From an uncultured Ruminococcus sp. (lineage in GTDB: Bacteria; Bacillota; Clostridia; Oscillospirales; CAG-382), in assembly GCA_964487775.1 (NCBI GenBank), contig CAZASH010000002.1, forward strand, positions 134,142 to 198,141: a stretch of DNA of 64,000 nucleotides. Direction: 5' to 3'. Of the stretch, positions 1-64,000 are shown piece after piece. Position numbers and translations under genes: made by a program. The notes under the pieces were generated by a model, which was not told the origin of the DNA, searched no databases, and saw only the letters and a program-made list of their open reading frames with translations. Position 1 is the first letter of the stretch, and every line of letters starts with the position of its first letter.

Positions 1-65
1 GGCGTGCCCGAACGGTCGGCTGTTGATGCCGCCTTTGTTGCGGGTGGCGCTCCGCTCATTTGCCA
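1..65 (-). CDS. 5' end of an unidentified CDS that runs off the window (MANERSATRNKGGINSRPFGHA...)
   Basis: ATG at 65 and open to the window edge. Third codon positions are C/G-rich like neighbouring genes. A consensus-like promoter lies about 30 nt upstream. No clear SD. Confidence 0.3.
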
Positions 66-95
66 TATAGAGAGCGGGACTTGAATCTTGTATTT

Positions 96-124
96 ATTCT
101 ATCACAGCTTTCAAAAACTGTCAA
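96..124 (-). promoter_or_regulatory. Sigma-70-type promoter, TTGACA-17-TAGAAT (read on the minus strand)
   Basis: -35 at 119-124 and -10 at 96-101 with a 17-nt spacer. It points at the ATG at 65. Confidence 0.4.
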
Positions 125-181
125 GCGGAAAACCCTTGTAGACTCATACAATTTGCAGGCGCCAAAACAGCTTTTAACTGT

Positions 182-2266
182 TTAATAAAACAGCAGGTCT
201 GAATAAGTCGGGTAAGGCCAATAGGATTTGTCGGTGAGCGTCTCGAGAATGTCCGCTTCGTTGCGCAATGCCTGCATATTCGGAATTATCACGTCGTGAC
301 GGTATGCTGCACCCTCGGCGGCGTCGGATGGCAGGCGGCTCATGCTGCGACGCAATTTTTCGACCGCGTCATACAGCGCATCCGTGTGGGCGGAAAGATC
401 GTTTATCAGCATTTTTTCTGCCCTGCACGAAACACCGATAGGTGCTTTTGCATTGACCGCATCGCAAAGCGATTTTGTATAATGAAGCGCGGCAGGCAGT
501 ATCTGCTGTATCGCCATGTCGAGCATCGTCTTTGCCTCGATGTTGATGATCTTGTTGTATTCCTCAAGGTGTATGGCGTGGCGGGCTCTGAATTCGTTTT
601 CGCTATAAACTCCGTGGCGTGTGACGAGGCTTATGTTCTTTTCCGAAAGCATCGCACGCAGGCACGCCGCAGTGGTGGTCAGGTTGCTCAGTCCGCGCCT
701 TGCCGCCTCACGCTTCCATTCCTCTGAATAGCTGTTGCCGTCAAAAAGAATGCGCTGGTGCTCTGTCAGGGTACTGCGTATAAGCTCGTGAAGTGCCTCG
801 TCGAAATCGGGCTTTGATTCAAGCTCGTCTGCAAAGCGGCAGAGCATTTCTGCCATTATCGTGTTGAGGATGATGTTGGGCTCTGCGATGGATTGCGACG
901 AGCCCGGCATACGAAATTCAAACTTGTTGCCTGTGAACGCCACGGGACTTGTGCGGTTGCGGTCTGTCGTGTCCTTGGGCAGTGCGGGCAGAACGTCGAT
1001 GCCTATGCGCAGAACAGATTTCTCGGGCTCTTGATAGTTGGTGTCGTCGATGATCGACCTGATGATGGCATTTAATTCGTCGCCGACGAAAATAGAAATG
1101 ATGGCAGGGGGTGCTTCGCTCGCACCAAGTCTGTGGTCGTTGCCTGCCGAGGTGACAGAGCAGCGCAAAAGGTCCTGATATTCGTCAACGCCTGCGATGA
1201 ACGCCGTCATAAAGACCAAAAACCTTGCGTTCTGGCTCGGAGTCTGACCGGGGCTGAAAAGATTTTCGCCCGAATCTGTCGAGAGCGACCAGTTGTTGTG
1301 CTTGCCCGAGCCGCTTATGCCCTCAAAGGGCTTTTCGTGCAGCAGGCATACAAGGTTGTGCTTGGCGGCGCATTTTTTCATTATCGCCATGATAAGCTGG
1401 TTGTCGTCGCACGCCGTGTTTGCATCTGTGAATATCGGCGCCATCTCGTGCTGGCAGGGTGCGCCCTCGTTGTGCTTGGTCTTTGACAGCACGCCGAGCC
1501 GCCAAAGCTGCTCGTCAAGGTCACGCATAAAGGTCGAAACGCGCGTCCTGATAGTGCCGAAATAATGGTCGTCGAGCTCCTGACCCTTAGGGGGCTGTGC
1601 GCCGAACAGAGTTCTGCCTGTCAAGCGCAGATCCTCACGCCCGGCATAAAGATCCTTGGGCAAAAGAAAATATTCCTGCTCTGCACCGACAGAAGCGGTG
1701 ACACGCTTTGTGTCGCGGTCGCCGAAAAGGCGCAGTATTCTGATCGCTTCTCTCGAAACCTCGTCCATCGACCTGAGCAGAGGCGTCTTTTTGTCGAGCG
1801 AATCTCCGTTGTATGAGAAAAAGCAGGTGGGGATATAAAGACTGCCGTCACGCACAAAGGCAGACGACGTCGGATCCCACGCGGTATAGCCTCTCGCCTC
1901 AAATGTGGCTCTGAGTCCGCCGTTGGGAAATGACGAGCCGTCCGACTCGCCTCTGACTAATTCCTTGCCGCTGAATTCCATGATGACTCTGCCGTCGCCT
2001 GTCGGCGAGATGAACGAGTCGTGCTTTTCGGCGGTTATGCCGGTCATGGGCTGAAACCAGTGCGTATAGTGCGTTGCGCCCTTCTCGACCGCCCATTGCT
2101 TCATAGCCTCTGCGATCTCGTTGGCGACGTCGATCGGCAGCATCGAGCCGACAGAAACACAGTGCTTCCATTCATCAAACACCTGCTTTGGCAGGCGCTC
2201 GCGCATCGTCGCTTCGTTAAAAACATCGCTGCCGAATAATTCGGGCACATTCAGTAATTCCGACAT
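182..2266 (-). CDS. glnN: Glutamine synthetase, type III (694 aa)
   Basis: The length and N-terminus (MSELLNVPELFGSDVFNE..MRERLPK) are typical of GSIII. It has a GS catalytic core, and an AGGGA SD sits upstream. Confidence 0.9.
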   Translation of the reverse strand: MSELLNVPELFGSDVFNEATMRERLPKQVFDEWKHCVSVGSMLPIDVANEIAEAMKQWAVEKGATHYTHWFQPMTGITAEKHDSFISPTGDGRVIMEFSGKELVRGESDGSSFPNGGLRATFEARGYTAWDPTSSAFVRDGSLYIPTCFFSYNGDSLDKKTPLLRSMDEVSREAIRILRLFGDRDTKRVTASVGAEQEYFLLPKDLYAGREDLRLTGRTLFGAQPPKGQELDDHYFGTIRTRVSTFMRDLDEQLWRLGVLSKTKHNEGAPCQHEMAPIFTDANTACDDNQLIMAIMKKCAAKHNLVCLLHEKPFEGISGSGKHNNWSLSTDSGENLFSPGQTPSQNARFLVFMTAFIAGVDEYQDLLRCSVTSAGNDHRLGASEAPPAIISIFVGDELNAIIRSIIDDTNYQEPEKSVLRIGIDVLPALPKDTTDRNRTSPVAFTGNKFEFRMPGSSQSIAEPNIILNTIMAEMLCRFADELESKPDFDEALHELIRSTLTEHQRILFDGNSYSEEWKREAARRGLSNLTTTAACLRAMLSEKNISLVTRHGVYSENEFRARHAIHLEEYNKIINIEAKTMLDMAIQQILPAALHYTKSLCDAVNAKAPIGVSCRAEKMLINDLSAHTDALYDAVEKLRRSMSRLPSDAAEGAAYRHDVIIPNMQALRNEADILETLTDKSYWPYPTYSDLLFY

Positions 2267-2480
2267 ATTATCCCTCTCTCCTGTGGTTTGCGTTTTAAAA
2301 ACAAAATTCGACCTTATTTTGATTGTACACCATATAGCGCCAAATGTCCAGCGGTATTTGCGGATAATATTTTTTATCGTATAATTACTTTGTGATTTTT
2401 ATGTGCCAACAACTGACAACAATTGTCAAAAACAGGAACTTTTGCGATTATAACCCTAAAAACTATGCTGAAAAGTATAA

Positions 2481-2507
2481 TAAAACAGACGGCGCAAAGG
2501 CCGTCTG
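2481..2507 (-). terminator. Rho-independent terminator after the ZIP transporter gene
   Basis: Hairpin cagacggc/gccgtctg (2486-2507), followed on the minus strand by TTTT. Confidence 0.65.
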
Positions 2508-2509
2508 AC

Positions 2510-3286
2510 TTATCCCAGCACGGTGTCAAGTGTCATCATAAGCGTAAAGCCGAGGGCAAAAAACAGCGTGCCTATGTTCGAGTGCTTGCCTGTCGACATC
2601 TCGGGTATCAATTCCTCGACGACCACATAAAGCATAGCGCCTGCGGCAAAGCTCAAAAAATAAGGCAAAACCGGGGTGACGATCTGCGCCGCACAAACAG
2701 TCAGCGCCGCTCCGACAGGCTCTACCACGCCCGAAAGCACACCGTATGCAAACGCTTTGCTCTTTTTTGTCCCCTCTGCACGAAGCGGCATTGAAATTAT
2801 AGCTCCCTCGGGAAAGTTCTGTATAGCTATGCCGAGCGAAAGTGCCAGTGCGCCTGCCGCAGTTATCTGCGTGCTTCCGCTCACTATTCCCGCATATACC
2901 ACACCGACCGCCATTCCCTCGGGAATGTTGTGCAAAGTCACGGCGAGCAGCATCATCGTTGTGCGGCTGAAAGTGCTGCGCACGCCCTCTGATTGGTCGC
3001 TGTTTTGATGAATATGCGGAATTATGCGGTCAAGCAGCAGCAAAAAGAGTATGCCAAGCCAAAAGCCCGCCACCGCAGGTATAACAGCGCCCTTGCCTCT
3101 TTCGGCTGCCTGCTCCATGGCAGGTATCAGCAGGCTCCATACAGATGCTGCCACCATGACACCTGCGGCAAAGCCTGTCAGCGCACGCTGCAATTGTGTG
3201 CCGAGCGAGCGCTTCATAAAGAATACGCACGCCGACCCGAGCACCGTGCCTAAAAACGGCAGAAGTATTCCGTAAAAAATCGTCAT
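2510..3286 (-). CDS. ZIP family divalent metal (zinc) transporter, ZupT-like
   Basis: 258-aa polytopic protein. It has a His-rich loop (HIHQNSDQSEG) and the HNIPEG..A / QNFPEG motifs typical of ZIP/ZupT. Confidence 0.85.
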   Translation of the reverse strand: MTIFYGILLPFLGTVLGSACVFFMKRSLGTQLQRALTGFAAGVMVAASVWSLLIPAMEQAAERGKGAVIPAVAGFWLGILFLLLLDRIIPHIHQNSDQSEGVRSTFSRTTMMLLAVTLHNIPEGMAVGVVYAGIVSGSTQITAAGALALSLGIAIQNFPEGAIISMPLRAEGTKKSKAFAYGVLSGVVEPVGAALTVCAAQIVTPVLPYFLSFAAGAMLYVVVEELIPEMSTGKHSNIGTLFFALGFTLMMTLDTVLG

Positions 3287-3313
3287 ATAGTTCCTTATCC
3301 TATCTTGTAATCG

Positions 3314-3760
3314 TTATAATATCTGGGTTATCGCGGCGCTCAGCAGAGCCACCGCATAATGCCGCTTCTCGGGCATAAATGAAAAGCGGATGCGCTTTGT
3401 GTTTCGCCACCAAAGCAGGTCGATAATCAGCAGATCAAACAGCCCCAACCCCTCGCCGAGTGCGAGAAAGAACCAAAATGCCGACCAAAAGTCGTTGAGA
3501 CCGAGAAAACCCTTTAAGGCTGCACTCAACACAGAAAATATCACGGTAAACAGCAGCAGATTTCCGAGCAGTATGGATATGATAGATTTCTCTTTCGGTG
3601 CAGTTTTGCCGAAATCCTTGTGTGCTCTCACCGCCTGCTGAACATTATCGGGATAGGAACGAAGTCCCGCAAGATTTTTCTTGTCCGCGCCTGTGCCGAG
3701 GAAGCAGCAGAACCAATAGAAAAGGTAAAATAGAAATGCAGTTGTGATTTTTACAATCAT
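3314..3760 (-). CDS. Uncharacterised membrane protein, paralog B of the tandem pair
   Basis: 148 aa with 3-4 TM segments. It shares YPD/YPP..Q and D..(I/L)D....(N)xKRIR(F/L) motifs with the adjacent 165-aa ORF. Confidence 0.5.
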   Translation of the reverse strand: MIVKITTAFLFYLFYWFCCFLGTGADKKNLAGLRSYPDNVQQAVRAHKDFGKTAPKEKSIISILLGNLLLFTVIFSVLSAALKGFLGLNDFWSAFWFFLALGEGLGLFDLLIIDLLWWRNTKRIRFSFMPEKRHYAVALLSAAITQIL

Positions 3761-3773
3761 CGTTTATTCCCAC

Positions 3774-4271
3774 TTACCAAATCCAAAGCATCAATCCACT
3801 GCTCAAAATACTTGCCAAAAACGCAAAGGGCACCACAGGCAAACAAACCTTAACATGAAACCACTTTTGATGATATTCCTTTTCCATGTGTTCCGTTCCG
3901 GGAAGTCTGATACGCTTAATATTGGCAAACAAAACCCAATCCAAAAAGAAAGTATCCCATGCAAACAAACAGAGCATATAAATCCAAATCAAACCAACGC
4001 CTTGCAAAAAGGTTTTTGCTCCTGCCAAGTGCAACATCCAGGCAAACAAGAATAAAAAAGCAATCACGGCAAGCAACTTTTTTGCAAGCATTAGTTTCGT
4101 CAATTTCTTTTTGGCGGCTTCTCTATGCTGAGAGCGGTAATATTCCGCTTGAATTTCGGGCGGATAGTCACTGATAAAGGTTAGGGGACTTATCAAAAGC
4201 ATACCGAAAACAAGTATACTAAAAATCAGTAGCATTATGCCAATTTCAATTAATATTACTGAAAGAGTCAT
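3774..4271 (-). CDS. Uncharacterised membrane protein, paralog A of the tandem pair
   Basis: 165 aa with 4 TM segments. TAATG overlap with the upstream gene. Shares motifs with 3314-3760. Confidence 0.55.
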   Translation of the reverse strand: MTLSVILIEIGIMLLIFSILVFGMLLISPLTFISDYPPEIQAEYYRSQHREAAKKKLTKLMLAKKLLAVIAFLFLFAWMLHLAGAKTFLQGVGLIWIYMLCLFAWDTFFLDWVLFANIKRIRLPGTEHMEKEYHQKWFHVKVCLPVVPFAFLASILSSGLMLWIW

Positions 4272-4975
4272 TATGTATTTCTCCTAAAGCCTTGTTCATC
4301 CACATATTCGGGATGTTCTTTCAGATATTCGTTCCTGTCCCCGCAGATGGTGTAATCGCACTTGTCCCCGATCGCACATGTGTTCGCCCGTACCAGCTGT
4401 GCGTGGAGCAGTTCCATAGCGGCATAATCTGGATTGCACATGGCGGGCATAACTTCTAATAAACCATGCTGTTTGGCAAATTCCACAATGGGACAGGCTG
4501 TAAATTCGTAATAGATTGGTTTGTCCTTATCATAGGGTGCAACGGACATTTCGTAGTCATGCCATGCGTTGAACTTCTTTTCAGAGGCAGCAAACGAGAA
4601 GTACAAAATGCGCTTCCAAAACGGCTTGTTGCAGTCCACAAAGGTCAGCTTACGAAATGTAGGCAAAAACAGCTCGTTTTCCATTCCTTCGATTTCTCCA
4701 ACGCTTGTCACTGCCTTGCAGACGGTGTAATAACTCATCAAAGCAATACAGTCATAAGTGCCGCCAACGCTGTTGTGGAAATTTTTACTGCCGCCGAGAT
4801 CGGTGCGCCAGTCGGACAGATAGGTAACATATTGCTGCTGTACCACCTCCCAAACTTTTTCCTGCTCCGCTACCGGATAATGCAGAGCAATTTTTGCCTT
4901 GATCTGCTTTTTGCAGGGCTTTGAGTACAGCACATGGCAGGTGCGGTCGAATTGCAGTTCCTCGTCTTTCATCAC
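4271..4975 (-). CDS. L-2-amino-thiazoline-4-carboxylic acid (ATC) hydrolase family protein
   Basis: The C-terminal pattern CP..EFAK.HGL.E.MP..C..DYA..E.L......R..T.A.GDKCDY matches my recollection of the ATC_hydrolase family. ATGA overlap with the upstream MTase. Confidence 0.6.
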   Translation of the reverse strand: MMKDEELQFDRTCHVLYSKPCKKQIKAKIALHYPVAEQEKVWEVVQQQYVTYLSDWRTDLGGSKNFHNSVGGTYDCIALMSYYTVCKAVTSVGEIEGMENELFLPTFRKLTFVDCNKPFWKRILYFSFAASEKKFNAWHDYEMSVAPYDKDKPIYYEFTACPIVEFAKQHGLLEVMPAMCNPDYAAMELLHAQLVRANTCAIGDKCDYTICGDRNEYLKEHPEYVDEQGFRRNT

Positions 4976-5763
4976 TTTCTACCCACCAGCAGTGTCGAGC
5001 CTTGCAGCATCAGGCGACTCGCTTCTTTCTTCGTCATAAACATCCCGTCAGTGGTGTCGATCATGCGAACTTCCGCATAGCCCATTTCATGAAGTTTCTG
5101 GCAGAAAGCCTCCATATCGCCGTAGCGGTTTTTGCCCATGAGGTCGTGGATGGCAAAGGTGCCGCCCTTTTTCAGGGTACGCAGGGTTTCAAGTAAAAGC
5201 TCCTGCTTATCTATGCCTGAAATATTGTGATATACATAATTGCTTGTCACGGCATCGAAGGTTTCGTCGGCAAATGGCAGTTTGGTGGCATCGGCTTTTT
5301 GGAACTCCGTGTTGCTGACCCCTTCCGCTTTGGCATTGCTTTGGCAGAGGGGCAGACTGAACTCCGCATAATCCTTGCCCCAGCGGTCAACACCCACCAT
5401 GCGCCCGCACGGATTTCGCTTGGCGCAGGCAATAGTCAATGCGCCGCTGCCGCAGCCAATATCCAAGCCGACACCGCCGTCGGGCAATTTGACATAGTCG
5501 GCAATACCCTCGATCATCTGCCTTGAGAGCTGCCGCTTGCCGTCATATGAAAAAGCATTGTATGCCGTGATACTCCATTGCAGTGTTTTTCCACAACCGA
5601 TGGTAGCGACGGCAAACACAATGGCAAGGATAATTCGCCATGCTTTTGTTACCCAAAGCCCGCAAGCACCAAACAGTATCAGCGCCGCCAAAGATACCGC
5701 CGTTGCCAACGCCATGCCGACGATCAACATTTTAGGTACCCAGTTTTTGTAATTCGGTTTCAT
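4972..5763 (-). CDS. Membrane-anchored class I SAM-dependent methyltransferase
   Basis: Start moved to MKPNYKNW, which has an AAAGGAG SD and an ATGA overlap with the upstream stop. Two N-terminal TM helices, then motif I GLDIGCGSGALT. Confidence 0.8.
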   Translation of the reverse strand: MKPNYKNWVPKMLIVGMALATAVSLAALILFGACGLWVTKAWRIILAIVFAVATIGCGKTLQWSITAYNAFSYDGKRQLSRQMIEGIADYVKLPDGGVGLDIGCGSGALTIACAKRNPCGRMVGVDRWGKDYAEFSLPLCQSNAKAEGVSNTEFQKADATKLPFADETFDAVTSNYVYHNISGIDKQELLLETLRTLKKGGTFAIHDLMGKNRYGDMEAFCQKLHEMGYAEVRMIDTTDGMFMTKKEASRLMLQGSTLLVGRK

Positions 5764-6371
5764 ATTTTTTCTCCTTTCATGCATTCCGCATAAGTCAGCG
5801 GAAAGCTTGCATTCAGCACTTCGCTTTTCTGTACTTTCCACCCGTGCTTTTGCAGGAAATCCAGATAGCTTTCGCTCGACCATTTGCTGTACTGCCTAAA
5901 GCCTGCAAGCTTCATAAAAAACGCTTTGACATTGCCAAAAAAATCATTGCCTGCGTGGGTGAAGGTGGGGGCGATCAGCACGCCGTCATCTTTAAGCACA
6001 CGGCGAATTTCTGCCAGCGCCTTTTCAGGCTCCGGCACGATGTGCAGAGCGTTTGATACGATCGCTACGTCAAAGGAACTGTCGGCATAGGGCAGATGAA
6101 ACATATCCTGTACGGAAAAATGTAATTTTGAGGAGGAAACGCCTTGTTTTGCCTGCTCAATCATCTCGGATGAAGCATCGGTGGCTTCAATACGGTCAGC
6201 AGAACGGACAATGTGCTTGGCAATCAATCCCGTTCCCGTGGCAAGCTCCAACACCTGCTTATGTTCTACTATGGGACAAATCAGTGCATACATTTGCTCG
6301 TAAGCTTTACGATCTTTTCGCATAAAGCGGTCATAGATTTTTGCCGTGCGATCCCAAAAATTCTTTGCCAT
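5760..6371 (-). CDS. Class I SAM-dependent methyltransferase (soluble)
   Basis: Start moved to MAKNFWDR, which has an AAGGAG SD. Motif I VLELATGTGLIA. Post-I and post-II acidic residues are present. Confidence 0.8.
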   Translation of the reverse strand: MAKNFWDRTAKIYDRFMRKDRKAYEQMYALICPIVEHKQVLELATGTGLIAKHIVRSADRIEATDASSEMIEQAKQGVSSSKLHFSVQDMFHLPYADSSFDVAIVSNALHIVPEPEKALAEIRRVLKDDGVLIAPTFTHAGNDFFGNVKAFFMKLAGFRQYSKWSSESYLDFLQKHGWKVQKSEVLNASFPLTYAECMKGEKI

Positions 6372-6462
6372 AACAACACTCCTTGCACACGAGTTAGCTG
6401 TCGCTAACCTATGCTCTTTATTAAAGCTGCCCTTCTCGGCAGCCACCATTCTTTTCGACCAT

Positions 6463-6492
6463 AATATACTACTCAAACGCCCCCTTTGTCAA
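6463..6492 (-). promoter_or_regulatory. Candidate promoter of the methyltransferase operon, TTGACA-18-TATATT
   Basis: -35 at 6487-6492 and -10 at 6463-6468 on the minus strand. About 90 nt of leader follow, with two short hairpins. Confidence 0.4.
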
Positions 6493-6580
6493 TAGCCTTT
6501 TGCTGAAAAATAGCATTTTCGGCGGAAAATCATTGCATGACAAAAGCCTGCAAATTATTACAAAAACGAATTGATTTTTT

Positions 6581-6613
6581 CTCCGCACTTCATTACAAGG
6601 TGCGGAGTTTTTT
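6581..6613 (+). terminator. Hairpin + T6 (ctccgcac..gtgcggag tttttt) with no upstream plus-strand gene to terminate
   Basis: 8-bp GC-rich stem, 11-nt loop, T6 run. The upstream genes are divergent. Confidence 0.5.
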
Positions 6614-6643
6614 ATGTCTGCGGCGGCAAAATCCTCTGTTCTA

Positions 6644-6671
6644 TTGACTTTTGCGGCAAAAAGAGTATAAT
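6644..6671 (+). promoter_or_regulatory. Promoter TTGACT-16-TATAAT inside repeat copy 1
   Basis: Near-consensus hexamers. It drives the leader to the ORF at 6752. Confidence 0.55.
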
Positions 6672-6751
6672 TATGAGTACGAGGAAGGCAGAATTGTTCG
6701 CGCCACCGATTGAATATTCTTGCTTCGATTTAATCCATTTGGAGGGATATT

Positions 6752-7235
6752 ATGCCAAATAAAACTTATGACATCGATCAATGTACATCATCGCTCAAAT
6801 CCGAAGTAACGATTTTAACTGTTGTTGCCGTTGTTCTTCTCATGCTATTTGCAACTGTACTTGTTTTCTCCATACGGCAGATCAAAAATGATAAATCAAA
6901 AAAAACTACCATATGTTCAAATCATTGCTGCTTTAATAATATTCATTTTTTTATCAGTTTCTTTAGGAGCCCAAATAGCATTTTATTCTAAAGACTTATC
7001 TCAAAATTCTTTTGTGCAATACGAGGGCGTGGCTAAAATACACACGAAAAAGCAACTGATTTTTGGTGGGATCCCTACAGGATACACTGAATATGTGATT
7101 TCGTTTGAATTAGATGGAGAACAAGTTGATCTTTACATGAGGAAGGATCCCGGTTTCGTAGGTGAAGTCGATGATGTCTTTGTTGTTTATGCCAAATATT
7201 CAAAACACATTATCAATTTTGAGATTACACAATAG
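6752..7235 (+). pseudogene. Small membrane protein split by a frame change; one fewer A in the A8 run at 6898-6905 would join the two pieces
   Basis: ORF 6752-6991 has a strong GGAGGG SD and one TM. ORF 6822-7235 is open in the +1 frame across the overlap. Removing one A gives ...SIRQIKNDKSKKLPYVQIIAALIIF... as a continuous ~160-aa two-TM protein. No recognisable family. Confidence 0.4.
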
Positions 7236-7242
7236 GTATTCA

Positions 7243-7275
7243 CTCCGCACTTCATTACAAGGTGCGGAGTTTTTT
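7243..7275 (+). terminator. Rho-independent terminator (identical to 6581-6613)
   Basis: Same hairpin + T6, 8 nt after the stop at 7235. Confidence 0.7.
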
Positions 7276-7305
7276 ATGTCTGCGGCGGCAAAATCCTCTG
7301 TTCTA

Positions 7306-7334
7306 TTGACATTTCGGGCAAAAAAGAGCATAAT
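7306..7334 (+). promoter_or_regulatory. Promoter TTGACA-17-CATAAT inside repeat copy 2
   Basis: Consensus -35 and a 17-nt spacer. About 240 nt of leader lie before the MATE start. Confidence 0.55.
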
Positions 7335-7576
7335 TACGAGTACGAGGAAGTCAGAATTGTCCGTGCCACTGAGATGGATATTGCTCTCTTCGGCGAGGTC
7401 GTAGCTGTTACATCGCACTCTAAAACCGATAAGTTCTTGAGGAAGGTTTTTGATGAACCTGAAGCGGTAACAAGCCGACACGACGAAAAAACGATTTTGT
7501 ATATCCGAACAGGAAAGAAAAGAGTTTCAAAAGCTTCTTCAAAGGCTTTTGAAAACAGAAAGTGGGAATTAATAAA

Positions 7577-8932
7577 ATGCCAGCAGAAGCACAAAAAGAA
7601 AACCGCATGGGAACGACAAAAATGTTCCCCTTAATCATGTCCATGTCATTGCCTGCAATGTTTTCTATGCTTATTCAAGCGCTGTATAACATTGTGGACA
7701 GTTACTTTGTGGCGCAGGTCAGCGACAAAGCGGTGTCGGCGCTGTCGCTTGCCTATCCTATTCAAAACCTGCTGATCGCCTTTGCGGTCGGTACTGCGGC
7801 AGGTGTTACCTCGCTTATTTCGCGACGGCTCGGACAAGGCCGCAGGGAAGAGGCAGAATCAACCGCAACTCACGGCGTTATACTCAGCATCATAACATGG
7901 CTTGCGTTCGCTGTCTTTGGCGCATTTTTCACCACTCCTTTCTTTAGGATGTTTGAGTCCGACCCCGAAATCATCCTCATGGGTGATCAGTATCTCTCTA
8001 TTTGCTGTATCTTTGCGTTTGGACAGTTTGTTGTGACTATGCTTGAAAAGATCCTGCAAGCCACAGGCAATATGTTTTGGCCGATGATGTTTCAGTTGGT
8101 CGGCGCTATAATCAATATCATAGTCGATCCGATCCTGATATTCGGATTGTTTGGCTTTCCGGCTATGGGCGTTACCGGCGCAGCCATTGCCACGGTGGCA
8201 GGGCAGATACTTTCGATGATCTTGGCGATTATTGTGGTCGCACGACACCCATCTATCAAGATTCCTCTCAAGGGCTTCCGCTTTCACGGAGGCATCGTTA
8301 AGGATATTTATGCCGTTGGCATCCCTGCTATTGTTATGCAGGCGATCAGCACGATAATGAATATGGCGATCAACGCCATTCTTGCTGCCTTCTCTACGGC
8401 GGCATACACTGTATTCGGCCTGTATTTCAAGCTGCGCTCTTTTGTGTTTATGCCTGTTTTGGGTCTGAATCAGGGGTTGATGCCGATCATGGGATTCAAT
8501 TATGGTGCTGATAAGAAGAAGCGCCTGCTCCAGTCGTTCTATCAAGGCTGCGGCATTGCACTTGCTATTATGCTGCTCGGTGTGCTTGCCTTTATGCTTT
8601 TGCCAGGGCAGCTTCTCGGATTCTTCAATCCGACAGAAGAGCTCTTGCAGGTCGGCATTCCCGCACTGCGTATCATCAGCCTTTGCTTCCCGCTTGCGGC
8701 TTTGGGATTGGTGTCTTCGAATATGTATCAGGCCATCGGACGAGGCAAGTACAGTCTTGTTATGTCTTTGATGCGTCAGCTTGTGGTTCTTGTGCCTGTG
8801 GCATGGCTGCTGGCAAAGGTGACCAATGATGTCGGCATGGTATGGTGGGCATTCCCTATTGCAGAAGCCATATCGATGGCAGTAAGCGTTGCGTTCTTTG
8901 TGCACTTATATAAAACGGAATTGAAGAAATAA
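7577..8932 (+). CDS. MATE family efflux transporter
   Basis: N-terminal signature MSMSLPAMFSMLIQALYNIVDSYFV, 12 predicted TM segments, ~450 aa. I prefer the ATG at 7577 over the GTG at 7562. Confidence 0.9.
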   Translation: MPAEAQKENRMGTTKMFPLIMSMSLPAMFSMLIQALYNIVDSYFVAQVSDKAVSALSLAYPIQNLLIAFAVGTAAGVTSLISRRLGQGRREEAESTATHGVILSIITWLAFAVFGAFFTTPFFRMFESDPEIILMGDQYLSICCIFAFGQFVVTMLEKILQATGNMFWPMMFQLVGAIINIIVDPILIFGLFGFPAMGVTGAAIATVAGQILSMILAIIVVARHPSIKIPLKGFRFHGGIVKDIYAVGIPAIVMQAISTIMNMAINAILAAFSTAAYTVFGLYFKLRSFVFMPVLGLNQGLMPIMGFNYGADKKKRLLQSFYQGCGIALAIMLLGVLAFMLLPGQLLGFFNPTEELLQVGIPALRIISLCFPLAALGLVSSNMYQAIGRGKYSLVMSLMRQLVVLVPVAWLLAKVTNDVGMVWWAFPIAEAISMAVSVAFFVHLYKTELKK

Positions 8933-9021
8933 AGAAGAGACGGCTTATCTAAATAGATGAGGCGCAGAAAGCTTATGATGAAAACAAAGCCCGAATCTCG
9001 GAAATAGTATAAAACAAAAGC

Positions 9022-9066
9022 AAAAAGAGCTAACTGACTTAATCAAAATCAGTTAGCTCTATTTTT
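9022..9066. terminator. Bidirectional terminator between the convergent MATE and guaA genes
   Basis: Perfect 11-bp stem gagctaactga/tcagttagctc, flanked by A5 and T5 runs. Confidence 0.75.
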
Positions 9067-9102
9067 ATGAATTGCTGTTCAAGCGCTTTTCGGCTTTTTA
9101 AA

Positions 9103-10080
9103 TTATTCCCACTCGATAGTGGCGACGGGCTTAGGTGTGAGGTCATAGAGGACTCTATTGACGCCCTTGACTTCAGAGAGGATGCGCTTTGTGATATGAG
9201 CGAGGAGGGTATAGGGGATCTCTTCGATCGAAGCAGAGGTCGCGTCGATGGAGTTGACGGCACGGATTATGACAGGCCACTCGAAGGTGCGCTTGCCGTC
9301 GCGTATGCCGGTTGACTTAAAGTCGGGGACGACAGTGAAGTACTGCCAGACCTTGCCCTGCAGGCCGTTGTTTGCGAACTCTTCACGGAGTATCGCATCG
9401 GATTCACGCAGTGCCTCAAGCCTGTCACGAGTGATCGCGCCTGTGCAACGGACACCGAGACCGGGGCCGGGGAACGGCTGACGATAGACCATGCTTTCGG
9501 GCAGGCCGAGGCGCATACCGACGACTCTGACCTCGTCCTTATAAAGCAGCTTGACCGGCTCGACGAGCTCGAACTGAAGGTCGTCGGGCAAACCGCCGAC
9601 GTTGTGGTGCGACTTGACGCCGTCGCTCTCGAGTATATCGGGATAGATCGTGCCCTGTGCGAGGAACTCTATGCCCTGCAATTTGCGTGCTTCTTCTTCA
9701 AAAACTCTGATGAATTCTGCGCCGATGATCTTGCGCTTTGCTTCGGGATCGGTGACGCCTGCCAATTTATCCAAAAACCTGTCGATGGCGTCGACATAAA
9801 CGAGGTTTGCGCCGAGCTGGTTTCTGAACACCTCGACGACCTCTTCGGGCTCGCCCTTGCGCAAAAGCCCGTGGTTAACATGGACGCAGACGAGGTTTTC
9901 GCCTATCGCCTTGATGAGCAGTGCAGCGCAGACAGACGAATCGACTCCGCCCGACAGCGCGAGTAAAACCTTTTTGTTGCCAACCTGTGCTCTGATGGCT
10001 TTGATCTGCTCGTCGATGAATGCATCGGCAAGCTCGTTTGTGTTGATGCGCAGCATATCTGCGGGTCTGATGTCCGACAT
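9103..10080 (-). CDS. guaA: GMP synthase ATP-pyrophosphatase + dimerisation domains only (no GATase domain), 325 aa
   Basis: PP-loop SGGVDSSV, DPEAKRKIIG, and C-terminal PPATIEWE-like ending ATIEWE. The protein starts at the usual GATase/PPase domain boundary. Confidence 0.85.
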   Translation of the reverse strand: MSDIRPADMLRINTNELADAFIDEQIKAIRAQVGNKKVLLALSGGVDSSVCAALLIKAIGENLVCVHVNHGLLRKGEPEEVVEVFRNQLGANLVYVDAIDRFLDKLAGVTDPEAKRKIIGAEFIRVFEEEARKLQGIEFLAQGTIYPDILESDGVKSHHNVGGLPDDLQFELVEPVKLLYKDEVRVVGMRLGLPESMVYRQPFPGPGLGVRCTGAITRDRLEALRESDAILREEFANNGLQGKVWQYFTVVPDFKSTGIRDGKRTFEWPVIIRAVNSIDATSASIEEIPYTLLAHITKRILSEVKGVNRVLYDLTPKPVATIEWE

Positions 10081-10154
10081 GGTTGAAAGCTCCTTGTGTT
10101 TTTATGTTTTTGTATTATAAAAAGTCTGTGGTACCGAATGATTATTTCGCAATA

Positions 10155-10183
10155 ATTATATTGCAGCGAGCCGAAAATGTCAA
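10155..10183 (-). promoter_or_regulatory. Consensus promoter TTGACA-17-TATAAT for guaA
   Basis: Both hexamers are perfect. It lies in the 113-nt gap downstream of the MATE stop. Confidence 0.6.
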
Positions 10184-10193
10184 CAATTGATTA

Positions 10194-11534
10194 TCACATA
10201 TAACCGTATTTTTTTCGTTTTGCAATTATGAAAATTGATGACATTATAAATGCTCCGAGCTCTGAAATAGGCACTGCCCACCATATGCCTTCGGGGCCTA
10301 TGATCATCGGCAGCAGCAATATTGCCGCAGCCTGAAACACGAGCGTTCTCGAGAACGAGGTTATCGCCGAGATCGCACCGTTGCCAAGCGCCGTAAAGAA
10401 GCCTGAGGCGAAAATATTGAAGCCGACGACGAGATACGAGGTGGAATATATCATAAACGCATCGTGCGTCATCTGGCACAGCTCGGGATTGCTGCCGACA
10501 AAAAGCTTTGACAGCGGCCAGGCAAAGATAAATCCGAACGCGGTCATTGCGAGGCCCGCAAGCCCCATCATTATTTCGCTCTTTTTAAACAGGCTCTTGA
10601 GCTCGGGGGTATCCTCTGCGCCGTAGTGGAAGCCGATTATTGGCGCGCAGCCTGTCGAATAGCCTATGAACGCAGCGATGAAAATAAACTGCACATACAT
10701 CAGAACACCGTATGCAGATACGCCGTCCTGACCGAGATAGGTCATGAGCTGCTTGTTGAACAGCATACCGACCAGCGATGATGAGATATTGCTCATCAGC
10801 TCAGAAGAGCCGTTGGTGCAGGTCTTGAGTATCGGTTTAAACTCGAGCTTTGCGGGTGTGAGGCGCAAAAGGCTGTCGTTTTTGCTGAGGAAATATATCA
10901 GCGGCAATATTCCGCCGAGGCACTGTCCTATGCCCGATGCGAGCGCTGCGCCGAAAAGTCCCATATGAAAGACCGCCATAAACAGCCAGTCGAGCACGGC
11001 ATTCGCGACACCTGCGATTACGGTGAAGGCAAGCCCGAGCTTGGGCTTTTCTGCTACATTCAAAAAGCTCTGAAATACATTCTGCAGCATAAACAGTATT
11101 GCAAACGACATAAGCGTCGTGCCGTATGTTACACACGGCTCGAGCATATCCTCGGTCGCCCCCAAAAGCAACGCCGCAGGACGCATAAAGATTATGCCGA
11201 CCGCAGTCAATATTGCACCCAGGATGATCGTGAATATGACCAGCATCGAGAAATATCTGTTCGCCTTTTGCTTGTCGCCCGTGCCCAGCACCTGCGAAAC
11301 AAGTGCGCTGCCGCCTGCACCTATCATAAAGCCCGTGCCGCTTATAAACATTATGAACGGGAATATGAGGTTGAGCGCGGCGAACTCTGTGTCTGTGCAG
11401 AAGTTCGAAACAAACACGCCGTCGACGACGCTGTATATCGACGTGAATATCACCATTATGATAGACGGATAAACAAATCTCAGCAGTCGCCTGTAATTAA
11501 AATGGTCTGATAGCTTGATAACGTTAGAGGACAT
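10194..11534 (-). CDS. MATE family efflux transporter (second copy, divergent sequence)
   Basis: 446 aa with 12 TM segments and MATE-like repeats (..VDGVFVS.., ..FQSFLNVAEKP..). Confidence 0.85.
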   Translation of the reverse strand: MSSNVIKLSDHFNYRRLLRFVYPSIIMVIFTSIYSVVDGVFVSNFCTDTEFAALNLIFPFIMFISGTGFMIGAGGSALVSQVLGTGDKQKANRYFSMLVIFTIILGAILTAVGIIFMRPAALLLGATEDMLEPCVTYGTTLMSFAILFMLQNVFQSFLNVAEKPKLGLAFTVIAGVANAVLDWLFMAVFHMGLFGAALASGIGQCLGGILPLIYFLSKNDSLLRLTPAKLEFKPILKTCTNGSSELMSNISSSLVGMLFNKQLMTYLGQDGVSAYGVLMYVQFIFIAAFIGYSTGCAPIIGFHYGAEDTPELKSLFKKSEIMMGLAGLAMTAFGFIFAWPLSKLFVGSNPELCQMTHDAFMIYSTSYLVVGFNIFASGFFTALGNGAISAITSFSRTLVFQAAAILLLPMIIGPEGIWWAVPISELGAFIMSSIFIIAKRKKYGYM

Positions 11535-11600
11535 GATACTTCCTTTCGGGGGGTATGTGATAACGAACGAATGTCATTGTATCATATTATTAGCGCTATG

Positions 11601-11640
11601 TCAAACAAAATATCGCTCTGCGCAAATGCGCGCAGAGCGA
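11601..11640 (-). terminator. Terminator after the HPr-like gene
   Basis: GC-rich palindrome tcgctctgcgcgc..gcgcagagcga, followed on the minus strand by ATATTTTGTTT. Confidence 0.5.
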
Positions 11641-11650
11641 CGGTGAGATA

Positions 11651-11917
11651 TTATTCTTCGATCATAAACTTGCTGAAGGCTTCATAGCAGTCCCTGTCCG
11701 AAACGACGGTCAGAGAGTCCCAATTAAGCTTTTTTGCGACGATGACACCCAGAAGGCTCTTTGCGTCAATTGCAAAGTCGTCGCCGCTCATCAGCATAAC
11801 TCTGCCGGGGCAAGCCGATGCGATGCTCACAAACTCCTTGACATCCGACAGAGTTGTAAGCTCGATCCTGCATCTGAAGCATATCTCGTTGTTTTTAAGT
11901 GTGATCATTAATTGCAC
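11651..11917 (-). CDS. HPr-fold (PTS phosphocarrier-like) small protein lacking the His15 site
   Basis: 88 aa. DAKSLLGVI aligns with the HPr Ser46 region (KS[IL]MGV). There is no GIHARPA-type His. GAAGGTG SD. Confidence 0.45.
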   Translation of the reverse strand: MQLMITLKNNEICFRCRIELTTLSDVKEFVSIASACPGRVMLMSGDDFAIDAKSLLGVIVAKKLNWDSLTVVSDRDCYEAFSKFMIEE

Positions 11918-12041
11918 CTTCTTTCTTTGATTTCACCTTACGACACTATTATAGCCCAAAAACGGCTTTTGTCAAGGCTTTTTGCACAAAAACATAGCCA
12001 AATTTTTGTGCAAAAAGACGGAAACAACCTGAAAGTTGCAC

Positions 12042-12078
12042 AAAAAACGCTGTGCCGATTTGTACAATCAGCACAGCG
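12042..12078 (-). terminator. Terminator after the rhomboid-like gene
   Basis: Stem cgctgtgc/gcacagcg, then T6 on the minus strand. Confidence 0.7.
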
Positions 12079-12097
12079 ACCGTTTGAAATTGAATGC

Positions 12098-12790
12098 TTA
12101 GAACGGATTATTCATTCGGTTCATATCGCGCTCGAATTTTGCCTTGCGCGATCTGTTTTTAAAATAGTTGCGTATGCGCTTGATATAATCGCCGCCAAAG
12201 AACAAAAGCAGGTTGAGGAGCGAAAGCACTATGCACAAAAGCGTTGACCAGTCGGATTGAATTATCGAAACGACTGCCGAAAGACCGTATATCGCCAGGT
12301 CGATATAGGCGAGCACCTTGATCTTTATAGGAATAAAGAAGAACAGCCTCACCTCAAACTCGGGAAACAGCGCCGCAAACGCCAGAAACAGTGAGAGGTT
12401 TATAAACTCGTTTGTCGTATATCCCGTCACAAAGCCGGCGATCAGGCAGCCGACAATGCCCAAAAGATAATAGACATTGAATCTCAGCTTGCCCCATTGG
12501 TTTTCGAGCGAGCCTGCGATGAAGATATAGAAATACAGCGAGATGGCAAACAATATCAGCATACTGCTGCTCTCGGGCATGAATATAAACGTGAATATTC
12601 GCCACACCTGTCCTTGCAATATCAGCGCACGGTCAAAGGCAAACCACGCCGGCACTGCGGCGAGCGGCGTGTTATAGAAATACTCGCACATATACAATAT
12701 CAGCATACCGCCCGAAATATAATACATCAGGTTGGATATGCCCCAATTGGGGTGCTTATAGCTCAGTCTTGCGATAAACTTATCTAACAT
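12098..12790 (-). CDS. Rhomboid-like polytopic membrane protein, apparently catalytically inactive
   Basis: GQVWRIFTFIFMP....G..LENQWGKLRF..YYL.G..G mirrors the rhomboid TM2-TM3 signature. No GxSG serine or catalytic His is seen at the expected places. Confidence 0.5.
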   Translation of the reverse strand: MLDKFIARLSYKHPNWGISNLMYYISGGMLILYMCEYFYNTPLAAVPAWFAFDRALILQGQVWRIFTFIFMPESSSMLILFAISLYFYIFIAGSLENQWGKLRFNVYYLLGIVGCLIAGFVTGYTTNEFINLSLFLAFAALFPEFEVRLFFFIPIKIKVLAYIDLAIYGLSAVVSIIQSDWSTLLCIVLSLLNLLLFFGGDYIKRIRNYFKNRSRKAKFERDMNRMNNPF

Positions 12791-12818
12791 TGGTCATCCT
12801 TTGCAAAAAGTGCGGTCG

Positions 12819-14465
12819 TTAAAAGGGCTTTGAATCCTTGAGTGCGACTATGCTGCCAAACGTGCCCTCGTATTTTGTGTCAGCTACAAAGTATCCCGTG
12901 CGCACGAACTGGAACCTGTCGCCTGGCTTTGCATCGGCGAGCGACGGCTCGAGCTTGCAGCCGTGCAATACCTTGACAGACTCGGGGTTGACATAATCCA
13001 TATAGGTCTTGCCCTCGGGAATGTCGGCGGTGTTCTCTATCGTAAACAGGTTGTCATACATTCTGACCTCTGTTTCGATGCAGTTGTCGGCTGAAAGCCA
13101 GTGGATAGTTCCCTTGACCTTTCTGCCGTCCTTGGCAGGTCCGTTGCCGCTCTCAAGATCGGCAGTAACGACGATGTGGTCTATCGAGCCGTCCTCGGCA
13201 AACACGGTCTCCTTGTGCTTGACGATATAAGCGCCCATCAGTCTGCATTCGCCGTTCGGCTTGAGTCTGAAATACTTGGGCGGAGGATCAAGTGAGAAAT
13301 CGTCGGCGTCGATATAGAGCTCACGGGTGAAAGCGACCTTGCGTGTGCCTGCGGTCTCATCGCCGGGGTTGTTTGAGACCTCGAAATATTCTGTCTTGCC
13401 CTCGGGATAATTTTCGACAACGACCTTGACAGGGTGCAGAACAGCGATCCTGCGCAGTGCGGTGCGGTTGAGCTCGTCACGTATGCAGTGCTCGAGCAGT
13501 GCGATGTCGACCAGAGAATTTGTCTTTGCGACGCCTGCTCTCTGCACGAAATCGAATATTGCCGACGGCGTATAGCCTCTGCGGCGGAGTGCGCACAGTG
13601 TCGGCAGGCGAGGGTCATCCCAGCCGTCGACGTGTCCGTTCTCGACGAGCGCACGCAGATAGCGCTTTGACATTATGGTATAGGTGACATTCAGTCTTGC
13701 AAATTCACGCTGCTTGGGCTTGGGATCAAAGCCGATGTTGTCGACGACCCACTCATAGAGCGGACGGTGATCCTCAAAGCCGATGTCACACATCGAGTGC
13801 GTTATGCCCTCAAGAGCATCCTGAATGGGGTGTGCGAAGTCGTAAAGCGGATATATGCACCACCTGTCGCCCTGACGGTGGTGGTGTGTGTGCGAAATGC
13901 GATAGATGGCAGGGTCACGCAGGTTCATGTTGGGCGATGCCATATCGATTTTTGCACGCAGAGTGTGCGTGCCGTTCTCAAATTCGCCGTCTCTCATGCG
14001 CATAAAGAGGTCGAGGTTCTCTTCGACCGAGCGGTCACGGTAGGGCGAAGGCTTGCCGGGCTCTGTAAGCGTGCCGCGGTATTCACGCATCTCGTCCTGA
14101 GTGAGGTCACAGACATACGCCTTGCCCTCCTTGATGAGCTTTACGGCATATTCAAAGCACTTGTCGAAATAGTCGCTGCCATAGAATATTCCGTCGGGCT
14201 CGCAGCCTGTGAGCCAAGTGAGATCACGGTATATCGACTGCACGAATTCGTCGTTCTCTTTGACCGGGTTCGTGTCGTCATAGCGCAGGTTAAACTTGCC
14301 GCCGTATTGCTTTGCCGCGGTGTAGTTGATGTATATCGCCTTTGCGCTGCCTATGTGCAGATAGCCGTTGGGCTCGGGCGGAAACCTCGTGTGAACGTGG
14401 TCGCATCTGCCCTCGGCGAGATCGCTCTCGATGATGTCAAATAAAAAGTTAGAAATCTTCTCCAT
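12819..14465 (-). CDS. glnS: Glutamine--tRNA ligase
   Basis: HIGH motif (PEPNGYLHIGSAKA) and KMSKS variant (IMSKR). 548 aa with a GlnRS-type C-terminal anticodon-binding region. Confidence 0.95.
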   Translation of the reverse strand: MEKISNFLFDIIESDLAEGRCDHVHTRFPPEPNGYLHIGSAKAIYINYTAAKQYGGKFNLRYDDTNPVKENDEFVQSIYRDLTWLTGCEPDGIFYGSDYFDKCFEYAVKLIKEGKAYVCDLTQDEMREYRGTLTEPGKPSPYRDRSVEENLDLFMRMRDGEFENGTHTLRAKIDMASPNMNLRDPAIYRISHTHHHRQGDRWCIYPLYDFAHPIQDALEGITHSMCDIGFEDHRPLYEWVVDNIGFDPKPKQREFARLNVTYTIMSKRYLRALVENGHVDGWDDPRLPTLCALRRRGYTPSAIFDFVQRAGVAKTNSLVDIALLEHCIRDELNRTALRRIAVLHPVKVVVENYPEGKTEYFEVSNNPGDETAGTRKVAFTRELYIDADDFSLDPPPKYFRLKPNGECRLMGAYIVKHKETVFAEDGSIDHIVVTADLESGNGPAKDGRKVKGTIHWLSADNCIETEVRMYDNLFTIENTADIPEGKTYMDYVNPESVKVLHGCKLEPSLADAKPGDRFQFVRTGYFVADTKYEGTFGSIVALKDSKPF

Positions 14466-14469
14466 AACA

Positions 14470-16125
14470 TTACATTCCTTTTATAAAGCTCATAATGCGT
14501 CTTTGCATTTCGTCCTTGCCGATGATCTCTATAACGCTGTAGAGATCAGGTGAATTGAGCCTGCCTGTCACAGCAAGCCTTATAAAGCCGGATACGTCGG
14601 CGACACTGCCCTTGTAGGCGGTGGGGTCTGCCTTGAATGCCTTCATATCAGAGCAATAGCCGTTCTTGTCGGCGACCGCCTTGACCTTGTCGAACCATGC
14701 GTCCTTGTCGTCGGCCTCGGAATAGGTCTCGAGGTAAGTCATAAGGCAGGCGGTGACGTCGTCCTTATTGTGCTCGCCGATGCTGTCTGTGACGGCAAAG
14801 AACTCGTTGTAAAAGAATCCGATATACGCCCTGACCTCTGAATATACCGCAAAATCCTTGCGAGGCTTTTTGCCGCCTCTGCCGATGGCGAATATCGCTT
14901 TTGCCTTTTCGGGGTCGTTTGTGAGTGCGCCTGCAAGCTCGGCATCGTAGGTCTTTGCCCACTCTGCCACTCTGCCGTATATTTCTTCTGCCGACATGAG
15001 CGAGATGACGTTTTTGGATATATCGCAGAGCTTCGCCATGTCAAACAGGCAGCCCGAAACGCTCATCTTTTTGATGTCGAATTGATAGGTATAAGAATCC
15101 TGCGTGGGGTTGGCACGCCGCCAATCCTCAAAGCCCGAATTCATCAGCGTTAAAAGATAGTCGATAAGCGCCTCTTTGGGGAATCCACGCTCGACAAAAT
15201 ATCCGACCGCCGCCTCGGGATCCTTGCGCTTTGAAAGCTTGCGCTTGGTGCCGTCATTCTCGTCGATCTTCATGATGACGGGGCTGTGCGCATATTTCGG
15301 CGGCTTAAAGCCGCACGCCTTGAACATCGCAATATGCTTGTTGGTCGAGGGTATCCACTCCTCGCCACGTACTGCGTGAGTGACACGCATGAAATGATCG
15401 TCGCAGACGTGAGCGAAGTGATAGGTGGGTATGCCGTCGGATTTGAGCAAAACCTCGTCAATTATATTTTCGGGCATCTCTATGCGCCCTCTTATCATGT
15501 CGTCAAATGCCACACGGTGCGAAGCATCACCGTCGGAACGCAGCCTCAGCACCCACGGCTGACCTGCATGAATGCGCTGCTCGACCTCTTCATATGACAG
15601 ATCACGGTATTTTGCCCACTTGCCAAAGCAGCCCCAAATGTCTGTGCCCTCTGCCTCCTGCTGTGCGCGCATGTCCGAAAGCTCCTGCTCGGTCATAAAG
15701 CAGGGGTATGCAAGCCCTTTTGCGACCAGCTCCTTGGCTACTGTGTGATATATGAATACACGCTCACTCTGCTTGTAGGGGCCGTAATCGCCCTGCTCGG
15801 TGTCCTCGCCTGTCATTCCCTCGTCAAACTTGACTCCGAAAGCGTCAAGTCCCGAAATGATCGCCGTAACACCTGCGGTTATTTCACGCTTTTTGTCAGT
15901 ATCCTCGATGCGCAGTATCGAAACGCCGCCGGATCTGCGTGCGGTCATGACGTCGGTCAGTGCGCCAAAGAGTCCGCCCAGATGCAGATATCCCGTCGGG
16001 CTGGGCGCAAATCTCGTCACCCTTGCACCCTCGGGCAATGCACGAGGCGGATATTTTGCCTCGAGGTCGGCTATTGTAGTTGTCACGTCTGCAAAAAGCA
16101 GCTCGGCAAGCTTTTGATAGTCCAT
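14470..16125 (-). CDS. gltX: Glutamate--tRNA ligase (long form, 551 aa)
   Basis: FAPSPTGYLHLGG (HIGH) and KLSKRK (KMSKS). Sits 4 nt upstream of glnS. Confidence 0.95.
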   Translation of the reverse strand: MDYQKLAELLFADVTTTIADLEAKYPPRALPEGARVTRFAPSPTGYLHLGGLFGALTDVMTARRSGGVSILRIEDTDKKREITAGVTAIISGLDAFGVKFDEGMTGEDTEQGDYGPYKQSERVFIYHTVAKELVAKGLAYPCFMTEQELSDMRAQQEAEGTDIWGCFGKWAKYRDLSYEEVEQRIHAGQPWVLRLRSDGDASHRVAFDDMIRGRIEMPENIIDEVLLKSDGIPTYHFAHVCDDHFMRVTHAVRGEEWIPSTNKHIAMFKACGFKPPKYAHSPVIMKIDENDGTKRKLSKRKDPEAAVGYFVERGFPKEALIDYLLTLMNSGFEDWRRANPTQDSYTYQFDIKKMSVSGCLFDMAKLCDISKNVISLMSAEEIYGRVAEWAKTYDAELAGALTNDPEKAKAIFAIGRGGKKPRKDFAVYSEVRAYIGFFYNEFFAVTDSIGEHNKDDVTACLMTYLETYSEADDKDAWFDKVKAVADKNGYCSDMKAFKADPTAYKGSVADVSGFIRLAVTGRLNSPDLYSVIEIIGKDEMQRRIMSFIKGM

Positions 16126-16162
16126 ATATAAATACCCCTTATAAAATCTTTGTTATCAAATA

Positions 16163-16191
16163 ATCATACCATATCCCACGCTTTATGTCAA
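16163..16191 (-). promoter_or_regulatory. Promoter TTGACA-17-(TG)G-TATGAT for gltX-glnS
   Basis: Consensus -35 and an extended -10. Short (~30 nt) leader with an AAGGGG SD. No T-box elements. Confidence 0.6.
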
Positions 16192-16309
16192 TGTTTTGTT
16201 TGCTCAAAAAAGCCTGATAATCTTTGCACGGCGAAAAGAAGTCCTTTTGTATGAGCGATGAAAGAATGGATTTTTTAGTATTCATCGTTTGCCGTAATTT
16301 ATGTTTTTT

Positions 16310-16352
16310 TGCAAAAGCAAAAGTGAGGAACGACTATGTGCCGCTCCTCACC
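16310..16352 (-). terminator. Terminator after rpoD
   Basis: 10-bp stem gtgaggagcg/cgttcctcac with one G-U pair, followed by TTTTGCTTTTG. Confidence 0.7.
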
Positions 16353-16374
16353 TGTCATATGCTGTGATCGTGAT

Positions 16375-17499
16375 TTATTCAAGATAATCCTTGAGCTTTT
16401 TGCTGCGTGAGGGGTGGCGAAGCTTGCGCAGTGCCTTTGCCTCGATCTGGCGAATACGCTCTCTGGTGATGTCAAACTCTCTGCCGACCTCCTCGAGTGT
16501 GCGGGGTCTGCCGTCGTCGAGACCGAAACGCAATTTGAGCACTGCCTCCTCACGAGCTGTGAGCGTGTGCAATACCTCCTGCAATTGCTCACGCAGCATC
16601 ATATAGGTTGCCGCGTCCGCAGGGGCGGGGGTGTTGTCGTCGGCGATGAAATCGCCTAAGTGGCTGTCTTCCTCTTCGCCTATTGGCATCTCGAGCGAGA
16701 CCGGCTCCTGTGCTATCTTGAGTATCTCGCGCACCTTGTCGACAGGCATATTCATCTGCTCTGCGATCTCTTCTTCGGACGGATCTCTGCCATAGTCCTG
16801 TAGCAGCTGACGTGAAACACGCAGGACCTTGTTGATGGTCTCGACCATGTGAACGGGTATTCTGATCGTGCGCGCCTGGTCGGCGATGGCACGTGTGATG
16901 GCTTGTCTTATCCACCAGGTTGCGTAGGTCGAAAACTTATAGCCCTTGCCGTAGTCGAACTTTTCGACTGCCTTCATCAGACCGAGGTTGCCCTCCTGGA
17001 TGAGGTCGAGGAAGTACATTCCGCGGTTGACATAGCGCTTTGCTATGCTGACGACAAGTCGCAGGTTTGCCTCGACGAGCTGATTTTTTGCATCCTTGTC
17101 GCCCTGCGACATACGGAACGCAAGCTCGAGCTCACGGTCTGCCGACAAAAGCGGAACCTTGCCTATTTCCTTTAAGTACATTCTGACGGGGTCGTCGACA
17201 GAAACGCCGTCCTGCGTGAGCAGCTCGTCGATCTCCTCGGGGTTGTCGTCGACGGGCTCCTCTTCGATATCGCCGGGCAGGTCGTCTGCGCCGTCGTCAT
17301 AGCTGTCGCCGTCGTTGTCTATGGCGATCTCAACGCCTTCTGCCTCGAGCGCGTCATAAAGCTGCTCAAGCATCTCGATGGTAACGTCGGTATCCTCGAG
17401 CGAAAGCAGTATGTCGTGCGGAGTGACCGTGCCGCCTGCCGCTATGATATTCTGCAGCTCGGGGCTGATGACATTTTTGATTTCTGACATTTTTTGCAT
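16375..17499 (-). CDS. rpoD: Primary RNA polymerase sigma factor (sigma-70/SigA)
   Basis: Acidic region 1, and regions 2-4 including [14 protein letters not shown] and a C-terminus ending in LKDYLE. Confidence 0.95.
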
Positions 17500-17513
17500 C
17501 CTTTCGGGTATCT

Positions 17514-19283
17514 TTATGTTTTTTTTCTTTTTTTATCAAGGTAGGCCTGCAGGCCCGAAGCGGCATCGGCGGCTATTGCGTCGTCGGCAGCACGCTTTTC
17601 GCGCAGCTCTTTGAGCTTTGCGGCGGTGGCTTTGAGAGTTTCGGCATCGTTGCTGCCCAGAGAACGCCGTGACGCGATATACCGCGTTATCTCTGAGATC
17701 TCGGCAGGCGTAAATATGCCTTCACGGCTCAGTATCGCCTCTCGTCCCTCTTTGAAATCCGGCAGGAATGCCTCGAATACTCGCCTGTTGAACTCGGTGG
17801 CAAAATCGTCTGCCGTCAATATTTCTGCGCCGATGATGCCAAGCTCGGGAATAAGCAGCAGCATTCCCAGCAGCGACTGCTCGAGCAATGCCTCAGAAGA
17901 ATATTTGAGCCTGTCGGTGTTGACTCTGTCGCCGTAGCCTGCCGAGGCTCGTATGGCATCCGAGGATGCCTTTTTGACTCTCGCCGCCTGTATGCGTGAA
18001 TGCTTGCGCTCTGCCTCTGATTGCAGGGTATTTGCAGTCAGCGAAAGCCTGTCGGCGACACGGGATGAATAGACCTCGCGCTCTATCTGACTGTCAAGCG
18101 AAGCGATAAGCGACGTCAGCTCGTCGGCTGCACGCAATTTGTCGTCGGGCGACGAAAGGTCGTATTTTGAGATTATCTGATCTATGCGGAAATCCACCTG
18201 TCCGACCGAGGCGTTCAGCTTGTTTGCAAATGCGGCGCTGCCGTATTTTTTGATGAACTCGTCAGGGTCCTTTGTGTCATCCGAAAGTGTTATTATCTCT
18301 GATTTAACGCCTGCCTCGTCGAGCATCTTGATCGCCTTTAATTTTGCTCCCGTGCCTGCGGCGTCCATATCATAGCAGATATAAACGACTTTTGCGTATC
18401 TTGCTATGAGCCTTGCGTGCTCGGCGGTTATCGCCGTGCCGAGCGTTGCGACTGCGTTAGAAAAGCCTGCCTGATGCAATGCTATCGCATCTGCCGCACC
18501 CTCGCACAGTATCAGCTTGCCGTCTGTCGTGTTTTTTGCTATGTTCAGCCCAAAGAGCAATTTGCTCTTTTTGAATGCGGGCGTGTCTGATGTGTTGATG
18601 TATTTGCGGTCGTCCTTGTCGTTTAATCGCCTGCACGAGAATGCGACGACCTCGCCCTGAACGCTCATTATCGGGAACACAAGGCGGTTTCTGAAAATAT
18701 CATAAAGCCTGCCGTCCTTTTTTGATCTCGACGCAAGGAACGAAGCGACAAGTTCGTCGTCGGTATAGCCCTTGCTTTTAAGGTGATCTGTGAGCGCCGT
18801 CCAGCTGTCGGGCGCATAGCCCATGCCAAAGCGCCTGACGGTCAGCGGAGTATAGCCGCGCTTTTGAATGTATTCTCTTGCAACAGCTCCCTGCTCTGAA
18901 AAGAGCCTGTCTCTGAAAAATCTTGCGGCGTCAGTCGTTGCCGCTATAACTCTGTCGCGCCTGACCGAGACCCCTGACTGCTGCTCGCCGCTCTCTTCTA
19001 TCGGAATGCCTGCACGCTCTGCCAGAAATCTTATCGCATCGGGATATTCGAGCCCTTCGGCTCTCATCACGAACGAAACGACATCGCCGCCTGCGCCGCA
19101 GCCAAAGCAATAGAACGTGCGCGTCGACGGAAATACCGTGAACGACGGTGTCTTTTCGCTGTGGAACGGGCACAGACCGTTATAATTCGAGCCTGCACGC
19201 TTGAGCGCAACGTATCTGCTGACGACGTCGTATATGTCGTTGCGGTCTCTGACCTCGTCAAGAAATGCGCGTGAAAACGCCAT
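17514..19283 (-). CDS. dnaG: DNA primase
   Basis: Zn ribbon [20 protein letters not shown], a TOPRIM domain (EGAADAIAL), and the position upstream of rpoD. Confidence 0.95.
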
Positions 19284-19316
19284 GACGTCCTCCTCTTGCT
19301 AATGCTTTAAAATGCT

Positions 19317-20312
19317 TTAATTGGTTTTGTATGTCGGCCATACACGCGGCACAAACAGGCTCTCGTAGGTCGAGATGGCATATCTGTCTGTCATGCTTGC
19401 GAGATGGTCGCAGACGGCTCTTTCGGCGCCGTCGGACTCTATGATGCCCTTTAATTCGTCGGGCAATTTGTCTATGTGAGAAATGTAATATTCAAACAGG
19501 CTCTGCATCAGACCAAGCACCTTTGCATCCTCGCTCCGTGCATCTCTGTGACCATAGACACGTTCGAACATAAACGCTCTCAGGTCCATCATTGCCTGTC
19601 CCTCGGGCTCTGTCATGCCTATCTCGCCGCCGAGGACTCCGTTTTTGATGACGGCGGTGACCATCGAGGTTATGCGCTCGCTGTGCGTGTTGCCGAGAAT
19701 ATCGCATATGTCGCGGGGAATGTCGTCTTTGTCGAGCAGTCCCGCACGAACGGCATCGTCGATGTCGTGATTGAGATAGGCTATGCGGTCGGCGTATTTT
19801 ATAAGCTGTCCCTCGAGCGTGCACGCTTTGTTGCTGCCCGAGTGGTTGACTATGCCGTCACGCACCTCATAGGTAAGGTTGAGCGCCTCTATTTTGTCGA
19901 CGACTCTGAGGCTCTGCTCGTAATGCTTAAATCCGCAGGGCATTATCTCATCGAGCGCCCTCTCGCCGGAATGTCCGAACGGAGTATGCCCGAGGTCGTG
20001 TCCGAGCGCTGCCGCCTCGGTGAGGTCCTCGTTGAGACACATCGCTCTCGCCAGTGTGCGCGCTATCTGCGTCACCTCGAGCGTGTGAGTCAGTCTTGTG
20101 CGGTAGTGGTCCCCCTCGGGAGAGATAAACACCTGCATCTTGTTCATCAGTCGCCTGAATGCCTTGCAATGCGTTATGCGGTCGCGGTCACGCTGAAAAT
20201 CGGTGCGCACGGGGCAGTCGCCTATCGGGTGCAGTCTGCCTTTGGTATCGGCGGTGTGAAATGCCTGCGGACACAGATAAGAGCGCTCGCGCTCGAGAGT
20301 TACGTTTTTCAT
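19317..20312 (-). CDS. dgt: dGTP triphosphohydrolase-like HD-domain protein
   Basis: Start moved to MKNVTLERER (TAATG overlap with the upstream stop). HD motif HDLGHTPFGH. 331 aa. Confidence 0.85.
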   Translation of the reverse strand: MKNVTLERERSYLCPQAFHTADTKGRLHPIGDCPVRTDFQRDRDRITHCKAFRRLMNKMQVFISPEGDHYRTRLTHTLEVTQIARTLARAMCLNEDLTEAAALGHDLGHTPFGHSGERALDEIMPCGFKHYEQSLRVVDKIEALNLTYEVRDGIVNHSGSNKACTLEGQLIKYADRIAYLNHDIDDAVRAGLLDKDDIPRDICDILGNTHSERITSMVTAVIKNGVLGGEIGMTEPEGQAMMDLRAFMFERVYGHRDARSEDAKVLGLMQSLFEYYISHIDKLPDELKGIIESDGAERAVCDHLASMTDRYAISTYESLFVPRVWPTYKTN

Positions 20313-21973
20313 TATTTTATGTCCCTCCGTTTGAATGAGGATATTGCGCAGTACAGCCAGAGTGCGGTAAGCAGTATGCACACGATAAGTCCGTATGCGA
20401 TGCTTGTGCCTGATGTCGAGACTATCGACAACTGATCGAATATATCGCCGTAATACGACGAGCAGATAAGACCTGCATCGGTGTGCTCCCAAAGCGCCGT
20501 GTATGTCAAGGGGAAAAATTTGCATATCTTAGCGCCGAACAGGAAGCTGACTATCAGCGAGGACACTGTCGAAAATACTGTCGATGCTATGCCGATGAGC
20601 ATTCCTGCCATGGCGTTGCGTGTCAGTGTCGCCATCAGCATGGCGAGCGTGCCGAGCATTATCGCCGAAACACAGCTGCACAGAAATTCAAACAGCAGAT
20701 ATACAGGATATGCTATCGCCGTGATATTGCCGAATATGCTGACAGGCACAGGGACAAAAAAGTCGCCGATGCCTGTTATCAGCAGGCTTCCGACAGTATA
20801 AGCGACAAAGCACACCGAATAGACCGACATCACCGCAATGACAGAGGCGACGAACTTGCTTTGCATTATCCTTGCTCTGCTGACAGGTCTGATGACCAGC
20901 ATGTTTATCGTCTTTGCCGAAAACTCGCTTGCTATGGCAGTGCTGAAGATTATCAGCGCAAATATGTACAGCAGCGAGAAATTGCCAAAGAAGCCCGATG
21001 CGGCATTGCGTGCATCGCCCATCGACGAGTCGTATATGCCGTGCTCGAGGCAGTACCTGCCTGCCGCAAGCTGCTTGTGGTAATTGTCAAACCTTGCCTC
21101 GCAGTCGCTGAGGTATTGCTCATATCCGCCGAGTGACAGCGGCATCGCAGTGGATGCATATTGCGATTCGCTGTAAATATCATCGGCTTCGTATTTGTGA
21201 TTGTTATAGAAATCAAATATGCCGTTTGCCTGCTTAGATAATGGGTCGTTAAAGTCGAGATCGTTTTGAATGATATATTCGCAGGCGTATATGACAGACT
21301 CATACAGGTCCTTGTTGAGTGCGTATGAGAGCGCTTCTGCCCTTGAGAGCTCGCCTATCGATGCATATTGCTTTTCGAACGACTCGTATTCTTTTTTAAA
21401 GCCTGCCAGCTTGCCTGCGATATAGTCCGAATATTTTGCCGTGTCCAGCCATTGTCTGCATTCGTCGTAGAGCCTTGCGTTCTCTGAATGCATCGAATAA
21501 TCTTCGTTCATTAGTCCGAGATAGCCTGTCAGAAAGTTGGCATATTCTTTGCCGTTCTCGATCTGGTCGACTATGACCTTTGAAAAGGCGGTGCTCCAGA
21601 CCTCGTCAGAAAATCTGCTGTATCGCCAGTCGTTGTGATCGATGATCCCTATGCTGTCGGCATATCTTAATGCTTCGGCATACGCAAGGCTTTCGAGTAT
21701 CACGAGCCCTTCGGGAACTCTGGAACTTTTGTAGTCAAAAAAGTAGACACTGTAGCCAGAATAGCCGTTGGCGATGGCGTTTGCGTTGTCGATATAGCTT
21801 TGTGCCGTTTCCGCCGTAGTCTGTGTATCTGCCAGGCTCATGCTGAGTGCGGTGGTTGCAAGGCTAAGCAGAGTGGCGGCTATAAGCAGTGCCGCAAGCA
21901 CAGTGTTCAGCTTGCGTGCACGTAATTTGATAAGCTCGTTTTTTAAGAGCGTTGATAATTTTGCTGTTTTCAT
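20312..21973 (-). CDS. ABC-2 type transporter permease with a large (~300 aa) extracytoplasmic N-terminal domain
   Basis: N-terminal TM, long soluble segment, then a C-terminal 5-6 TM block beginning FSAKTINMLVIRPVSRARIMQSKF (ABC-2 style). Its RBS and ATG lie inside 50-bp repeat copy 1. Confidence 0.7.
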   Translation of the reverse strand: MKTAKLSTLLKNELIKLRARKLNTVLAALLIAATLLSLATTALSMSLADTQTTAETAQSYIDNANAIANGYSGYSVYFFDYKSSRVPEGLVILESLAYAEALRYADSIGIIDHNDWRYSRFSDEVWSTAFSKVIVDQIENGKEYANFLTGYLGLMNEDYSMHSENARLYDECRQWLDTAKYSDYIAGKLAGFKKEYESFEKQYASIGELSRAEALSYALNKDLYESVIYACEYIIQNDLDFNDPLSKQANGIFDFYNNHKYEADDIYSESQYASTAMPLSLGGYEQYLSDCEARFDNYHKQLAAGRYCLEHGIYDSSMGDARNAASGFFGNFSLLYIFALIIFSTAIASEFSAKTINMLVIRPVSRARIMQSKFVASVIAVMSVYSVCFVAYTVGSLLITGIGDFFVPVPVSIFGNITAIAYPVYLLFEFLCSCVSAIMLGTLAMLMATLTRNAMAGMLIGIASTVFSTVSSLIVSFLFGAKICKFFPLTYTALWEHTDAGLICSSYYGDIFDQLSIVSTSGTSIAYGLIVCILLTALWLYCAISSFKRRDIK

Positions 21974-22016
21974 TTGTCACCTCTTTATGATATCTGCTGT
22001 GGAGCAGAGTGGGTGA
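21967..22016 (-). repeat. 50-bp perfect direct repeat, copy 1 (orphan ATPase 3' end + RBS + ATG of the permease)
   Basis: Identical to 23719-23768. It encodes ..ITHSAPQQIS* AGAGGTGACAA ATGAAAA on the minus strand. Confidence 0.95.
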
Positions 22017-22025
22017 ATAGAATGC

Positions 22026-22971
22026 TTAACTTGGTAGTTGCATTGTTGTTGTGGATGTATAAATTGGGCTTTCTCCGTTTTTAAATGCGGCTTGGCTTGG
22101 AAATATTTCAAGTTTGATTACACATTCGCAATTTGATGTATATGACGTGGTTGTTTTATAGTACTGTCCTACTGCCATGTCAGGCGTGGCAAAGTCAAGA
22201 GATACGACAATAGAAAGTGCTTCCGCAACCTTTAATGACACCTGTGCTATTTTGTTTAAAGTATTCGTTGGTGTAAAAAACAATACAATGCTCGGAATGG
22301 CAACAGTTACTTTTTGCAAAGTAATGTCAGATTGCGTTATTGTTTGATACGTGACCTTTGTTGCAAAAGGACGGTCGAACAGCGTCGAATAGTGCTTGTG
22401 CTCGTTGTAGTTTCTGGCTACGATAGTAGCTGAAACAGTAATGCCACAAATGAATCCTTTCGTTTCTATGGTTATTGTATGCACTCCTTTTTTCTGCCAG
22501 ACATGTTTAGCATTGTGCCTTGGGTTCTGCAAGCAGATGGATACTCATATCCAAGTTTAAAATCAAAATAGGATGTAACAGGAATATCGCCCTTTACATT
22601 AACAACTATAGTTAACATATGATCGGTTGTTATCGATGCGGAAGTTACAGATATGTAATTGTCTATTAATGTAGAGCTGGTTTGAATCGATTGCAATGAA
22701 ACGCCTGAATTTTCGTTAGCAATATTTTGGCTTTTAGAGGTACGTTCTAATAATTCAAAAAAACAGCGTTAACATTTTTGGAGTTTTCCACTGTGTGCGA
22801 CAACGCATATAGTTCATCTAAAGAGCACGATCTTAAGAATTCATCTGTCAAAATACATTCTGTGCTTTCAGCGTTGACGAGAATGTTGATTGAGTTTATA
22901 GATACTGCGAACAACAAGGCTATCGATAACGCAAGACTAATGGTGCTTTTAATTAGTTTTAGGTGTTTCAT
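22026..22971 (-). pseudogene. Secreted protein of unknown family present as three ORF fragments; +1 in the T7 run (22757-22763) and +1 in the A6 run (22488-22493) would rejoin them
   Basis: Fragment 1 (22747-22971) has a signal peptide, MKHLKLIKSTISLALSIALLFAVS. Fragments 2 and 3 lack ATG starts. Each downstream frame opens only a few codons before the run. Restored product is ~315 aa. Confidence 0.4.
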
Positions 22972-23013
22972 GGAATTTCCTTTCTGATTTGCTCTTTAAT
23001 TATTAAATAAACA

Positions 23014-23725
23014 TCATTCATCGATTTTGATGGTGACATTATCTGTGTATATGCACATTGCGGTCACGATGTCATCGCTGACTAATGCAAATGTATAAAT
23101 ATGATTATCCTTGAAAAAGAAGCCTGTATTTGTTGCTGTATTGAATTGGGAGTTATAATTGCGAGACAAATACGAGAGTATTTCTAAAGCAAAGATGTTT
23201 CTGACGCATTTCGATGCATTGATTTTTATGGAGTAGAAAGCATTATTATCGTTCGCCAGAAACTGATCTACTGTGGTTATTGATGCGCCTAAATACGGAG
23301 AAAAAGAGCGCACTAAAACGGTGTCTTGATCGCTTTCTACAACATAATCAGAACGCACAACATCGGATGCTCTTATTATGTTTAAATTGCTTGGAATGCT
23401 CTCATATGCAGTGTAACAAGACGAATTATAATCGAGTACAATAAGAACCGCGATTGCCAAAAGTGCGATAAATAGCGCAATATAAAAAGATGCTTTAAGC
23501 ACCGCTTTTGCATTAATTTTAACGATAAAAAGGTTGTATGCGAATGCCATAGCGAATTCAAGTGCCAAAATCCAGTATATAATCGCTTGCTTGAATAGGA
23601 TATTGCATATTGCAAGCCCCCCCTTGTAATGCTTTTATAATTGAAATAATGGCTAACAATAAATAGATATATCGTATCGCCAAATTAAGAATGGTGCTGT
23701 TTGTATCATTCTTTTCATTTTTCAT
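23014..23725 (-). pseudogene. Polytopic membrane protein of unknown family, interrupted at a G7 run (23617-23623)
   Basis: ATG at 23725 uses the duplicated permease RBS and start (MKNEKNDTNSTILNLAIRYIYLLLAIISIIKALQGG). That frame stops at codon 56. With G6 it reads through into the 184-aa ORF 23014-23568 (..LAICNILFKQAIIYWILALEFAMAF..). Confidence 0.45.
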
Positions 23726-23768
23726 TTGTCACCTCTTTATGATATCTGCTGTGGAGCAGAGTGGGTGA
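23719..23768 (-). repeat. 50-bp perfect direct repeat, copy 2 (authentic ATPase 3' end + RBS + ATG now opening the cassette)
   Basis: Identical to 21967-22016. Confidence 0.95.
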
Positions 23769-24651
23769 TCTCGAGATATGCATCCTCGAGCGTGGGCTCT
23801 GACGAGGTCAGCGAATAGACCTCTATGCCTGCCAGCACCAGCTCGCGGTTTATTGCCGCAGCGGCAGGCTTGGGCAATATGCAGGTGACGAAATTGCTGT
23901 CGGCGCTCGCCGTGGGATCATGCCTTTTGATAAGCTCGAGCGCCTTTTGTGTGTCAGAGACCTCGAGCCTGTGGGCACGTGGCTGAGCAGGATCTGCAAG
24001 TGTAAATTCCTCGATCGATCTGGTGGCTATTATCTCGCCTCGCTCGATTATGCAGACTCTGTTGCACATAAGCTGCAGCTCGGGCAATTGATGCGACGAG
24101 ACCAGCACCGCACAGCCCGAGAGGGCGCACGAGCGCAAAATATCACGCAGCTCTTTTATGCCTGCAGGGTCGAGTCCGTTGGTCGGCTCGTCGAGTATCA
24201 AAAGCTTTGGCGATGCCAAAAGCGCCTGTGCTATGCCGAGGCGCTGCCTCATGCCGAGCGAATAGCCCTTGACCTTTTCGTCAAGCCTGCCCGAAAGCCT
24301 GACCATGTCGGCGACTGCCGCAACACGGTCATCCGAAACGCCGTATATCCGTGCGAACTGCATAAGATTTTCACGCCCTGTGAGGTAAGAATAGAGGTCG
24401 GGGCTCTCGACTATCGCTCCGACGCTTTCGAGTGCGAGCTCGTGCTCGTCGCAGATGTCGTGTCCGCATATTCTGACCTTGCCGCTGTCTGCCTTGAGCA
24501 AGCCGAGTATTATCTTTATGCACGTCGTCTTGCCTGCGCCGTTAGGACCGAGAAACCCGGTTATATCGCCTTCGCCGACATTGAAGCTGACATTATTAAG
24601 CACTCTGCGAGCGCCGAAATTCTTGCTGACACCGCTGACTTCGAGAACCAT
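23737..24651 (-). CDS. ABC transporter ATP-binding protein
   Basis: Start moved to MVLEVSGVSKNF (GGAGGTG SD). Walker A GPNGAGKTT, signature YSLGMRQRL, Walker B LLILDEPTNGLD. Confidence 0.9.
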   Translation of the reverse strand: MVLEVSGVSKNFGARRVLNNVSFNVGEGDITGFLGPNGAGKTTCIKIILGLLKADSGKVRICGHDICDEHELALESVGAIVESPDLYSYLTGRENLMQFARIYGVSDDRVAAVADMVRLSGRLDEKVKGYSLGMRQRLGIAQALLASPKLLILDEPTNGLDPAGIKELRDILRSCALSGCAVLVSSHQLPELQLMCNRVCIIERGEIIATRSIEEFTLADPAQPRAHRLEVSDTQKALELIKRHDPTASADSNFVTCILPKPAAAAINRELVLAGIEVYSLTSSEPTLEDAYLEITHSAPQQIS

Positions 24652-24769
24652 TTTTGCACCTCCATGTTTTTTTACATACATATATACGCACCCAAAACGC
24701 AAAAACCCTCTTTTTTCGGCTGCAAAAATTCAAAAAAATCTCTTGCGGGCATATTTTTTGCGTAATTGC

Positions 24770-24798
24770 TTGCTTTTTTTATAAAGTTGTGCTAAAAT
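24770..24798 (+). promoter_or_regulatory. Promoter TTGCTT-17-(TG)C-TAAAAT for the DUF5685/J-domain operon
   Basis: Extended -10 and correct spacing, 36 nt before the ATG at 24834. Confidence 0.45.
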
Positions 24799-24833
24799 TT
24801 TAGCTTGAGAAACTATGAAAGTGAGCGCACCCG

Positions 24834-25679
24834 ATGTTCGGCTATATACGTCCTGTCGATGATGAACTGTATGTCAAAGACCTAACGCTTTACAGAGCGG
24901 TCTATTGCGGCATGTGCAAGTACGGCGGCAAGCGTATATCGAGGCTTACACGCTTCTTTCTGAACTATGATTTTGTCTTGCTTGCGCTTTTGAGGCTTTC
25001 GCTTTCCGGCACCGAATATGTGACTGTCGATGCGAGATGCCCATACAAGCTTTCAAAGCAAAAGATGCTTGCGTCAGAAAAAGCCGACGAGGTATATGCC
25101 TATGTCTGCTCGTGCTTTGCCATTCTCACCTATCTCAACAACGAGGATGACATCGCCGACGGCGGCGGACTGAAGCCGAGGCTTTTAAGACCGTTGCTTT
25201 CGCATATGAGGCGCAGGGCAGTCGGCTTTGATGCGCTTTATGCAAGAACTTTGGACAGCCTTTTAGAATTGCGTTCGCTCGAAAAAGCAAATTGCCCCGA
25301 TATAGACCGTGCGGCGGAATGCTTTGCTTCGATACTTGCCGACGTCGCAAGCGGAAATCTCGAGGGCACTAACGCCGAGATAGCCAGGCAATGCGGCTTG
25401 CATCTTGGCAGGTTCGTTTATCTCATCGACGCCTATGACGATATGAAGGACGACGCAAAAAGCGGCTCTTATAATCCGTTTATCTGCAAATACGGCAGTG
25501 TCGGGGCGGCGCTCGAGCACAAGAGCGAGATAGAAACAACGCTCGTCGACAGCATGAATGCATTTTCGGCTGTGTACGGGCTTGCAGGCAGCTCTGTATA
25601 CGACAGGCTGATATATAACATTTCCGAGCTTGGCGGCAGGCACGCCGTCTTTAAGATTTCAAAGGAGTATTCACAGTGA
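24834..25679 (+). CDS. DUF5685-like protein
   Basis: The N-terminus [29 protein letters not shown] matches my recollection of DUF5685. 4-nt overlap with the next gene. Confidence 0.55.
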
Positions 25680-26266
25680 CCGATCCCTATGCAGTCCTTG
25701 GCGTTTCGCGCAATGCGACAGATCAAGAGATCAAGGCGGCTTACCGCGAGCTTGCAAAAAAATATCATCCCGACAATTTTGCCGGCAACCCTCTGGCAGA
25801 TCAGGCGAGCGAAAAGATGAAAGAGATCAACGCCGCCTATGATCAGATCAAGAGCGAGCGCTCGGGCAAGACACGCGGCGGATATTCTGCGCCCGACTAT
25901 AATTACAGTGCGAGCAGCAGCTATCGTGAGATAGCCGAGCTGATACAGACAAACAGGCTCGCCGAGGCAGAGACACTGCTTTTGAGGTTTTCAGAGGCAG
26001 AGCGCACCGCCGAATGGCATTATTATATGGGTCACATTTATTATCGCAGGGGCAGAATGGACGGCGCAAGGAACGAGTTTAAGACCGCCTGCGATATGGA
26101 TCCCACCAACCCCACGTTCCGCAACGCCTTTGACAGCTTAAATCGAGGCTCTGCGAACAGTCCCTACGGCGATGCGCAATATACTACCGCTTGCGGCGGC
26201 AACGACTGCTGCCGAGGCATAATCTGCGCAAACTGTCTCTGCAATATGATGAGGTGCTGCTATTGA
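25676..26266 (+). CDS. J-domain protein with a TPR-like middle and a C-terminal cysteine string
   Basis: J domain [31 protein letters not shown] (HPD motif). The tail is [25 protein letters not shown], with 9 Cys in 25 residues. Confidence 0.85.
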
Positions 26267-26754
26267 TGAAGCACACAAGACGTGTTGCGGCGGCAGGAAT
26301 GCTGTCTGCGCTTGCGACAGTCATAATGCTTGTGACAGGGCTCGTCGAGTCGTTTGACCTTGCGGCGGCGTTTCTCGGCGGCTTGATAGTTGCTGTGGCT
26401 TTGATAGAACTTGGCACGGGCTATGCCTTTGCCGTCTGCTTAGTCACGGCGATACTTGCGGCGGTCGTATTGCCTAATAAGCTTGTTTGCATAGAGTTTG
26501 TATGCTTTGCGGGCTGGTATCCCGTGGTCAAAAAATACATCGAGCGCATACGGATCTCGCTTTTGCGCATAGCAGCAAAGCTCTTGCTTTTCGGTGCGGC
26601 GGTCGTGCCTGTTGTTAGGCTCGAGCTTATAGGAATGCAAAACGCATGGTATGTCTATGTCTTTGCGATGCTGGCGCTTATGCTCTATGATGTTACGCTG
26701 CAATATTTTTCGATTTTCTATATCAACAACATACAAAAAAAGATCAAGAGGTGA
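26266..26754 (+). CDS. Small polytopic membrane protein (unknown family)
   Basis: Start moved to [11 protein letters not shown] (TGATG overlap with the J-protein stop). 4-5 TM segments, 162 aa. Confidence 0.5.
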   Translation: MKHTRRVAAAGMLSALATVIMLVTGLVESFDLAAAFLGGLIVAVALIELGTGYAFAVCLVTAILAAVVLPNKLVCIEFVCFAGWYPVVKKYIERIRISLLRIAAKLLLFGAAVVPVVRLELIGMQNAWYVYVFAMLALMLYDVTLQYFSIFYINNIQKKIKR

Positions 26755-26760
26755 TATATA

Positions 26761-27639
26761 ATGGTCAGGAGCATGACCGGCTTCGGCAGATGCAAGATGC
26801 CCATCGACGGCATGATAATTACAGTCGAGGTCAAATCGGTCAACAGCCGCTATACCGATATAACAGTAAAATGCCCGAGGCTCTACTCGGTGTTTGAAGA
26901 ACGCTTAAAGCAGCTTTGCTGCTCGTATCTCACGAGAGGCAAGGTCGAGATATATCTTTCGGTCGAGCTGCCGCAGGGCGAGAAGGTCAATCTGGCGATC
27001 AACCGAGATTATTTAGAGAGCTATCTTGCATTGCTGGGCGACATCAAAGAGCAATATCAGCCTTCGGGCGAGATAACCTTGTCGATGATAGCCGCAAGAA
27101 GCGATATATTTGTCGTCAGCAAGCCCGAGGACGATATCGAAAGAGTCTGGCAGGCGGTGTCGACGGTGGCAAAGAATGCGCTTGACAGCTTTGTTGAGAT
27201 GCGCATTCGCGAGGGCGAAAGAATGAAGGCGGATATTCTGTCTCATATTGACGTTATCGAGCAGAAGCGTGCCATAATCGTGGCACATGCGTCCGATGCC
27301 ATCAGAGAGAGCAACGAGCGCATGAAAGCGCGCATACGCGACATACTCGATGGTGTCAATTATGACGAAGCGAGACTGCTTACAGAGTGCGCCGTGTTCG
27401 CCGACAAAGCGGACATCAGCGAGGAGCTTGCAAGGCTCGACAGCCATATCAAGCAGTTCAGACGAGCACTCGACAGAGAGGATCAGGTCGGCCGCAAGCT
27501 CGATTTTATGATCCAGGAGATGAACCGCGAGGTCAACACCACTGGCTCAAAGTCGACCGATCAGATCATCGTTGCTGCGGTCATAGACCTCAAGTGCGAG
27601 CTTGAGAAGGTCAGAGAGCAGATACAGAACCTCGAATAG
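26761..27639 (+). CDS. YicC/YloC family stress-induced protein (putative endoribonuclease)
   Basis: N-terminus MVRSMTGFGR, C-terminal EMNREVNTTGSK motif, and the position upstream of remA-gmk. Confidence 0.85.
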   Translation: MVRSMTGFGRCKMPIDGMIITVEVKSVNSRYTDITVKCPRLYSVFEERLKQLCCSYLTRGKVEIYLSVELPQGEKVNLAINRDYLESYLALLGDIKEQYQPSGEITLSMIAARSDIFVVSKPEDDIERVWQAVSTVAKNALDSFVEMRIREGERMKADILSHIDVIEQKRAIIVAHASDAIRESNERMKARIRDILDGVNYDEARLLTECAVFADKADISEELARLDSHIKQFRRALDREDQVGRKLDFMIQEMNREVNTTGSKSTDQIIVAAVIDLKCELEKVREQIQNLE

Positions 27640-27684
27640 CTTTAAATTGGGGAAAGTTTTGATAAAAATAAAGGAGTTTTTGAT

Positions 27685-27918
27685 ATGAAGCTCGTTGATA
27701 TCGGCTCGGGCAACCTCGTCAACGCAGATCGCGTTATTTCGGTTGCGAGCACCGATTCATTGCCTGTGCGCAGATTGGTACAGGACGCAAAAAATGCGGG
27801 CAGATGCATCGACGTCAGCTGCGGCAAAAAAACGCGCTCGGTCATCGTCACCGACAGCGACCATGTGCTGCTGTCGAGCGAAGAGATCGCAGATCTGGAG
27901 GGACGCTTCAATGCATGA
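27685..27918 (+). CDS. remA: DUF370 / RemA-like regulator
   Basis: 77 aa, MKLVDIGSGNLVNADRVISV...GKKTRSVIVTDSDHVLLS. Conserved yloC-remA-gmk synteny. Confidence 0.85.
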   Translation: MKLVDIGSGNLVNADRVISVASTDSLPVRRLVQDAKNAGRCIDVSCGKKTRSVIVTDSDHVLLSSEEIADLEGRFNA

Positions 27919-28537
27919 CATACAATGCGGCAGGGGCAGTTTGCTGGTCGTTTCGGGACCCAGCGGCAGCGGCAAGGGCACTGTGGTCAGGCGACTCGTC
28001 GACAATTACGATGGCTATGACCTTTCTGTTTCGGCGACCACAAGACAGCCTCGCAAGGGCGAGACAGACGGTGTGCACTATTATTTTCTGACAAATGAGC
28101 AGTTCGATAAGATGGTCGATGAGGATAGCTTTATCGAGCACGCAAGATATTCAAGAGCGTCATACGGCACGCCAAAAGAGCCGGTGACCAAAAGCCTTGA
28201 GGCGGGCAGACATATGATACTCGAGATAGAGATCTGCGGCGCAAGGCAGGTCAAGCAGAATATGCCCGAGGCAAAGACCGTCATGCTCATTCCGCCGACA
28301 TATTCCGAATTAAAGCGTCGGCTCGTCGATCGTGGCACAGAGACTGTCGACGAGATAGAGAGACGGCTTGATATCGCCGTGGGCGAGATCAGGCAGATAG
28401 AATTTTTTGACTATATCGTCATCAACGACGATGTTGATTCAGCCGCCGCAAGGCTTGACCAAATAGCACGCGGCGAATATACAGACGGCATCGACCGCAA
28501 GTCGTTTGCCTGTGAATTTTTAAACGAAAACCATTAA
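27911..28537 (+). CDS. gmk: Guanylate kinase
   Basis: Start moved to MHDIQCGRGSLLVVSGPSGSGKGT (P-loop). 208 aa. Confidence 0.95.
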   Translation: MHDIQCGRGSLLVVSGPSGSGKGTVVRRLVDNYDGYDLSVSATTRQPRKGETDGVHYYFLTNEQFDKMVDEDSFIEHARYSRASYGTPKEPVTKSLEAGRHMILEIEICGARQVKQNMPEAKTVMLIPPTYSELKRRLVDRGTETVDEIERRLDIAVGEIRQIEFFDYIVINDDVDSAAARLDQIARGEYTDGIDRKSFACEFLNENH

Positions 28538-28550
28538 GGAGTATATAAAA

Positions 28551-28799
28551 ATGCTTTATCCCACAGTTTCACAACTTTGCAATGACAAAGTCAACCGCTA
28601 TGAGCTCGTCATAGCTGTTGCAAAATGCGCAAGACACGTCACAGACATCGTCTGCGAAGCACGCGAAAAGGCAGAGGCGATCAGAGAATCCGACAGACTG
28701 CTCGGCAAGACTGAGATCGTTTCTGAATACGAGAACGAAAAGGCTGTTTCTGTCGCTGTTGACAAGCTTTATGCAGGCGAATATACGATACTGAAATAA
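28551..28799 (+). CDS. rpoZ: DNA-directed RNA polymerase subunit omega
   Basis: 82 aa, ..NRYELVIAVAKCARHV.. (NRY..V...AKRAR motif). Sits after gmk. Confidence 0.75.
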   Translation: MLYPTVSQLCNDKVNRYELVIAVAKCARHVTDIVCEAREKAEAIRESDRLLGKTEIVSEYENEKAVSVAVDKLYAGEYTILK

Positions 28800-28805
28800 G
28801 CCGAT

Positions 28806-31268
28806 ATGACGGCAGAATATGTTTCGGTCAGAATGCTTGATATCGCATATCAGGCAGACATCGCATACACCTATTTTGTCGGCGAGGAGTTTCGCGCACA
28901 GGTAGAGATAGGCTGCACGGTAAGTGTGCCGTTCGGCAGAGCCAACCGCCGTGTAACAGGCATAGTCACGGGCTTTGTCGACGAATGCAATTATCCCGAG
29001 ATCAAGCCTATCTGCTCTGTCGTCCGTGACGGATTGCGCCTGTCGGACGAGATGGTGCGCATATGCCTTTTTATGCACAAGCACTGCTTTTGCACGTTCG
29101 CAAGCGCAGTCAAGGCGATATTGCCGCCGGGCTATGATCCGAGAGGAGTGGTCTATTATACCGCCGCACCGGGCAGGAGGCAGCTTGTCTCTCCGCAGCT
29201 CGAGTTTTTGCTGCGCCGCATAGAGTCTGTCGACAAGGTATACGAGAGAGATCTGATAAACGAGTTCGGCAAAGAGTGCATCGACACAGTCGACAACCTT
29301 GTGCGTGACGGCTATCTGCTGCGCGGCAGCGAGCAGGCGAGGCGCATAAACGAAAAGACCGCTACCAAGGTCAGGCTCGCCGTCACCGAAGAGGAGGCTA
29401 TGCGCCTGCTTGAGGATTCCGACGGCTTGACCGAAAAGCAAAAGGAACTGCTCATATTGCTTTTGCATTATGACGACATAACGCTTTCCGAGGTCGAGGA
29501 CATCGGCGGACTTTCGTCGTCGGTGGTCAACACGCTCTGCAAAAAGGGCATAGTCAAAAAAGAGCGTGAGCGTGTCGAGCGCATCGCTTATGCCGACGAG
29601 CCTATACCCGAGATGCCAAAGCGCACGCCGAATGACGAGCAATCAGAGGCGATAAGACAGCTTTGCGATATGGCGGACAGCGGTGTTCCCAAGGCGGCTC
29701 TGCTGCTTGGAGTGACAGGCAGCGGCAAAACGCTCGTCATCACCGAGACTGTCAGACATGTCATAGAGAAGGGCAAAACGGCAATAATCATGCTGCCCGA
29801 GATAGGACTTACCTCGCAGGCACTGCTTACATACAGAGCGGCGTTCGGTGACAGCCTTGCTGTCATACATTCAAGGCTTTCGGCAGGTGAGAGGGTAGAT
29901 GCATACCGTGCCATATCCGAGGGCAGGATAAAGGTCGTGCTCGGCACTCGCAGTGCGGTTTTTTCGCCGCTTAAGGATCTCGGCATCATCGTCATCGACG
30001 AAGAGCAGGAGCATAGCTATAAGAGCGAGCTTTCGCCCAAATATCACGCACGTGATATAGCCAGATTCAGAGCAGGCATCAATTCGTGCCTCATGCTGCT
30101 TTCGTCGGCAACGCCGTCGATCGAGAGCTATTATAAGTCCAAAACAGGTGCTTATACGCTCATAAAGCTTTCGCAGCGTGTCAGCGGACTGCCGCTTCCC
30201 AAGGTGTTTATCGATGATATAAGGGACGACCGCACCTTGACACCCGACAGGCTCATTGGCAAAAAGCTTTTTGACGAGATGACAGAGCGCATCGCAAAAA
30301 ACGAGCAGGTCATAATGTTCGCAGGCAGGCGAGGCTATAACTCGCAGGTCATATGCCGTAGCTGCGGCGATGTGGCAGTCTGTCCCAATTGCTCGGTTGC
30401 GCTCACCTATCACGCCTATATAGGCGAAAACATCAAATACAGACGTTTGTGCTGTCATTATTGCGGCTATTCGGCACCGGTGCCCGTGAGGTGTACCTCA
30501 TGCGGCAGCGAGCACATCGGATTTCTCGGCTTTGGCACTCAAAAGCTGCAGGAGGAGCTCGCCGAGCGCTTTCCGCAAGCCACGGCGATACGCATGGATT
30601 CCGACACCACAACATTTAAATATTCACACGACAGATTGCTGGGCGAATTCAGAGAGGGCAAGGCAGACATACTGTTCGGAACACAGATGATCTGCAAGGG
30701 GCTCGACTTCGCAGGCGTGACGCTTGCGGCAGTCATTTCGGTCGACAATCTGCTGTATATGAACGACTATCGTGCTTCCGAGCGCACATTCTCGCTCATC
30801 ACCCAGCTCATCGGCAGGGCAGGCCGTGCAGGCGGCAACGGACTCGCCGTTTTGCAGACGATGAACCCCGAGCACGAGACACTGAGGCTTGCCGCAAAGC
30901 AGGATTACGAGAGCTTTGCCGAGTCAGAGATTGCGTTCAGGCGTGCGGCGCTCTTCCCGCCCTTCTGCGGAATAGCCGTGTTCTGCATCTCTGCGGAAAC
31001 AGAGGAGGCACTGTCTTATTATGCACAGCGCTTTCCGACAGAGCTTTGCCGCTTTAAGGTCGACGAAACAAAGGCAAAGGTGCGCATTTTCGGGCCTTAT
31101 CCCGAGGGGGTCACCAAGATAGGCGGCAGATACAGACAAAAGATAATCATCAAATATTCAGATAATCAAGAGGCGAGACAGTATCTCGGCAGGGTCTATG
31201 CTTCGGCATTGACGAGATTGCCGTTGTCGGTCAGGCTCGACCTCGATATAAATCCGACGGTAGTATAA
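28806..31268 (+). CDS. priA: Primosomal replication-restart helicase PriA
   Basis: Walker A GVTGSGKT, DEEH box (VIDEEQEHSYK), and a Cys-rich Zn module CRSCG..CPNC..CHYCG..CTSCG. Confidence 0.95.
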   Translation: MTAEYVSVRMLDIAYQADIAYTYFVGEEFRAQVEIGCTVSVPFGRANRRVTGIVTGFVDECNYPEIKPICSVVRDGLRLSDEMVRICLFMHKHCFCTFASAVKAILPPGYDPRGVVYYTAAPGRRQLVSPQLEFLLRRIESVDKVYERDLINEFGKECIDTVDNLVRDGYLLRGSEQARRINEKTATKVRLAVTEEEAMRLLEDSDGLTEKQKELLILLLHYDDITLSEVEDIGGLSSSVVNTLCKKGIVKKERERVERIAYADEPIPEMPKRTPNDEQSEAIRQLCDMADSGVPKAALLLGVTGSGKTLVITETVRHVIEKGKTAIIMLPEIGLTSQALLTYRAAFGDSLAVIHSRLSAGERVDAYRAISEGRIKVVLGTRSAVFSPLKDLGIIVIDEEQEHSYKSELSPKYHARDIARFRAGINSCLMLLSSATPSIESYYKSKTGAYTLIKLSQRVSGLPLPKVFIDDIRDDRTLTPDRLIGKKLFDEMTERIAKNEQVIMFAGRRGYNSQVICRSCGDVAVCPNCSVALTYHAYIGENIKYRRLCCHYCGYSAPVPVRCTSCGSEHIGFLGFGTQKLQEELAERFPQATAIRMDSDTTTFKYSHDRLLGEFREGKADILFGTQMICKGLDFAGVTLAAVISVDNLLYMNDYRASERTFSLITQLIGRAGRAGGNGLAVLQTMNPEHETLRLAAKQDYESFAESEIAFRRAALFPPFCGIAVFCISAETEEALSYYAQRFPTELCRFKVDETKAKVRIFGPYPEGVTKIGGRYRQKIIIKYSDNQEARQYLGRVYASALTRLPLSVRLDLDINPTVV

Positions 31269-31326
31269 GATCTTCTTTCACGTCGGGCACTTGAAATGCA
31301 CTAACGCACTAAGGAGTTATCAAAAA

Positions 31327-31812
31327 ATGGCACTGCGCAATATGGTTTACGAGGGCGACGAAAGGCTTGCCAAGGTCTGCCGTCCTGTTACGGTCATCAA
31401 TGACCACATAGTCAGATTGGTTGAGGATATGGAGGAGACACTTGCCGCCAACAACGGCGTCGGACTTGCCGCACCGCAGATAGGCGTCATGCGCCGCATT
31501 GCGATAGTCGATGCAGGCAACAGGATACTTGACCTCATCGATCCGCATATCATCGAGACAGAGGGCACTCAGACGGGTGTCGAGGGCTGCCTGTCGTGTC
31601 CCGACAGATGGGGCGTCGTCACAAGACCTATGAAGGTCACAGTGAGAGCCACCGACCGCAACGGCGAGTGCTATACATACACAGGCGAGGGACTTACCGC
31701 AAGATGCATCTGCCACGAATGCGACCACCTCGACGGCATACTTTTCACACAAAAGGCAGAGCGTATGCTCACGCCTTCCGAAGTTAAAGAATATCTCAGC
31801 AGCGACGATTGA
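31327..31812 (+). CDS. def: Peptide deformylase
   Basis: Start at MALRNMVYEGDERL (AAGGAG SD). Motifs GVGLAAPQIG, EGCLS, HECDHLDG. Confidence 0.95.
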   Translation: MALRNMVYEGDERLAKVCRPVTVINDHIVRLVEDMEETLAANNGVGLAAPQIGVMRRIAIVDAGNRILDLIDPHIIETEGTQTGVEGCLSCPDRWGVVTRPMKVTVRATDRNGECYTYTGEGLTARCICHECDHLDGILFTQKAERMLTPSEVKEYLSSDD

Positions 31813-31841
31813 GCATAGCGAGGACGATTGATCATAATATT

Positions 31842-32765
31842 ATGAAGATAGTTTTTATGGGCACGCCCGACTTTGCCTGCGAGGCACTGAGGGCGATCAA
31901 GGAGCACGGCGACGAAATAGTATTGGTGCTTACGAGGGCTGATAAGCCAAAGGGCAGGGGATATGTCATGACACCGTCACCTGTCAAGCAATTGGCACTT
32001 TCGTATGGCATCGAGGTGCTTACACCTGTCACACTGCGTGACGAGGAGATACAGAATACACTTTCAGCCGTCGGCGCAGATCTGTTTATTGTCGCCGCCT
32101 ACGGCAGGATACTGCCGCGTGAGGTGCTCGATATGCCCAAATACGGCTGCATCAATATTCACGCATCGCTTTTGCCTGCATGGCGCGGAGCAGCGCCGAT
32201 CAACCGTGCGATAATGAACGGCGACACAGTCGGCGGAGTTACTATAATGCATATGGACGACGGCATCGATACGGGCGATATGATATTGCAAAAGCAGATA
32301 GATATCGATCCCGAGATGAACGCAGGCGAATATCACGACGCTCTGGCACGCCTCGGCGGAGAAGCAATATGTGAGTTTATAGACCTTTTGCAGCAGGGCG
32401 GTGTTACACGTACAAAGCAGCCCGAATGCGGCGTTACCTATGCGCAAAAGATAGAGAAGAGCGAGTCGCATATAGATCTCACGCAGTCCGCAATTGCGGT
32501 ACACGACCTGATACGCGGTCTTGCGCCTGCGCCCTGCGCCTATGCCGTCATGCACGGCAAGAGGGTCAAGCTCTGCAAGGCGTATGTGTGCGATATGTGC
32601 GGCGAAGCAGGTGCTACGCTCAGCGCCGACAATGACGGCATAGTCATCGCCTGCGGCAGCGGCAGCATCAAGGTCGTTTCTGTACAGCCCGAGGGCAAGG
32701 GAGTTATGACGGCTGCCGAATATTTGCGTGGCAACAGGCTCGGTGTTGGTGAATTATGGGCTTAG
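31842..32765 (+). CDS. fmt: Methionyl-tRNA formyltransferase
   Basis: Start at MKIVFMGTPDFA. Motif HASLLPAWRGAAPI. Confidence 0.95.
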   Translation: MKIVFMGTPDFACEALRAIKEHGDEIVLVLTRADKPKGRGYVMTPSPVKQLALSYGIEVLTPVTLRDEEIQNTLSAVGADLFIVAAYGRILPREVLDMPKYGCINIHASLLPAWRGAAPINRAIMNGDTVGGVTIMHMDDGIDTGDMILQKQIDIDPEMNAGEYHDALARLGGEAICEFIDLLQQGGVTRTKQPECGVTYAQKIEKSESHIDLTQSAIAVHDLIRGLAPAPCAYAVMHGKRVKLCKAYVCDMCGEAGATLSADNDGIVIACGSGSIKVVSVQPEGKGVMTAAEYLRGNRLGVGELWA

Positions 32766-33970
32766 ATCAGCGAGAGATCGCATACAAATGCCTTCTGCGC
32801 ATATATAAAACAGAGGCGTTCAGCAATATTGCGCTTTCAGAGCAGTCTGCGTTCGTGCGCAGACTGGTGCTTGGCTGTATAGAGCGCAGAAAAACGCTTG
32901 AATATATCATTTCGTGCTTTGCACGCAAAGCGCCCGATAATGACGTGGCATTGCTTTTGCACACCGGCATTTATCAGATAATGTATATGGACATTCCCGA
33001 CAGTGCGGCGTGTGACGAAACCACAGATATCGCAAAGAGAATATTCGGCAAGAATATTTCGGGCTTTGTCAACGCGATAATGCGCTCGGTTTGCCGTGCA
33101 AAGGACGATATTATAACCAAAATCGAGCGCTCGGGCGATAATATCAAATATTCGCTTGACAACAGCATATGCAGTATGATAAGACAGTCTTATCCCGAGC
33201 AGGCAGATGAGATAATGTCGTCGTTCTTTGGCGAAAAAAGATTGTTTGCGAGAGTCAATACGATAAAGACCGACGCTCTGCATGTCGCCGACCTTATTTG
33301 CGGCGAGGCGATCGATAAAACGACTGTCGAGTGCTTTGATTCGGCGCTTGCGGTCAGACATATGGACAGCGGAGATTATTTCATACAGGGCATAGGCTCG
33401 CAGACCGCAGTCAAATGGCTTGCGGCAGAGCCCGGCATGACCGTCGCCGATGTTTGCGCCTGCCCCGGAGGCAAGACCTTCGGTGCGGCGATAGATATGC
33501 AGGCTGACGGCGTGATATATTGCTCCGATATAAGACAAAGCAAATTGCCGCTCATCAAAAAGGGCGCGGCAAAGCTCGGCGTCGACAAATGCATAAGCGT
33601 TTCGCTCAGGGATGCAAGGACTACGGACGAGAGCCTGGCAGGCAAATGCGACAGGGTTATATGCGATGTTCCCTGCACGGCGCTCGGCGAGATCATTTCA
33701 AGACCTGAGATAAGATATAAGGATATAAGCAGGCAGTCGTCGCTTTATAATACGCAGCAAAGCATTTTGGAGGCGTCGGCACGGCTTGTTAAAAGGGGCG
33801 GCAGGATGATCTATTCGACCTGCACGCTCGATAAACGTGAGAATGAGGACAATATTGACGCTTTCCTTTGCAAAAACAGCGACTTCGCTTTGCTTGACAG
33901 CCACCTGTTTATGCCGCACGCCGACGGCTGCGGCGAGGGATTTTATATTGCGCTCATCACAAGGAGATAA
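32756..33970 (+). CDS. rsmB: 16S rRNA m5C967 methyltransferase (RsmB/Sun family)
   Basis: NusB-like N-terminus and a SAM fold with DVCACPGGKT and the catalytic pair DVPCTALG / YSTCT. Confidence 0.85.
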   Translation: MGLDQREIAYKCLLRIYKTEAFSNIALSEQSAFVRRLVLGCIERRKTLEYIISCFARKAPDNDVALLLHTGIYQIMYMDIPDSAACDETTDIAKRIFGKNISGFVNAIMRSVCRAKDDIITKIERSGDNIKYSLDNSICSMIRQSYPEQADEIMSSFFGEKRLFARVNTIKTDALHVADLICGEAIDKTTVECFDSALAVRHMDSGDYFIQGIGSQTAVKWLAAEPGMTVADVCACPGGKTFGAAIDMQADGVIYCSDIRQSKLPLIKKGAAKLGVDKCISVSLRDARTTDESLAGKCDRVICDVPCTALGEIISRPEIRYKDISRQSSLYNTQQSILEASARLVKRGGRMIYSTCTLDKRENEDNIDAFLCKNSDFALLDSHLFMPHADGCGEGFYIALITRR

Positions 33971-33982
33971 CAGGAGATAAAA

Positions 33983-35008
33983 ATGCACGACCTTTTGTCG
34001 ATGTACCCAGACGAACTGCGCGAGCTTATGACCTCGATGGGTCAAAAGGCGTTTAGGGGCGATCAGATATTCGAGTGGATATACAAGGGCGTCAACGATT
34101 TTGACAAAATGACCAACCTGCCGTCATCGCTGATAGCCCGCCTCAAAGAGACCTGCTTTATCGGCAGTCTCGGCATTCAGCGCAAGCTGGTGTCAAGCAT
34201 AGACGGAACTGTCAAATATCTGTTTGAAATGGCTGACGGCGAATGCGTCGAAACAGTTCTGATGCGATATAAGCACGGCAATTCGGTCTGCGTTTCTACG
34301 CAGGCAGGCTGCAGGATGGGCTGCTCGTTTTGCGCATCGACCATCAACGGCTTCAGGCGCAATTTAGAGCCGTCCGAAATACTTTTGCAGGTCATGACTG
34401 CCGCAAGAGATACGGGCGAGAGAGTTTCAAACATAGTTCTGATGGGCATAGGCGAGCCTCTCGACAATTATGACAATGTGCTCAGGTTTTTGCGCATAGT
34501 CAACCTCGAAAAGGGCATGAATATAGGTATGAGGCATATTTCGCTTTCTACCTGCGGACTCGTCGACCGCATAGATATGCTTGCAAAAGAGAACCTGCAA
34601 TTGACGCTTTCGGTCTCGTTGCATGCTTCAAACGACGAGCGCCGCAAGGCGATAATGCCGATAGCGCACAGGTGGGATCTCGACACCCTGCTTGATGCGT
34701 GCGAGAGATACGAAAAGCAGACGGGCAGACGCATCAGCTTTGAATACGCACTCATTTCAGGCGTCAACGACAGCGATGCCGACGCCGCAGAGCTCGGCAG
34801 GCGCTTAAAGGGCACGCTCTGCCACGTCAATTTAATTCCGGTCAACCCTGTTGCCGAAAAGTCATATCAAAAGAGCGACAGGGCGAGAATAGCGTCGTTT
34901 GCCAAAACTATCGAAAGCTTTGGCATCAGCGCCACTGTCAGGCGCAAGCTCGGCAGTGATATCAACGCTTCGTGCGGGCAGCTCAGAGCAGAGCATTCCG
35001 CAAAATAG
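33983..35008 (+). CDS. rlmN: 23S rRNA/tRNA A2503 C2-methyltransferase, radical SAM
   Basis: CVSTQAGCRMGCSFCAST cluster and GMGEPL motif. Confidence 0.95.
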   Translation: MHDLLSMYPDELRELMTSMGQKAFRGDQIFEWIYKGVNDFDKMTNLPSSLIARLKETCFIGSLGIQRKLVSSIDGTVKYLFEMADGECVETVLMRYKHGNSVCVSTQAGCRMGCSFCASTINGFRRNLEPSEILLQVMTAARDTGERVSNIVLMGIGEPLDNYDNVLRFLRIVNLEKGMNIGMRHISLSTCGLVDRIDMLAKENLQLTLSVSLHASNDERRKAIMPIAHRWDLDTLLDACERYEKQTGRRISFEYALISGVNDSDADAAELGRRLKGTLCHVNLIPVNPVAEKSYQKSDRARIASFAKTIESFGISATVRRKLGSDINASCGQLRAEHSAK

Positions 35009-35048
35009 CAAAAGTCACTTATTCCTTAATCTAAAAGGGAGACAGAGT

Positions 35049-35795
35049 ATGAGGTATTATACCAAGACCGACATCGGTATGGTGCGCAGCAACAATCAAG
35101 ACAGTGTCGCGGCGTTCAGGCGCGGCGCTTATACCTGCGCGGTCGTATGCGACGGAATGGGCGGTGCGAACGGCGGCAATATAGCCAGCTCGATGGCTGT
35201 GTCCGCTTTCTGCGAAAAGGTGCGCAAAAACCTTGCAGCGGCATCACCGGACGAGCTTACGGGCGGCGATCTCGGCAGGCTATTGCAGGCTGCGGTCGAG
35301 GACGCCAACGACCGCGTTTATAACCGCGCCCTTTATGAGCTCGGGCTCGAGGGAATGGGCACTACGCTCGTCGGAGTTATTGCGAGCGAGGACGGCGCAG
35401 TAGCCATCAACGTCGGCGATTCACGCATATACGCTCTTAAAAGCGGCAAGCTCGAGCAGATATCTCGTGACCATTCGTTTGTACAATATCTCATAGACCG
35501 CGGCGCAATATCCCGCGGCGAAGCAAAGCATCATCCAAACCGCAATATTATTCTCAAGGCGGTCGGTATATCAGAGAACATCGACGGCGAGGTGTTTTAC
35601 ATACGCGATTTCGACTATCTCTTGCTGTGTACCGACGGATTGACAAATCACGTCGAGGATTTTGAGATACAAAGCATTTTATCAGGTACGCCTGGGCGCA
35701 GAACGTCGGTCACGAGCCGCATAGATTCGCTGATCGCGCTCGCCAATTCAAGAGGCGGCACAGACAATATCACCGTCGCGATAATAGGGAGGTAA
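35049..35795 (+). CDS. prpC: PP2C-family Ser/Thr phosphatase
   Basis: Start at MRYYTKTDIGMVRSNNQDS. Motifs DGMGG, GTTL and TDGL. Confidence 0.9.
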   Translation: MRYYTKTDIGMVRSNNQDSVAAFRRGAYTCAVVCDGMGGANGGNIASSMAVSAFCEKVRKNLAAASPDELTGGDLGRLLQAAVEDANDRVYNRALYELGLEGMGTTLVGVIASEDGAVAINVGDSRIYALKSGKLEQISRDHSFVQYLIDRGAISRGEAKHHPNRNIILKAVGISENIDGEVFYIRDFDYLLLCTDGLTNHVEDFEIQSILSGTPGRRTSVTSRIDSLIALANSRGGTDNITVAIIGR

Positions 35796-35801
35796 CCTAA
35801 A

Positions 35802-37994
35802 ATGACAAAATATGACAGCTTTATAGGCAAGCTGCTTGACAACAAGTACCGCATACTTGACGTAGTCGGCTCAGGCGGCATGGCGGTCGTTCTCAAGGCA
35901 GAGGACATCAATATGAAGCGCCTCGTCGCCATCAAGATACTCAACGACGAGTATACAGGCAACGAGCAGGCAGAAAAGAGATTTGCCAACGAAGCAAAGG
36001 CGGTAGCCATGCTTTCGCACCGCAATATAGTCAGCATATACGATATCGCGATGTATCCCGATATGAAGTATATCGTCATGGAATACCTTGACGGCATAAC
36101 ATTGCGTGAATATCTCGACAACAAGGGCGCCTTGCCCTGGAAAGAGGCGTTCATCTATGCTTTGCAGATCTTGCGTGCGCTCGAGCACGCACACGGCAAG
36201 GGCGTTATCCACCGTGATATAAAGCCGCAGAATGTCATGCTGCTCAAGAGCGGCGAGATCAAGGTCACCGACTTTGGCATAGCAAAACTGCCGTCGAGCC
36301 ATTCGCTCACGCTCACGCAAAAGGCGATAGGCACTGTCTATTATATCAGCCCCGAGCAGGCGTGCGGCAAGAATACCACCTTCGCATCAGACCTCTATTC
36401 GCTCGGCATAATGCTTTATGAGGCTGTCACAGGCGCATTGCCGTTCACCGGCGACAATTCGGTGCAGATCGCAATGCAGCAGGTCAACAACGCACCGCAG
36501 GATCCCACAGAGCTTGTTCCGTCATTGCCTGTCGGCGCAAAGCAGATCATCCTCAAGGCGCTCGAAAAAGACCCCGCCAACAGGTTTTCGTCTGCTCACG
36601 GCATGGCGAAGGCGATAGAGTGGCTGCTTAGAAATCCCGACGTCGTTTTTGCCGACACCGGCTATTCCGATGCCGACAGCTATGAGAGAGTTCCCGCCGT
36701 CTCTGTTTCGATAGATATGATAAACACCACCGACATAGAGCCCTACGGACAGACAGAGATAGTCGAGAGCATCGTCGGTGAAAAGCCAAAGAATAAAAAG
36801 ACAAAGACAAAAAAAGAACGCCGCAGATCAAGCGGCGAGCAGTCGGACGAACACCGCAGACCTCGCAAGAGCAGGTCGATGTTCCCTATAATTTCGGGCT
36901 CGTTCTTTGCCATATTGCTTGTTGCCTTGGTCATCGGCGTGCTGGCGCTTATCACAGCGCTCAATACGATGGGACTTTTCGGCAATTCGGGCAAGACCGA
37001 GGAGGGTGTTTTCCCTGACCTGATAGGCGAGATCTATTCAGAGCAGCTTATAGCGCAGCTCGAGAACGGCTCGTTCGGCAAGAACATCAAGGTCGACAGC
37101 ATCAAGTATGTCGAGAACAACAATTTCGCCAGTGGTCAGATAACCGATACCGAGCCTGTCGCAGGCCACAAGAGCAAGCTTGACGAATCGGGCTATCTGC
37201 ATTTCACGTCGATATCCATCTGCAAGCGTGTCGACGATTCGCTCGTGCCCGATGTCAAATATTTAAAGAGCAACAACGCAAAGCTTTTGCTGAGAGCCGC
37301 ACCTTATAATTATGACGTCAAGGTCAGCTATGAGGACAACAAGGACTTTTTTGAGGACCAGGTCATACGCACATCGCCTGCTATCGGCGAGGTGCTCGAC
37401 ACAGGCGGAACTATCACCATATACGTTTGCAGGCACAATACAGAGTATCAGCTCACCGATGCGATGCCCAATCTGATGGAACTGACAGAATCAGAGGCGG
37501 TCGCAAGGGCAGGCTATGCGCTTTATACACCGCAGGTCATCTATCGCCAGACAGGCTTCTTTGAGGCCGGCACTGTTATAGACCAGAGCATTCCCGCAGG
37601 TACTGTCAGCGAGGCAGGCGCACAGGTTACCATAACCGTCGCCACAGTGCCGACCGATACACCTATGGAGTCGCTCATAGGCAGGACGTATGCCGATGCA
37701 GAGGCGTACATCTTGAGCCTCGGAATGTCGATAGACAAGGTTTCGTGCTATTATGTGGCGAAGGATGACATTCTCACCACGGGATTTGCATATGATTATG
37801 AAGCGGCAGTGCTTTATGCGCAGATGAACGGCTATATCTCGACCTACGCAGAGGACGGCAGCATCCCGCAGAACGCCGTGATCATATTGCAGAGCGTTCC
37901 CACAGAGCAGCTCGTCACCGAGGGCGATACCATATCGCTGATATTCGCAGTCGATCCGACGGCTGATGCACCGGTGGTGACGCCAATTGAATAA
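35802..37994 (+). CDS. prkC: Ser/Thr protein kinase with TM and an extracellular PASTA-type region
   Basis: Hanks kinase motifs (GSGGMAVV, HRDIKPQN, DFGIA, SPEQ), a basic juxtamembrane stretch, one TM, and a ~340-aa extracellular part. Confidence 0.9.
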   Translation: MTKYDSFIGKLLDNKYRILDVVGSGGMAVVLKAEDINMKRLVAIKILNDEYTGNEQAEKRFANEAKAVAMLSHRNIVSIYDIAMYPDMKYIVMEYLDGITLREYLDNKGALPWKEAFIYALQILRALEHAHGKGVIHRDIKPQNVMLLKSGEIKVTDFGIAKLPSSHSLTLTQKAIGTVYYISPEQACGKNTTFASDLYSLGIMLYEAVTGALPFTGDNSVQIAMQQVNNAPQDPTELVPSLPVGAKQIILKALEKDPANRFSSAHGMAKAIEWLLRNPDVVFADTGYSDADSYERVPAVSVSIDMINTTDIEPYGQTEIVESIVGEKPKNKKTKTKKERRRSSGEQSDEHRRPRKSRSMFPIISGSFFAILLVALVIGVLALITALNTMGLFGNSGKTEEGVFPDLIGEIYSEQLIAQLENGSFGKNIKVDSIKYVENNNFASGQITDTEPVAGHKSKLDESGYLHFTSISICKRVDDSLVPDVKYLKSNNAKLLLRAAPYNYDVKVSYEDNKDFFEDQVIRTSPAIGEVLDTGGTITIYVCRHNTEYQLTDAMPNLMELTESEAVARAGYALYTPQVIYRQTGFFEAGTVIDQSIPAGTVSEAGAQVTITVATVPTDTPMESLIGRTYADAEAYILSLGMSIDKVSCYYVAKDDILTTGFAYDYEAAVLYAQMNGYISTYAEDGSIPQNAVIILQSVPTEQLVTEGDTISLIFAVDPTADAPVVTPIE

Positions 37995-38868
37995 ACAGGG
38001 CAAATTATATAAGGGGCAGAACGGACTTTATACCGTTGCAGTCGGTGATGATATATTCATGTGCCATGCAGCAAGCCGCATACGCAAAGAGGACGGCATA
38101 AAATTGCTTGCAGGCGACGATGTTATCATCACAGACAACGGCGACGGCACAGGCTTTATCGAGTCTGTTTTGCCTCGCAAAAACAGCTTTATCAGACCCG
38201 CGGTGGCAAACGTCGACCTCGTTGTCGTCGTCGCCGCAGGCAACAGCCCAAAGCCGTCGGTCTTGAATATCGACAAGATGTGCTGCGTTGCAGAAGCAAA
38301 AGGCGCAGATGTCATGCTCGTGTTTACAAAGAGCGACCTCGGCGGCACCGACGAGCTTTTGGAGATATATAAAAAAACACCCTACAAATGCTTTGCCGTC
38401 GGCAAGAACGATTATGACGCATTGCCAAAGATAAAATCAATGCTCGTCGGCAGGCATTCTGTGCTTGCAGGCGCTTCTGGCGTCGGCAAATCGACATTGC
38501 TCAATGCGCTGTTTGCCGATGCAAACGCCGAGACGGGCGAGCTGAGCCGCAAGATAATGCGCGGCAAAAACACGACTCGAGTTACCGAGCTGTTTGCTTT
38601 CGGCGGTTGTATGCTTACCGACAGCCCCGGCTTTGGACTTTTGGACTATGAAAGATGCCTCGATGCCGACAAGCACGAGCTGATCAATCTGTTTCCCGAG
38701 ATGCTCGACTATGCGCACGATTGCAGATTTACCAAATGTACACATACCAAGGAGCTCGGCTGCGCAGTCATCGAGGCTGTGAACGACGGAATAATTTCGC
38801 CCGAGCGACATCAGAGCTATTGCAGCCTTTATGAGGTGGCAAAGACTCTTAAGCATTATAATACATAA
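37987..38868 (+). CDS. rsgA: Ribosome small-subunit-dependent GTPase A
   Basis: Circularly permuted GTPase (TKSDL..GASGVGKSTLLN) with a C-terminal Zn knuckle CRFTKCTHTKELGC. TTG start overlaps the prkC stop. Confidence 0.85.
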   Translation: MNKQGKLYKGQNGLYTVAVGDDIFMCHAASRIRKEDGIKLLAGDDVIITDNGDGTGFIESVLPRKNSFIRPAVANVDLVVVVAAGNSPKPSVLNIDKMCCVAEAKGADVMLVFTKSDLGGTDELLEIYKKTPYKCFAVGKNDYDALPKIKSMLVGRHSVLAGASGVGKSTLLNALFADANAETGELSRKIMRGKNTTRVTELFAFGGCMLTDSPGFGLLDYERCLDADKHELINLFPEMLDYAHDCRFTKCTHTKELGCAVIEAVNDGIISPERHQSYCSLYEVAKTLKHYNT

Positions 38869-38877
38869 GGAGCAGTT

Positions 38878-39516
38878 ATGTTTTTAGGCTTTTATAACCT
38901 TGCCAATTTCATGACCCTTTTGGGACTCGCAAGCTCTATTACCGCCATTTTTGCGGCAATAGCACTTGATTTTAAATGGGCAGTACTGCTTTTTGCCTTT
39001 GCGGGAGTGTGCGACTGCCTCGACGGCAAGCTTGCACGCAATCGCATAGATAACAGCGACACACGCAAGGCAGTGTTCGGCATAATGCTTGACTCGCTTT
39101 GCGACCTCGTCAGCTTTGGCATAACGCCGTGTGTTATCGCATATGCCTTTGGCAATAAGACCGTTGTCGATCTGGTGATATACCTTCTCTTTATCAGCTG
39201 CGGCTGTATAAGGCTGGCTTATTATAACACCCGCGCGCTCTGCTATGACGGCAAGGCAAAGGGCTTTGTCGGCACTCCGATAACCACGTCGGTCATATTC
39301 TTCCCGATAATAATGGTGTTTTCGATGGTCGTCGACCCGACGGTGCTCGGCTTTGTGCTGCGTGCGTTCTTTATAATCCTCGGCATAGCGTTCGTGCTCA
39401 AGATAAAGGTCAGGCGCCTCTCGGCAAAAGCGCTTATTGTATGTGCGCTCGTCTGTACCATTGCGATAGCACTTATGTTTGCGTTCCCCGACGTGCCGAT
39501 CAGATATTTGCAGTAA
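38878..39516 (+). CDS. pssA: CDP-alcohol phosphatidyltransferase (phosphatidylserine synthase-like)
   Basis: Motif D-C-L-DG-KLAR...G..LDSLCDLVSFG. Polytopic, 212 aa. Confidence 0.75.
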   Translation: MFLGFYNLANFMTLLGLASSITAIFAAIALDFKWAVLLFAFAGVCDCLDGKLARNRIDNSDTRKAVFGIMLDSLCDLVSFGITPCVIAYAFGNKTVVDLVIYLLFISCGCIRLAYYNTRALCYDGKAKGFVGTPITTSVIFFPIIMVFSMVVDPTVLGFVLRAFFIILGIAFVLKIKVRRLSAKALIVCALVCTIAIALMFAFPDVPIRYLQ

Positions 39517-39533
39517 ACACAATAAATATATCA

Positions 39534-39576
39534 AAAGCCAAGCGACCCGCAGAAGCGGGCCGCTCGGCTTTTTTGC
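39534..39576 (+). terminator. Terminator after pssA
   Basis: 14-bp imperfect GC-rich stem gccaagcgacccgc/gcgggccgctcggc + T6. Confidence 0.6.
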
Positions 39577-39610
39577 AAGGAAATTTCTATGAAGAGATTT
39601 TTATTTTGAA

Positions 39611-41065
39611 TTATTTTGTGCCGCAATATCTTTCGTATGCTTTGATATATTCATAATAGTAGTTTGTTGCATCGCTGTCGAGTTCTTCATATGTGTCTGC
39701 GTCAAATGCCATTCTATAGAACTCAAGCACCGGCTCGAGGTAGCCTCTTTTTGCAAAATCATCCAAGAGCTCGGGATGCGTTCTAAACCAGGAAACAGGA
39801 TAAACCACGCCGTCAACATTGAATGACGAGATGGGCGCAATCTCTGATCTTATCTTGTCGGTATCGCCTTCGTAAATAATCTTTGCATAGTGCTTGTTGA
39901 TGTCAATGTGATTATAGTTTTGTCTGGGGTCGCAAAAATAATTAATTACTTGTTCAAAGTTTGGCATACTGCCATACATTGCCGTTTCTTCTTCATAGAT
40001 CAAATCAAATACGCTAAAATAATACTCAACCGCTTCAAGTATTTGCTCCAGTGTAATGCCTTCGCCTTTTAAATACTCAAAGATATAATACTCTGCCGGC
40101 AACTGCATTTTTTGAAGTCTCTCTTCGGCGTTTGATTCGTCGCCGTTATAGTACGCGATTTTGTCATAATCATCTCTGATCTTTTTGACCTCTGCTTTTT
40201 GCTCGTCGGTGAGCAGACCGGGCAGATTATAGTCAATCGCCAATTTGTTGTATACTGTATCATAGGGATTGTCTCTTGTATACAAGCTGTTGTTTACATA
40301 GCGACCGTGAAATTCGTCGATTGAGGCGCCGCCAAATTTGATCTCTGAGTAAGGGAGCGACCAAAACTCAACAACGCGCCCATCGGGAAAATTGATTTGC
40401 TCTTTATCATACTTTATTTCTGTCAATTCAACAGCGCCTTTGACATAGTCGGTTATCTTGACACCCCAAACCGTGTTATCAAATTTCCAAACAAATAGAT
40501 CATATTTATCGGAAACAAAATAGGCAGATGGCGTACTGGTGGGATACTGATGTCGAAAGCGATACTTATATTCAAAATGCTTGAAAGGAAAATCAAGTAT
40601 GGCGTATCCATCTGCTGTTACTAAGTAATAAAAGCTCTTAACAGAGGGATATAAGTAGTCTGCATCTCTTTCGGGATATTCTTCTTTTTGCAAATCGAAA
40701 TAACTACTTTTAGGACCATAAGAGGATATGCATATATAATGCCAGGGAATTTTCTCGTCGCGTAATATGCGATGCTCATTATATCTTTCAAATTTATATC
40801 GGCTGTCTTGACTTGATGTATCGTCGTTCGAAGAATCATCAGATGGGTCATCCGAATGATCATCCGACGGTTCTTGTGACAATTCATCCGAGGCGTCCTT
40901 TGAAGGCTCATCGGATATGTCGTCCGGCGATTCATTCGAAGGAGTCTCGCTGACCCCCGATACATCTGCCACATCGCTCGGCGTGTCTTGGGGTGTGGTG
41001 TCAGCGCATGAGCATACACAAAGTAATAGCGATATGCAAAGTAAAAATACAAATGCTTTTTTCAT
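39611..41065 (-). CDS. Lipoprotein of unknown function with an acidic Ser/Asp/Pro-rich linker
   Basis: Signal peptide + lipobox (LLLCVCSC). About 80 aa of low complexity (SDEPSKDASDELSQEPSDDHSDDPSDDSSNDD). The gene is visibly AT-rich. Confidence 0.6.
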   Translation of the reverse strand: MKKAFVFLLCISLLLCVCSCADTTPQDTPSDVADVSGVSETPSNESPDDISDEPSKDASDELSQEPSDDHSDDPSDDSSNDDTSSQDSRYKFERYNEHRILRDEKIPWHYICISSYGPKSSYFDLQKEEYPERDADYLYPSVKSFYYLVTADGYAILDFPFKHFEYKYRFRHQYPTSTPSAYFVSDKYDLFVWKFDNTVWGVKITDYVKGAVELTEIKYDKEQINFPDGRVVEFWSLPYSEIKFGGASIDEFHGRYVNNSLYTRDNPYDTVYNKLAIDYNLPGLLTDEQKAEVKKIRDDYDKIAYYNGDESNAEERLQKMQLPAEYYIFEYLKGEGITLEQILEAVEYYFSVFDLIYEEETAMYGSMPNFEQVINYFCDPRQNYNHIDINKHYAKIIYEGDTDKIRSEIAPISSFNVDGVVYPVSWFRTHPELLDDFAKRGYLEPVLEFYRMAFDADTYEELDSDATNYYYEYIKAYERYCGTK

Positions 41066-41177
41066 GATAGAGGGTCCTTTCTAAAAAATTTAATATCACA
41101 GGCGCAAAACTAAACATATTCTACGCCTCACTTACGTTATATAGAAACAACAACATGTTGTCAATGCACAAAGCAGA

Positions 41178-41210
41178 CAAAAAGCAGACCGCATTTTTGT
41201 GCAGTCTGCT
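41178..41210 (-). terminator. Terminator after the ASKHA/DUF4445 gene
   Basis: 10-bp stem agcagactgc/gcggtctgct + T5 on the minus strand. Confidence 0.7.
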
Positions 41211-41222
41211 GAATAGTTGGTG

Positions 41223-42659
41223 TCAAAAGAACAACGCGTCTGTAAATGTATCGGTGAAGGTGCTTGACGTGGTGAGGTCGAGGTATTCTGCCGTATTGGC
41301 GAGCTCTCTGCACTTTTTGCGGGCAGTATCGCCGCAAAGCATCATTGCCGCGCCTCTTGCCGCTGCATTGCCGACAGAAACGGCATATTTTGCAAGGCAG
41401 GACGGTATCATTTTTATATTGCACGCAGAATCGATGTCTATGTTGCTGCCAAAGCCGCCTGCAAGATAAAGGGCTTTTATACTTGACAGATCGATGCCGA
41501 GATGGTCGACGAGCATATCAATGCCTGTCTTGACTGCCGCCTTTGCAAGCTGCAATGCTCGAACGTCCTTTGGCGTGACCTCTACATCCTGCAAAAAGAC
41601 GCTCTCTGCCATATATCCCTCGCTCGTGACAACGCCCATCGAAGCAAGGCACGAAACGAGATCGATAAGTCCGCTGCCGCATATGCCCTTTGGCTTTGTA
41701 TTTCCGATGACGGTGTATTGCAAGATGCCGTCGTCATCCAAAAAGACCTTGCTTATCGCTCCGTCCGAAGCGGGCATACCGCACTTGATGCCGTAGCCCT
41801 CAAAGCAGGGGCCTGCGGCGGCAGAGCATACCGCAAGTCTTTTGCCGTCGAAAAGTGCCATCTCGCAGTTTGTTCCGATGTCGCACAGCAGCGCAGGCGC
41901 GCCGCCTGTTATGTCGCAGGCGAGCATCGCAGCGGTCAGATCGCTGCCTGCAAAGCCGTGTATGCATTCGGGATAATAATCGGTGCCTATCGCCTTGCCG
42001 AATTTTTCGGGAGTGTCATAAGGAGCGCACCCGAGCGGCGAAGGGTCTTTTGCGGCGCTTATCAGCATCATTGCGGTGTTGCCGACTATCACTCGCAAAT
42101 GGGCATTCGGAGTGGCGCCGTCTATGAGCTCGCGTATCATTTCGTGCAGCTCCTGCGTCCTGCCCGACATGCAATATTCGATGCGTGAAACGACGTCGTC
42201 GCCGACAGCACGCTGCGGATTTTCTGCCGCAAAGCTCGAGATCTGCTTGCCTGTCCCAAGGTCAAAACCTGCGATATAGACAGTCGTCGTGCCTATATCG
42301 ACGGCATAGCCTGTGCCGTCTGCTTCTGATGCGGATAGCTCTATCTCGCCTGCGGTCTCGGTCACGATGGCGGATTTGTCGGATCTTACCGGCAATATTA
42401 TTTCGCAGTCGCCCTCTGCTCTTGCCCTGCAGGCAAGCCGAAATCCTGTTTTGCCTGCCAAAATGCTTTTTTCGTCGTCGGTCATTTCAGATAGACAGCC
42501 GACGCATTCAACGGCGCATTTGCCGCACCTGCCGCATTTGCCGCAGCCGTAATGCAGACTGATTCCGACGGCATCCAATGCGTCGCACAGCAATATTCCT
42601 TTGTCAAAGCGGTGCTTTTTGCCGCCGATGGTGATGTTTATCTGCATAATATCAAGCAA
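41223..42659 (-). CDS. ASKHA-fold (DUF4445) protein with a Cys-rich ferredoxin-like N-terminus, RACo/corrinoid-activation-like
   Basis: N-terminal CGKCGRCGKC..C..C cluster, followed by sugar-kinase/Hsp70/actin-like phosphate motifs (YAVDIGTTTV, LLCDIGTNCE). The true start may be the ATG at 42647 (MQINITIGGK). Confidence 0.75.
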   Translation of the reverse strand: MLDIMQINITIGGKKHRFDKGILLCDALDAVGISLHYGCGKCGRCGKCAVECVGCLSEMTDDEKSILAGKTGFRLACRARAEGDCEIILPVRSDKSAIVTETAGEIELSASEADGTGYAVDIGTTTVYIAGFDLGTGKQISSFAAENPQRAVGDDVVSRIEYCMSGRTQELHEMIRELIDGATPNAHLRVIVGNTAMMLISAAKDPSPLGCAPYDTPEKFGKAIGTDYYPECIHGFAGSDLTAAMLACDITGGAPALLCDIGTNCEMALFDGKRLAVCSAAAGPCFEGYGIKCGMPASDGAISKVFLDDDGILQYTVIGNTKPKGICGSGLIDLVSCLASMGVVTSEGYMAESVFLQDVEVTPKDVRALQLAKAAVKTGIDMLVDHLGIDLSSIKALYLAGGFGSNIDIDSACNIKMIPSCLAKYAVSVGNAAARGAAMMLCGDTARKKCRELANTAEYLDLTTSSTFTDTFTDALFF

Positions 42660-42681
42660 AAGCCGCGCGATGCGCGGCTTT
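42652..42681 (-). terminator. Hairpin aaagccgcgc/gcgcggcttt after the lipoprotein gene
   Basis: 10-bp stem, 3-nt loop, then TTTTGCTT on the minus strand. It overlaps the TTG start proposed by the ORF track for the next gene. Confidence 0.45.
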
Positions 42682-42701
42682 ATCCTTTAAAAATATAATA
42701 T

Positions 42702-43370
42702 TTAGCCCAGAGTGACCGAACCGTCGGCAGCGATGATGATCTTGCCGATAGCCTCCATGACGCCGATCTCGACGCCGTTATAGTTGCCGTTGAACGGCCA
42801 GGTTGCGCCGACATCAAAGGTCAGCGTGCCGTCGGAATTGCGGGTGAGCGTGCGGCTCTGAGTGACAAAGTTGAACGCGATCTTGCCGTCGTAGTTCTCG
42901 AGCGCAGGGGTCGAGTATGCAAACTTCTTGTCGCCAATAACGACCGTGCCGGAATTGTTGCGTGCGGATGCGGAGATGCTATAGCATACGAGCTTAACAT
43001 CGACAGTGACAGAAACGTCAAGCTCGCTCGACGAGATGACAGTGACGTCGGCGACGAGGTCGCAATAGCAGCCGTAGTCTGTCGAGAAGGTGTGCGAATA
43101 GTCGACCTTGCCAATATCAGACGGAACGGGCTCGGCAGACGAGGTGTCGCTCTCTTCAGAAACATCCGGCTCAGAGGGTACAGTGCTCGACTCCTCAGAG
43201 CTCTCTTCGCTCTCATCGGGAACGGGAGGCGTAGAAGGGGAGTAGGGCGCACCCGAAACCTCAGACGAGGTGTCGGCGGGGGCGGATGACGTGTCGCCGT
43301 CCTGCGGTGTGCACGCGGCGAACGCTGCTATCAGCGCTGCCAGCAACAGCAATGCAATAATTTTTTTCAT
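42702..43370 (-). CDS. Lipoprotein of unknown function with an acidic Ser/Glu/Pro-rich linker
   Basis: Start at MKKIIALLLLAALIAAFAAC (lipobox). The linker is followed by a beta-rich ~130-aa domain. Confidence 0.6.
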   Translation of the reverse strand: MKKIIALLLLAALIAAFAACTPQDGDTSSAPADTSSEVSGAPYSPSTPPVPDESEESSEESSTVPSEPDVSEESDTSSAEPVPSDIGKVDYSHTFSTDYGCYCDLVADVTVISSSELDVSVTVDVKLVCYSISASARNNSGTVVIGDKKFAYSTPALENYDGKIAFNFVTQSRTLTRNSDGTLTFDVGATWPFNGNYNGVEIGVMEAIGKIIIAADGSVTLG

Positions 43371-43541
43371 AAAAGTCACCTTGATCATATTAGAATATTT
43401 GTACTGCAAAGGCATTATCTGCCATTGCATACTAAATCATACCATATTTCAAACGATAAATCAACACTATTAGTATAAAAAATTCAGACACATATTGACA
43501 CTCATACCGCAAAAACGGCATTTTGTCGCTAAAAAGCGACA

Positions 43542-44741
43542 TCAAAGCCTTATCAATGCATCGGCAAGCTCTGCACGAGGCAGACCGATGATGTTTGTGA
43601 GGCTGCCCTCAAAGCGGGATATGAGCTTTTTGCCTATGCCCTGCAGGGCGTATGCGCCCGCTTTGTCAAGTGGCTCTTTTGTGGCGATATAGTCGAGAAT
43701 CTCTTGGTCGTCGTATTCACGCATATAAACGACCGAGTCGCAGCAGAACGTCCTTTGCACGCCGTTTTTGATAAGGCAGACTGCCGTGCTGACTGTGTTT
43801 GGCTTGCCCGACAATGACTTTAACATCCTGAATGCGTCTTTTTCGTCTCTCGGCTTGCCCAGCGGCTCGCCGTCAAAGCCGAACACCATCGTGTCTGCGG
43901 CGATCGTGAGAGAATCGAAGTGCTCTTTTGCGATGACCTCGCCCTTTGAAGCGGCTATGTCCTGCATCGCCTGCGCCCTCGGAACAGATGGGTCAAAGGC
44001 TTTTTCGGCAGGTGATGGATGAATGTCATAGGTGATATGCATCGAATCGAGTATGTCACGCCGCCTTGGAGATGCCGAAGCCAATATTACATGCGGCTTT
44101 TGCAAAAGCACCTCGCATTCGCGGCAGAGCAGGTGCGTCTCGCTGTCAAAGCCTGCTTTTTGGCGGTTTGTGAGATCTGTCAAAAGGCTTTTTGTGTATG
44201 CATCAAACGCCTCGTTTTTGGGACGCTTGATGCCGAATCTGCAGTCCGACAGGTCGTATGCACGGCAGTATCCGCTGTAGCGTGCCTTTATCACACAATA
44301 GGCTCTGCCGTCGTCGAGAACAAAGGTCTCATCCTGCGTGTCAAAGCCGCTGTCCCAGAGCCATGCTCTGACCGTGTGTGCGAACGTTTGCGGCTGCAAT
44401 ATCAATGTAGTGCCGCAAAGCTTCGCTCTCGAGAGTATGCCGGTCATCGTTTCACCGCCCATGCCGCATATTGCGGCGGTGTCGATCGACGAGGTGTCGA
44501 GCTTGTCAAAGCCGTCGGATAGCACAAACGACAGACTGTCGCCAAAGCCGATGCCGTTTTGTATCGCTCTGTCAAGCGGCCCTTTGCGTATGTCGGCGGC
44601 GATGGCCTTTTTTGCCCTGCCTGTTTCGAGCGCGGCAATGGCAAGATATGCGTGGTCGCTGCCTATGTCGGCGAAATTGTCGCTGCTTTGTATGTATTCG
44701 AGCGCGGCATAAAGCCGCTTCGAAAGCTTTTGATGTATCAT
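43542..44741 (-). CDS. Fusion protein: tRNA (adenine22-N1)-methyltransferase TrmK domain + Maf nucleoside-triphosphate pyrophosphatase domain
   Basis: N-terminal ~215 aa carry the TrmK motifs ADIGSDHAYL, AADIRKGPL, ICGMGGETM. The C-terminal ~185 aa carry the Maf motifs ILASASPRRRDIL, IAADTMV, GKP.D...A, KAGAYALQG. One uninterrupted 399-aa ORF. Confidence 0.85.
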   Translation of the reverse strand: MIHQKLSKRLYAALEYIQSSDNFADIGSDHAYLAIAALETGRAKKAIAADIRKGPLDRAIQNGIGFGDSLSFVLSDGFDKLDTSSIDTAAICGMGGETMTGILSRAKLCGTTLILQPQTFAHTVRAWLWDSGFDTQDETFVLDDGRAYCVIKARYSGYCRAYDLSDCRFGIKRPKNEAFDAYTKSLLTDLTNRQKAGFDSETHLLCRECEVLLQKPHVILASASPRRRDILDSMHITYDIHPSPAEKAFDPSVPRAQAMQDIAASKGEVIAKEHFDSLTIAADTMVFGFDGEPLGKPRDEKDAFRMLKSLSGKPNTVSTAVCLIKNGVQRTFCCDSVVYMREYDDQEILDYIATKEPLDKAGAYALQGIGKKLISRFEGSLTNIIGLPRAELADALIRL

Positions 44742-44753
44742 TTTGTTTTGTTG

Positions 44754-45944
44754 TTATCCTCTCAGCCAGTCTGCTATATCTATTATTCTGACGCCCTCGT
44801 ATTGATATTCTTCGTTTCTCGTCCTCGCTATGGTCATTTTGGGGTATGCATCCTTGATCTGCAGAAGCGGAGTGACTTCTCTTTGGAACGTGCCTGCCTC
44901 TGTGATGTTGTCAGAGACCTGAATATAAAGCTTTTCGTTGCGCTTTATCGCGACAAAGTCGATCTCTTTTTTGTAAAGCACGCCGACATAGATCTCATAG
45001 CCTCGTCTTTGCAGCTCGATGGCGACGATGTTTTCGAGCACTCTGCCGTGATCCAAGTTTTTTGTCCCGAGCTTGGCATATCGGAATGAGTGGTCGCTGA
45101 GATAGTATTTGTCGTTTGAGGTGAGATATTTTTTGCCGATGACGTCATAGCGCCTTATTTTGTAAAACGCAAAGGCGTTGCAGAGGTATTGAAGATAATT
45201 GCCTATGGTCTTGTGGTTGATGCTGTCGCCTGCAGAAGTGAGCGCCCCGGCGATGCTGCGCGTTGAAGTGAGATTGGCGACATTATCCATAAGATAGTCG
45301 ACGATCCTGTCCATCAAAATGGGGTTTCTGATCTTGTATTTCTGCCTGATGTCTCTGACGATGAGTGTGTCGAAAACATCGGCGATGTAGTCGTATTTTG
45401 ATTCTATGTCTTGATAAAGATATGAGCCTGCCATTCCGCCTTCTTTTAAATATCTGTCAAAGGCGGCGTATATGTCGGTGTATTCAAAATATTCGAGGTA
45501 TTCTTTGAACGAAAAGGGATAGACCTTTATCTCAAACGTTCTGCCTGTAAAAAGCGTGGCGAGATCGGAGCTCAAAAGAAATGCGTTTGAGCCTGTCAGA
45601 TATATATCATACTTTTCGAGCGCGTGCAGGTTGTTGACAGCTATTTCAAAGCCGCTGCACAATTGCACCTCATCTATCAAAACAAAGTTTGACTTTCCGG
45701 GCGCATAGGCACTCTCGATATGATCATTCAGCGCGTGATATTCTTTTAATGACTCGAATTTTGTCAGGTTAAAATTGACGTGAATTATGTTCGCATCGGG
45801 CACTGCCTGCGAAATATAGTCTCTGAATGCCTCGAGCAGCTTGGATTTTCCGCTGCGTCGCACACCTGTTATGACTTTGATATCCGGAGTGCCTATAACT
45901 TTTTTGAACTTGTCGAGATACATTTCGCGTTCTATCAGCTTCAT
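44754..45944 (-). CDS. AAA+ ATPase of the COG1373 type (AAA_14 + DUF4143-like)
   Basis: Start at MKLIERE (GAGGTG SD). Walker A GVRRSGKS and Walker B VLIDEVQ, with a C-terminal restriction-endonuclease-like tail (EIDFVA). Confidence 0.7.
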   Translation of the reverse strand: MKLIEREMYLDKFKKVIGTPDIKVITGVRRSGKSKLLEAFRDYISQAVPDANIIHVNFNLTKFESLKEYHALNDHIESAYAPGKSNFVLIDEVQLCSGFEIAVNNLHALEKYDIYLTGSNAFLLSSDLATLFTGRTFEIKVYPFSFKEYLEYFEYTDIYAAFDRYLKEGGMAGSYLYQDIESKYDYIADVFDTLIVRDIRQKYKIRNPILMDRIVDYLMDNVANLTSTRSIAGALTSAGDSINHKTIGNYLQYLCNAFAFYKIRRYDVIGKKYLTSNDKYYLSDHSFRYAKLGTKNLDHGRVLENIVAIELQRRGYEIYVGVLYKKEIDFVAIKRNEKLYIQVSDNITEAGTFQREVTPLLQIKDAYPKMTIARTRNEEYQYEGVRIIDIADWLRG

Positions 45945-46041
45945 TGTCATCACCTCATGATGTATTATACCACATCTATTTCCCAAAATCAAGCTTTTTT
46001 CGATTTTGGGAAATAGAATCGATAGCCGAGGCAGCAATGCT

Positions 46042-46215
46042 TTATACCGACAAGGTTTTTTCGAGCGTCTTGAATGCGTCCTTGGCTTTGTCGGCGAGGC
46101 TCTTTTTGCGCTTTTTGATTATGCATGCGGCTATGCACACCGCCGTTGCGCCTGTCAGCATTCCCAAAAGATGGCAGCCGACGAGTGACGCACAGCATAT
46201 TTTTTTGTCAGCCAT
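46042..46215 (-). CDS. Small single-TM Cys-rich protein (57 aa), hypothetical
   Basis: AAGGGAG SD 8 nt upstream. MADKKICCASLVGCHLLGMLTGATAVCIAACII followed by a basic amphipathic tail. Confidence 0.4.
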   Translation of the reverse strand: MADKKICCASLVGCHLLGMLTGATAVCIAACIIKKRKKSLADKAKDAFKTLEKTLSV

Positions 46216-46311
46216 GATATCAACTCCCTTCGGATATATTATCGAATATATTATTTGAAAGGTCAAAGCGGGATATACTGCCACATTTTGCAGGTATTTT
46301 CAAATATTTTC

Positions 46312-46340
46312 TTGCATTTTGGCTCGCATAGTGCTATTAT
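46312..46340 (+). promoter_or_regulatory. Promoter TTGCAT-17-(TG)C-TATTAT for the YitT-family gene
   Basis: Extended -10 and correct spacing. Confidence 0.45.
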
Positions 46341-46374
46341 GTCCTTGCTAACAACGAAAGGTCTGTTTTTTGAG

Positions 46375-47220
46375 ATGAAAAAATTCCTGCGCGATGGCGC
46401 GTTTATTATACTTGGCACTCTGCTGAATGCGATAGGCATATACTTTTTTAAGATGCCCAACCACTTTACGACAGGCGGAGTCAGTGGCGTTTCGATGCTT
46501 TTGAACGGCTTGTTCGGCGTTGATACGACGATCACAATGACTATCATCAATATCGCATTGCTTTTGATAGGCTTTGTCTTTTTGGGCAAGGGCTGCGGCG
46601 CAAAGATAGTCATCGGCACATTGCTTTATTCGGGCTTTACGCTGGTGTTCGAATTTATATACCCTGCCGCCAGCCTGCCGTTCACAGACAATGCACTGCT
46701 TGAATTGATGTTTGCGATCATGCTGCCTGCCATAGGCACGGCGATGCTTTTTAATGTTGATTCGTCCACGGGCGGCACTGATATTATCGCTATGATAATC
46801 AAGAAATATACGGGTGCTGATTCGGGCACGGCGCTTTTGTTTGCCGATGCCGTCATCGCCGTGATGGGCTTTTTTGTGTTCGATATCGAAGCAGGTCTGC
46901 TTTCTGTGCTGGGACTCGGCCTGCGCTCGGTCGTTGTCGACTCTGTCATCGAGAGCATCAACCTCTGCAAATATTTCACGATAGTTACCACCAAGCCCGA
47001 CGAGATCAGCGAAAGACTGTTTGCGACGATGGACCACAGCGTAACTGTGCTTGATGCGCGCGGTGCATACAGCGGTGCCGAAAAGACTGTTTTGCTCATC
47101 GTCTGCCGCCGAAGCGAGGCTATGCAACTGAAAAAGCTGGTCAAGGACGTCGACAAGGGCGCATTTATGATGATAACCAATTCTTCTGAGATAATCGGCA
47201 AGGGTTTTAGAGGCGCGTGA
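46375..47220 (+). CDS. YitT family membrane protein (DUF2179 C-terminal domain)
   Basis: Start at MKKFLRDG. Motifs FTTGGVSGVS and STGGTDI, plus a C-terminal DUF2179-like fold. Confidence 0.85.
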   Translation: MKKFLRDGAFIILGTLLNAIGIYFFKMPNHFTTGGVSGVSMLLNGLFGVDTTITMTIINIALLLIGFVFLGKGCGAKIVIGTLLYSGFTLVFEFIYPAASLPFTDNALLELMFAIMLPAIGTAMLFNVDSSTGGTDIIAMIIKKYTGADSGTALLFADAVIAVMGFFVFDIEAGLLSVLGLGLRSVVVDSVIESINLCKYFTIVTTKPDEISERLFATMDHSVTVLDARGAYSGAEKTVLLIVCRRSEAMQLKKLVKDVDKGAFMMITNSSEIIGKGFRGA

Positions 47221-47240
47221 GAAACAAATGTAAAAAGTGC

Positions 47241-47269
47241 TTGACAAAATCGATTTTTGCAAGTATAAT
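47241..47269 (+). promoter_or_regulatory. Consensus promoter TTGACA-17-TATAAT for yceD-rpmF
   Basis: Both hexamers are perfect, 27 nt before the ATG at 47296. Confidence 0.65.
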
Positions 47270-47295
47270 ATACAGGATTTATTAAAGGTGAAATA

Positions 47296-47784
47296 ATGAC
47301 TGTTGATCTGCATCCCCTTATCAAGGGTGAACAAAAAGAGCTAAAATTCAATTTCGCATACGATGTGACCGAGCTTTCGCCTGACCTGCAGAGCGGCAAT
47401 GCCGTCGTGAACGGCAAGGTGGTCAACCACTCGGGTTATATGCAGCTTGATGCCCATATAGCCGTGACCGCAAGCGCTTTGTGTGGCAGATGCGACGACT
47501 ATTTTGATTGCAAGCTTGACTTTGACATGCAGTGTCCTGTTGCGACCGAGCTTGCCAACGCCGACGAGCATGACGAATATCTCATTGCTCCCGACGGCGT
47601 ACTCGATCTTGACGAGGCAGTCAGATGCTTTATTTCGCTTTCGCTGCCCACCCGCTTTTTGTGCAGTGAGGACTGCAAGGGCCTGTGCCATAAATGCGGC
47701 AAGAACCTCAACGAGGGCGACTGCGGCTGCGACACCAAGGAGACCGACCCCAGATGGGCGGCACTCAAAAATTATTTTGATTAA
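47296..47784 (+). CDS. YceD/DUF177 family protein
   Basis: C-terminal CSEDCKGLCHKCGKNLNEGDCGC. Located upstream of rpmF. Confidence 0.85.
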   Translation: MTVDLHPLIKGEQKELKFNFAYDVTELSPDLQSGNAVVNGKVVNHSGYMQLDAHIAVTASALCGRCDDYFDCKLDFDMQCPVATELANADEHDEYLIAPDGVLDLDEAVRCFISLSLPTRFLCSEDCKGLCHKCGKNLNEGDCGCDTKETDPRWAALKNYFD

Positions 47785-47821
47785 AAAATAAAAATATAAC
47801 CACCACAAGGAGGGTATCATC

Positions 47822-48013
47822 ATGGCTGTTCCTAAGAGAAAAGTCTCTAAAGCAAGACGCGACAAGAGAAGATCCAATGTCTGGAAGCTCGAGCTCCCCG
47901 GCATGACCAAATGCGCAAACTGCGGTGAGTACATCCTTTCTCATAGAGTTTGCACCAAGTGCGGCTTTTATGGCAAAAAGGCAGTTCTTACTATAAAAGA
48001 GAAAGAAGACTGA
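47822..48013 (+). CDS. rpmF: 50S ribosomal protein L32
   Basis: [17 protein letters not shown], with a CxxC..CxxC zinc ribbon. Confidence 0.95.
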
Positions 48014-48043
48014 CAAGGCGCGCCGTTAAGGCGCCACTCAAAA

Positions 48044-48077
48044 GGCGGGTCGCGTTCATAGCGACGCGCTTTTTTTG
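48044..48077 (+). terminator. Terminator after rpmF
   Basis: Stem gcgggtcgc/gcgacgcgc + T7. Confidence 0.7.
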
Positions 48078-48112
48078 AATTATTCGCATTTTAAAAAAAG
48101 GGGGGGATAGGT

Positions 48113-49405
48113 ATGGTCACTGTCAGCGGTGTCAGACACGGCTCGCCTGCGCATAAGGCAGGCATAAGGGCGGGCGATATACTGCTTGCCATTTCGGGCA
48201 ACGAGATCAACGATGCGCTCGACTATTATTTTTATGCCGCGGATGACGATATAACGGTTGAGCTTTTGCGTGGCGACACGCATATCCAAAAGCGCATTCT
48301 CGGCGGCGGCGACCTCGGCATGGAGTTTGAGACGTTCTTGATGGACAAAAAGCGCTCGTGCCGCAATAACTGCATATTCTGCTTTATTGATCAGAACCCC
48401 GAAGGAATGCGTGAAACCATATATTTTAAGGACGATGACGAGCGTCTGTCGTTCCTTCAGGGCAGCTATGTCACTCTGACCAACCTGAAGCAAAAGGACA
48501 TCGACCGCATAATCAAGATGCGCATATCGCCCATCAACATTTCGGTACACACGATGGACAAGGAGCTCAGGGTCAAGATGCTGCGCAACAGATTTGCAGG
48601 CGAGGTATTGTCTTATATCGACGATATAGACAAAGCAGGGCTCGACATCAACGCCCAGATAGTTTTGTGCAAGGGCGTCAACGATGGCAAAGCGCTCGAA
48701 TATACGCTCACAGAGCTTTTAAAGCGTGAGCATGTAGTTTCGATAGCAGTCGTTCCCTGCGGACTTACCAAGCACAGAGAGGGGCTTTATAAGCTCGATG
48801 CCTTCGACAAGGCTGACTGCGGCGAGGTGATCGATATTGTCGAGAGGTTCGCCAATGAATGCTTTAAAACGAGGGGCGAGCATATATGCTATTGCTCTGA
48901 CGAGTTTTATCTCACGGCGTGCCGTGAAATGCCGTGCGACGATTATTATGACGGCTATCCCCAGCTCGACAACGGCGTAGGCTCGTTGCGCAACCACAAA
49001 GAGGAATTTTTATATGCGCTTGCAAATACCGACGAATGCGTGTATAATCGAAGTATAGTGATAATAACAGGCATGGCGGCGTACAGCCATATATGCGAGC
49101 TCGTCGATGCCGCAAAGGAAAAGTTCAATAAGCTCGACGTCAGGACTGTTGCAATACGCAATGATTTTTACGGCGAGAGCGTCACTGTCAGCGGACTTGT
49201 TACGGGCGGTGATATAATCAATCAGGTCGCAGGAACAAGGGCCGATGTGTTTTTGATACCTCGCAATATGCTGCGTGCAGACGGCGATCTGTTTTTGGAC
49301 GGAGTTTCGCTCGACACGCTTGTTTCAAAATTGGGTGCTCCCGTTATGACCGTCGAGTCGGGCGGCGAGGACCTGTGCAGAATGATAACGGAGGATTATT
49401 ATTGA
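48113..49405 (+). CDS. DUF512 protein (PDZ + radical-SAM-like Fe-S domain)
   Basis: N-terminal PDZ (SPAHKAGIRAGDILLAISG) and a CRNNCIFCF cluster. Located upstream of der, as in other Clostridia. Confidence 0.8.
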   Translation: MVTVSGVRHGSPAHKAGIRAGDILLAISGNEINDALDYYFYAADDDITVELLRGDTHIQKRILGGGDLGMEFETFLMDKKRSCRNNCIFCFIDQNPEGMRETIYFKDDDERLSFLQGSYVTLTNLKQKDIDRIIKMRISPINISVHTMDKELRVKMLRNRFAGEVLSYIDDIDKAGLDINAQIVLCKGVNDGKALEYTLTELLKREHVVSIAVVPCGLTKHREGLYKLDAFDKADCGEVIDIVERFANECFKTRGEHICYCSDEFYLTACREMPCDDYYDGYPQLDNGVGSLRNHKEEFLYALANTDECVYNRSIVIITGMAAYSHICELVDAAKEKFNKLDVRTVAIRNDFYGESVTVSGLVTGGDIINQVAGTRADVFLIPRNMLRADGDLFLDGVSLDTLVSKLGAPVMTVESGGEDLCRMITEDYY

Positions 49406-49406
49406 T

Positions 49407-50738
49407 ATGCCAAAGAGAACAGTTGCCATCGTCGGCAGACCCAACGTTGGCAAAAGCACTTTTTTTAACAAAATAGCAGGCCTGAGGCTGTCAATAGTCG
49501 ATGATACGCCCGGCGTCACCAGAGACAGGATCTGCTATGACGTCGATTGGAATGGCAAGACCTTTCAGCTCGTCGACACGGGCGGCATTGAGCCGATAAC
49601 CGACAACGAGCTGCTGGTCAGAATGCGTGACCAGGCGCAGACCGCCATAGATCACGCCGACGTGATAATCATGATCTGCGAGGTCGGCACAGGCGTTACA
49701 GCCGCCGATGCGGATATTGCTGCGATGCTCAAGAGGTCGCACAAGCCGATAATCCTTGCAGTCAACAAGATAGACAAGGCAGGCGAGCCGCCTGCGGAGT
49801 TTTATGAATTCTATTCGCTTGGCTTCGACAGCGATCCCATACCGCTTTCGTCTTTGCACGGCACCGGAACAGGCGACATACTCGACAGAGTGTGTGAGCT
49901 TTTGCCCGACGACACGACAGGCGCAGAGAGCGAGGGCGCTATCAGAGTTGCCGTAATAGGCAAGCCGAATGCAGGCAAGAGCTCTATAGTCAACCGCATA
50001 GCAGGCGAAGAAAGATGCATAGTTTCGAATATCCCCGGCACGACACGTGATGCGGTGGATACTTATATCGAAAACAGCTATGGCAGATATACATTTATAG
50101 ATACGGCAGGCATAAGGCGCAATTCACGCATTGACGACAAGCTCGAGCGCTTCAGCGTTCTGCGCGCCAATCTTGCGGTCGAGCGCGCCGACGTTTGCCT
50201 CATCATGATCGATGCCGCAGAGGGCGTTACCGCACAGGATGAGCGCATAGCAGGCCTTGCGCACAACGCGGGCAAGGCGAGCATAATCGTTTGCAACAAG
50301 TGGGATACGATAGACAAGGATAACAAGACCACCAACGAATATGTCAACAAGATACGCACTGCGCTTGCTTATATGCCGTATGCACCGATAGCGTTTGTTT
50401 CGGCAAAGACAGGTCAAAGGGTAGATAAGCTTTATGAGATGATCAACACGGTGCACGCCAACTCCTCACGCCGTGTCACAACAGGTCTGCTCAACGACCT
50501 TTTGTCAGATCTCACCTCTCGTGTACAGCCGCCCACAGACAAGGGCAAGAGGCTCAAGATATATTATATGACTCAGACAGGCACAAATCCGCCGACGTTT
50601 GTTGTGTTCTGCAACAGCAAAGAGCTGTTTCATTTCTCATACCAGAGATATATCGAAAACAGCCTGAGAAAGGCGTTTGACTTTGACGGCACGCCCATCA
50701 GGCTGATAATCAAGCAAAGAGGAGAGGAACAGGAATGA
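49407..50738 (+). CDS. der: Ribosome biogenesis GTPase Der (EngA)
   Basis: Two G domains (GRPNVGKST, GKPNAGKSS) + a KH-like C-terminus. Confidence 0.95.
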   Translation: MPKRTVAIVGRPNVGKSTFFNKIAGLRLSIVDDTPGVTRDRICYDVDWNGKTFQLVDTGGIEPITDNELLVRMRDQAQTAIDHADVIIMICEVGTGVTAADADIAAMLKRSHKPIILAVNKIDKAGEPPAEFYEFYSLGFDSDPIPLSSLHGTGTGDILDRVCELLPDDTTGAESEGAIRVAVIGKPNAGKSSIVNRIAGEERCIVSNIPGTTRDAVDTYIENSYGRYTFIDTAGIRRNSRIDDKLERFSVLRANLAVERADVCLIMIDAAEGVTAQDERIAGLAHNAGKASIIVCNKWDTIDKDNKTTNEYVNKIRTALAYMPYAPIAFVSAKTGQRVDKLYEMINTVHANSSRRVTTGLLNDLLSDLTSRVQPPTDKGKRLKIYYMTQTGTNPPTFVVFCNSKELFHFSYQRYIENSLRKAFDFDGTPIRLIIKQRGEEQE

Positions 50739-51547
50739 TCGGCTTTTTCAGAGTTCTCGGCATGGCGACCAATATATGCGCTGTAAATTCCCCTGTGCTT
50801 TTTGGGGTGTATATTTTGCTGCTGATCATTGCAGCCTATCTGCTCGGCAGCGTCAACAGCGCCATAATCGTTTCAAAATACCGCTATAACGACGATATAC
50901 GTAAATACGGCAGCGGCAACGCAGGACTTACCAATATGAACAGGGTATACGGCGGCAGCGCTGCGGCACTCACGTTTTTTGGTGACGTGCTCAAGCAGGT
51001 GATAGCCGTGTTTCTCGGAGTGCTTATGTTCGACCAGATAGGCGCGTATATCGCAGGACTGTTTTGTATGCTCGGCCATATCGCACCTGTGTTTTATAAG
51101 TTCAGGGGCGGCAAGGGCGTGCTGACGGCAGCCACGATGGTGCTGCTCATCGACTGGCAGGTGTTTTTGGTACTGCTTGTGATATGGGTGCTGGTGCTTT
51201 TGCTGTCGAGATATGTTTCGCTCGCCTCGATAATGGCGGCATTTGCGTACCCTGCGGTCGTTTATTATGCTATGATCACAGGCATTGGCAGGCCCGAGCC
51301 GTTCTCGATGATCTGCGCAATGTTTGTCGGCTGCGTGATAATATTCATGCACAGAGAGAATATCAAAAGGCTGTTCAATAATCAGGAGAATAAATTTTCG
51401 TTCAAGCGTTCGCCGAGCCTGCAGGAGATGCTCGACAAAGAGGATCCCGAAAACGACAAGGCAAAATACGCCGCCGAGCTCCGCCGTGCACAGGAGGAGG
51501 CAGAGCACAAAAAGGCCAAGGGCAACAGCAAAAAGAAAAAGAGATAG
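50735..51547 (+). CDS. plsY: Glycerol-3-phosphate acyltransferase PlsY with a ~65-aa charged C-terminal extension
   Basis: GSGNAG.TN, FKGGKGV motifs. ATGA overlap with der. The tail is ..DKEDPENDKAKYAAELRRAQEEAEHKKAKGNSKKKKR. Confidence 0.9.
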   Translation: MIGFFRVLGMATNICAVNSPVLFGVYILLLIIAAYLLGSVNSAIIVSKYRYNDDIRKYGSGNAGLTNMNRVYGGSAAALTFFGDVLKQVIAVFLGVLMFDQIGAYIAGLFCMLGHIAPVFYKFRGGKGVLTAATMVLLIDWQVFLVLLVIWVLVLLLSRYVSLASIMAAFAYPAVVYYAMITGIGRPEPFSMICAMFVGCVIIFMHRENIKRLFNNQENKFSFKRSPSLQEMLDKEDPENDKAKYAAELRRAQEEAEHKKAKGNSKKKKR

Positions 51548-51574
51548 TTTTAGTTTAAGACAAAAGGAGCAATT

Positions 51575-52807
51575 ATGCCGCTTGCAGATCGCGCCAGACC
51601 GCATACATTTGATGAAATGGCAGGGCAAAAGCACCTGCTCGCAAAAAATGCGCCGTTCAGACGCATCATAGAGAGCGGACATCTGCCGTCACTGGTTTTT
51701 TACGGACCTCCCGGCACAGGCAAAACGACTGCCGCCGATATAGTCGCAGCTGTCTGCGGCAAGCAGTTCCACAAGATAAATGCGACGGTCGCATCTATAT
51801 CAGAGGTCAAAGAGATATTGACATCGTCATATTCGCTGCTTTCGACAGACGGCATATTGCTGTATATCGACGAGATACAATACTTCAACAAAAAACAGCA
51901 GCAGTCGCTGCTTGAATACGTCGAGGACGGCAGAGTTACATTGATATGCTCTACCACCGAGAACCCTTATTTTGCATTGTACGGCGCGTTGCTTTCACGT
52001 TCAACCGTGTTTGAGTTTAAGCCGATATCGCCCGAGGAGCTTATTCCCACGCTCAGGCGCGCACTCGACATACTTAATTCGGATAACGGCACCTCAAAGA
52101 CCTGCTCTGACAAGACCTTGCGTGATATAGCCTCCTGCTGTGGCGGTGATGCACGCAAGGCGATAGGCGGGCTCGAAAATATTTTTTACGCTTCGGGCGA
52201 TGAGCTTTTGCCCGAGCTTGCGACAGAGCTTGTTTCGAGGTCGGGTATGAGGCTCGACAGAGACGGCGACGAGCATTATGACCTTTTGTCGGCGTTTCAA
52301 AAGTCGATCCGCGGCTCAGATCAGGACGCGGCGATATTTTATCTCGCAAGATTGCTCGAGGGCGGTGACCTCTTGTCGCCGTGTCGCAGACTGCTCGTGA
52401 TAGCGTCGGAGGATATAGGACTTGCTTATCCGAATGCGGCGGCGATAGTCAAATCGTGCGTCGATTCGGCATTGCAGCTCGGATTGCCCGAGGCTTCGCT
52501 TCCGCTCTCCGAGGCGGTCATTTTCCTCGCCACCGCACCAAAATCGAATTCTGCATATATGGCGTATGCCGCCGCCTGCGAAGCGATAGCGGCAGGCAAG
52601 GGCATGAGAGTGCCCGAGCATCTCAGAGATACCCACAGACCGGGCGCAGAGGGCGGCTATGTCTATCCTCATCAGTTCCCGAACCATTATGTCGAGCAGC
52701 AGTATCTGCCCGACGACCTCGTCGGCACGGTGTTTTACGAATACGGCAAAAACAAGACCGAGCAGGCAGCCGCCGAATATGCCATGAGGGTCAAAAAGAA
52801 GCCTTGA
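51575..52807 (+). CDS. rarA: Replication-associated recombination protein A (AAA+)
   Basis: LADRARPHTFDEMAGQKHL, Walker A GPPGTGKTT, Walker B IDEIQ, and C-terminal MgsA helical domains. Confidence 0.9.
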   Translation: MPLADRARPHTFDEMAGQKHLLAKNAPFRRIIESGHLPSLVFYGPPGTGKTTAADIVAAVCGKQFHKINATVASISEVKEILTSSYSLLSTDGILLYIDEIQYFNKKQQQSLLEYVEDGRVTLICSTTENPYFALYGALLSRSTVFEFKPISPEELIPTLRRALDILNSDNGTSKTCSDKTLRDIASCCGGDARKAIGGLENIFYASGDELLPELATELVSRSGMRLDRDGDEHYDLLSAFQKSIRGSDQDAAIFYLARLLEGGDLLSPCRRLLVIASEDIGLAYPNAAAIVKSCVDSALQLGLPEASLPLSEAVIFLATAPKSNSAYMAYAAACEAIAAGKGMRVPEHLRDTHRPGAEGGYVYPHQFPNHYVEQQYLPDDLVGTVFYEYGKNKTEQAAAEYAMRVKKKP

Positions 52808-52830
52808 CAGGCAAAAAAGGATAATATCTT

Positions 52831-53697
52831 ATGACAAAAAAGCTTTTAATACTCTGTATGTCCGCACTGATGGTGCTTTCGCTTGCTTCGTGCAGCACAG
52901 GCGACAGCAACGTCGACGTTGCAAAGCTCACGTCCGACTGCATCGAGCTTGTCGGAATAACCGATTGGCAGACTGCCGCAGCGGCTTATATCATGAATAA
53001 AGACTTTTCAGAGCTTTTGATCAAAAAGCCCGAGAGCGACGGCACGGTGCACGATATGGCAGAAAGCGTGCTGTTTGATGCTTTGGTCTCAAACCAGCCG
53101 TCAAGCGCCGAGATCGCAAGAATAAAGCAGTATATCGAAGAAAAGCCCGCAGAGCTTTCGACAGTCGAGATGGCACTTTGCGCATATGCGCTCAATGCTT
53201 CGGGCACCGAATATGATCATAAAAATGCTGCAAAGGAGCTCGAGTCGAGACAAAAGACAGACGGCGGCTTTGCAAGAGCGGATGATTATGCCGCATCAGA
53301 GCCGACTCCGTCGGCATATGCTATCGACCTCGTCAAATTCTGGCGTGATGCCGTGAGCGACAAATGCTTTGACGGCGCATTGGTCTATTTTTATAACACC
53401 ATGACAGACCAGAATGTCTGGAAGGACGAGAGCGGCGACCCCTCATGCTCTGTTTCGTCTGTTGTGCTTTGCGGATTTATACACGCAGGCATAAGATATG
53501 ACGGCGACGATTCGCGTGCTATCGCAAAATCGATCAGAGTGCTTTATTCTATCAACGACACAAAGGGCAATATCATAGGCTTCAAGCAATACACAAAGTC
53601 AGACACGATGTCGCAGGAAGCGTGCGGCGATGCATTGCTTGCGCTCGCATCCTCGCAGGTCGGCGACCTGTGGTCTGTTATCGAAGCGAGAAAATAA
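52831..53697 (+). CDS. Lipoprotein, possibly with an alpha/alpha-toroid (prenyltransferase/squalene-oxidase-like) repeat
   Basis: Lipobox LSLASC and one clear Q..DGGF-type motif (RQKTDGGFAR). Otherwise unassigned. Confidence 0.45.
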   Translation: MTKKLLILCMSALMVLSLASCSTGDSNVDVAKLTSDCIELVGITDWQTAAAAYIMNKDFSELLIKKPESDGTVHDMAESVLFDALVSNQPSSAEIARIKQYIEEKPAELSTVEMALCAYALNASGTEYDHKNAAKELESRQKTDGGFARADDYAASEPTPSAYAIDLVKFWRDAVSDKCFDGALVYFYNTMTDQNVWKDESGDPSCSVSSVVLCGFIHAGIRYDGDDSRAIAKSIRVLYSINDTKGNIIGFKQYTKSDTMSQEACGDALLALASSQVGDLWSVIEARK

Positions 53698-53703
53698 CAT
53701 AGC

Positions 53704-53751
53704 AAAAAAGCAAGAATATAAGGTTCGAGCCTTATATTCTTGCTTCTTTTT
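53704..53751. terminator. Bidirectional terminator between convergent genes
   Basis: Perfect 14-bp stem gcaagaatataagg/ccttatattcttgc, flanked by A6 and T-rich runs. Confidence 0.75.
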
Positions 53752-53777
53752 ATATGCCCGCAGGGCAATGCTTGGCT

Positions 53778-56459
53778 TTAGTATATTCTGAGCAGCAGCC
53801 TTATCTCGTTGATATATTCTTCTTTGGATTTGAGCGGCTTGCCGTCCTCGCCTATAAGGAATATCGATGATATATGGCTTGACAAAGGGTGTTGCCACGG
53901 CACTACATATATATCGTCATTGCTGATACTGTATGTATTCAGTATCGCGCGCATGGTTATGGCGTCTGTCCCCGAGACGTTCATCAGCTCATCTATGATG
54001 AGGCCATATTCGCCGTCCTTGTGCGGCAGCAGAGCGAACGAAAACGAATTGTTGCCCATTTGCCAGACAATGACATCGAGACCGTTTGAAGCATCGAGGT
54101 CAAGGTACTGCGAATATTCACCATCTGTCGGTATAGGCATGACCTTTGCTTTTTCAAATGTTATCCTGCCGTTATCACTTATGCATATGTCATAATAGTA
54201 TATGTTGTCCTCGTCGGTAGTCATGACATAAAATTTGTCGTTTTCTTTTACAAACTGCGGCTCGGAATAAGAATACGGTATTTCTAGCAAGGCTTCATAT
54301 TCGAGCTCACTTTTGCCGAACTCTGCTATCTTAACAGTGACGGTGTATATGCCTGAGGTATAACCGTATGCCAAGAGGCATTTTTCTTCTTTGCCGTCGT
54401 TATCTATGTCGAACACATAAAAGTCATGAAAAGGCAGCTCCTCGATTATGGGATACACTTTTTCTTTTGAGTATAGCCTTTCGATAATATAACGCTGCAA
54501 GGCTTTGGGGCGTTCTGGGTAAAAGATGCCGTATGACGCTTCCGGCGGCGAATATGCCTTTTCTGCATATATCGTCTTTACCATGACCTTTTCTTTGGGG
54601 ACTTTATATGCCGACAGAATGAGTGATACTTGCTCAAATGTCAGCGCCGGAAGGCTTGCAACGTCGGACTCAGAACCGATTGCCGTGTTGTATGGCGGCA
54701 GCAAATGCAGAGTTGGCACACTTGTGACATAGCAGCACACATCTACTCCCTTTGAAAGATCGTATGCAAAATACTCGGGATACATCTTTTGCAGAGAGGA
54801 CAGGTGCATTGTGGAATGCGCAGAGAAATACGAGTTTATCTCCGACGTGACGTAGCCGAGAGCGTACTCAAAAAATCTGCCGTCTTTGATGCCGTTTATA
54901 TACAGCTTGCCGTCATTGTGGTCGACGAACTTGGCTTTTCCATAAGCGTCGAGCCGGCACGAAGTGATGCACTTTGGCTTTTTTGCAGTCGGGTCTATCG
55001 CGGTGACCGTTATATAGCATTCGTCGCCTCTTTCGGCACAGTACGCCACAAGATATTCGACTTTGCCGTCGCCGTCAATGTCAAATGCGGTGCGGTCGTA
55101 TATGCGCTCGAGCTCCTGCTCGGTCGGCTTGGGCAAAATGCTTTCAACAGCCTTCCGCGCATCGTCAATGCAGTCGTAGGGCGTGTCTCCATATGGATAA
55201 TAATTGATCTTGTTGCTCGGCAGACCGTAGGTGCTGAGTGCTGCGGCGGCACTTCTTGCATCCATCGCGTCGATATGAGTGTAGACAGACGTGCCGCTGT
55301 GGTCGCAGCCACTCAACTTGTGTTCTGCAAATCTATAATAAAACTCTCCGTTTTTAAAATCTGTAACATATACGTCAATGCCGTTCGTGGCGTCATACTT
55401 GAAATACTGACGGTATTCAGCGATACTGTATGTAAATGCGACAAAGTCGAGAGGCGAACTGTCTATGCCGTCGATAATGCTCGAAGCATCGTTGCTGCTT
55501 GTATCTTTGGGTGCGCTGCTGTCATCGACAGGATCTGTCAGCAGACAGACAGACGCGACTATGCACGCGATCAGCGCAACGATTATTATCCAGAATGCGG
55601 GCTTTTTATAGTTAAGCACGTTCTTTATCCTTCCTTTCACGTTAGTTTCTCCGAATGCGATCGGGCACGCAGATATGATCCTGCGAGGCGAGCTGCATTC
55701 TATCAATGCGTTGGAATAATTCTTTTTGCCCTCGGCGTCCATATTGCCAATGACCTTTTCATCACACGCAGCTTCGATGTCGCGGCAGAGCAGAATATAT
55801 GCGAGCCAAAGTATGGGATTGAACCAATAGACCGTGAGCAGCAAAAAGCCCAGCGGCTTCCATAAATGGTCGCCTCTTTTGATATGTGCGTTTTCGTGCG
55901 CAATGACATATTCTGTGCTCTTTTCGTCAAGCGACGACGGCAGGTATATCCTGGGCCTTATCACACCGAATATAAAAGGCGAATCGACGTTGTCGCATAT
56001 CAGAATATTGTTTCGCAGGATAGCTGCTTCTTTTACTTGATGCTTGATCTTGAGACAGCAGATAAGCGTGTAAAGCAGCATAAGCGCTATGCCGACCAGC
56101 CAAACGATGCCGCAAACGAACATCACGACCTGCATCGGGTTGATGCTCGCCGTCGGATCGGGCGCCAAGCTGTCTGAAATGATGGGATTTACCACCGAAT
56201 TGAGCACAGGTACGCCGGTGGATATAGCGGGCGTCTGGGTATAAAGTATCTCGCCGGGTATAGGCTCGGCGCTCGGCAGAACGCTGAGCTCGCTTGTCGG
56301 CGAAAACGGGCATATAAGCCTTATGCCGACGAACGCCCACATCAGAACAAATATCCATTTGGGCGCTTTGCGCAGCATGAGCCTCATAAGTATCACGGCG
56401 AGTGCGATAAAGCCTGCCGTAAGGTTTATGTTGAGGACCTCGATAAATATTTTGTCCAA
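53778..56459 (-). CDS. BlaR1/MecR1-type M56 metalloprotease signal transducer with a ~590-aa non-PBP extracellular repeat domain
   Basis: N-terminal 4-TM M56 domain with HEXXH (AHENAHIKRGD). After the last TM come a Ser/Asp linker and alternating repeat modules. Confidence 0.85.
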   Translation of the reverse strand: MDKIFIEVLNINLTAGFIALAVILMRLMLRKAPKWIFVLMWAFVGIRLICPFSPTSELSVLPSAEPIPGEILYTQTPAISTGVPVLNSVVNPIISDSLAPDPTASINPMQVVMFVCGIVWLVGIALMLLYTLICCLKIKHQVKEAAILRNNILICDNVDSPFIFGVIRPRIYLPSSLDEKSTEYVIAHENAHIKRGDHLWKPLGFLLLTVYWFNPILWLAYILLCRDIEAACDEKVIGNMDAEGKKNYSNALIECSSPRRIISACPIAFGETNVKGRIKNVLNYKKPAFWIIIVALIACIVASVCLLTDPVDDSSAPKDTSSNDASSIIDGIDSSPLDFVAFTYSIAEYRQYFKYDATNGIDVYVTDFKNGEFYYRFAEHKLSGCDHSGTSVYTHIDAMDARSAAAALSTYGLPSNKINYYPYGDTPYDCIDDARKAVESILPKPTEQELERIYDRTAFDIDGDGKVEYLVAYCAERGDECYITVTAIDPTAKKPKCITSCRLDAYGKAKFVDHNDGKLYINGIKDGRFFEYALGYVTSEINSYFSAHSTMHLSSLQKMYPEYFAYDLSKGVDVCCYVTSVPTLHLLPPYNTAIGSESDVASLPALTFEQVSLILSAYKVPKEKVMVKTIYAEKAYSPPEASYGIFYPERPKALQRYIIERLYSKEKVYPIIEELPFHDFYVFDIDNDGKEEKCLLAYGYTSGIYTVTVKIAEFGKSELEYEALLEIPYSYSEPQFVKENDKFYVMTTDEDNIYYYDICISDNGRITFEKAKVMPIPTDGEYSQYLDLDASNGLDVIVWQMGNNSFSFALLPHKDGEYGLIIDELMNVSGTDAITMRAILNTYSISNDDIYVVPWQHPLSSHISSIFLIGEDGKPLKSKEEYINEIRLLLRIY

Positions 56460-56461
56460 TT

Positions 56462-56824
56462 TTATTCCTCCTCAAACTCGTCAACTATGCGCCGCAATTG
56501 CTCTGCTTCGTCCGCCGAAAGCCTGCGGTGTGAAACAAATGCGGCTATAAACGCGGGCAGCGAGCCGTCAAAGGTGTCGTCGATAAACTTCTCGCTCTGC
56601 AACGCATAAAACTCCTGCTTTGAAATGAGCGAGGTGACAATGCCGCCCTCGTTTTTAAATATGCCCTTGTCGCAGAGCCTGGCAAGCACTGTGTATGAGG
56701 TGGATTTTTTCCATCCGAGCAATTCGTTGCTGCGCCTTGCAAGCTCTGCCGAGGCGATTGGCTCGTTCTGCCAGATAATGTCGGCAAAACGCGACTCGAC
56801 CGCCCCCATCTGATGTTCTTTCAT
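56462..56824 (-). CDS. BlaI/MecI/CopY family transcriptional repressor
   Basis: 120-aa winged helix (..STSYTVLARLCDKGI..). Sits 2 nt upstream of the M56 gene. Confidence 0.9.
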   Translation of the reverse strand: MKEHQMGAVESRFADIIWQNEPIASAELARRSNELLGWKKSTSYTVLARLCDKGIFKNEGGIVTSLISKQEFYALQSEKFIDDTFDGSLPAFIAAFVSHRRLSADEAEQLRRIVDEFEEE

Positions 56825-56849
56825 AATAATGCACCTCCGAAAAAGATAT

Positions 56850-56864
56850 TCTACATCCTGTAGA
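56850..56864. promoter_or_regulatory. BlaI-type operator 1, TCTACA-N3-TGTAGA
   Basis: Perfect 6+6 inverted repeat with a TACA/TGTA core, between the -10 element and the SD. Confidence 0.65.
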
Positions 56865-56872
56865 CCAATATC

Positions 56873-56901
56873 ATTCTACAACATGTAGAACGCTTTGTCA
56901 A
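56873..56901 (-). promoter_or_regulatory. Promoter TTGACA-17-TAGAAT of the blaI/blaR1-like operon
   Basis: -35 at 56896-56901 and -10 at 56873-56878 on the minus strand. Confidence 0.6.
56874..56890. promoter_or_regulatory. BlaI-type operator 2, TTCTACA-N3-TGTAGAA
   Basis: Perfect 7+7 inverted repeat overlapping the spacer and -10 of the promoter. Confidence 0.65.
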
Positions 56902-56911
56902 TATGTTTTTA

Positions 56912-56946
56912 TGAAAAATGGGCGCGCAAATATGCTTGCACGCCCA
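56912..56946 (-). terminator. Terminator after rnhA
   Basis: Stem gggcgtgc/gcgcgccc (one G-U pair) + ATTTTTC on the minus strand. Confidence 0.6.
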
Positions 56947-56964
56947 AATTTTTTAATTTGGATA

Positions 56965-57411
56965 TTATTCGGAATATTTTTTTGTCTGCTCGGTGGCGAG
57001 TGAATCGCACAGCTCGTTATATTCGTCGCCGTTGTGGCCTCTGACCCAGATATAGGTCATCTTGTGCCTTGAGGTCTCGGCGATGATCCTCTCCCAGAGG
57101 TCACGGTTGAGCACGGGCTTTTTGTCTGACTTTATCCAGTCCTTTTTCTGCCACGACTCGAGCCAGCCCTTTGTCATTGCGTTGATGAAATATTGCGAAT
57201 CGCTGTGCAGCTCGACCTCGCACGGACATTTGAGCGCAGAAAGCGCCTCGATGACGGCGGTAAGCTCCATGCGGTTGTTGGTGGTGCTTTTTGCGCCGCC
57301 TGCCAAAGTCTTTTTGACATCGCCCGAAATAAGCACTGCGCCATAGCCGCCCGGGCCGGGGTTGCCGCTGCACGAGCCGTCGGTGTATATCACGACCTTT
57401 TTAAGCATCAC
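56965..57411 (-). CDS. rnhA: Ribonuclease HI
   Basis: IYTDGSCSGNPGPGGYG, NNRMEL, D..W...V.GH.G...NE..D.LA. Confidence 0.9.
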   Translation of the reverse strand: MMLKKVVIYTDGSCSGNPGPGGYGAVLISGDVKKTLAGGAKSTTNNRMELTAVIEALSALKCPCEVELHSDSQYFINAMTKGWLESWQKKDWIKSDKKPVLNRDLWERIIAETSRHKMTYIWVRGHNGDEYNELCDSLATEQTKKYSE

Positions 57412-58346
57412 GAATCCTCCATGATCTTTTGCATTCTGACGTCCTTGCCCTTGAATTGCAGGACTGAATATTCGCCCATGAGCCTCGAATATATGCGCTC
57501 GTCATAGCGCTTTTTGATCTCGGAGGGTGCGAGGTTGGTGCTGATGACGGTCGGCTTGCCTGCGAGCAGTCGGCGGTTGATGATCTCAAACAGCGTCGCA
57601 AGGGTCTGGTTGCCGATCGATTCCGCACCGAGGTCGTCGATGAGCAAAAGCGTATAGTTGTACGGCTCTAAAATGCTCTTGTCGGCTCTGCCGTATTTGA
57701 CCGCCTCAAAGTTTGAAAACATCTGCGGTGCGGTCTCGTAAAATGCATCAAAGCCACGGGCGATGGCTCTCTGCGCTATCGCCGACGAAATATGTGTCTT
57801 GCCGAGCCCTGTGCCACCCATAAGCAAAAGGCTTTTTGATGTGGTGTCAAAATTGTCGGCATATCTTTTGCAGGCTGCAAGCACAGTCTGCATGACGGCA
57901 AGGTCGTCGCCCTTATAATATTTGAGGTTGAAGCTTTCGAAGGTCATGCCCGAAAGCATACGCCCTATGCCTCCGTTGTTGTATCTGTCGATTGCCAGCA
58001 TTTGCTTGACGCAGTCGCACAGCTCGCCATCGCAATAGCCTGTGTCAGAGCATTTTGGGCAGTCGTATTTTACAGAATCATAGTCGGGATCTATGCCTGC
58101 GGCAATTATCATCTGCCTGCGCTGTTCGGCAAGCGCCTTTGTCTGCTGCTTGAGCTCGGCAAAGGCAGCATCGTGCATTTCACCTCGAGGCAGTGAAAGC
58201 AATTTTGTGGGGAACTTTGCGAGCTCGTTGTCGATCTGTGCCAGACCGGGAACTTTCTGTCGCAATTCCTCGGCACGTGAAAGCGCAAGCTGATAGTTGC
58301 GGCTGTGCCTTAGCTGCTTTTGCAATAATGCCTGTTCAGTTGTCAT
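57408..58346 (-). CDS. dnaI: Helicase loader ATPase, DnaI/DnaC family
   Basis: Start at MTTEQALL (GGAGGG SD). N-terminal Zn module CPKCSDTGYCDGELCDC, Walker A GGTGLGKTH, Walker B LLLIDDLG. Confidence 0.8.
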   Translation of the reverse strand: MTTEQALLQKQLRHSRNYQLALSRAEELRQKVPGLAQIDNELAKFPTKLLSLPRGEMHDAAFAELKQQTKALAEQRRQMIIAAGIDPDYDSVKYDCPKCSDTGYCDGELCDCVKQMLAIDRYNNGGIGRMLSGMTFESFNLKYYKGDDLAVMQTVLAACKRYADNFDTTSKSLLLMGGTGLGKTHISSAIAQRAIARGFDAFYETAPQMFSNFEAVKYGRADKSILEPYNYTLLLIDDLGAESIGNQTLATLFEIINRRLLAGKPTVISTNLAPSEIKKRYDERIYSRLMGEYSVLQFKGKDVRMQKIMEDS

Positions 58347-59247
58347 CTGCGTTGTCCCTCCGTGATCTTTGAAGTGCGGCGCTGAAGAATTCGTCGGAAT
58401 CAAAGCTTGCAGCATCGTCCGAGCCTGCCTTGCGGTCACCCGAGGCGACCTTTTCGGGCGTGGTCAAGCCGTTTGTGTGCCAAGACTCGAGCACCTTGTT
58501 CATGTATGCAAAGTTTACCCTGCCCGTGGCGTCGACAGAACGCTCGTATGCCAGCCTGACAAGCTCAAAATCGAGCGACCACTCGCCAAACCATTTTTCG
58601 GCAAACTGCTTTTCTTTTGTTGTAAAGGCTCTGTCGCCCATTCCGCAAAGCGTGCGCAATCTCGCCATATCAGAGTCGAGCCGCTGCTTGTCTGCCAGAC
58701 GGCGGTCGAGCTTGGTGAGATCGTCGACGCCCTCGTCATAAAGCGAAAGTATCGTGTTGTGGATATATCGCATATCCTTTTTGCCCTTTGATATGCAATA
58801 ATGTGTCGCAGTGATTATGTATCCGCCCGAGAGTCCGCAATAATCAAACAGATAATAAAGCGAGTTATAGTCCGTGCGGTTGAGCATCTTGCCGATAAGC
58901 GCCGAAAACTGGTCGCACAGCAGGCGGAAGTCCTCGTTTTTGTCTATTGCGTTTGCGATAACGTCAGAATCATAGGCGGGTCTGTGTTCGCTGGGCGAGG
59001 CAGCCTTTTTTGCCTCGTGATCCCTGAGCATACCGAGAGTCCTGCAATATTCCAAAGCACTCTCTGCATCCTCTGCTGATATGCCAAGCGCCTTTGCAGC
59101 CGACTGCGTGTCATAGATATTGCCTGCATAAAGCCACAGCGCCAGCCTTATTTCGTTATGTCCTGCCGAGATAAGCTTGTCTGATATATCACGCGGTATT
59201 ATTATCATGCCGTCGGCAGGTGACTTTGCTGTGTATTGTTTTGACAT
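58336..59247 (-). CDS. DnaD-domain replication initiation protein (B. subtilis DnaB/DnaD-like)
   Basis: Two DnaD C-terminal-type segments (..MRYIHNTILSLYDEGV.., ..NFAYMNKVLESWHTNGLTTPEKV..). Located upstream of dnaI. Confidence 0.7.
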   Translation of the reverse strand: MSKQYTAKSPADGMIIIPRDISDKLISAGHNEIRLALWLYAGNIYDTQSAAKALGISAEDAESALEYCRTLGMLRDHEAKKAASPSEHRPAYDSDVIANAIDKNEDFRLLCDQFSALIGKMLNRTDYNSLYYLFDYCGLSGGYIITATHYCISKGKKDMRYIHNTILSLYDEGVDDLTKLDRRLADKQRLDSDMARLRTLCGMGDRAFTTKEKQFAEKWFGEWSLDFELVRLAYERSVDATGRVNFAYMNKVLESWHTNGLTTPEKVASGDRKAGSDDAASFDSDEFFSAALQRSRRDNADDN

Positions 59248-59273
59248 TTAAAAAATCCTCGCTTTGTGTTGTA

Positions 59274-59690
59274 TCATGACGGCATAACGGCAGGCGATAT
59301 GACGCAGGTCATATCAAAGTCGTCGATCTTTTTGCCGCCTGCATCGATCGAAAAGGCGAATGCGAGCGTGCCGCGCATACCTTTGACGGTGTTCTGCACC
59401 GATCTTGTGCTGACGTTGATATATGACGTGCAGAAATTTGAATCATACATTCCGCCATAGCGCTTGCCCTTTTGCAGCAGAAATTCTGCCGCTTCAAAGC
59501 CGTTGTGGCGCAAAGAAACAGTGTCGCCGCAGACTGTTATAAACGTTGACGGCTCTTCGGTGTCTGTTATGGGAAAGTTGAGATAATATCCGTTCTCGAA
59601 ATGCTCGATGCTGCCCGGAACATTGATGCTCAGCGGCTCGCGCACCTTGCCTGCACGCGAACGGATAGATATGGTTACTGGAAGCTTCAT
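59274..59690 (-). CDS. Small beta-rich protein, DUF1934 (YwiB)-like
   Basis: 138 aa with an alternating beta pattern and length similar to DUF1934. Weak assignment. Confidence 0.4.
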   Translation of the reverse strand: MKLPVTISIRSRAGKVREPLSINVPGSIEHFENGYYLNFPITDTEEPSTFITVCGDTVSLRHNGFEAAEFLLQKGKRYGGMYDSNFCTSYINVSTRSVQNTVKGMRGTLAFAFSIDAGGKKIDDFDMTCVISPAVMPS

Positions 59691-59693
59691 CGT

Positions 59694-60500
59694 TTATATA
59701 TTCACGCTTTCGATGTTGATGTTATAAACGTCCTGCGTTATCGCAGAGCCAAAGAACCTTTCGGCGCTCTTTTTGAACTGCGCAGGGTCGTCGCTGGTAT
59801 AAAACACGGTGTTGCCGTGCTCATGTGTATTGATGCCGAGCTCGTTTATCTTGTATGATAAGAGCCTTGCTGCCTCCTTGCCCGAGCTTATAAGCTCTGA
59901 TTTGGGCAGGAACGACGAGATAAGCTCTGATAAGAGCGGATAATGCGTGCAGCCGAGAATGACTGCCGAGGGCTCGATGGATGTATAGCTTGATAAATAT
60001 TCGTTTGCGACCGCACGGCACGCCTCGTCGTCGGGCGATGTGTTCCACGATTCCGCAAGCGGCACGAACATCGGGCACGCCTGCTGATAGACAGTCAATG
60101 AGCTGTCGATGGCGTATATCGCTTTTTCAAACGCCCTGCTTTCGACTGTTGCGCAGGTGCCCAGCACCAAAATTCTGCCGTTGCCGCTTGAGGCTGTTTC
60201 GGCGGCCTTTTGGGCTGCGCCCTCGATGACCCCGAAAACAGGCGTGTCAAAGCGTGACTTGAGCAGCGACAATGAGTTTGATGAGACAGTTCCGCACGCG
60301 GCGAGCAGTATGTCGACACCGAGACTGTTCAAAAACGTGCAGTCCTGCAACGAATATCTGTCGATGACCTCTTTTGATTTTGTTCCGTAAGGAATGCGTG
60401 CCGTATCGCCGAAATAGATGATGTCGCTTTTGGGCAATTCGCTTCTTATCTCTCGCAGGGCGGTCAGACCGCCGAGCCCCGAGTCGAATACGCCTATCAT
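59694..60500 (-). CDS. murI: Glutamate racemase
   Basis: Start at MIGVFDSGLGGLT (ATGA overlap with ddl). Catalytic Cys motifs LLAACGTVS and ILGCTHYP. Confidence 0.9.
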   Translation of the reverse strand: MIGVFDSGLGGLTALREIRSELPKSDIIYFGDTARIPYGTKSKEVIDRYSLQDCTFLNSLGVDILLAACGTVSSNSLSLLKSRFDTPVFGVIEGAAQKAAETASSGNGRILVLGTCATVESRAFEKAIYAIDSSLTVYQQACPMFVPLAESWNTSPDDEACRAVANEYLSSYTSIEPSAVILGCTHYPLLSELISSFLPKSELISSGKEAARLLSYKINELGINTHEHGNTVFYTSDDPAQFKKSAERFFGSAITQDVYNINIESVNI

Positions 60501-61570
60501 ACGCCGCGCTCCATCGCAAGGTCGATGAGCCCGGTTATCAGATCCCGATACGAGACGCCGCTGTTTTTCATCAATTGAGGGTACATGCTGATGGGTGTAA
60601 AGCCGGGAATGGTGTTTATCTCGTTGAAATAATAGCCGCCCTCGAATGCAAAAAAGTCGACTCTCGAAAGTCCCGTGCAGCCGAGCGTGCGGTATACCTC
60701 GAGCGCAGATGCACGTATGGCATCGGACATCTCGCTTGTCAGTCTTGCGGGGATATAGCATTTTGCCGTGTCTGAATTATATTTGTTGTCATAGTCATAA
60801 AAATCAGCGCCCGGGATTATCTCGCCGCAGCAGGATGCGACAGGCGAGTCGTTGCCGAAAACGGCGACCTCGATCTCGCTGCCGACGATGGCCTTTTCGA
60901 TGAGCAGCTTTTTGCCGTGTCTGAATGCCTCTTCGATGCCCTTTGCGAGCTCGGCACGGCTTCTGCACTTGCTGACACCGACAGACGAGCCTGCCGACGA
61001 CGGCTTGACAAAAACAGGGTATCCAAATCTCTCTTCGCTCTCTGCGATGGCGGCGAAAATGTCAAGCTCGGGGGTCTTTATCAAGGTTATCCAGGGAATG
61101 CAGGGAACCTTGTCTGCGACAAGCGCTTTGGTGACTGCTTTGTCCATCGCATCTGCGGATGAAACAGTGTCGCAGCCGACAAACGGAATGCCTGCAATAG
61201 TCAGCAGACCCTGCATGGTGCCGTCCTCGCCGCCTGCTCCGTGCATGACAGGAAACGCCGCATCGATATAGGTTATCTCATAGGTGCTGCTTGCCTTGCA
61301 GAACGTGATAAAGCCGTGATGCGCAGCGCAGGGCGAAATGACAGCAGGCTTTAAATGCTCTTTGTCGTTTATCCACGAGCCGTCACGCATACAGTCGCTT
61401 GCTCCGTCATATAAAAACCACACGCCCTTTTTGTCTATTCCGAGGCGATAGGGGGTGAATTTGTCTTTGTCGATGTTGTCATAAACGTTTGCAGCCGAAA
61501 CACAGCTCACCTCGTGCTCTGACGAGACTCCGCCGAAAATTATTGCGATAGATCTTTTTGTATTCTCCAT
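60497..61570 (-). CDS. ddl: D-alanine--D-alanine ligase
   Basis: IFGGVSSEHEVS, HGAGGEDGTMQG, ATP-grasp motifs, EINTIPG. Confidence 0.95.
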   Translation of the reverse strand: MENTKRSIAIIFGGVSSEHEVSCVSAANVYDNIDKDKFTPYRLGIDKKGVWFLYDGASDCMRDGSWINDKEHLKPAVISPCAAHHGFITFCKASSTYEITYIDAAFPVMHGAGGEDGTMQGLLTIAGIPFVGCDTVSSADAMDKAVTKALVADKVPCIPWITLIKTPELDIFAAIAESEERFGYPVFVKPSSAGSSVGVSKCRSRAELAKGIEEAFRHGKKLLIEKAIVGSEIEVAVFGNDSPVASCCGEIIPGADFYDYDNKYNSDTAKCYIPARLTSEMSDAIRASALEVYRTLGCTGLSRVDFFAFEGGYYFNEINTIPGFTPISMYPQLMKNSGVSYRDLITGLIDLAMERGV

Positions 61571-61602
61571 TGGTTGATGCCACCTTTGATCAAGATTTGT
61601 GT

Positions 61603-62727
61603 TTATTTTATGCGCTGACCGTCGATAAATACGGCGTGAATGTTATAATCTCTGTCGAGCAATACCATGTCTGCCGCCTTGCCGGGCTCGAGTGAGCCTA
61701 TGCGGTCTGCCGCTCCGACAGCCTTTGCAGGCGTGTATGAAGCCATCTTGCAGACGTCGGGCATGGGAATGCCCATTTGCAAAAGATTGCGCACACCATA
61801 ATAGACAGGCATACAGCTGCCCGCTATCGTGCCGTCCTCGAGGTGGCACTCGCCGTCCTTGACTATGCGGTGTCTGCCGAGTATATAATAGTCGCCGTCG
61901 GGCATTCCGGCAAATACGCCTGTGTCGCTGACTATCGAAATGCGGTCTGCACCCTTCATGCGGTATATAAGCCTGATAGTCTCTTCTGAAAGATGCACGA
62001 GATCACAGATCATTTCGCAGGTTATGCGCTTGTCGAGCAGCGAAAAGCCCACAAGCCCCGGCTCACGGTGGTGATAGCCTGCCATTGCGTTGAAAAGATG
62101 CGTGGTGCGTGTAGCACCGTGCTCTGCTCCGACCTCTGCCTGTGCATAGTTGGCGTCGCTGTGTCCCATACTGACCTTGACGCCGTTCGAAGCGAATAAT
62201 TCTATTATCTCGATCGCCCCTTCAAGCTCGGGGGCTACTGTTATGATCTTGAGGTTGCCGTTTGCTGCGGCAAGTATCTCTTTTGCAAATTGTATGTCGG
62301 GTGTCAGAATATTCTCGGGAACCATTCCGCCGCGGCGAACAGGGTTGACAAACGGCGCTTCGAGGTTGATGCCGAGCAGCTTGCTGCCGTATCCGCCCGA
62401 ATGCATCTGGCATACGATGTTTTTTTCGGCACTGATGAGCCCGTCGCGCGGCATACATCTCACTGTCGGCAATATCGCCGTAACGCCGTGCTCTGCCTCG
62501 TATTTGCGTGCCGCATCAAAATCACCGCTGTCTGCGGCAAACTCGCTGCCTGCCGCACCGTGTACATGAGTGTCGACAAAACCGGGTATAAGATACATGC
62601 CCGATGCGTCATATTCTTCATCGCCCGAGATCTGACCTATCGCGGTGACGACACCGTTCTTGTATTGCAGGTCTGCCTTGTGTAATCTGAAATCTCCCGT
62701 AACGATATTTGCGCCTTTTATGATCAT
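61603..62727 (-). CDS. nagA: N-acetylglucosamine-6-phosphate deacetylase
   Basis: PGFVDTHVHGAAG, and the amidohydrolase metal ligands (HLFNAM, D near the C-terminus). Confidence 0.9.
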   Translation of the reverse strand: MIIKGANIVTGDFRLHKADLQYKNGVVTAIGQISGDEEYDASGMYLIPGFVDTHVHGAAGSEFAADSGDFDAARKYEAEHGVTAILPTVRCMPRDGLISAEKNIVCQMHSGGYGSKLLGINLEAPFVNPVRRGGMVPENILTPDIQFAKEILAAANGNLKIITVAPELEGAIEIIELFASNGVKVSMGHSDANYAQAEVGAEHGATRTTHLFNAMAGYHHREPGLVGFSLLDKRITCEMICDLVHLSEETIRLIYRMKGADRISIVSDTGVFAGMPDGDYYILGRHRIVKDGECHLEDGTIAGSCMPVYYGVRNLLQMGIPMPDVCKMASYTPAKAVGAADRIGSLEPGKAADMVLLDRDYNIHAVFIDGQRIK

Positions 62728-62816
62728 AAATAAGTACCTCTTTGTATATTAGATAACCTTCCTTATTTAGAATAGCACACCAAAAGCCTCATTGCAACAA
62801 CTTTTTTTATTAAATG

Positions 62817-62845
62817 TTGCATTTGCGCGTTTGATATGGTATAAT
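62817..62845 (+). promoter_or_regulatory. Promoter TTGCAT-17-(TG)G-TATAAT for glf
   Basis: Extended -10, 58 nt before the ATG at 62904. Confidence 0.5.
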
Positions 62846-62903
62846 TTCAGTGTATCAAGTAATTATCAAGCAATCAGCAAGCAAGAAAGCGTGGTTTTTG
62901 CAT

Positions 62904-64000
62904 ATGTCTTATGATTATCTTATAGTCGGCGCAGGTCTTTTCGGCAGCGTTTTTGCGCACGAGATGACCAAGCTGGGCAAAAAATGCCTCGTCATAGACC
63001 GCCGTGAGCATATAGGCGGCAACTGCTATACCAAAAATTGCGACGGCATCAACGTGCATGTTTACGGTGCGCATATATTCCACACGTCAGATAAAGAGGT
63101 TTGGGATTATGTCAACCAATTTGCCGAGTTTAACAACTTTATAAACTCGCCTGTCGCAAATTATAAGGGTGAGCTTTATAACCTGCCGTTCAATATGAAC
63201 ACCTTCTATCGCCTTTGGGGCACTGTTACACCTCAGGAGGCAGCCGCAGAGATCGAGCGTCAGCGCGGCGAGATAAAGGGCGAGCCCAAGAACCTCGAGG
63301 AGCAGGCAATAAAGCTTGTGGGCAGAGATGTCTATCAAAAGCTCATCGAGGGCTATACACGCAAGCAATGGGGCAGGCCCTGCGACCAACTGCCTGCGTT
63401 TATCATCAAGCGCTTGCCTGTCAGGTTTACATACGACAACAACTATTTCACCGACAGGTATCAGGGCATTCCCGAGGGGGGCTATACGGCGATATTCCAA
63501 AAGCTTTTGTCGGGCATCGAGACCAGACTTGGCTGCGATTATTTCAGCGACAGACAATATTTTGACAGCATCGCCGAAAAGGTCGTTTATACAGGCAGGC
63601 TTGACGAATATTTTGACCTCTGCTATGGCGAGCTCGACTATCGCGGGCTGAGGTTCGAGACCGAAGCTCTCGATATTCCCAATTATCAGGGCAACGCCGT
63701 GGTCAATTATACAGAGTACGAGATACCCTATACCCGCATAATCGAGCACAAGCATTTCGAGCACACCATATCCTGCAACACGGTTATCACGCGTGAATAT
63801 CCTGCGCAGTGGCAGCACGGCGACGAGCCTTATTATCCCGTCAACGACGAGCGCAATGATGAGCTTTGCGGCAAATATCGTGCTCTTGCCGATCAAAAGC
63901 AGAATGTTATATTCGGCGGCAGGCTCGGCACTTATAAATACCTCGATATGCACGCCGTCATAAGACAGGCGCTCGACGCCGTTACGGCAGAGAAGGAGCA
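62904..64000 (+). CDS. glf: UDP-galactopyranose mutase (3' end beyond the window)
   Basis: My own translation reads MSYDYLIVGAGLFGSVFAHE..HIGGNCYT..VHVYGAHIFHT..YTRKQWG..GGRLGTYKYLDMH. No stop occurs before 64000, so it is absent from the ORF track. The listed minus-strand ORF 63087-63953 is its shadow. Confidence 0.9.
   Translation, partial: MSYDYLIVGAGLFGSVFAHEMTKLGKKCLVIDRREHIGGNCYTKNCDGINVHVYGAHIFHTSDKEVWDYVNQFAEFNNFINSPVANYKGELYNLPFNMNTFYRLWGTVTPQEAAAEIERQRGEIKGEPKNLEEQAIKLVGRDVYQKLIEGYTRKQWGRPCDQLPAFIIKRLPVRFTYDNNYFTDRYQGIPEGGYTAIFQKLLSGIETRLGCDYFSDRQYFDSIAEKVVYTGRLDEYFDLCYGELDYRGLRFETEALDIPNYQGNAVVNYTEYEIPYTRIIEHKHFEHTISCNTVITREYPAQWQHGDEPYYPVNDERNDELCGKYRALADQKQNVIFGGRLGTYKYLDMHAVIRQALDAVTAEKE

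What the first reader, a model, noticed from the sequence alone, without database searches (positions are those of the whole stretch)
6581..7371. Direct repeat of ~128 bp (terminator hairpin + promoter + leader) brackets a second AT-rich mini-cassette upstream of a MATE gene
Seen in the sequence:
- 6581-6648 is identical to 7243-7310 (68/68 nt). The similarity continues at about 85% for another ~60 nt.
- Each copy contains, in order, a strong hairpin + T6 (ctccgcac..gtgcggag tttttt), a near-consensus promoter (TTGACT-16-TATAAT in copy 1, TTGACA-17-CATAAT in copy 2), and a conserved transcribed leader (GAGTACGAGGAAG.CAGAATTGT.CG.GCCAC.GA).
- The repeat period is 662 bp. The unique part is very AT-rich and holds one small, frame-broken membrane-protein gene.
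- The copy-1 hairpin has nothing to terminate, because the upstream genes are divergent. This argues that the whole module was duplicated as a unit.

Inference: the cassette captured, or was inserted with, a duplicate of the MATE gene's terminator-promoter-leader. This matches the design principle of the cassette at 21967-23768. The divergence of the 3' part versus the perfect 5' 68 nt may mark a recombination boundary.
Basis: partly seen in the sequence, partly recalled or inferred. Interest (0 to 1): 0.65.

Follow-up and report, generated by a model that had tools for sequence, protein, structure and literature searches.

The report
Decayed RHS toxin-immunity array upstream of MATE
The two ~130-bp repeats are successive junctions of a broken-down array of RHS toxin/immunity cassettes, a known kind of bacterial warfare locus; the array has replaced the MarR repressor gene that normally sits in front of this MATE efflux-pump gene.

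Summary
6581-6648 equals 7243-7310 (68/68), and similarity continues at about 84% to 6709/7372. Both copies carry a stable hairpin+T6 and a near-consensus promoter.

The module is not the MATE gene's own regulatory region.
- In most relatives a marR gene lies directly upstream of MATE. Window 7501-7569 is its 3' remnant.
- The "promoter + leader" is decayed RHS (YD-repeat) coding sequence: SIDISGKKEYNYEYEEGRIVRATE. TTGACA corresponds to codons I-D-I and TATAAT to Y-N.
- The AT-rich insert is the last 8 codons of an RHS toxin plus its immunity gene, a 160-aa two-TM protein frameshifted at an A8 run.
- In metagenome contigs the same immunity gene sits 19 nt after an intact 595-aa RHS toxin and is followed by the same hairpin and RHS fragment.

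The family hairpin closes cassettes in several RHS arrays. The RHS-embedded TTGACA-17-TATAAT survives in many decayed copies while its flanks are deleted, so it is probably a real promoter.

Probable present function (inferred, not shown): P1 drives the broken orphan immunity gene, and P2 drives MATE without MarR.

A sister species has a single module and no cassette. This is a new member of a known kind, of moderate interest.

The parts
6553..6574 (+). 3' remnant (..I-T-K-T-N, TGA at 6572-6574) of a deleted immunity gene ('immunity A') that originally ended at hairpin 1
   Evidence: 88-90% DNA match to L090:9871-9932. That stretch is the end of the 286-aa gene that follows the main RHS gene and precedes the family hairpin. 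L163 and L123 match similarly.
6581..6613 (+). Hairpin 1 (CTCCGCACTT/AAGGTGCGGAG) + T6: intrinsic-terminator-like cassette-end element
   Evidence: Terminator scan. Fold -15.5 kcal/mol, z -4.65. The same hairpin family closes cassettes in L045, L051, L090, L110 and L127.
6614..6709 (+). RHS (YD-repeat) core remnant 1, carrying promoter P1 (-35 TTGACT 6644-6649, -10 TATAAT 6666-6671). It ends at the deletion junction 6709/6710, where about 1.76 kb of toxin gene has been removed.
   Evidence: tblastn 6657-6710 = QKEYNYEYEEGRIVRATD against RHS KKEYNYEYEEGRIVRATE. Promoter scan. Junction located by comparison with L045:1674 and 3437/3438.
6710..6733 (+). Last 8 codons (LNILASI, stop) of the RHS C-terminal toxin gene
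   Evidence: 6710-6751 is identical to L045:3438-3479, the end of the 595-aa RHS protein ...ENFLNILASI*.
6752..7235 (+). Orphan immunity gene. It is the homologue of a 160-aa two-TM protein and is a pseudogene through a +1 frameshift in A8 (6898-6905). RBS GGAGGG at 6743-6748.
   Evidence: P0001 is 94% identical, 160 aa, intact with A7. P0001 lies 19 nt downstream of the RHS toxin in L045-L050. No Pfam or NCBIfam family.
7243..7275 (+). Hairpin 2 + T6: terminator of the immunity gene
   Evidence: -17.1 kcal/mol, z -4.59. Homologous position in L045:3984.
7276..7473 (+). RHS core remnant 2, carrying promoter P2 (-35 TTGACA 7306-7311, -10 CATAAT 7329-7334). Frame-broken, with a deletion of about 50 codons at about 7406/7407.
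   Evidence: tblastn E 6e-15: FYVCGG--KILCSIDISGKKEHNYEYEEVRIVRATEMDIALFGEVVA / VTSHSKTDKFLRKVFDE. DNA matches to L134 and L090 reach 7473.
7501..7575 (+). 3' remnant of marR (ISEQERKEFQKLLQRLLKTESGN, then two stop codons)
   Evidence: tblastn with L005 MarR, E 1e-6. Alignment with 10 relatives that have intact marR abutting MATE. MarR Pfam hit for the L005 protein.
7577..8932 (+). MATE efflux transporter gene, now downstream of P2 with no terminator in between
   Evidence: Pfam MatE 1.6e-58. No + strand terminator between 7276 and 7577.

Best explanation
The region 6553-7575 is the decayed remnant of an array of RHS (YD-repeat) polymorphic-toxin 'orphan' cassettes. In the common ancestor of this organism and its sister species (L002), the array displaced most of the marR gene that normally precedes this MATE gene.

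In intact arrays of this family each cassette has four parts, in order:
- a 5'-truncated RHS core fragment
- a variable C-terminal toxin
- the cognate immunity gene
- a conserved GC-rich terminator hairpin

The RHS core contains, in frame, TTGACA-17-TATAAT (codons S-I-D-I ... E-Y-N-Y). The two ~130-bp repeats are two successive cassette junctions, each made of a hairpin plus the start of the next RHS fragment.

In unit 1 the toxin has been deleted between RHS codon ..RATE and the last 8 toxin codons. This leaves P1, a 74-nt 5'UTR and the immunity gene, which is now frameshifted. Unit 2 retains only about 200 nt of RHS fragment, fused to the last 23 codons of marR.

The perfect 68 nt result from gene conversion or recombination between the two junctions. 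Both copies and L002 share the same 7-nt deletion and substitutions.

Inferred function today: hairpin 2 insulates, P1 transcribes a dead orphan immunity gene, and P2 is the promoter of the MATE gene, which has lost MarR control.
For: Shown:
- Window 6710-7403 aligns at 91% with L045:3438-4151, which is toxin end, immunity gene, hairpin and RHS fragment. In L045 and L046 the sequence after the hairpin reads in frame FFYVYDGDGNFVRSIDISGKKEYNYEYEEGRIVRATE... and continues as a full RHS fragment.
- The upstream 595-aa protein is RHS: Pfam RHS_repeat, NCBIfam Rhs_assc_core 64.5 bits and YD_repeat_2x.
- tblastn of the RHS fragment against the window gives E 6e-15 for copy 2 and matches copy 1 as well. 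The marR remnant gives E 1e-6.
- Ten relatives have marR abutting MATE.
- L090 is a canonical locus: main RHS of about 2,400 aa, immunity gene, family hairpin, orphan RHS-CT, immunity gene. L127 and L051 are arrays with 3 and 4 hairpin+promoter junctions.
- Full-length RHS proteins read ..IAHYKYVYDGKGNIVRSID.., so the hairpin is not RHS coding. RHS entry points after the hairpin vary.
- L002 has a single module preceded by a different immunity-gene remnant, 85% identical to L070 and L143.

Evidence that the promoter is real:
- The hexamers are perfect in 13 distinct in-frame copies. Their 4 synonymous sites never vary, whereas about half of the neighbouring Y/N/D/I codons do.
- The hexamers are retained in decayed copies whose flanks are deleted or full of stop codons: L045a, L051 x4, L060, L076, L123, L154, L163.
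Against: - No transcription data exist. P1 and P2 activity, and P2 driving MATE, are inferences.
- The immunity function rests on gene position only. The protein has no known family, and 55%-identical homologues also occur alone between acetyltransferase genes with no RHS nearby.
- No full RHS gene is present in the 64-kb window.
- The order of events (array insertion, toxin deletion, conversion) cannot be reconstructed uniquely. L002's module is a mosaic of copy-1-like and copy-2-like sites, yet its upstream flank differs.
- The synonymous-site test rests on few sequences, and they are related to each other.
Confidence: 0.85

Rival explanations
1. The module is the MATE gene's native terminator-promoter-leader, and it was duplicated when a small AT-rich cassette was captured or inserted.
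For: A direct repeat brackets the cassette. A relative has one module and no cassette.
Against: - MATE's ancestral upstream partner is marR in 10 relatives, and its remnant is still present at 7501-7569.
- The module is RHS-derived and occurs in about 30 unrelated contigs next to RHS fragments, never with MATE except in this lineage.
- Cassette plus downstream module is a contiguous unit in RHS loci L045-L050 and L110.
Confidence: 0.03
2. An integron-like system. The conserved hairpin is a recombination site (attC-like) for a site-specific recombinase that inserts and excises promoter-bearing cassettes. The repeat marks two such sites.
For: - The same hairpin lies between non-homologous immunity genes and variable RHS entry points.
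- The window/L002 homology breakpoint falls inside the hairpin loop at 7259.
- Compact hairpin-promoter junctions repeat 3-4 times in L051 and L127.
Against: - No recombinase lies within about 8 kb in the window or in the arrays examined.
- The cassettes carry long RHS homology, which suffices for the homologous recombination documented for Rhs orphans (PMC3967940).
- The stem CTCCGCAC/GTGCGGAG is also a common generic terminator elsewhere.
- The T-run fits a terminator.
Confidence: 0.08
3. A neutral relic only. The hexamers are a by-product of YD-repeat codons (IDI, YNY) with no promoter activity. MATE is transcribed from another start, and the repeat has no present function.
For: - The hexamers are fully explained by conserved amino acids in coding copies.
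- The immunity gene is already a pseudogene.
- A weak TTGAAA-18-TAAAAT exists at 7549-7578.
Against: - The hexamers persist in many non-coding, deletion-riddled copies, where deletions repeatedly stop at the hexamer edges.
- The synonymous sites in the hexamers are invariant.
- With marR and its promoter gone, P2 is the only strong + strand promoter within 1.2 kb of MATE, because hairpin 2 blocks P1. The 7549 site overlaps the start codon.
Confidence: 0.2

Closest known systems
Rhs/YD-repeat polymorphic toxin loci with 'orphan' rhs-CT/rhsI modules (Enterobacteriaceae; Koskiniemi et al. 2014, PMC3967940; Zhang et al. 2012, PMC3482391)
   Same: - 5'-truncated RHS core fragments, each followed by a variable C-terminal toxin and an adjacent immunity gene, arrayed downstream of a main rhs gene (L090, L045, L127).
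- Shared core homology between units.
- Decay to orphan immunity genes.
   Different: - The host is an uncultured gut Clostridia lineage; the nearest named relatives of the MATE gene are Acutalibacter and Neglectibacter at about 70%.
- Every cassette ends in one conserved terminator hairpin.
- The RHS core carries a consensus sigma-70-type promoter in frame. Classical orphans are described as lacking expression signals.
- In the window only relics remain: no toxin and no main rhs gene.
Orphan immunity genes and immunity-gene arrays (acquired interbacterial defence islands of Bacteroidales; T6SS immunity arrays of Vibrio cholerae, PMC5361080; T7SS immunity strings in Firmicutes, PMC9484751)
   Same: An immunity gene is retained without its toxin. 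Arrays evolve by recombination between repeated junctions.
   Different: The orphan here is a single, frameshifted gene. No recombinase is associated. The junction is RHS-derived.
marR-regulated efflux operons in which loss of the repressor de-represses the pump (established knowledge; not tested here)
   Same: In most relatives marR lies directly upstream of the pump gene. In this lineage marR is destroyed and a strong promoter is placed in front of the pump.
   Different: The replacement promoter comes from a toxin gene fragment. No phenotype data exist.

Membership tests
RHS/YD-repeat polymorphic toxin orphan cassette | Sequence homology of the unit to YD-repeat / RHS core coding sequence | tested here: met
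   tblastn E 6e-15 for 7272-7547, and 6657-6710 matches too. The homologous intact genes hit Pfam RHS_repeat and NCBIfam Rhs_assc_core and YD_repeat_2x above their cut-offs.
RHS/YD-repeat polymorphic toxin orphan cassette | Variable C-terminal toxin after the core-end motif, with the immunity gene immediately downstream | tested here: inconclusive
   Met in the homologous loci. L046 has core end ..RYYDANVGRFINIDT, then about 180 aa of CT, then a 160-aa gene 19 nt later. In the window only the last 8 toxin codons and the frameshifted immunity gene survive.
RHS/YD-repeat polymorphic toxin orphan cassette | A full-length main rhs gene in the same locus | tested here: not met
   There is no other RHS similarity in the 64-kb window. 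A main gene is present in related array L090. The window element is therefore a relic, not a working locus.
RHS/YD-repeat polymorphic toxin orphan cassette | The immunity protein neutralises the cognate toxin | not testable with these tools
   Supported only by gene position. The protein belongs to no family in Pfam or NCBIfam.
Integron-type gene cassette | An integrase gene adjacent to the array, and promoterless cassettes ending in attC | tested here: not met
   No recombinase lies within about 8 kb. The cassettes carry their own promoter. The hairpin is followed by a T-run, as in a terminator.
Structured cis-regulatory leader (riboswitch or attenuator) of MATE | A match to a known RNA family, or unusual and conserved structure | tested here: not met
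   No Rfam hit at gathering score, and only noise at E<10. The 5'UTR fold has z -0.68. The sequence is explained as RHS and marR coding relics.
marR-MATE operon (ancestral state of this locus) | An intact MarR-family gene directly upstream of MATE | tested here: not met
   Only the last 23 codons remain, at 7501-7569. The gene is intact in L003-L009, L014, L017 and L037.

The most novel reading that the evidence does not exclude
In this family of gut-Clostridia RHS loci the core gene carries a selected in-frame sigma-70 promoter, and every cassette ends in one conserved terminator hairpin. Each orphan toxin/immunity cassette is therefore an autonomous, insulated transcription unit.

Decay repeatedly trims the junction to a compact terminator-promoter module of about 75 nt, as in L051, L127 and L163. 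Such a module can be co-opted by neighbouring host genes. Here it replaces MarR control of a MATE efflux pump, which may give constitutive efflux.

A further possibility, which the evidence does not exclude, is that the hairpin itself is a preferred recombination site.
Probability: 0.35. Interest if true: 0.6.

Novelty: new member of a known kind. Interest (0 to 1): 0.4.

Why it matters
- It turns an apparent promoter-duplication cassette into a recognisable relic of interbacterial warfare genes, so the region should be annotated as pseudogenic RHS, immunity and marR remnants.
- It documents RHS orphan arrays in poorly known gut Clostridia.
- It shows that toxin-gene debris can supply a consensus promoter to a drug-efflux gene that has lost its repressor. 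This is testable and may bear on intrinsic drug tolerance.
- It offers a simple case for studying promoters embedded in coding repeats.

Tried and rejected
- **Rfam:** the whole window at gathering score, and 6300-7800 at E<10, gave nothing credible.
- **Leader fold:** the 249-nt 5'UTR is unremarkable.
- **Leader-peptide idea:** the ATG at 6675 is ACG in copy 2, so no conserved small ORF exists.
- **ORF 7374-7634** as a real small protein: rejected, because it is an RHS relic read into the marR remnant and MATE start.
- **Metagenome scan for the decayed 31-mer:** 0 hits.
- **Hairpin-only scan:** Filtering was needed.
- **Exact-protein look-ups** of MATE and the methyltransferase found only the same strain's contig.
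- **Simple Campbell-type insertion model:** not fully consistent, because copy 2's 5' part is the resident decayed type rather than donor type.
- **L002 as a simple deletion derivative between the two repeats:** its mosaic module fits, but its upstream flank is a different immunity remnant.
- **Microhomology at the toxin deletion junction 6709/6710:** none convincing.

Full report
**1. Observation**

The repeat is real.
- 6581-6648 is identical to 7243-7310. There are only two copies in the window and none in 100 shuffles.
- Similarity continues with a 1-nt indel at 84% to 6709/7372, and the period is 662 bp.
- Each copy has a stable hairpin followed by T6, at -15.5 and -17.1 kcal/mol with z about -4.6.
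- Each copy has a near-consensus promoter: TTGACT-16-TATAAT at 6644-6671 and TTGACA-17-CATAAT at 7306-7334.
- The unique part has 30-39% GC.
- Two independent metagenome assemblies, L001 and L177, show the same structure base for base apart from one SNP. It is therefore not an assembly artefact.

**2. The small gene**

Joining ORF 6752-6991 to ORF 6888-7235 across the A8 run (6898-6905) gives a 160-aa protein with two TM segments.
- Intact 160-aa homologues exist. P0001 is 94% identical and has A7.
- The protein has no Pfam or NCBIfam family.
- In six contigs (L045-L050) P0001 lies 19 nt downstream of a 595-aa protein.
- That protein hits Pfam RHS_repeat, and NCBIfam Rhs_assc_core (64.5 bits, cut-off 32.5) and YD_repeat_2x. 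After the core end it has a hydrophobic, Lys-rich C-terminal domain of about 180 aa.

This is the standard toxin/immunity arrangement. The immunity role is inferred from gene position only.

**3. What the repeat is made of**

Window 6710-7403 aligns at 91% with L045:3438-4151.
- 6710-6733 is the last eight codons of the toxin (LNILASI, stop).
- The immunity gene follows, then the hairpin.
- After the hairpin comes sequence that in L045 and L046 is an open reading frame: FFYVYDGDGNFVRSIDISGKKEYNYEYEEGRIVRATEADIELNGEIV...YYYDTEGKMTKK. It continues for more than 400 codons as the next RHS fragment.
- TTGACA corresponds to codons (S)IDI and TATAAT to (E)YNY. The 'leader' GAGTACGAGGAAGGCAGAAT encodes EYEEGRI.

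tblastn of that fragment against the window gives two results:
- E 6e-15 for copy 2 and its extension, 7272-7547. This copy is frame-broken and has a gap of about 50 codons at about 7406.
- A match to copy 1: 6657-6710 reads QKEYNYEYEEGRIVRATD.

In copy 1 the RHS remnant runs straight into the last toxin codons at 6709/6710. About 1.76 kb of RHS-CT (L045:1674-3437) has been deleted there. This places P1 about 80 nt upstream of the immunity start codon, which has RBS GGAGGG at 6743-6748.

Left of hairpin 1, 6553-6574 is the 3' end (..ITKTN, TGA) of another immunity gene. It is 88-90% identical to the end of the 286-aa gene that precedes the same hairpin in L090. Hairpin 1 therefore once had a gene to terminate.

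**4. The MATE gene's true neighbour**

Among 43 related loci, L003-L009, L014, L017 and L037 (MATE 88-92% identical) have a MarR-family gene ending a few bases before the MATE ATG.
- Window 7501-7569 is its last 23 codons: ISEQERKEFQKLLQRLLKTESGN, E 1e-6.
- The 235-nt 'leader' of MATE is therefore an RHS relic plus a marR relic.
- It has no Rfam match and no unusual fold, z -0.68.
- L002 (MATE 94% identical) shares the same RHS relic, the same internal deletions and the same marR breakpoint. The array therefore invaded before the two species split.

**5. Family context**

A scan for the hairpin returned many generic terminators. It also returned about 30 instances of the specific hairpin CTCCGCACTTCxTTxxGAGGTGCGGAG-T5 next to RHS sequence.
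- L090 is a canonical locus: main RHS (1059 + 1366 aa), a 286-aa gene, the hairpin, a 740-aa orphan RHS-CT, a 142-aa gene, then lexA.
- L127 has three hairpin+promoter junctions separating RHS-CT/immunity cassettes. L051 has four, separating small genes without Pfam families, with only a short RHS fragment after the first hairpin.
- Full-length RHS proteins read ..TDIAHYKYVYDGKGNIVRSID.. at this point. The hairpin is therefore not RHS coding sequence.
- After the T-run, RHS homology starts at no fewer than four different points.
- The inner stem covaries between copies.

**6. Is the promoter real?**

In the full-length RHS gene of L090 the hexamers sit in frame.
- In 13 distinct in-frame copies TTGAC and TATAAT are invariant, including their four synonymous sites. 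About half of the neighbouring Tyr, Asn, Asp and Ile codons vary. This is suggestive only, because the sample is small and the sequences are related.
- Stronger evidence comes from decayed, non-coding copies. There the hexamers and their spacing persist while the flanks are deleted up to their edges or filled with stop codons. Examples are L045a, L051 x4 (T-run then ATTGACA-18-TATCAT), L060, L076, L123, L154 and L163.

I therefore take P1 and P2 as probably functional. This is inference; no expression data exist.

**7. History of the two copies**

Both window copies and L002 share a 7-nt deletion and a set of substitutions in the first 68 nt relative to intact RHS. The perfect identity therefore reflects conversion or recombination between junctions, not independent decay (0/68 versus 10/61 differences, p = 4e-4).

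Downstream, the informative sites form a mosaic.
- Copy 1 keeps intact-like states: TATAATTAT and GAAGGCAGAAT.
- Copy 2 and L002 share derived states: CATAATTAC and GTCCGTGCC.
- L002 shares TTGACT and TTTTG.GGC with copy 1.

L002 lacks the cassette. It has 380 bp in place of window 2489-7258, and that stretch is 85% identical to an immunity-gene end preceding the family hairpin in L070 and L143. The window/L002 homology resumes inside the hairpin at 7259.

The data fit repeated homologous exchange among array junctions. A unique order of events cannot be derived.

**8. Mechanism today (inferred)**

- P1 (6644-6671) transcribes a 74-nt UTR and the frameshifted immunity gene, ending at hairpin 2.
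- P2 (7306-7334) transcribes through the relics into MATE. No + strand terminator intervenes. marR and its promoter are gone, which implies expression free of MarR.
- No recombinase lies within about 8 kb. The neighbours are GSIII, a ZIP transporter, methyltransferases, guaA and tRNA synthetases.

**9. Comparison with known systems**

This matches Rhs orphan toxin/immunity modules. These are defined as displaced rhs fragments with some core sequence, a CT toxin and an immunity gene, and they recombine through shared homology (PMC3967940; PMC3482391). It also matches orphan immunity genes.

It differs in three ways:
- the host lineage
- the uniform terminator hairpin
- the embedded consensus promoter

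In the window it is a relic lacking both the toxin and a main rhs gene.

The second cassette at 21960-23768 is a different design.

**Verdict**

This is a new member of a known kind, of moderate interest.

Noticed in passing
window 21960-22016 and 23712-23768: A 57-nt direct repeat (95%) brackets 1.75 kb of AT-rich small genes with no known family, inserted between an ABC ATPase gene (23737-24702, -) and its ABC-2 permease gene (20312-21973, -). The repeat is the operon junction itself: ATPase 3' end ..HSAPQQIS*, the RBS and the permease ATG. It is not a terminator-promoter, so the design differs from that of the MATE locus.
   Followed up: partly
window 3366-8941 versus L177:2889-8464: A second strain carries this 5.6-kb block (membrane protein, ATC-hydrolase-like gene, two methyltransferases, RHS relic, MATE). 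Its core (3866-8600) is almost identical. Both flanks are different: AraC-type regulator on the left and a Lactamase_B gene abutting MATE on the right. Divergence is piled up at the block edges. This suggests recent transfer or recombination of the whole block.
   Followed up: partly
L016:5880-6000: An independent truncation of marR in another relative (MATE 88% identical). A perfect TTGACA-17-TATAAT sits right at the breakpoint, in front of the last ~25 marR codons, with no RHS hairpin. Loss of MarR with gain of a strong promoter may be recurrent at this pump gene.
   Followed up: partly
window 2489-6550 versus L002:5303-5337: About 4 kb of minus-strand genes lies between the glutamine synthetase III gene and the RHS relic in the window. 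The genes are a ZIP transporter, two small membrane proteins, an ATC-hydrolase-like protein and two class-I methyltransferases. All are absent from the sister species L002.
   Followed up: partly
L127:3331, 5049, 7477: A second type of compact junction: hairpin-T6-G-TTGACC-17-TATAAT with TGG upstream. It appears to be built from other RHS codons (..LT.. and ..YN.. of the LTWEKGRQL...YTYNANGIRTSK region) brought together by deletion. If so, a promoter arose independently right after the terminator.
   Followed up: no
L052-L055 (gene at L052:5001-5477): 55%-identical homologues of the 160-aa protein occur as single genes between two GNAT acetyltransferase genes, with no RHS sequence or family hairpin nearby. 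They may be further orphan immunity genes, or the family may have another role.
   Followed up: no
window 10194-11534 (-): A second MATE-family gene, 24% identical to the first, lies 1.3 kb downstream in convergent orientation. Between them are a guaA fragment (325 aa, PP-loop plus GMP_synt_C only) and a bidirectional terminator at 9026-9060.
   Followed up: no
window 7519-7548: A perfect 10-bp inverted repeat, TTTCAAAAGC-N10-GCTTTTGAAA. It lies inside the marR 3' remnant and is conserved as coding sequence (QKLLQKLL) in marR-bearing relatives. It is probably a coding coincidence rather than an operator.
   Followed up: partly

Follow-up and report, generated by a model that had tools for sequence, protein, structure and literature searches.

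Introduction

Transposons and casposons are flanked by a direct repeat of their target, 2-15 bp long, and no target base is lost when they insert. Integrase-borne islands rebuild the 3′ end of their target gene, and in these islands and in CIMEs the flanking repeat holds the end of a gene that remains intact. Orphan toxin/immunity cassettes of the Rhs and CDI type are associated with a duplicated tail of the toxin core, and integron cassettes are promoterless units that use host signals at the point of insertion. Minimal mobile elements of Neisseria and the morons of phages are small, recombinase-free gene units located between conserved host genes or signals; the former are replaced by homologous exchange of their flanks, with no duplication created, and the latter bring a promoter and a terminator of their own. 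Phase-variable contingency genes contain a coding homopolymer of variable length that changes the reading frame.

Here we describe a gene cassette that we compare with each of these systems. It was found in a stretch of 64,000 nucleotides that was analyzed as a whole (hereafter, the window), between the ATPase and permease genes of an ABC transporter. The cassette consists of 1702 bp enclosed by two copies of a 50-nt repeat, and it carries a gene for a membrane protein (gene A) followed by a gene for a secreted protein (gene B; Table 1).

Table 1. Positions of the operon genes, the repeat copies and the cassette features within the window.
Feature	Position	Strand	Description
ABC transporter ATP-binding protein, 304 aa	23737..24651	-	Pfam ABC_tran, E=1.3e-31; first gene of the operon
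Repeat copy 1	23719..23768	-	ATPase side; ATPase 3′ end, TAA, AGAGGTG, ATGAAAA; its ATG is the present start of gene A
Cassette gene A	23014..23725	-	About 3 transmembrane helices and a C-terminal domain of ~130 aa; 236 aa at G6
Gene A poly-G tract	23617-23623	- (C7 on +)	Length differs between samples; G6 predicted ON, G7/G8 predicted OFF
Cassette gene B, pseudogene of a ~315-aa secreted protein	22026..22971	-	Two single-base homopolymer deletions, at 22757-22763 and 22488-22493
Repeat copy 2	21967..22016	-	Permease side; orphan ATPase tail, ribosome-binding site, permease ATG
ABC-2 type permease, 553 aa	20312..21973	-	Pfam ABC2_membrane_2 and ABC2_membrane_4
Second AT-rich cassette	6581..7392	+	Small membrane protein at 6752-7235; GC3 0.33

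Comparison with described systems

Like a transposon or casposon, the cassette is surrounded by a direct repeat of its target, and no target base was lost. However, the duplication is far from the fixed short length of IS/DDE transposons and casposons: it measures 50 bp here, 59 nt around a homologous module at another locus (L032) and 150 nt around the second cassette of the window. The cassette also lacks a transposase or casposase, terminal inverted repeats and conserved ends, and the ends of the insert fall within or beside genes. Searches of its open reading frames with Pfam, NCBIfam, PHROG and PADLOC recovered no recombinase, and no integrase, transposase or other recombinase was found across the 64-kb window. 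A tRNA scan was likewise negative. These results agree with a preliminary description of the locus, which had seen no integrase, transposase, terminal inverted repeats or tRNA target.

As in integrase islands and CIMEs, the repeat holds the 3′ end of an intact target gene and corresponds to a single site in genomes that are empty at this position (identical in L004, one SNP in L012-L015). It differs from them in having no integrase within the cassette or nearby in the 64 kb, in its size of just 1.7 kb, and in its target, which is a junction of protein-coding genes and not a tRNA gene. Nor does any of the seven relatives, all of them empty, hold another element at the site.

The similarity to orphan Rhs/CDI cassettes lies in the placement of B-like domains after an RHS core, in the duplicated orphan gene tail, and in the degradation of a toxin-like gene whose partner is kept. 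Here, however, it is the tail of an unrelated ABC ATPase that was duplicated and not that of a toxin core, gene B has its own signal peptide, and the order is A then B. With integron cassettes our cassette shares its promoterless state and its use of host signals at the insertion point, but it has neither attC, attI nor IntI, its flanks are a perfect target duplication, and Rfam gave no match in the window or in five module loci. Its small size, its freedom from recombinases and its location between conserved host genes and signals recall the Neisseria minimal mobile elements and phage morons. Finally, a coding G6/G7/G8 tract shifts the frame of gene A as in contingency genes, although the variation was seen here between samples and not within a single culture.

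A 50-nt repeat duplicates the junction of an ABC transporter operon

Comparing the window with itself verified that positions 21967-22016 and 23719-23768 are identical over exactly 50 nt, as the preliminary description had reported. Similarity ends abruptly on either side of the pair, extension to 57 nt gaining only four of seven matches, and a 50-mer would practically never recur by chance within 64 kb. Only two direct-repeat families of at least 25 nt with something between their copies occur in the window, this pair and a second one at 6569-6662 and 7231-7324. The content of the repeat was also read correctly at the outset: on the minus strand it consists of the last nine codons of the ATPase gene and its TAA stop, which form part of copy 1, then the ribosome-binding site AGAGGTG and ATGAAAA. 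One detail had to be amended. The orphan ATPase tail had been given as ITHSAPQQIS before the stop; the repeat begins at codon position 2, and the tail therefore reads FTHSAPQQIS. The 50-nt repeat folds better than its shuffled versions (z = -3.1), and 9 nt separate the stop of gene B from copy 2.

In all relatives the ATPase and permease genes are adjacent, and the pair has the side-by-side arrangement of an ABC-2 type exporter operon. The best NCBIfam matches of the ATPase were lantibiotic-protection and DrrA types, each under its cutoff, and the identical ATPase protein is present on 43 contigs. Downstream, the permease stop overlaps the start of an HD-domain gene, and dnaG and sigA come next. 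No strong terminator was found on the coding strand within the cassette, and transcription is thus predicted to be able to run on into the permease, the HD-domain gene, dnaG and sigA.

The cassette is a lineage-specific insertion

The 1702 bp between the repeat copies have a GC content of about 0.37 (0.32-0.40), compared with about 0.52 in the flanks, and the GC3 of the cassette (0.36-0.41) is similarly below that of the host genes (0.59-0.68), which bears out the AT-richness noted earlier. A search of relatives for empty-site alleles, proposed in the preliminary description, returned seven related loci (L004, L012-L017), and in all seven the ATPase gene is directly followed by the permease gene, with one 50-mer at the junction. 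The lineages with empty sites are 98%, 92-94% and 78% identical to the window at the nucleotide level, and among the loci compared the cassette is confined to one near-clonal lineage. When filled and empty alleles were aligned, the BLAST segments overlapped by exactly 50 nt and the host sequence was otherwise continuous, with zero host bases lost. Single-copy empty sites in the relatives and a complete host sequence therefore mark the cassette as derived: it was inserted in this lineage alone, and 50 bp of its target were duplicated. The original proposal that foreign DNA was placed exactly at the ATPase/permease junction, duplicating the coupling signals, is thus strongly supported.

The locus offers a clean natural case of horizontally acquired genes wired into a housekeeping operon upstream of dnaG and sigA, where, thanks to the duplicated translation signals, nothing was broken by the newcomer.

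The cassette belongs to a family of two-gene modules

The preliminary description recognized a membrane protein and a secreted protein in the cassette but could place neither in a family. Both protein types were recovered in our analysis, and they can now be placed: judged from homology and gene order, the cassette is a member of a conserved, unnamed two-gene module family, in which a membrane protein (A) always precedes a secreted protein (B). Intact homologues of B are 55-60% identical to it, and the B family has 37 representatives. In two proteins (P0024 and P0015), the B domain directly follows a match to the RHS core (TIGR03696, 60 and 63 bits against a cutoff of 32.5), the place occupied by the toxin in RHS C-terminal polymorphic toxin modules. 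Structure prediction, another of the checks suggested initially, modeled B as a beta-sandwich with a hydrophobic hairpin that had no PDB match at E<=1e-3. The B family had no match in IMG/VR, nor did the cassette itself match phage or plasmid collections by blastn, and the homologous modules share neither non-coding similarity nor conserved ends.

A tblastn search with an intact homologue matched the cassette in three frames, one match in each, covering residues 11-313 of B. The frameshifts are the same in all nine cassette copies aligned, and with two fixed homopolymer frameshifts gene B is dead in this lineage.

Gene A does begin at the duplicated ATG, as proposed for the first cassette reading frame (MKNEKND...), but in the window that frame is broken at the G7 tract and yields ORFs of 55 and 184 aa. 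G6, G7 and G8 all occur among the nine otherwise near-identical cassette copies, the members of the gene A cluster measure 236, 235, 184 and 178 aa, and an intact 236-aa gene A was called in L006, L010 and L011. The tract thus has the hallmarks of a contingency gene, a coding homopolymer whose length varies and changes the frame, as seen between samples, and slippage would turn gene A on and off. Homologues of gene A have no poly-G tract at the equivalent position.

With its frame restored, gene A aligns with proteins of 249-256 aa encoded upstream of B homologues in L024, L032 and L035, and its N-terminus is about ten residues shorter than theirs. Its sequence thereby identifies gene A as a 5′-truncated, in-frame fusion to the duplicated ATGAAAA. 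These homologues surfaced only through synteny with B homologues; a word-based homology search returned gene A alone. Gene A could serve B as an immunity-like partner. A weak match to Peptidase_C92 (E=0.063) was not confirmed, the C92 protein of L035 being a different, secreted protein, and the single-sequence structure of gene A (pLDDT 52) was too poor to use.

The cassette also exposes an unnamed RHS-toxin-linked two-gene module, which occupies differing locations in gut Firmicutes genomes, sometimes with long flanking target duplications. Here it is reduced to an apparently phase-variable membrane protein beside a dead toxin-like gene.

Other repeat-flanked cassettes

The second AT-rich cassette of the window lies between copies of a 150-nt repeat with 89% identity (6581-6727 and 7243-7392), which contains a terminator hairpin, a promoter and the start of a MATE gene leader. 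Its small membrane protein is possibly frameshifted at an A8 tract (6898-6905). The loci spanning this region (L018-L021) are of the same strain and provide no empty-site comparator. Outside the window, the homologous A-B module of L032/L033 has the 59-nt flanking repeat given above, and the module of L024 has none.

The preliminary description had taken the second cassette as following the same logic and had suggested a recurrent mechanism. The flanking repeat is indeed made of host expression signals. A mechanism of recurrent insertion or exchange may exist but is unproven: the second repeat is 150 nt long with 89% identity, the L024 module is bare, and the modules have no conserved non-coding ends in common. 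No motif was shared by the ends of the two window cassettes. Together, the second cassette and the L032 module, both AT-rich and flanked by repeats, hint at a more regular process than a single chance event. If long duplications prove systematic, they would represent a mode of gene insertion overlooked by current mobile-element finders, which would miss such insertions because they seek recombinases, inverted repeats or tRNA targets.

Origin of the insertion

We lean, with modest confidence, toward an illegitimate (non-site-specific) insertion of a foreign, trimmed A-B fragment with a 50-bp copy of the target, in a single clonal lineage of a Ruminococcus-like gut species, followed by decay of B and switching of A. 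The 1702-bp AT-rich fragment would have entered between the ATPase and the permease genes as 50 bp of the target were copied. It would be a trimmed copy of the two-gene module whose 5′ breakpoint lies about ten codons inside A, and owing to this breakpoint A would depend for its translation on the duplicate of the permease's ribosome-binding site, ATG and AAA-A. On the 3′ side the fragment would break off 9 nt past the stop of B, with the second repeat copy retaining the permease's own signals. Fill-in of a staggered break could have produced the duplication, as could a replication template switch that left off at the ATGAAAA A-run and resumed 50 nt upstream, at a target junction presumably able to form a hairpin. 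Selection would have left as survivors only those insertions that kept downstream expression. Subsequently, B would have decayed through its two fixed homopolymer frameshifts, and A would be toggled by slippage among G6, G7 and G8.

Candidate microhomology is limited to an ambiguous A-run at the left junction; the right junction has none. The ATGAAAA that appears in tandem at the left junction resembled microhomology but was set aside, because the N-E-K codons of gene A account for it more simply. Our literature search turned up no example in bacteria of an illegitimate insertion that duplicated 50 bp of its target.

A Campbell-type integration, in which a circle carrying the cassette and one 50-mer recombined with the chromosomal 50-mer through RecA or, as in CIMEs, a site-specific recombinase acting in trans, is a less likely alternative. 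The structure is exactly that of attL-island-attR, with a repeat that rebuilds the 3′ end of the ATPase gene. A crossover dependent on length of homology would accommodate repeats as different as 50, 59 and 150 nt, and the diverged repeats of the second cassette and of L032 could represent donor and recipient alleles. Nevertheless, a prior illegitimate event would still be required to join the 50-mer to the truncated gene A, and the 64 kb contain no recombinase. Neither IMG/VR nor the JGI metagenome contigs contained the exact 50-mer. Moreover, all other sites compared are empty, with no different element at any of them, and the cassette was never seen in another genomic context.

The illegitimate insertion that we favor also has to be weighed against an undescribed dedicated process, which we regard as improbable, that targets expression signals bearing a hairpin, inserts small cassettes (promoterless or AT-rich) there and duplicates 50-165 bp of the signal. 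Three repeat-flanked cassettes are now at hand (with 50 and 150 nt in the window and 59 nt in L032), the repeat of each is a hairpin-containing expression signal of the host, and two of the three carry the same A-B module family. On the other hand, the duplications are not constant in length, the modules have no end sequences in common, the L024 module lacks a flanking repeat, and neither the cassette nor the window encodes a candidate enzyme. The coincidence of repeats with expression signals is also accounted for by survivorship, since insertions that break downstream expression would be lost. Only slightly less doubtful is the wider conjecture that small AT-rich cassettes of gut Clostridia, the A-B module among them, are moved by an undescribed process, independent of a cassette-borne recombinase, that enters hairpin-bearing expression signals and copies 50-165 bp of them. 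Cassette and downstream host gene would thereby both retain complete signals, the repeats then permitting scarless excision and homology-driven re-insertion in naive strains.

It is very unlikely that an ancestral cassette was deleted between its repeats to give the empty sites. Recombination of the 50-bp repeats would indeed remove the cassette scarlessly, and empty sites are therefore no formal proof of its prior absence; yet its composition is foreign, it occurs in one near-clonal lineage only while the lineages at three levels of identity are all empty, its repeats are still perfect, and gene A is a fusion with a shortened N-terminus.

An assembly artefact or chimera can practically be dismissed: Logan k=31 contigs do end at the repeat, leaving the cassette as a separate contig of 1761-1783 nt in at least 20 samples, but four MEGAHIT contigs built at k=141 (L001, L005-L007), too long a k for a 50-nt repeat to confuse, run through both copies, and the same cassette recurs in runs of several SRA series, with exact gene A products present in an NCBI record.

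A cassette inserted at the ATPase/permease junction

The two 50-nt stretches flanking the cassette are identical, and their likeness stops sharply at either side. Read on the minus strand, the 50-mer comprises the last nine ATPase codons and TAA, an AGAGGTG ribosome-binding site, ATG and AAAA. The upstream copy runs on from the ATPase and starts the first cassette ORF, and the downstream copy stands before the permease. GC content is 0.32-0.40 in the 1702 bp between the copies versus ~0.52 in the flanks; similarly, third-codon-position GC is 0.36-0.41 in the cassette versus 0.59-0.68 for the ATPase, permease, HD gene and dnaG. The whole window holds only two families of long direct repeats, each flanking an AT-rich insert.

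Four MEGAHIT k=141 contigs (L001, L005, L006 and L007), each from a separate ENA assembly, showed the same arrangement at 99.9% identity and crossed both repeat copies. At k=141 a 50-bp repeat could not mislead the assembly, and the perfect repeat around an AT-rich cassette reported in the preliminary description was thus confirmed. Logan k=31 contigs (L002 and L003) ended exactly at the repeat and left the cassette as its own contig of 1761-1783 nt, one version of which was present in at least 20 samples. The ERZ assemblies, numbered consecutively, probably belong to a single study; the SRR runs represent several series. The exact cassette proteins also occur in an NCBI record.

A genome-contig scan and look-ups of permease homologues yielded seven related loci, with nucleotide identities to the window of 98% (L012-L015), 92-94% (L016 and L004, a MAG of an uncultured Ruminococcus sp.) and 78% (L017). 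The permease directly follows the ATPase in all seven, with a single 50-mer, which is identical in L004 and one SNP away in L012-L015. BLAST of L004 or L012 against the window gave two collinear segments overlapping by exactly 50 nt: relative to the empty allele, the filled one has gained 1702 bp and a second 50-mer copy and has lost no host sequence. The empty-site alleles that the preliminary description had proposed seeking in relatives were therefore found, and together with the 50-nt overlap and the foreign composition they support its view that foreign DNA entered exactly at this junction and duplicated the signals there. Since the related loci are empty with a single 50-mer, the insertion is derived and limited to one near-clonal lineage. 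Scarless deletion between the repeats could formally have produced the empty sites, but the composition and distribution of the cassette speak strongly against this.

Across window positions 19317-24651, the ATPase and permease genes immediately precede the HD-domain gene, dnaG and sigA, with the permease stop codon overlapping the start of the HD gene, so the cassette lies within an apparent macromolecular-synthesis operon. The order ATPase-permease-HD-dnaG-sigA is kept as far as the relative at 78% identity.

Features of the two cassettes and their flanks (window positions)
Feature	Position	Strand	Remarks
Second AT-rich cassette	6581-7392		Small membrane-protein gene, ORFs 6752-6991 and 6822-7235
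150-nt repeat of second cassette	6581-6727 / 7243-7392		
ABC-2 permease, 553 aa	20312-21973	minus	Pfam
50-mer, downstream copy	21967-22016		
Cassette gene B, pseudogene	22026-22971	minus	Intact homologue aligns in three frames
Cassette gene A	23014-23725	minus	Broken in window by G7 tract at 23617-23623
50-mer, upstream copy	23719-23768		
ABC ATPase, 304 aa	23737-24651	minus	

The cassette carries a conserved two-gene module

The preliminary description could place the cassette proteins in no family, a statement that our searches overturned. Queried exhaustively with HMMER, the 168-aa C-terminal ORF of B gave 37 family representatives, and the restored B protein retrieved intact homologues of 307-315 aa at 55-60% identity. 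An intact homologue matches gene B over residues 11-313; the reading frame breaks where a T-run and an A-run have each lost one base, and both breaks are identical in every copy. An AlphaFold model of a B homologue (38-sequence alignment, pLDDT 80.6) predicts a signal peptide, a helical region and a beta-sandwich bearing a hydrophobic helical hairpin; no PDB entry matched this model at E<=1e-3. In two family members, P0015 and P0024, the B domain directly follows an RHS repeat-associated core (TIGR03696, 60 and 63 bits, above cutoff). In RHS/YD proteins, the position after the core is that of the variable toxin domain. P0015 starts within the RHS core, resembling an orphan toxin fragment.

Wherever longer context exists, the gene ahead of the B homologue encodes a 249-256-aa membrane protein, which shares 23-32% identity with restored gene A in an alignment that covers the poly-G site. 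The neighbourhoods are unrelated: an arabinofuranosidase-like gene and a GFO_IDH gene flank the pair in L024-L031, in L032/L033 it lies between a DUF5696 gene and AcnX, and in L035 (1-6078) it is found among other secreted proteins. The pair is richer in AT than its host genomes, and nucleotide likeness among modules is confined to coding regions, leaving no defined element ends. Judged by sequence, A-B is a conserved module found at varied genomic places, and the window cassette, with its intact B homologues and RHS link, belongs to this family. The L035 array also includes a signal-peptide Peptidase_C92 protein, a 372-aa lipoprotein, a 266-aa secreted protein and a small 128-aa partner, and resembles a secreted-effector island. 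Upstream of A in L032/L033 lie ~470 nt of GC-richer non-coding sequence with no Rfam match.

Among nine otherwise near-identical copies of gene A, the poly-G tract is G6 in L006, L010 and L011, G7 in the window, L001, L005 and L009, and G8 in L007 and L008. Tract length changes while the rest of the cassette differs by 0-2 SNPs between samples. The G6 form is translated into 236 aa with roughly three transmembrane helices at the N-terminal end, and 236-aa as well as 178/184-aa products are recorded. Only four G/C runs of at least six occur in the whole 64 kb, and homologues of gene A have no tract at this site. Such variation is the signature of a phase-variable contingency gene.

With the B domain in a toxin position and a multi-pass membrane A always alongside, the module may comprise a secreted toxin (B) and a membrane partner (A) for immunity or maturation. 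Under this hypothesis the window would keep a phase-variable A beside a dead B, like orphan immunity genes. The host ATPase is similar to lantibiotic-protection and DrrA-type exporters, with matches below cutoffs; this likeness may be coincidence.

Origin of the insertion

The cassette, like the entire 64 kb of core housekeeping DNA, contains no recombinase, transposase, inverted repeat or tRNA, which bears out the earlier reading that integrase, transposase, terminal inverted repeats and tRNA target are absent. The 3' breakpoint lies 9 nt past the gene B stop. At the other end, window gene A is about ten N-terminal residues shorter than its homologues, so that the 5' breakpoint falls within the ancestral gene and the present start codon is a fusion to the permease ATG-AAA-A. 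Given arbitrary breakpoints, unconserved ends and exact target duplication, illegitimate insertion with target duplication fits best, by more than one possible route; on this reading the cassette would be a genomic islet that entered illegitimately, a familiar type of event, here with an unusually long duplication of the target.

A staggered break could have been filled in and a fragment then captured; alternatively, replication could have switched away from the host template at the A-run and returned to it 50 nt upstream. The 50-mer is more stably folded than shuffled versions (z = -3.1), and this folding might favour fork stalling. Only insertions that kept up expression of the permease, HD gene, dnaG and sigA would have survived selection, and such selection alone would account for the duplication of an expression signal. 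Once made, the repeats would let the cassette excise without a scar and re-insert by homology. The chief competing explanation is Campbell-type integration, via RecA or a recombinase in trans, of a circle bearing the 50-mer; it would account for variable repeat lengths but still requires a prior illegitimate event joining the 50-mer to truncated gene A.

Other cassettes and variable regions

The second cassette is flanked by a 150-nt repeat (89% identity, declining along its length from 100% to ~70%) that holds a terminator hairpin of bidirectional appearance, a -35/-10 promoter and the beginning of the MATE gene leader. Its gene is possibly frameshifted at an A8 run (6898-6905). Every contig examined for this region represents the same strain. 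Similarly, a 59-nt repeat of 90% identity (L032 6682-6740 and 9095-9151), which is the intrinsic terminator of the upstream DUF5696 gene, brackets the A-B module in L032/L033. Three repeat-flanked cassettes, two in the window and one in L032/L033, whose repeats are hairpin-bearing host signals, are suggestive of the recurrent insertion or exchange mechanism that the preliminary description had put forward on the strength of the second cassette. That cassette and its host-signal repeat proved real, but a dedicated mechanism is improbable given unequal repeat lengths, the lack of common ends and survivorship bias, and the L024 module showed no convincing flanking repeat.

The MATE efflux gene has a 5' leader (7330-7576) extending ~240 nt downstream of the promoter; Rfam gave no match for this leader, which may have a regulatory role not yet recognised. 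Between sigA and gltX, L004 carries ~1.6 kb absent from the window (L004 12621-14336, corresponding to window 16211-16288). Two tandem AT-rich cassettes make up this segment. A promoter-bearing repeat of ~110 nt (84-88% identity) accompanies each, and the small membrane-anchored proteins that the cassettes encode (162 and 139 aa) are paralogues. Two further low-GC stretches, at 39611-41065 and 44754-46037, have no flanking repeats of at least 25 nt; one is a 484-aa ORF (GC ~0.42) with no Pfam match and the other an AAA_14/DUF4143 ATPase (GC ~0.44). L018, a contig covering the second-cassette region, is identical to the window over ~5 kb but diverges from it by 10-15% towards either end (window 3366-3800 and 8800-8941), the pattern of a recombination mosaic between strains.
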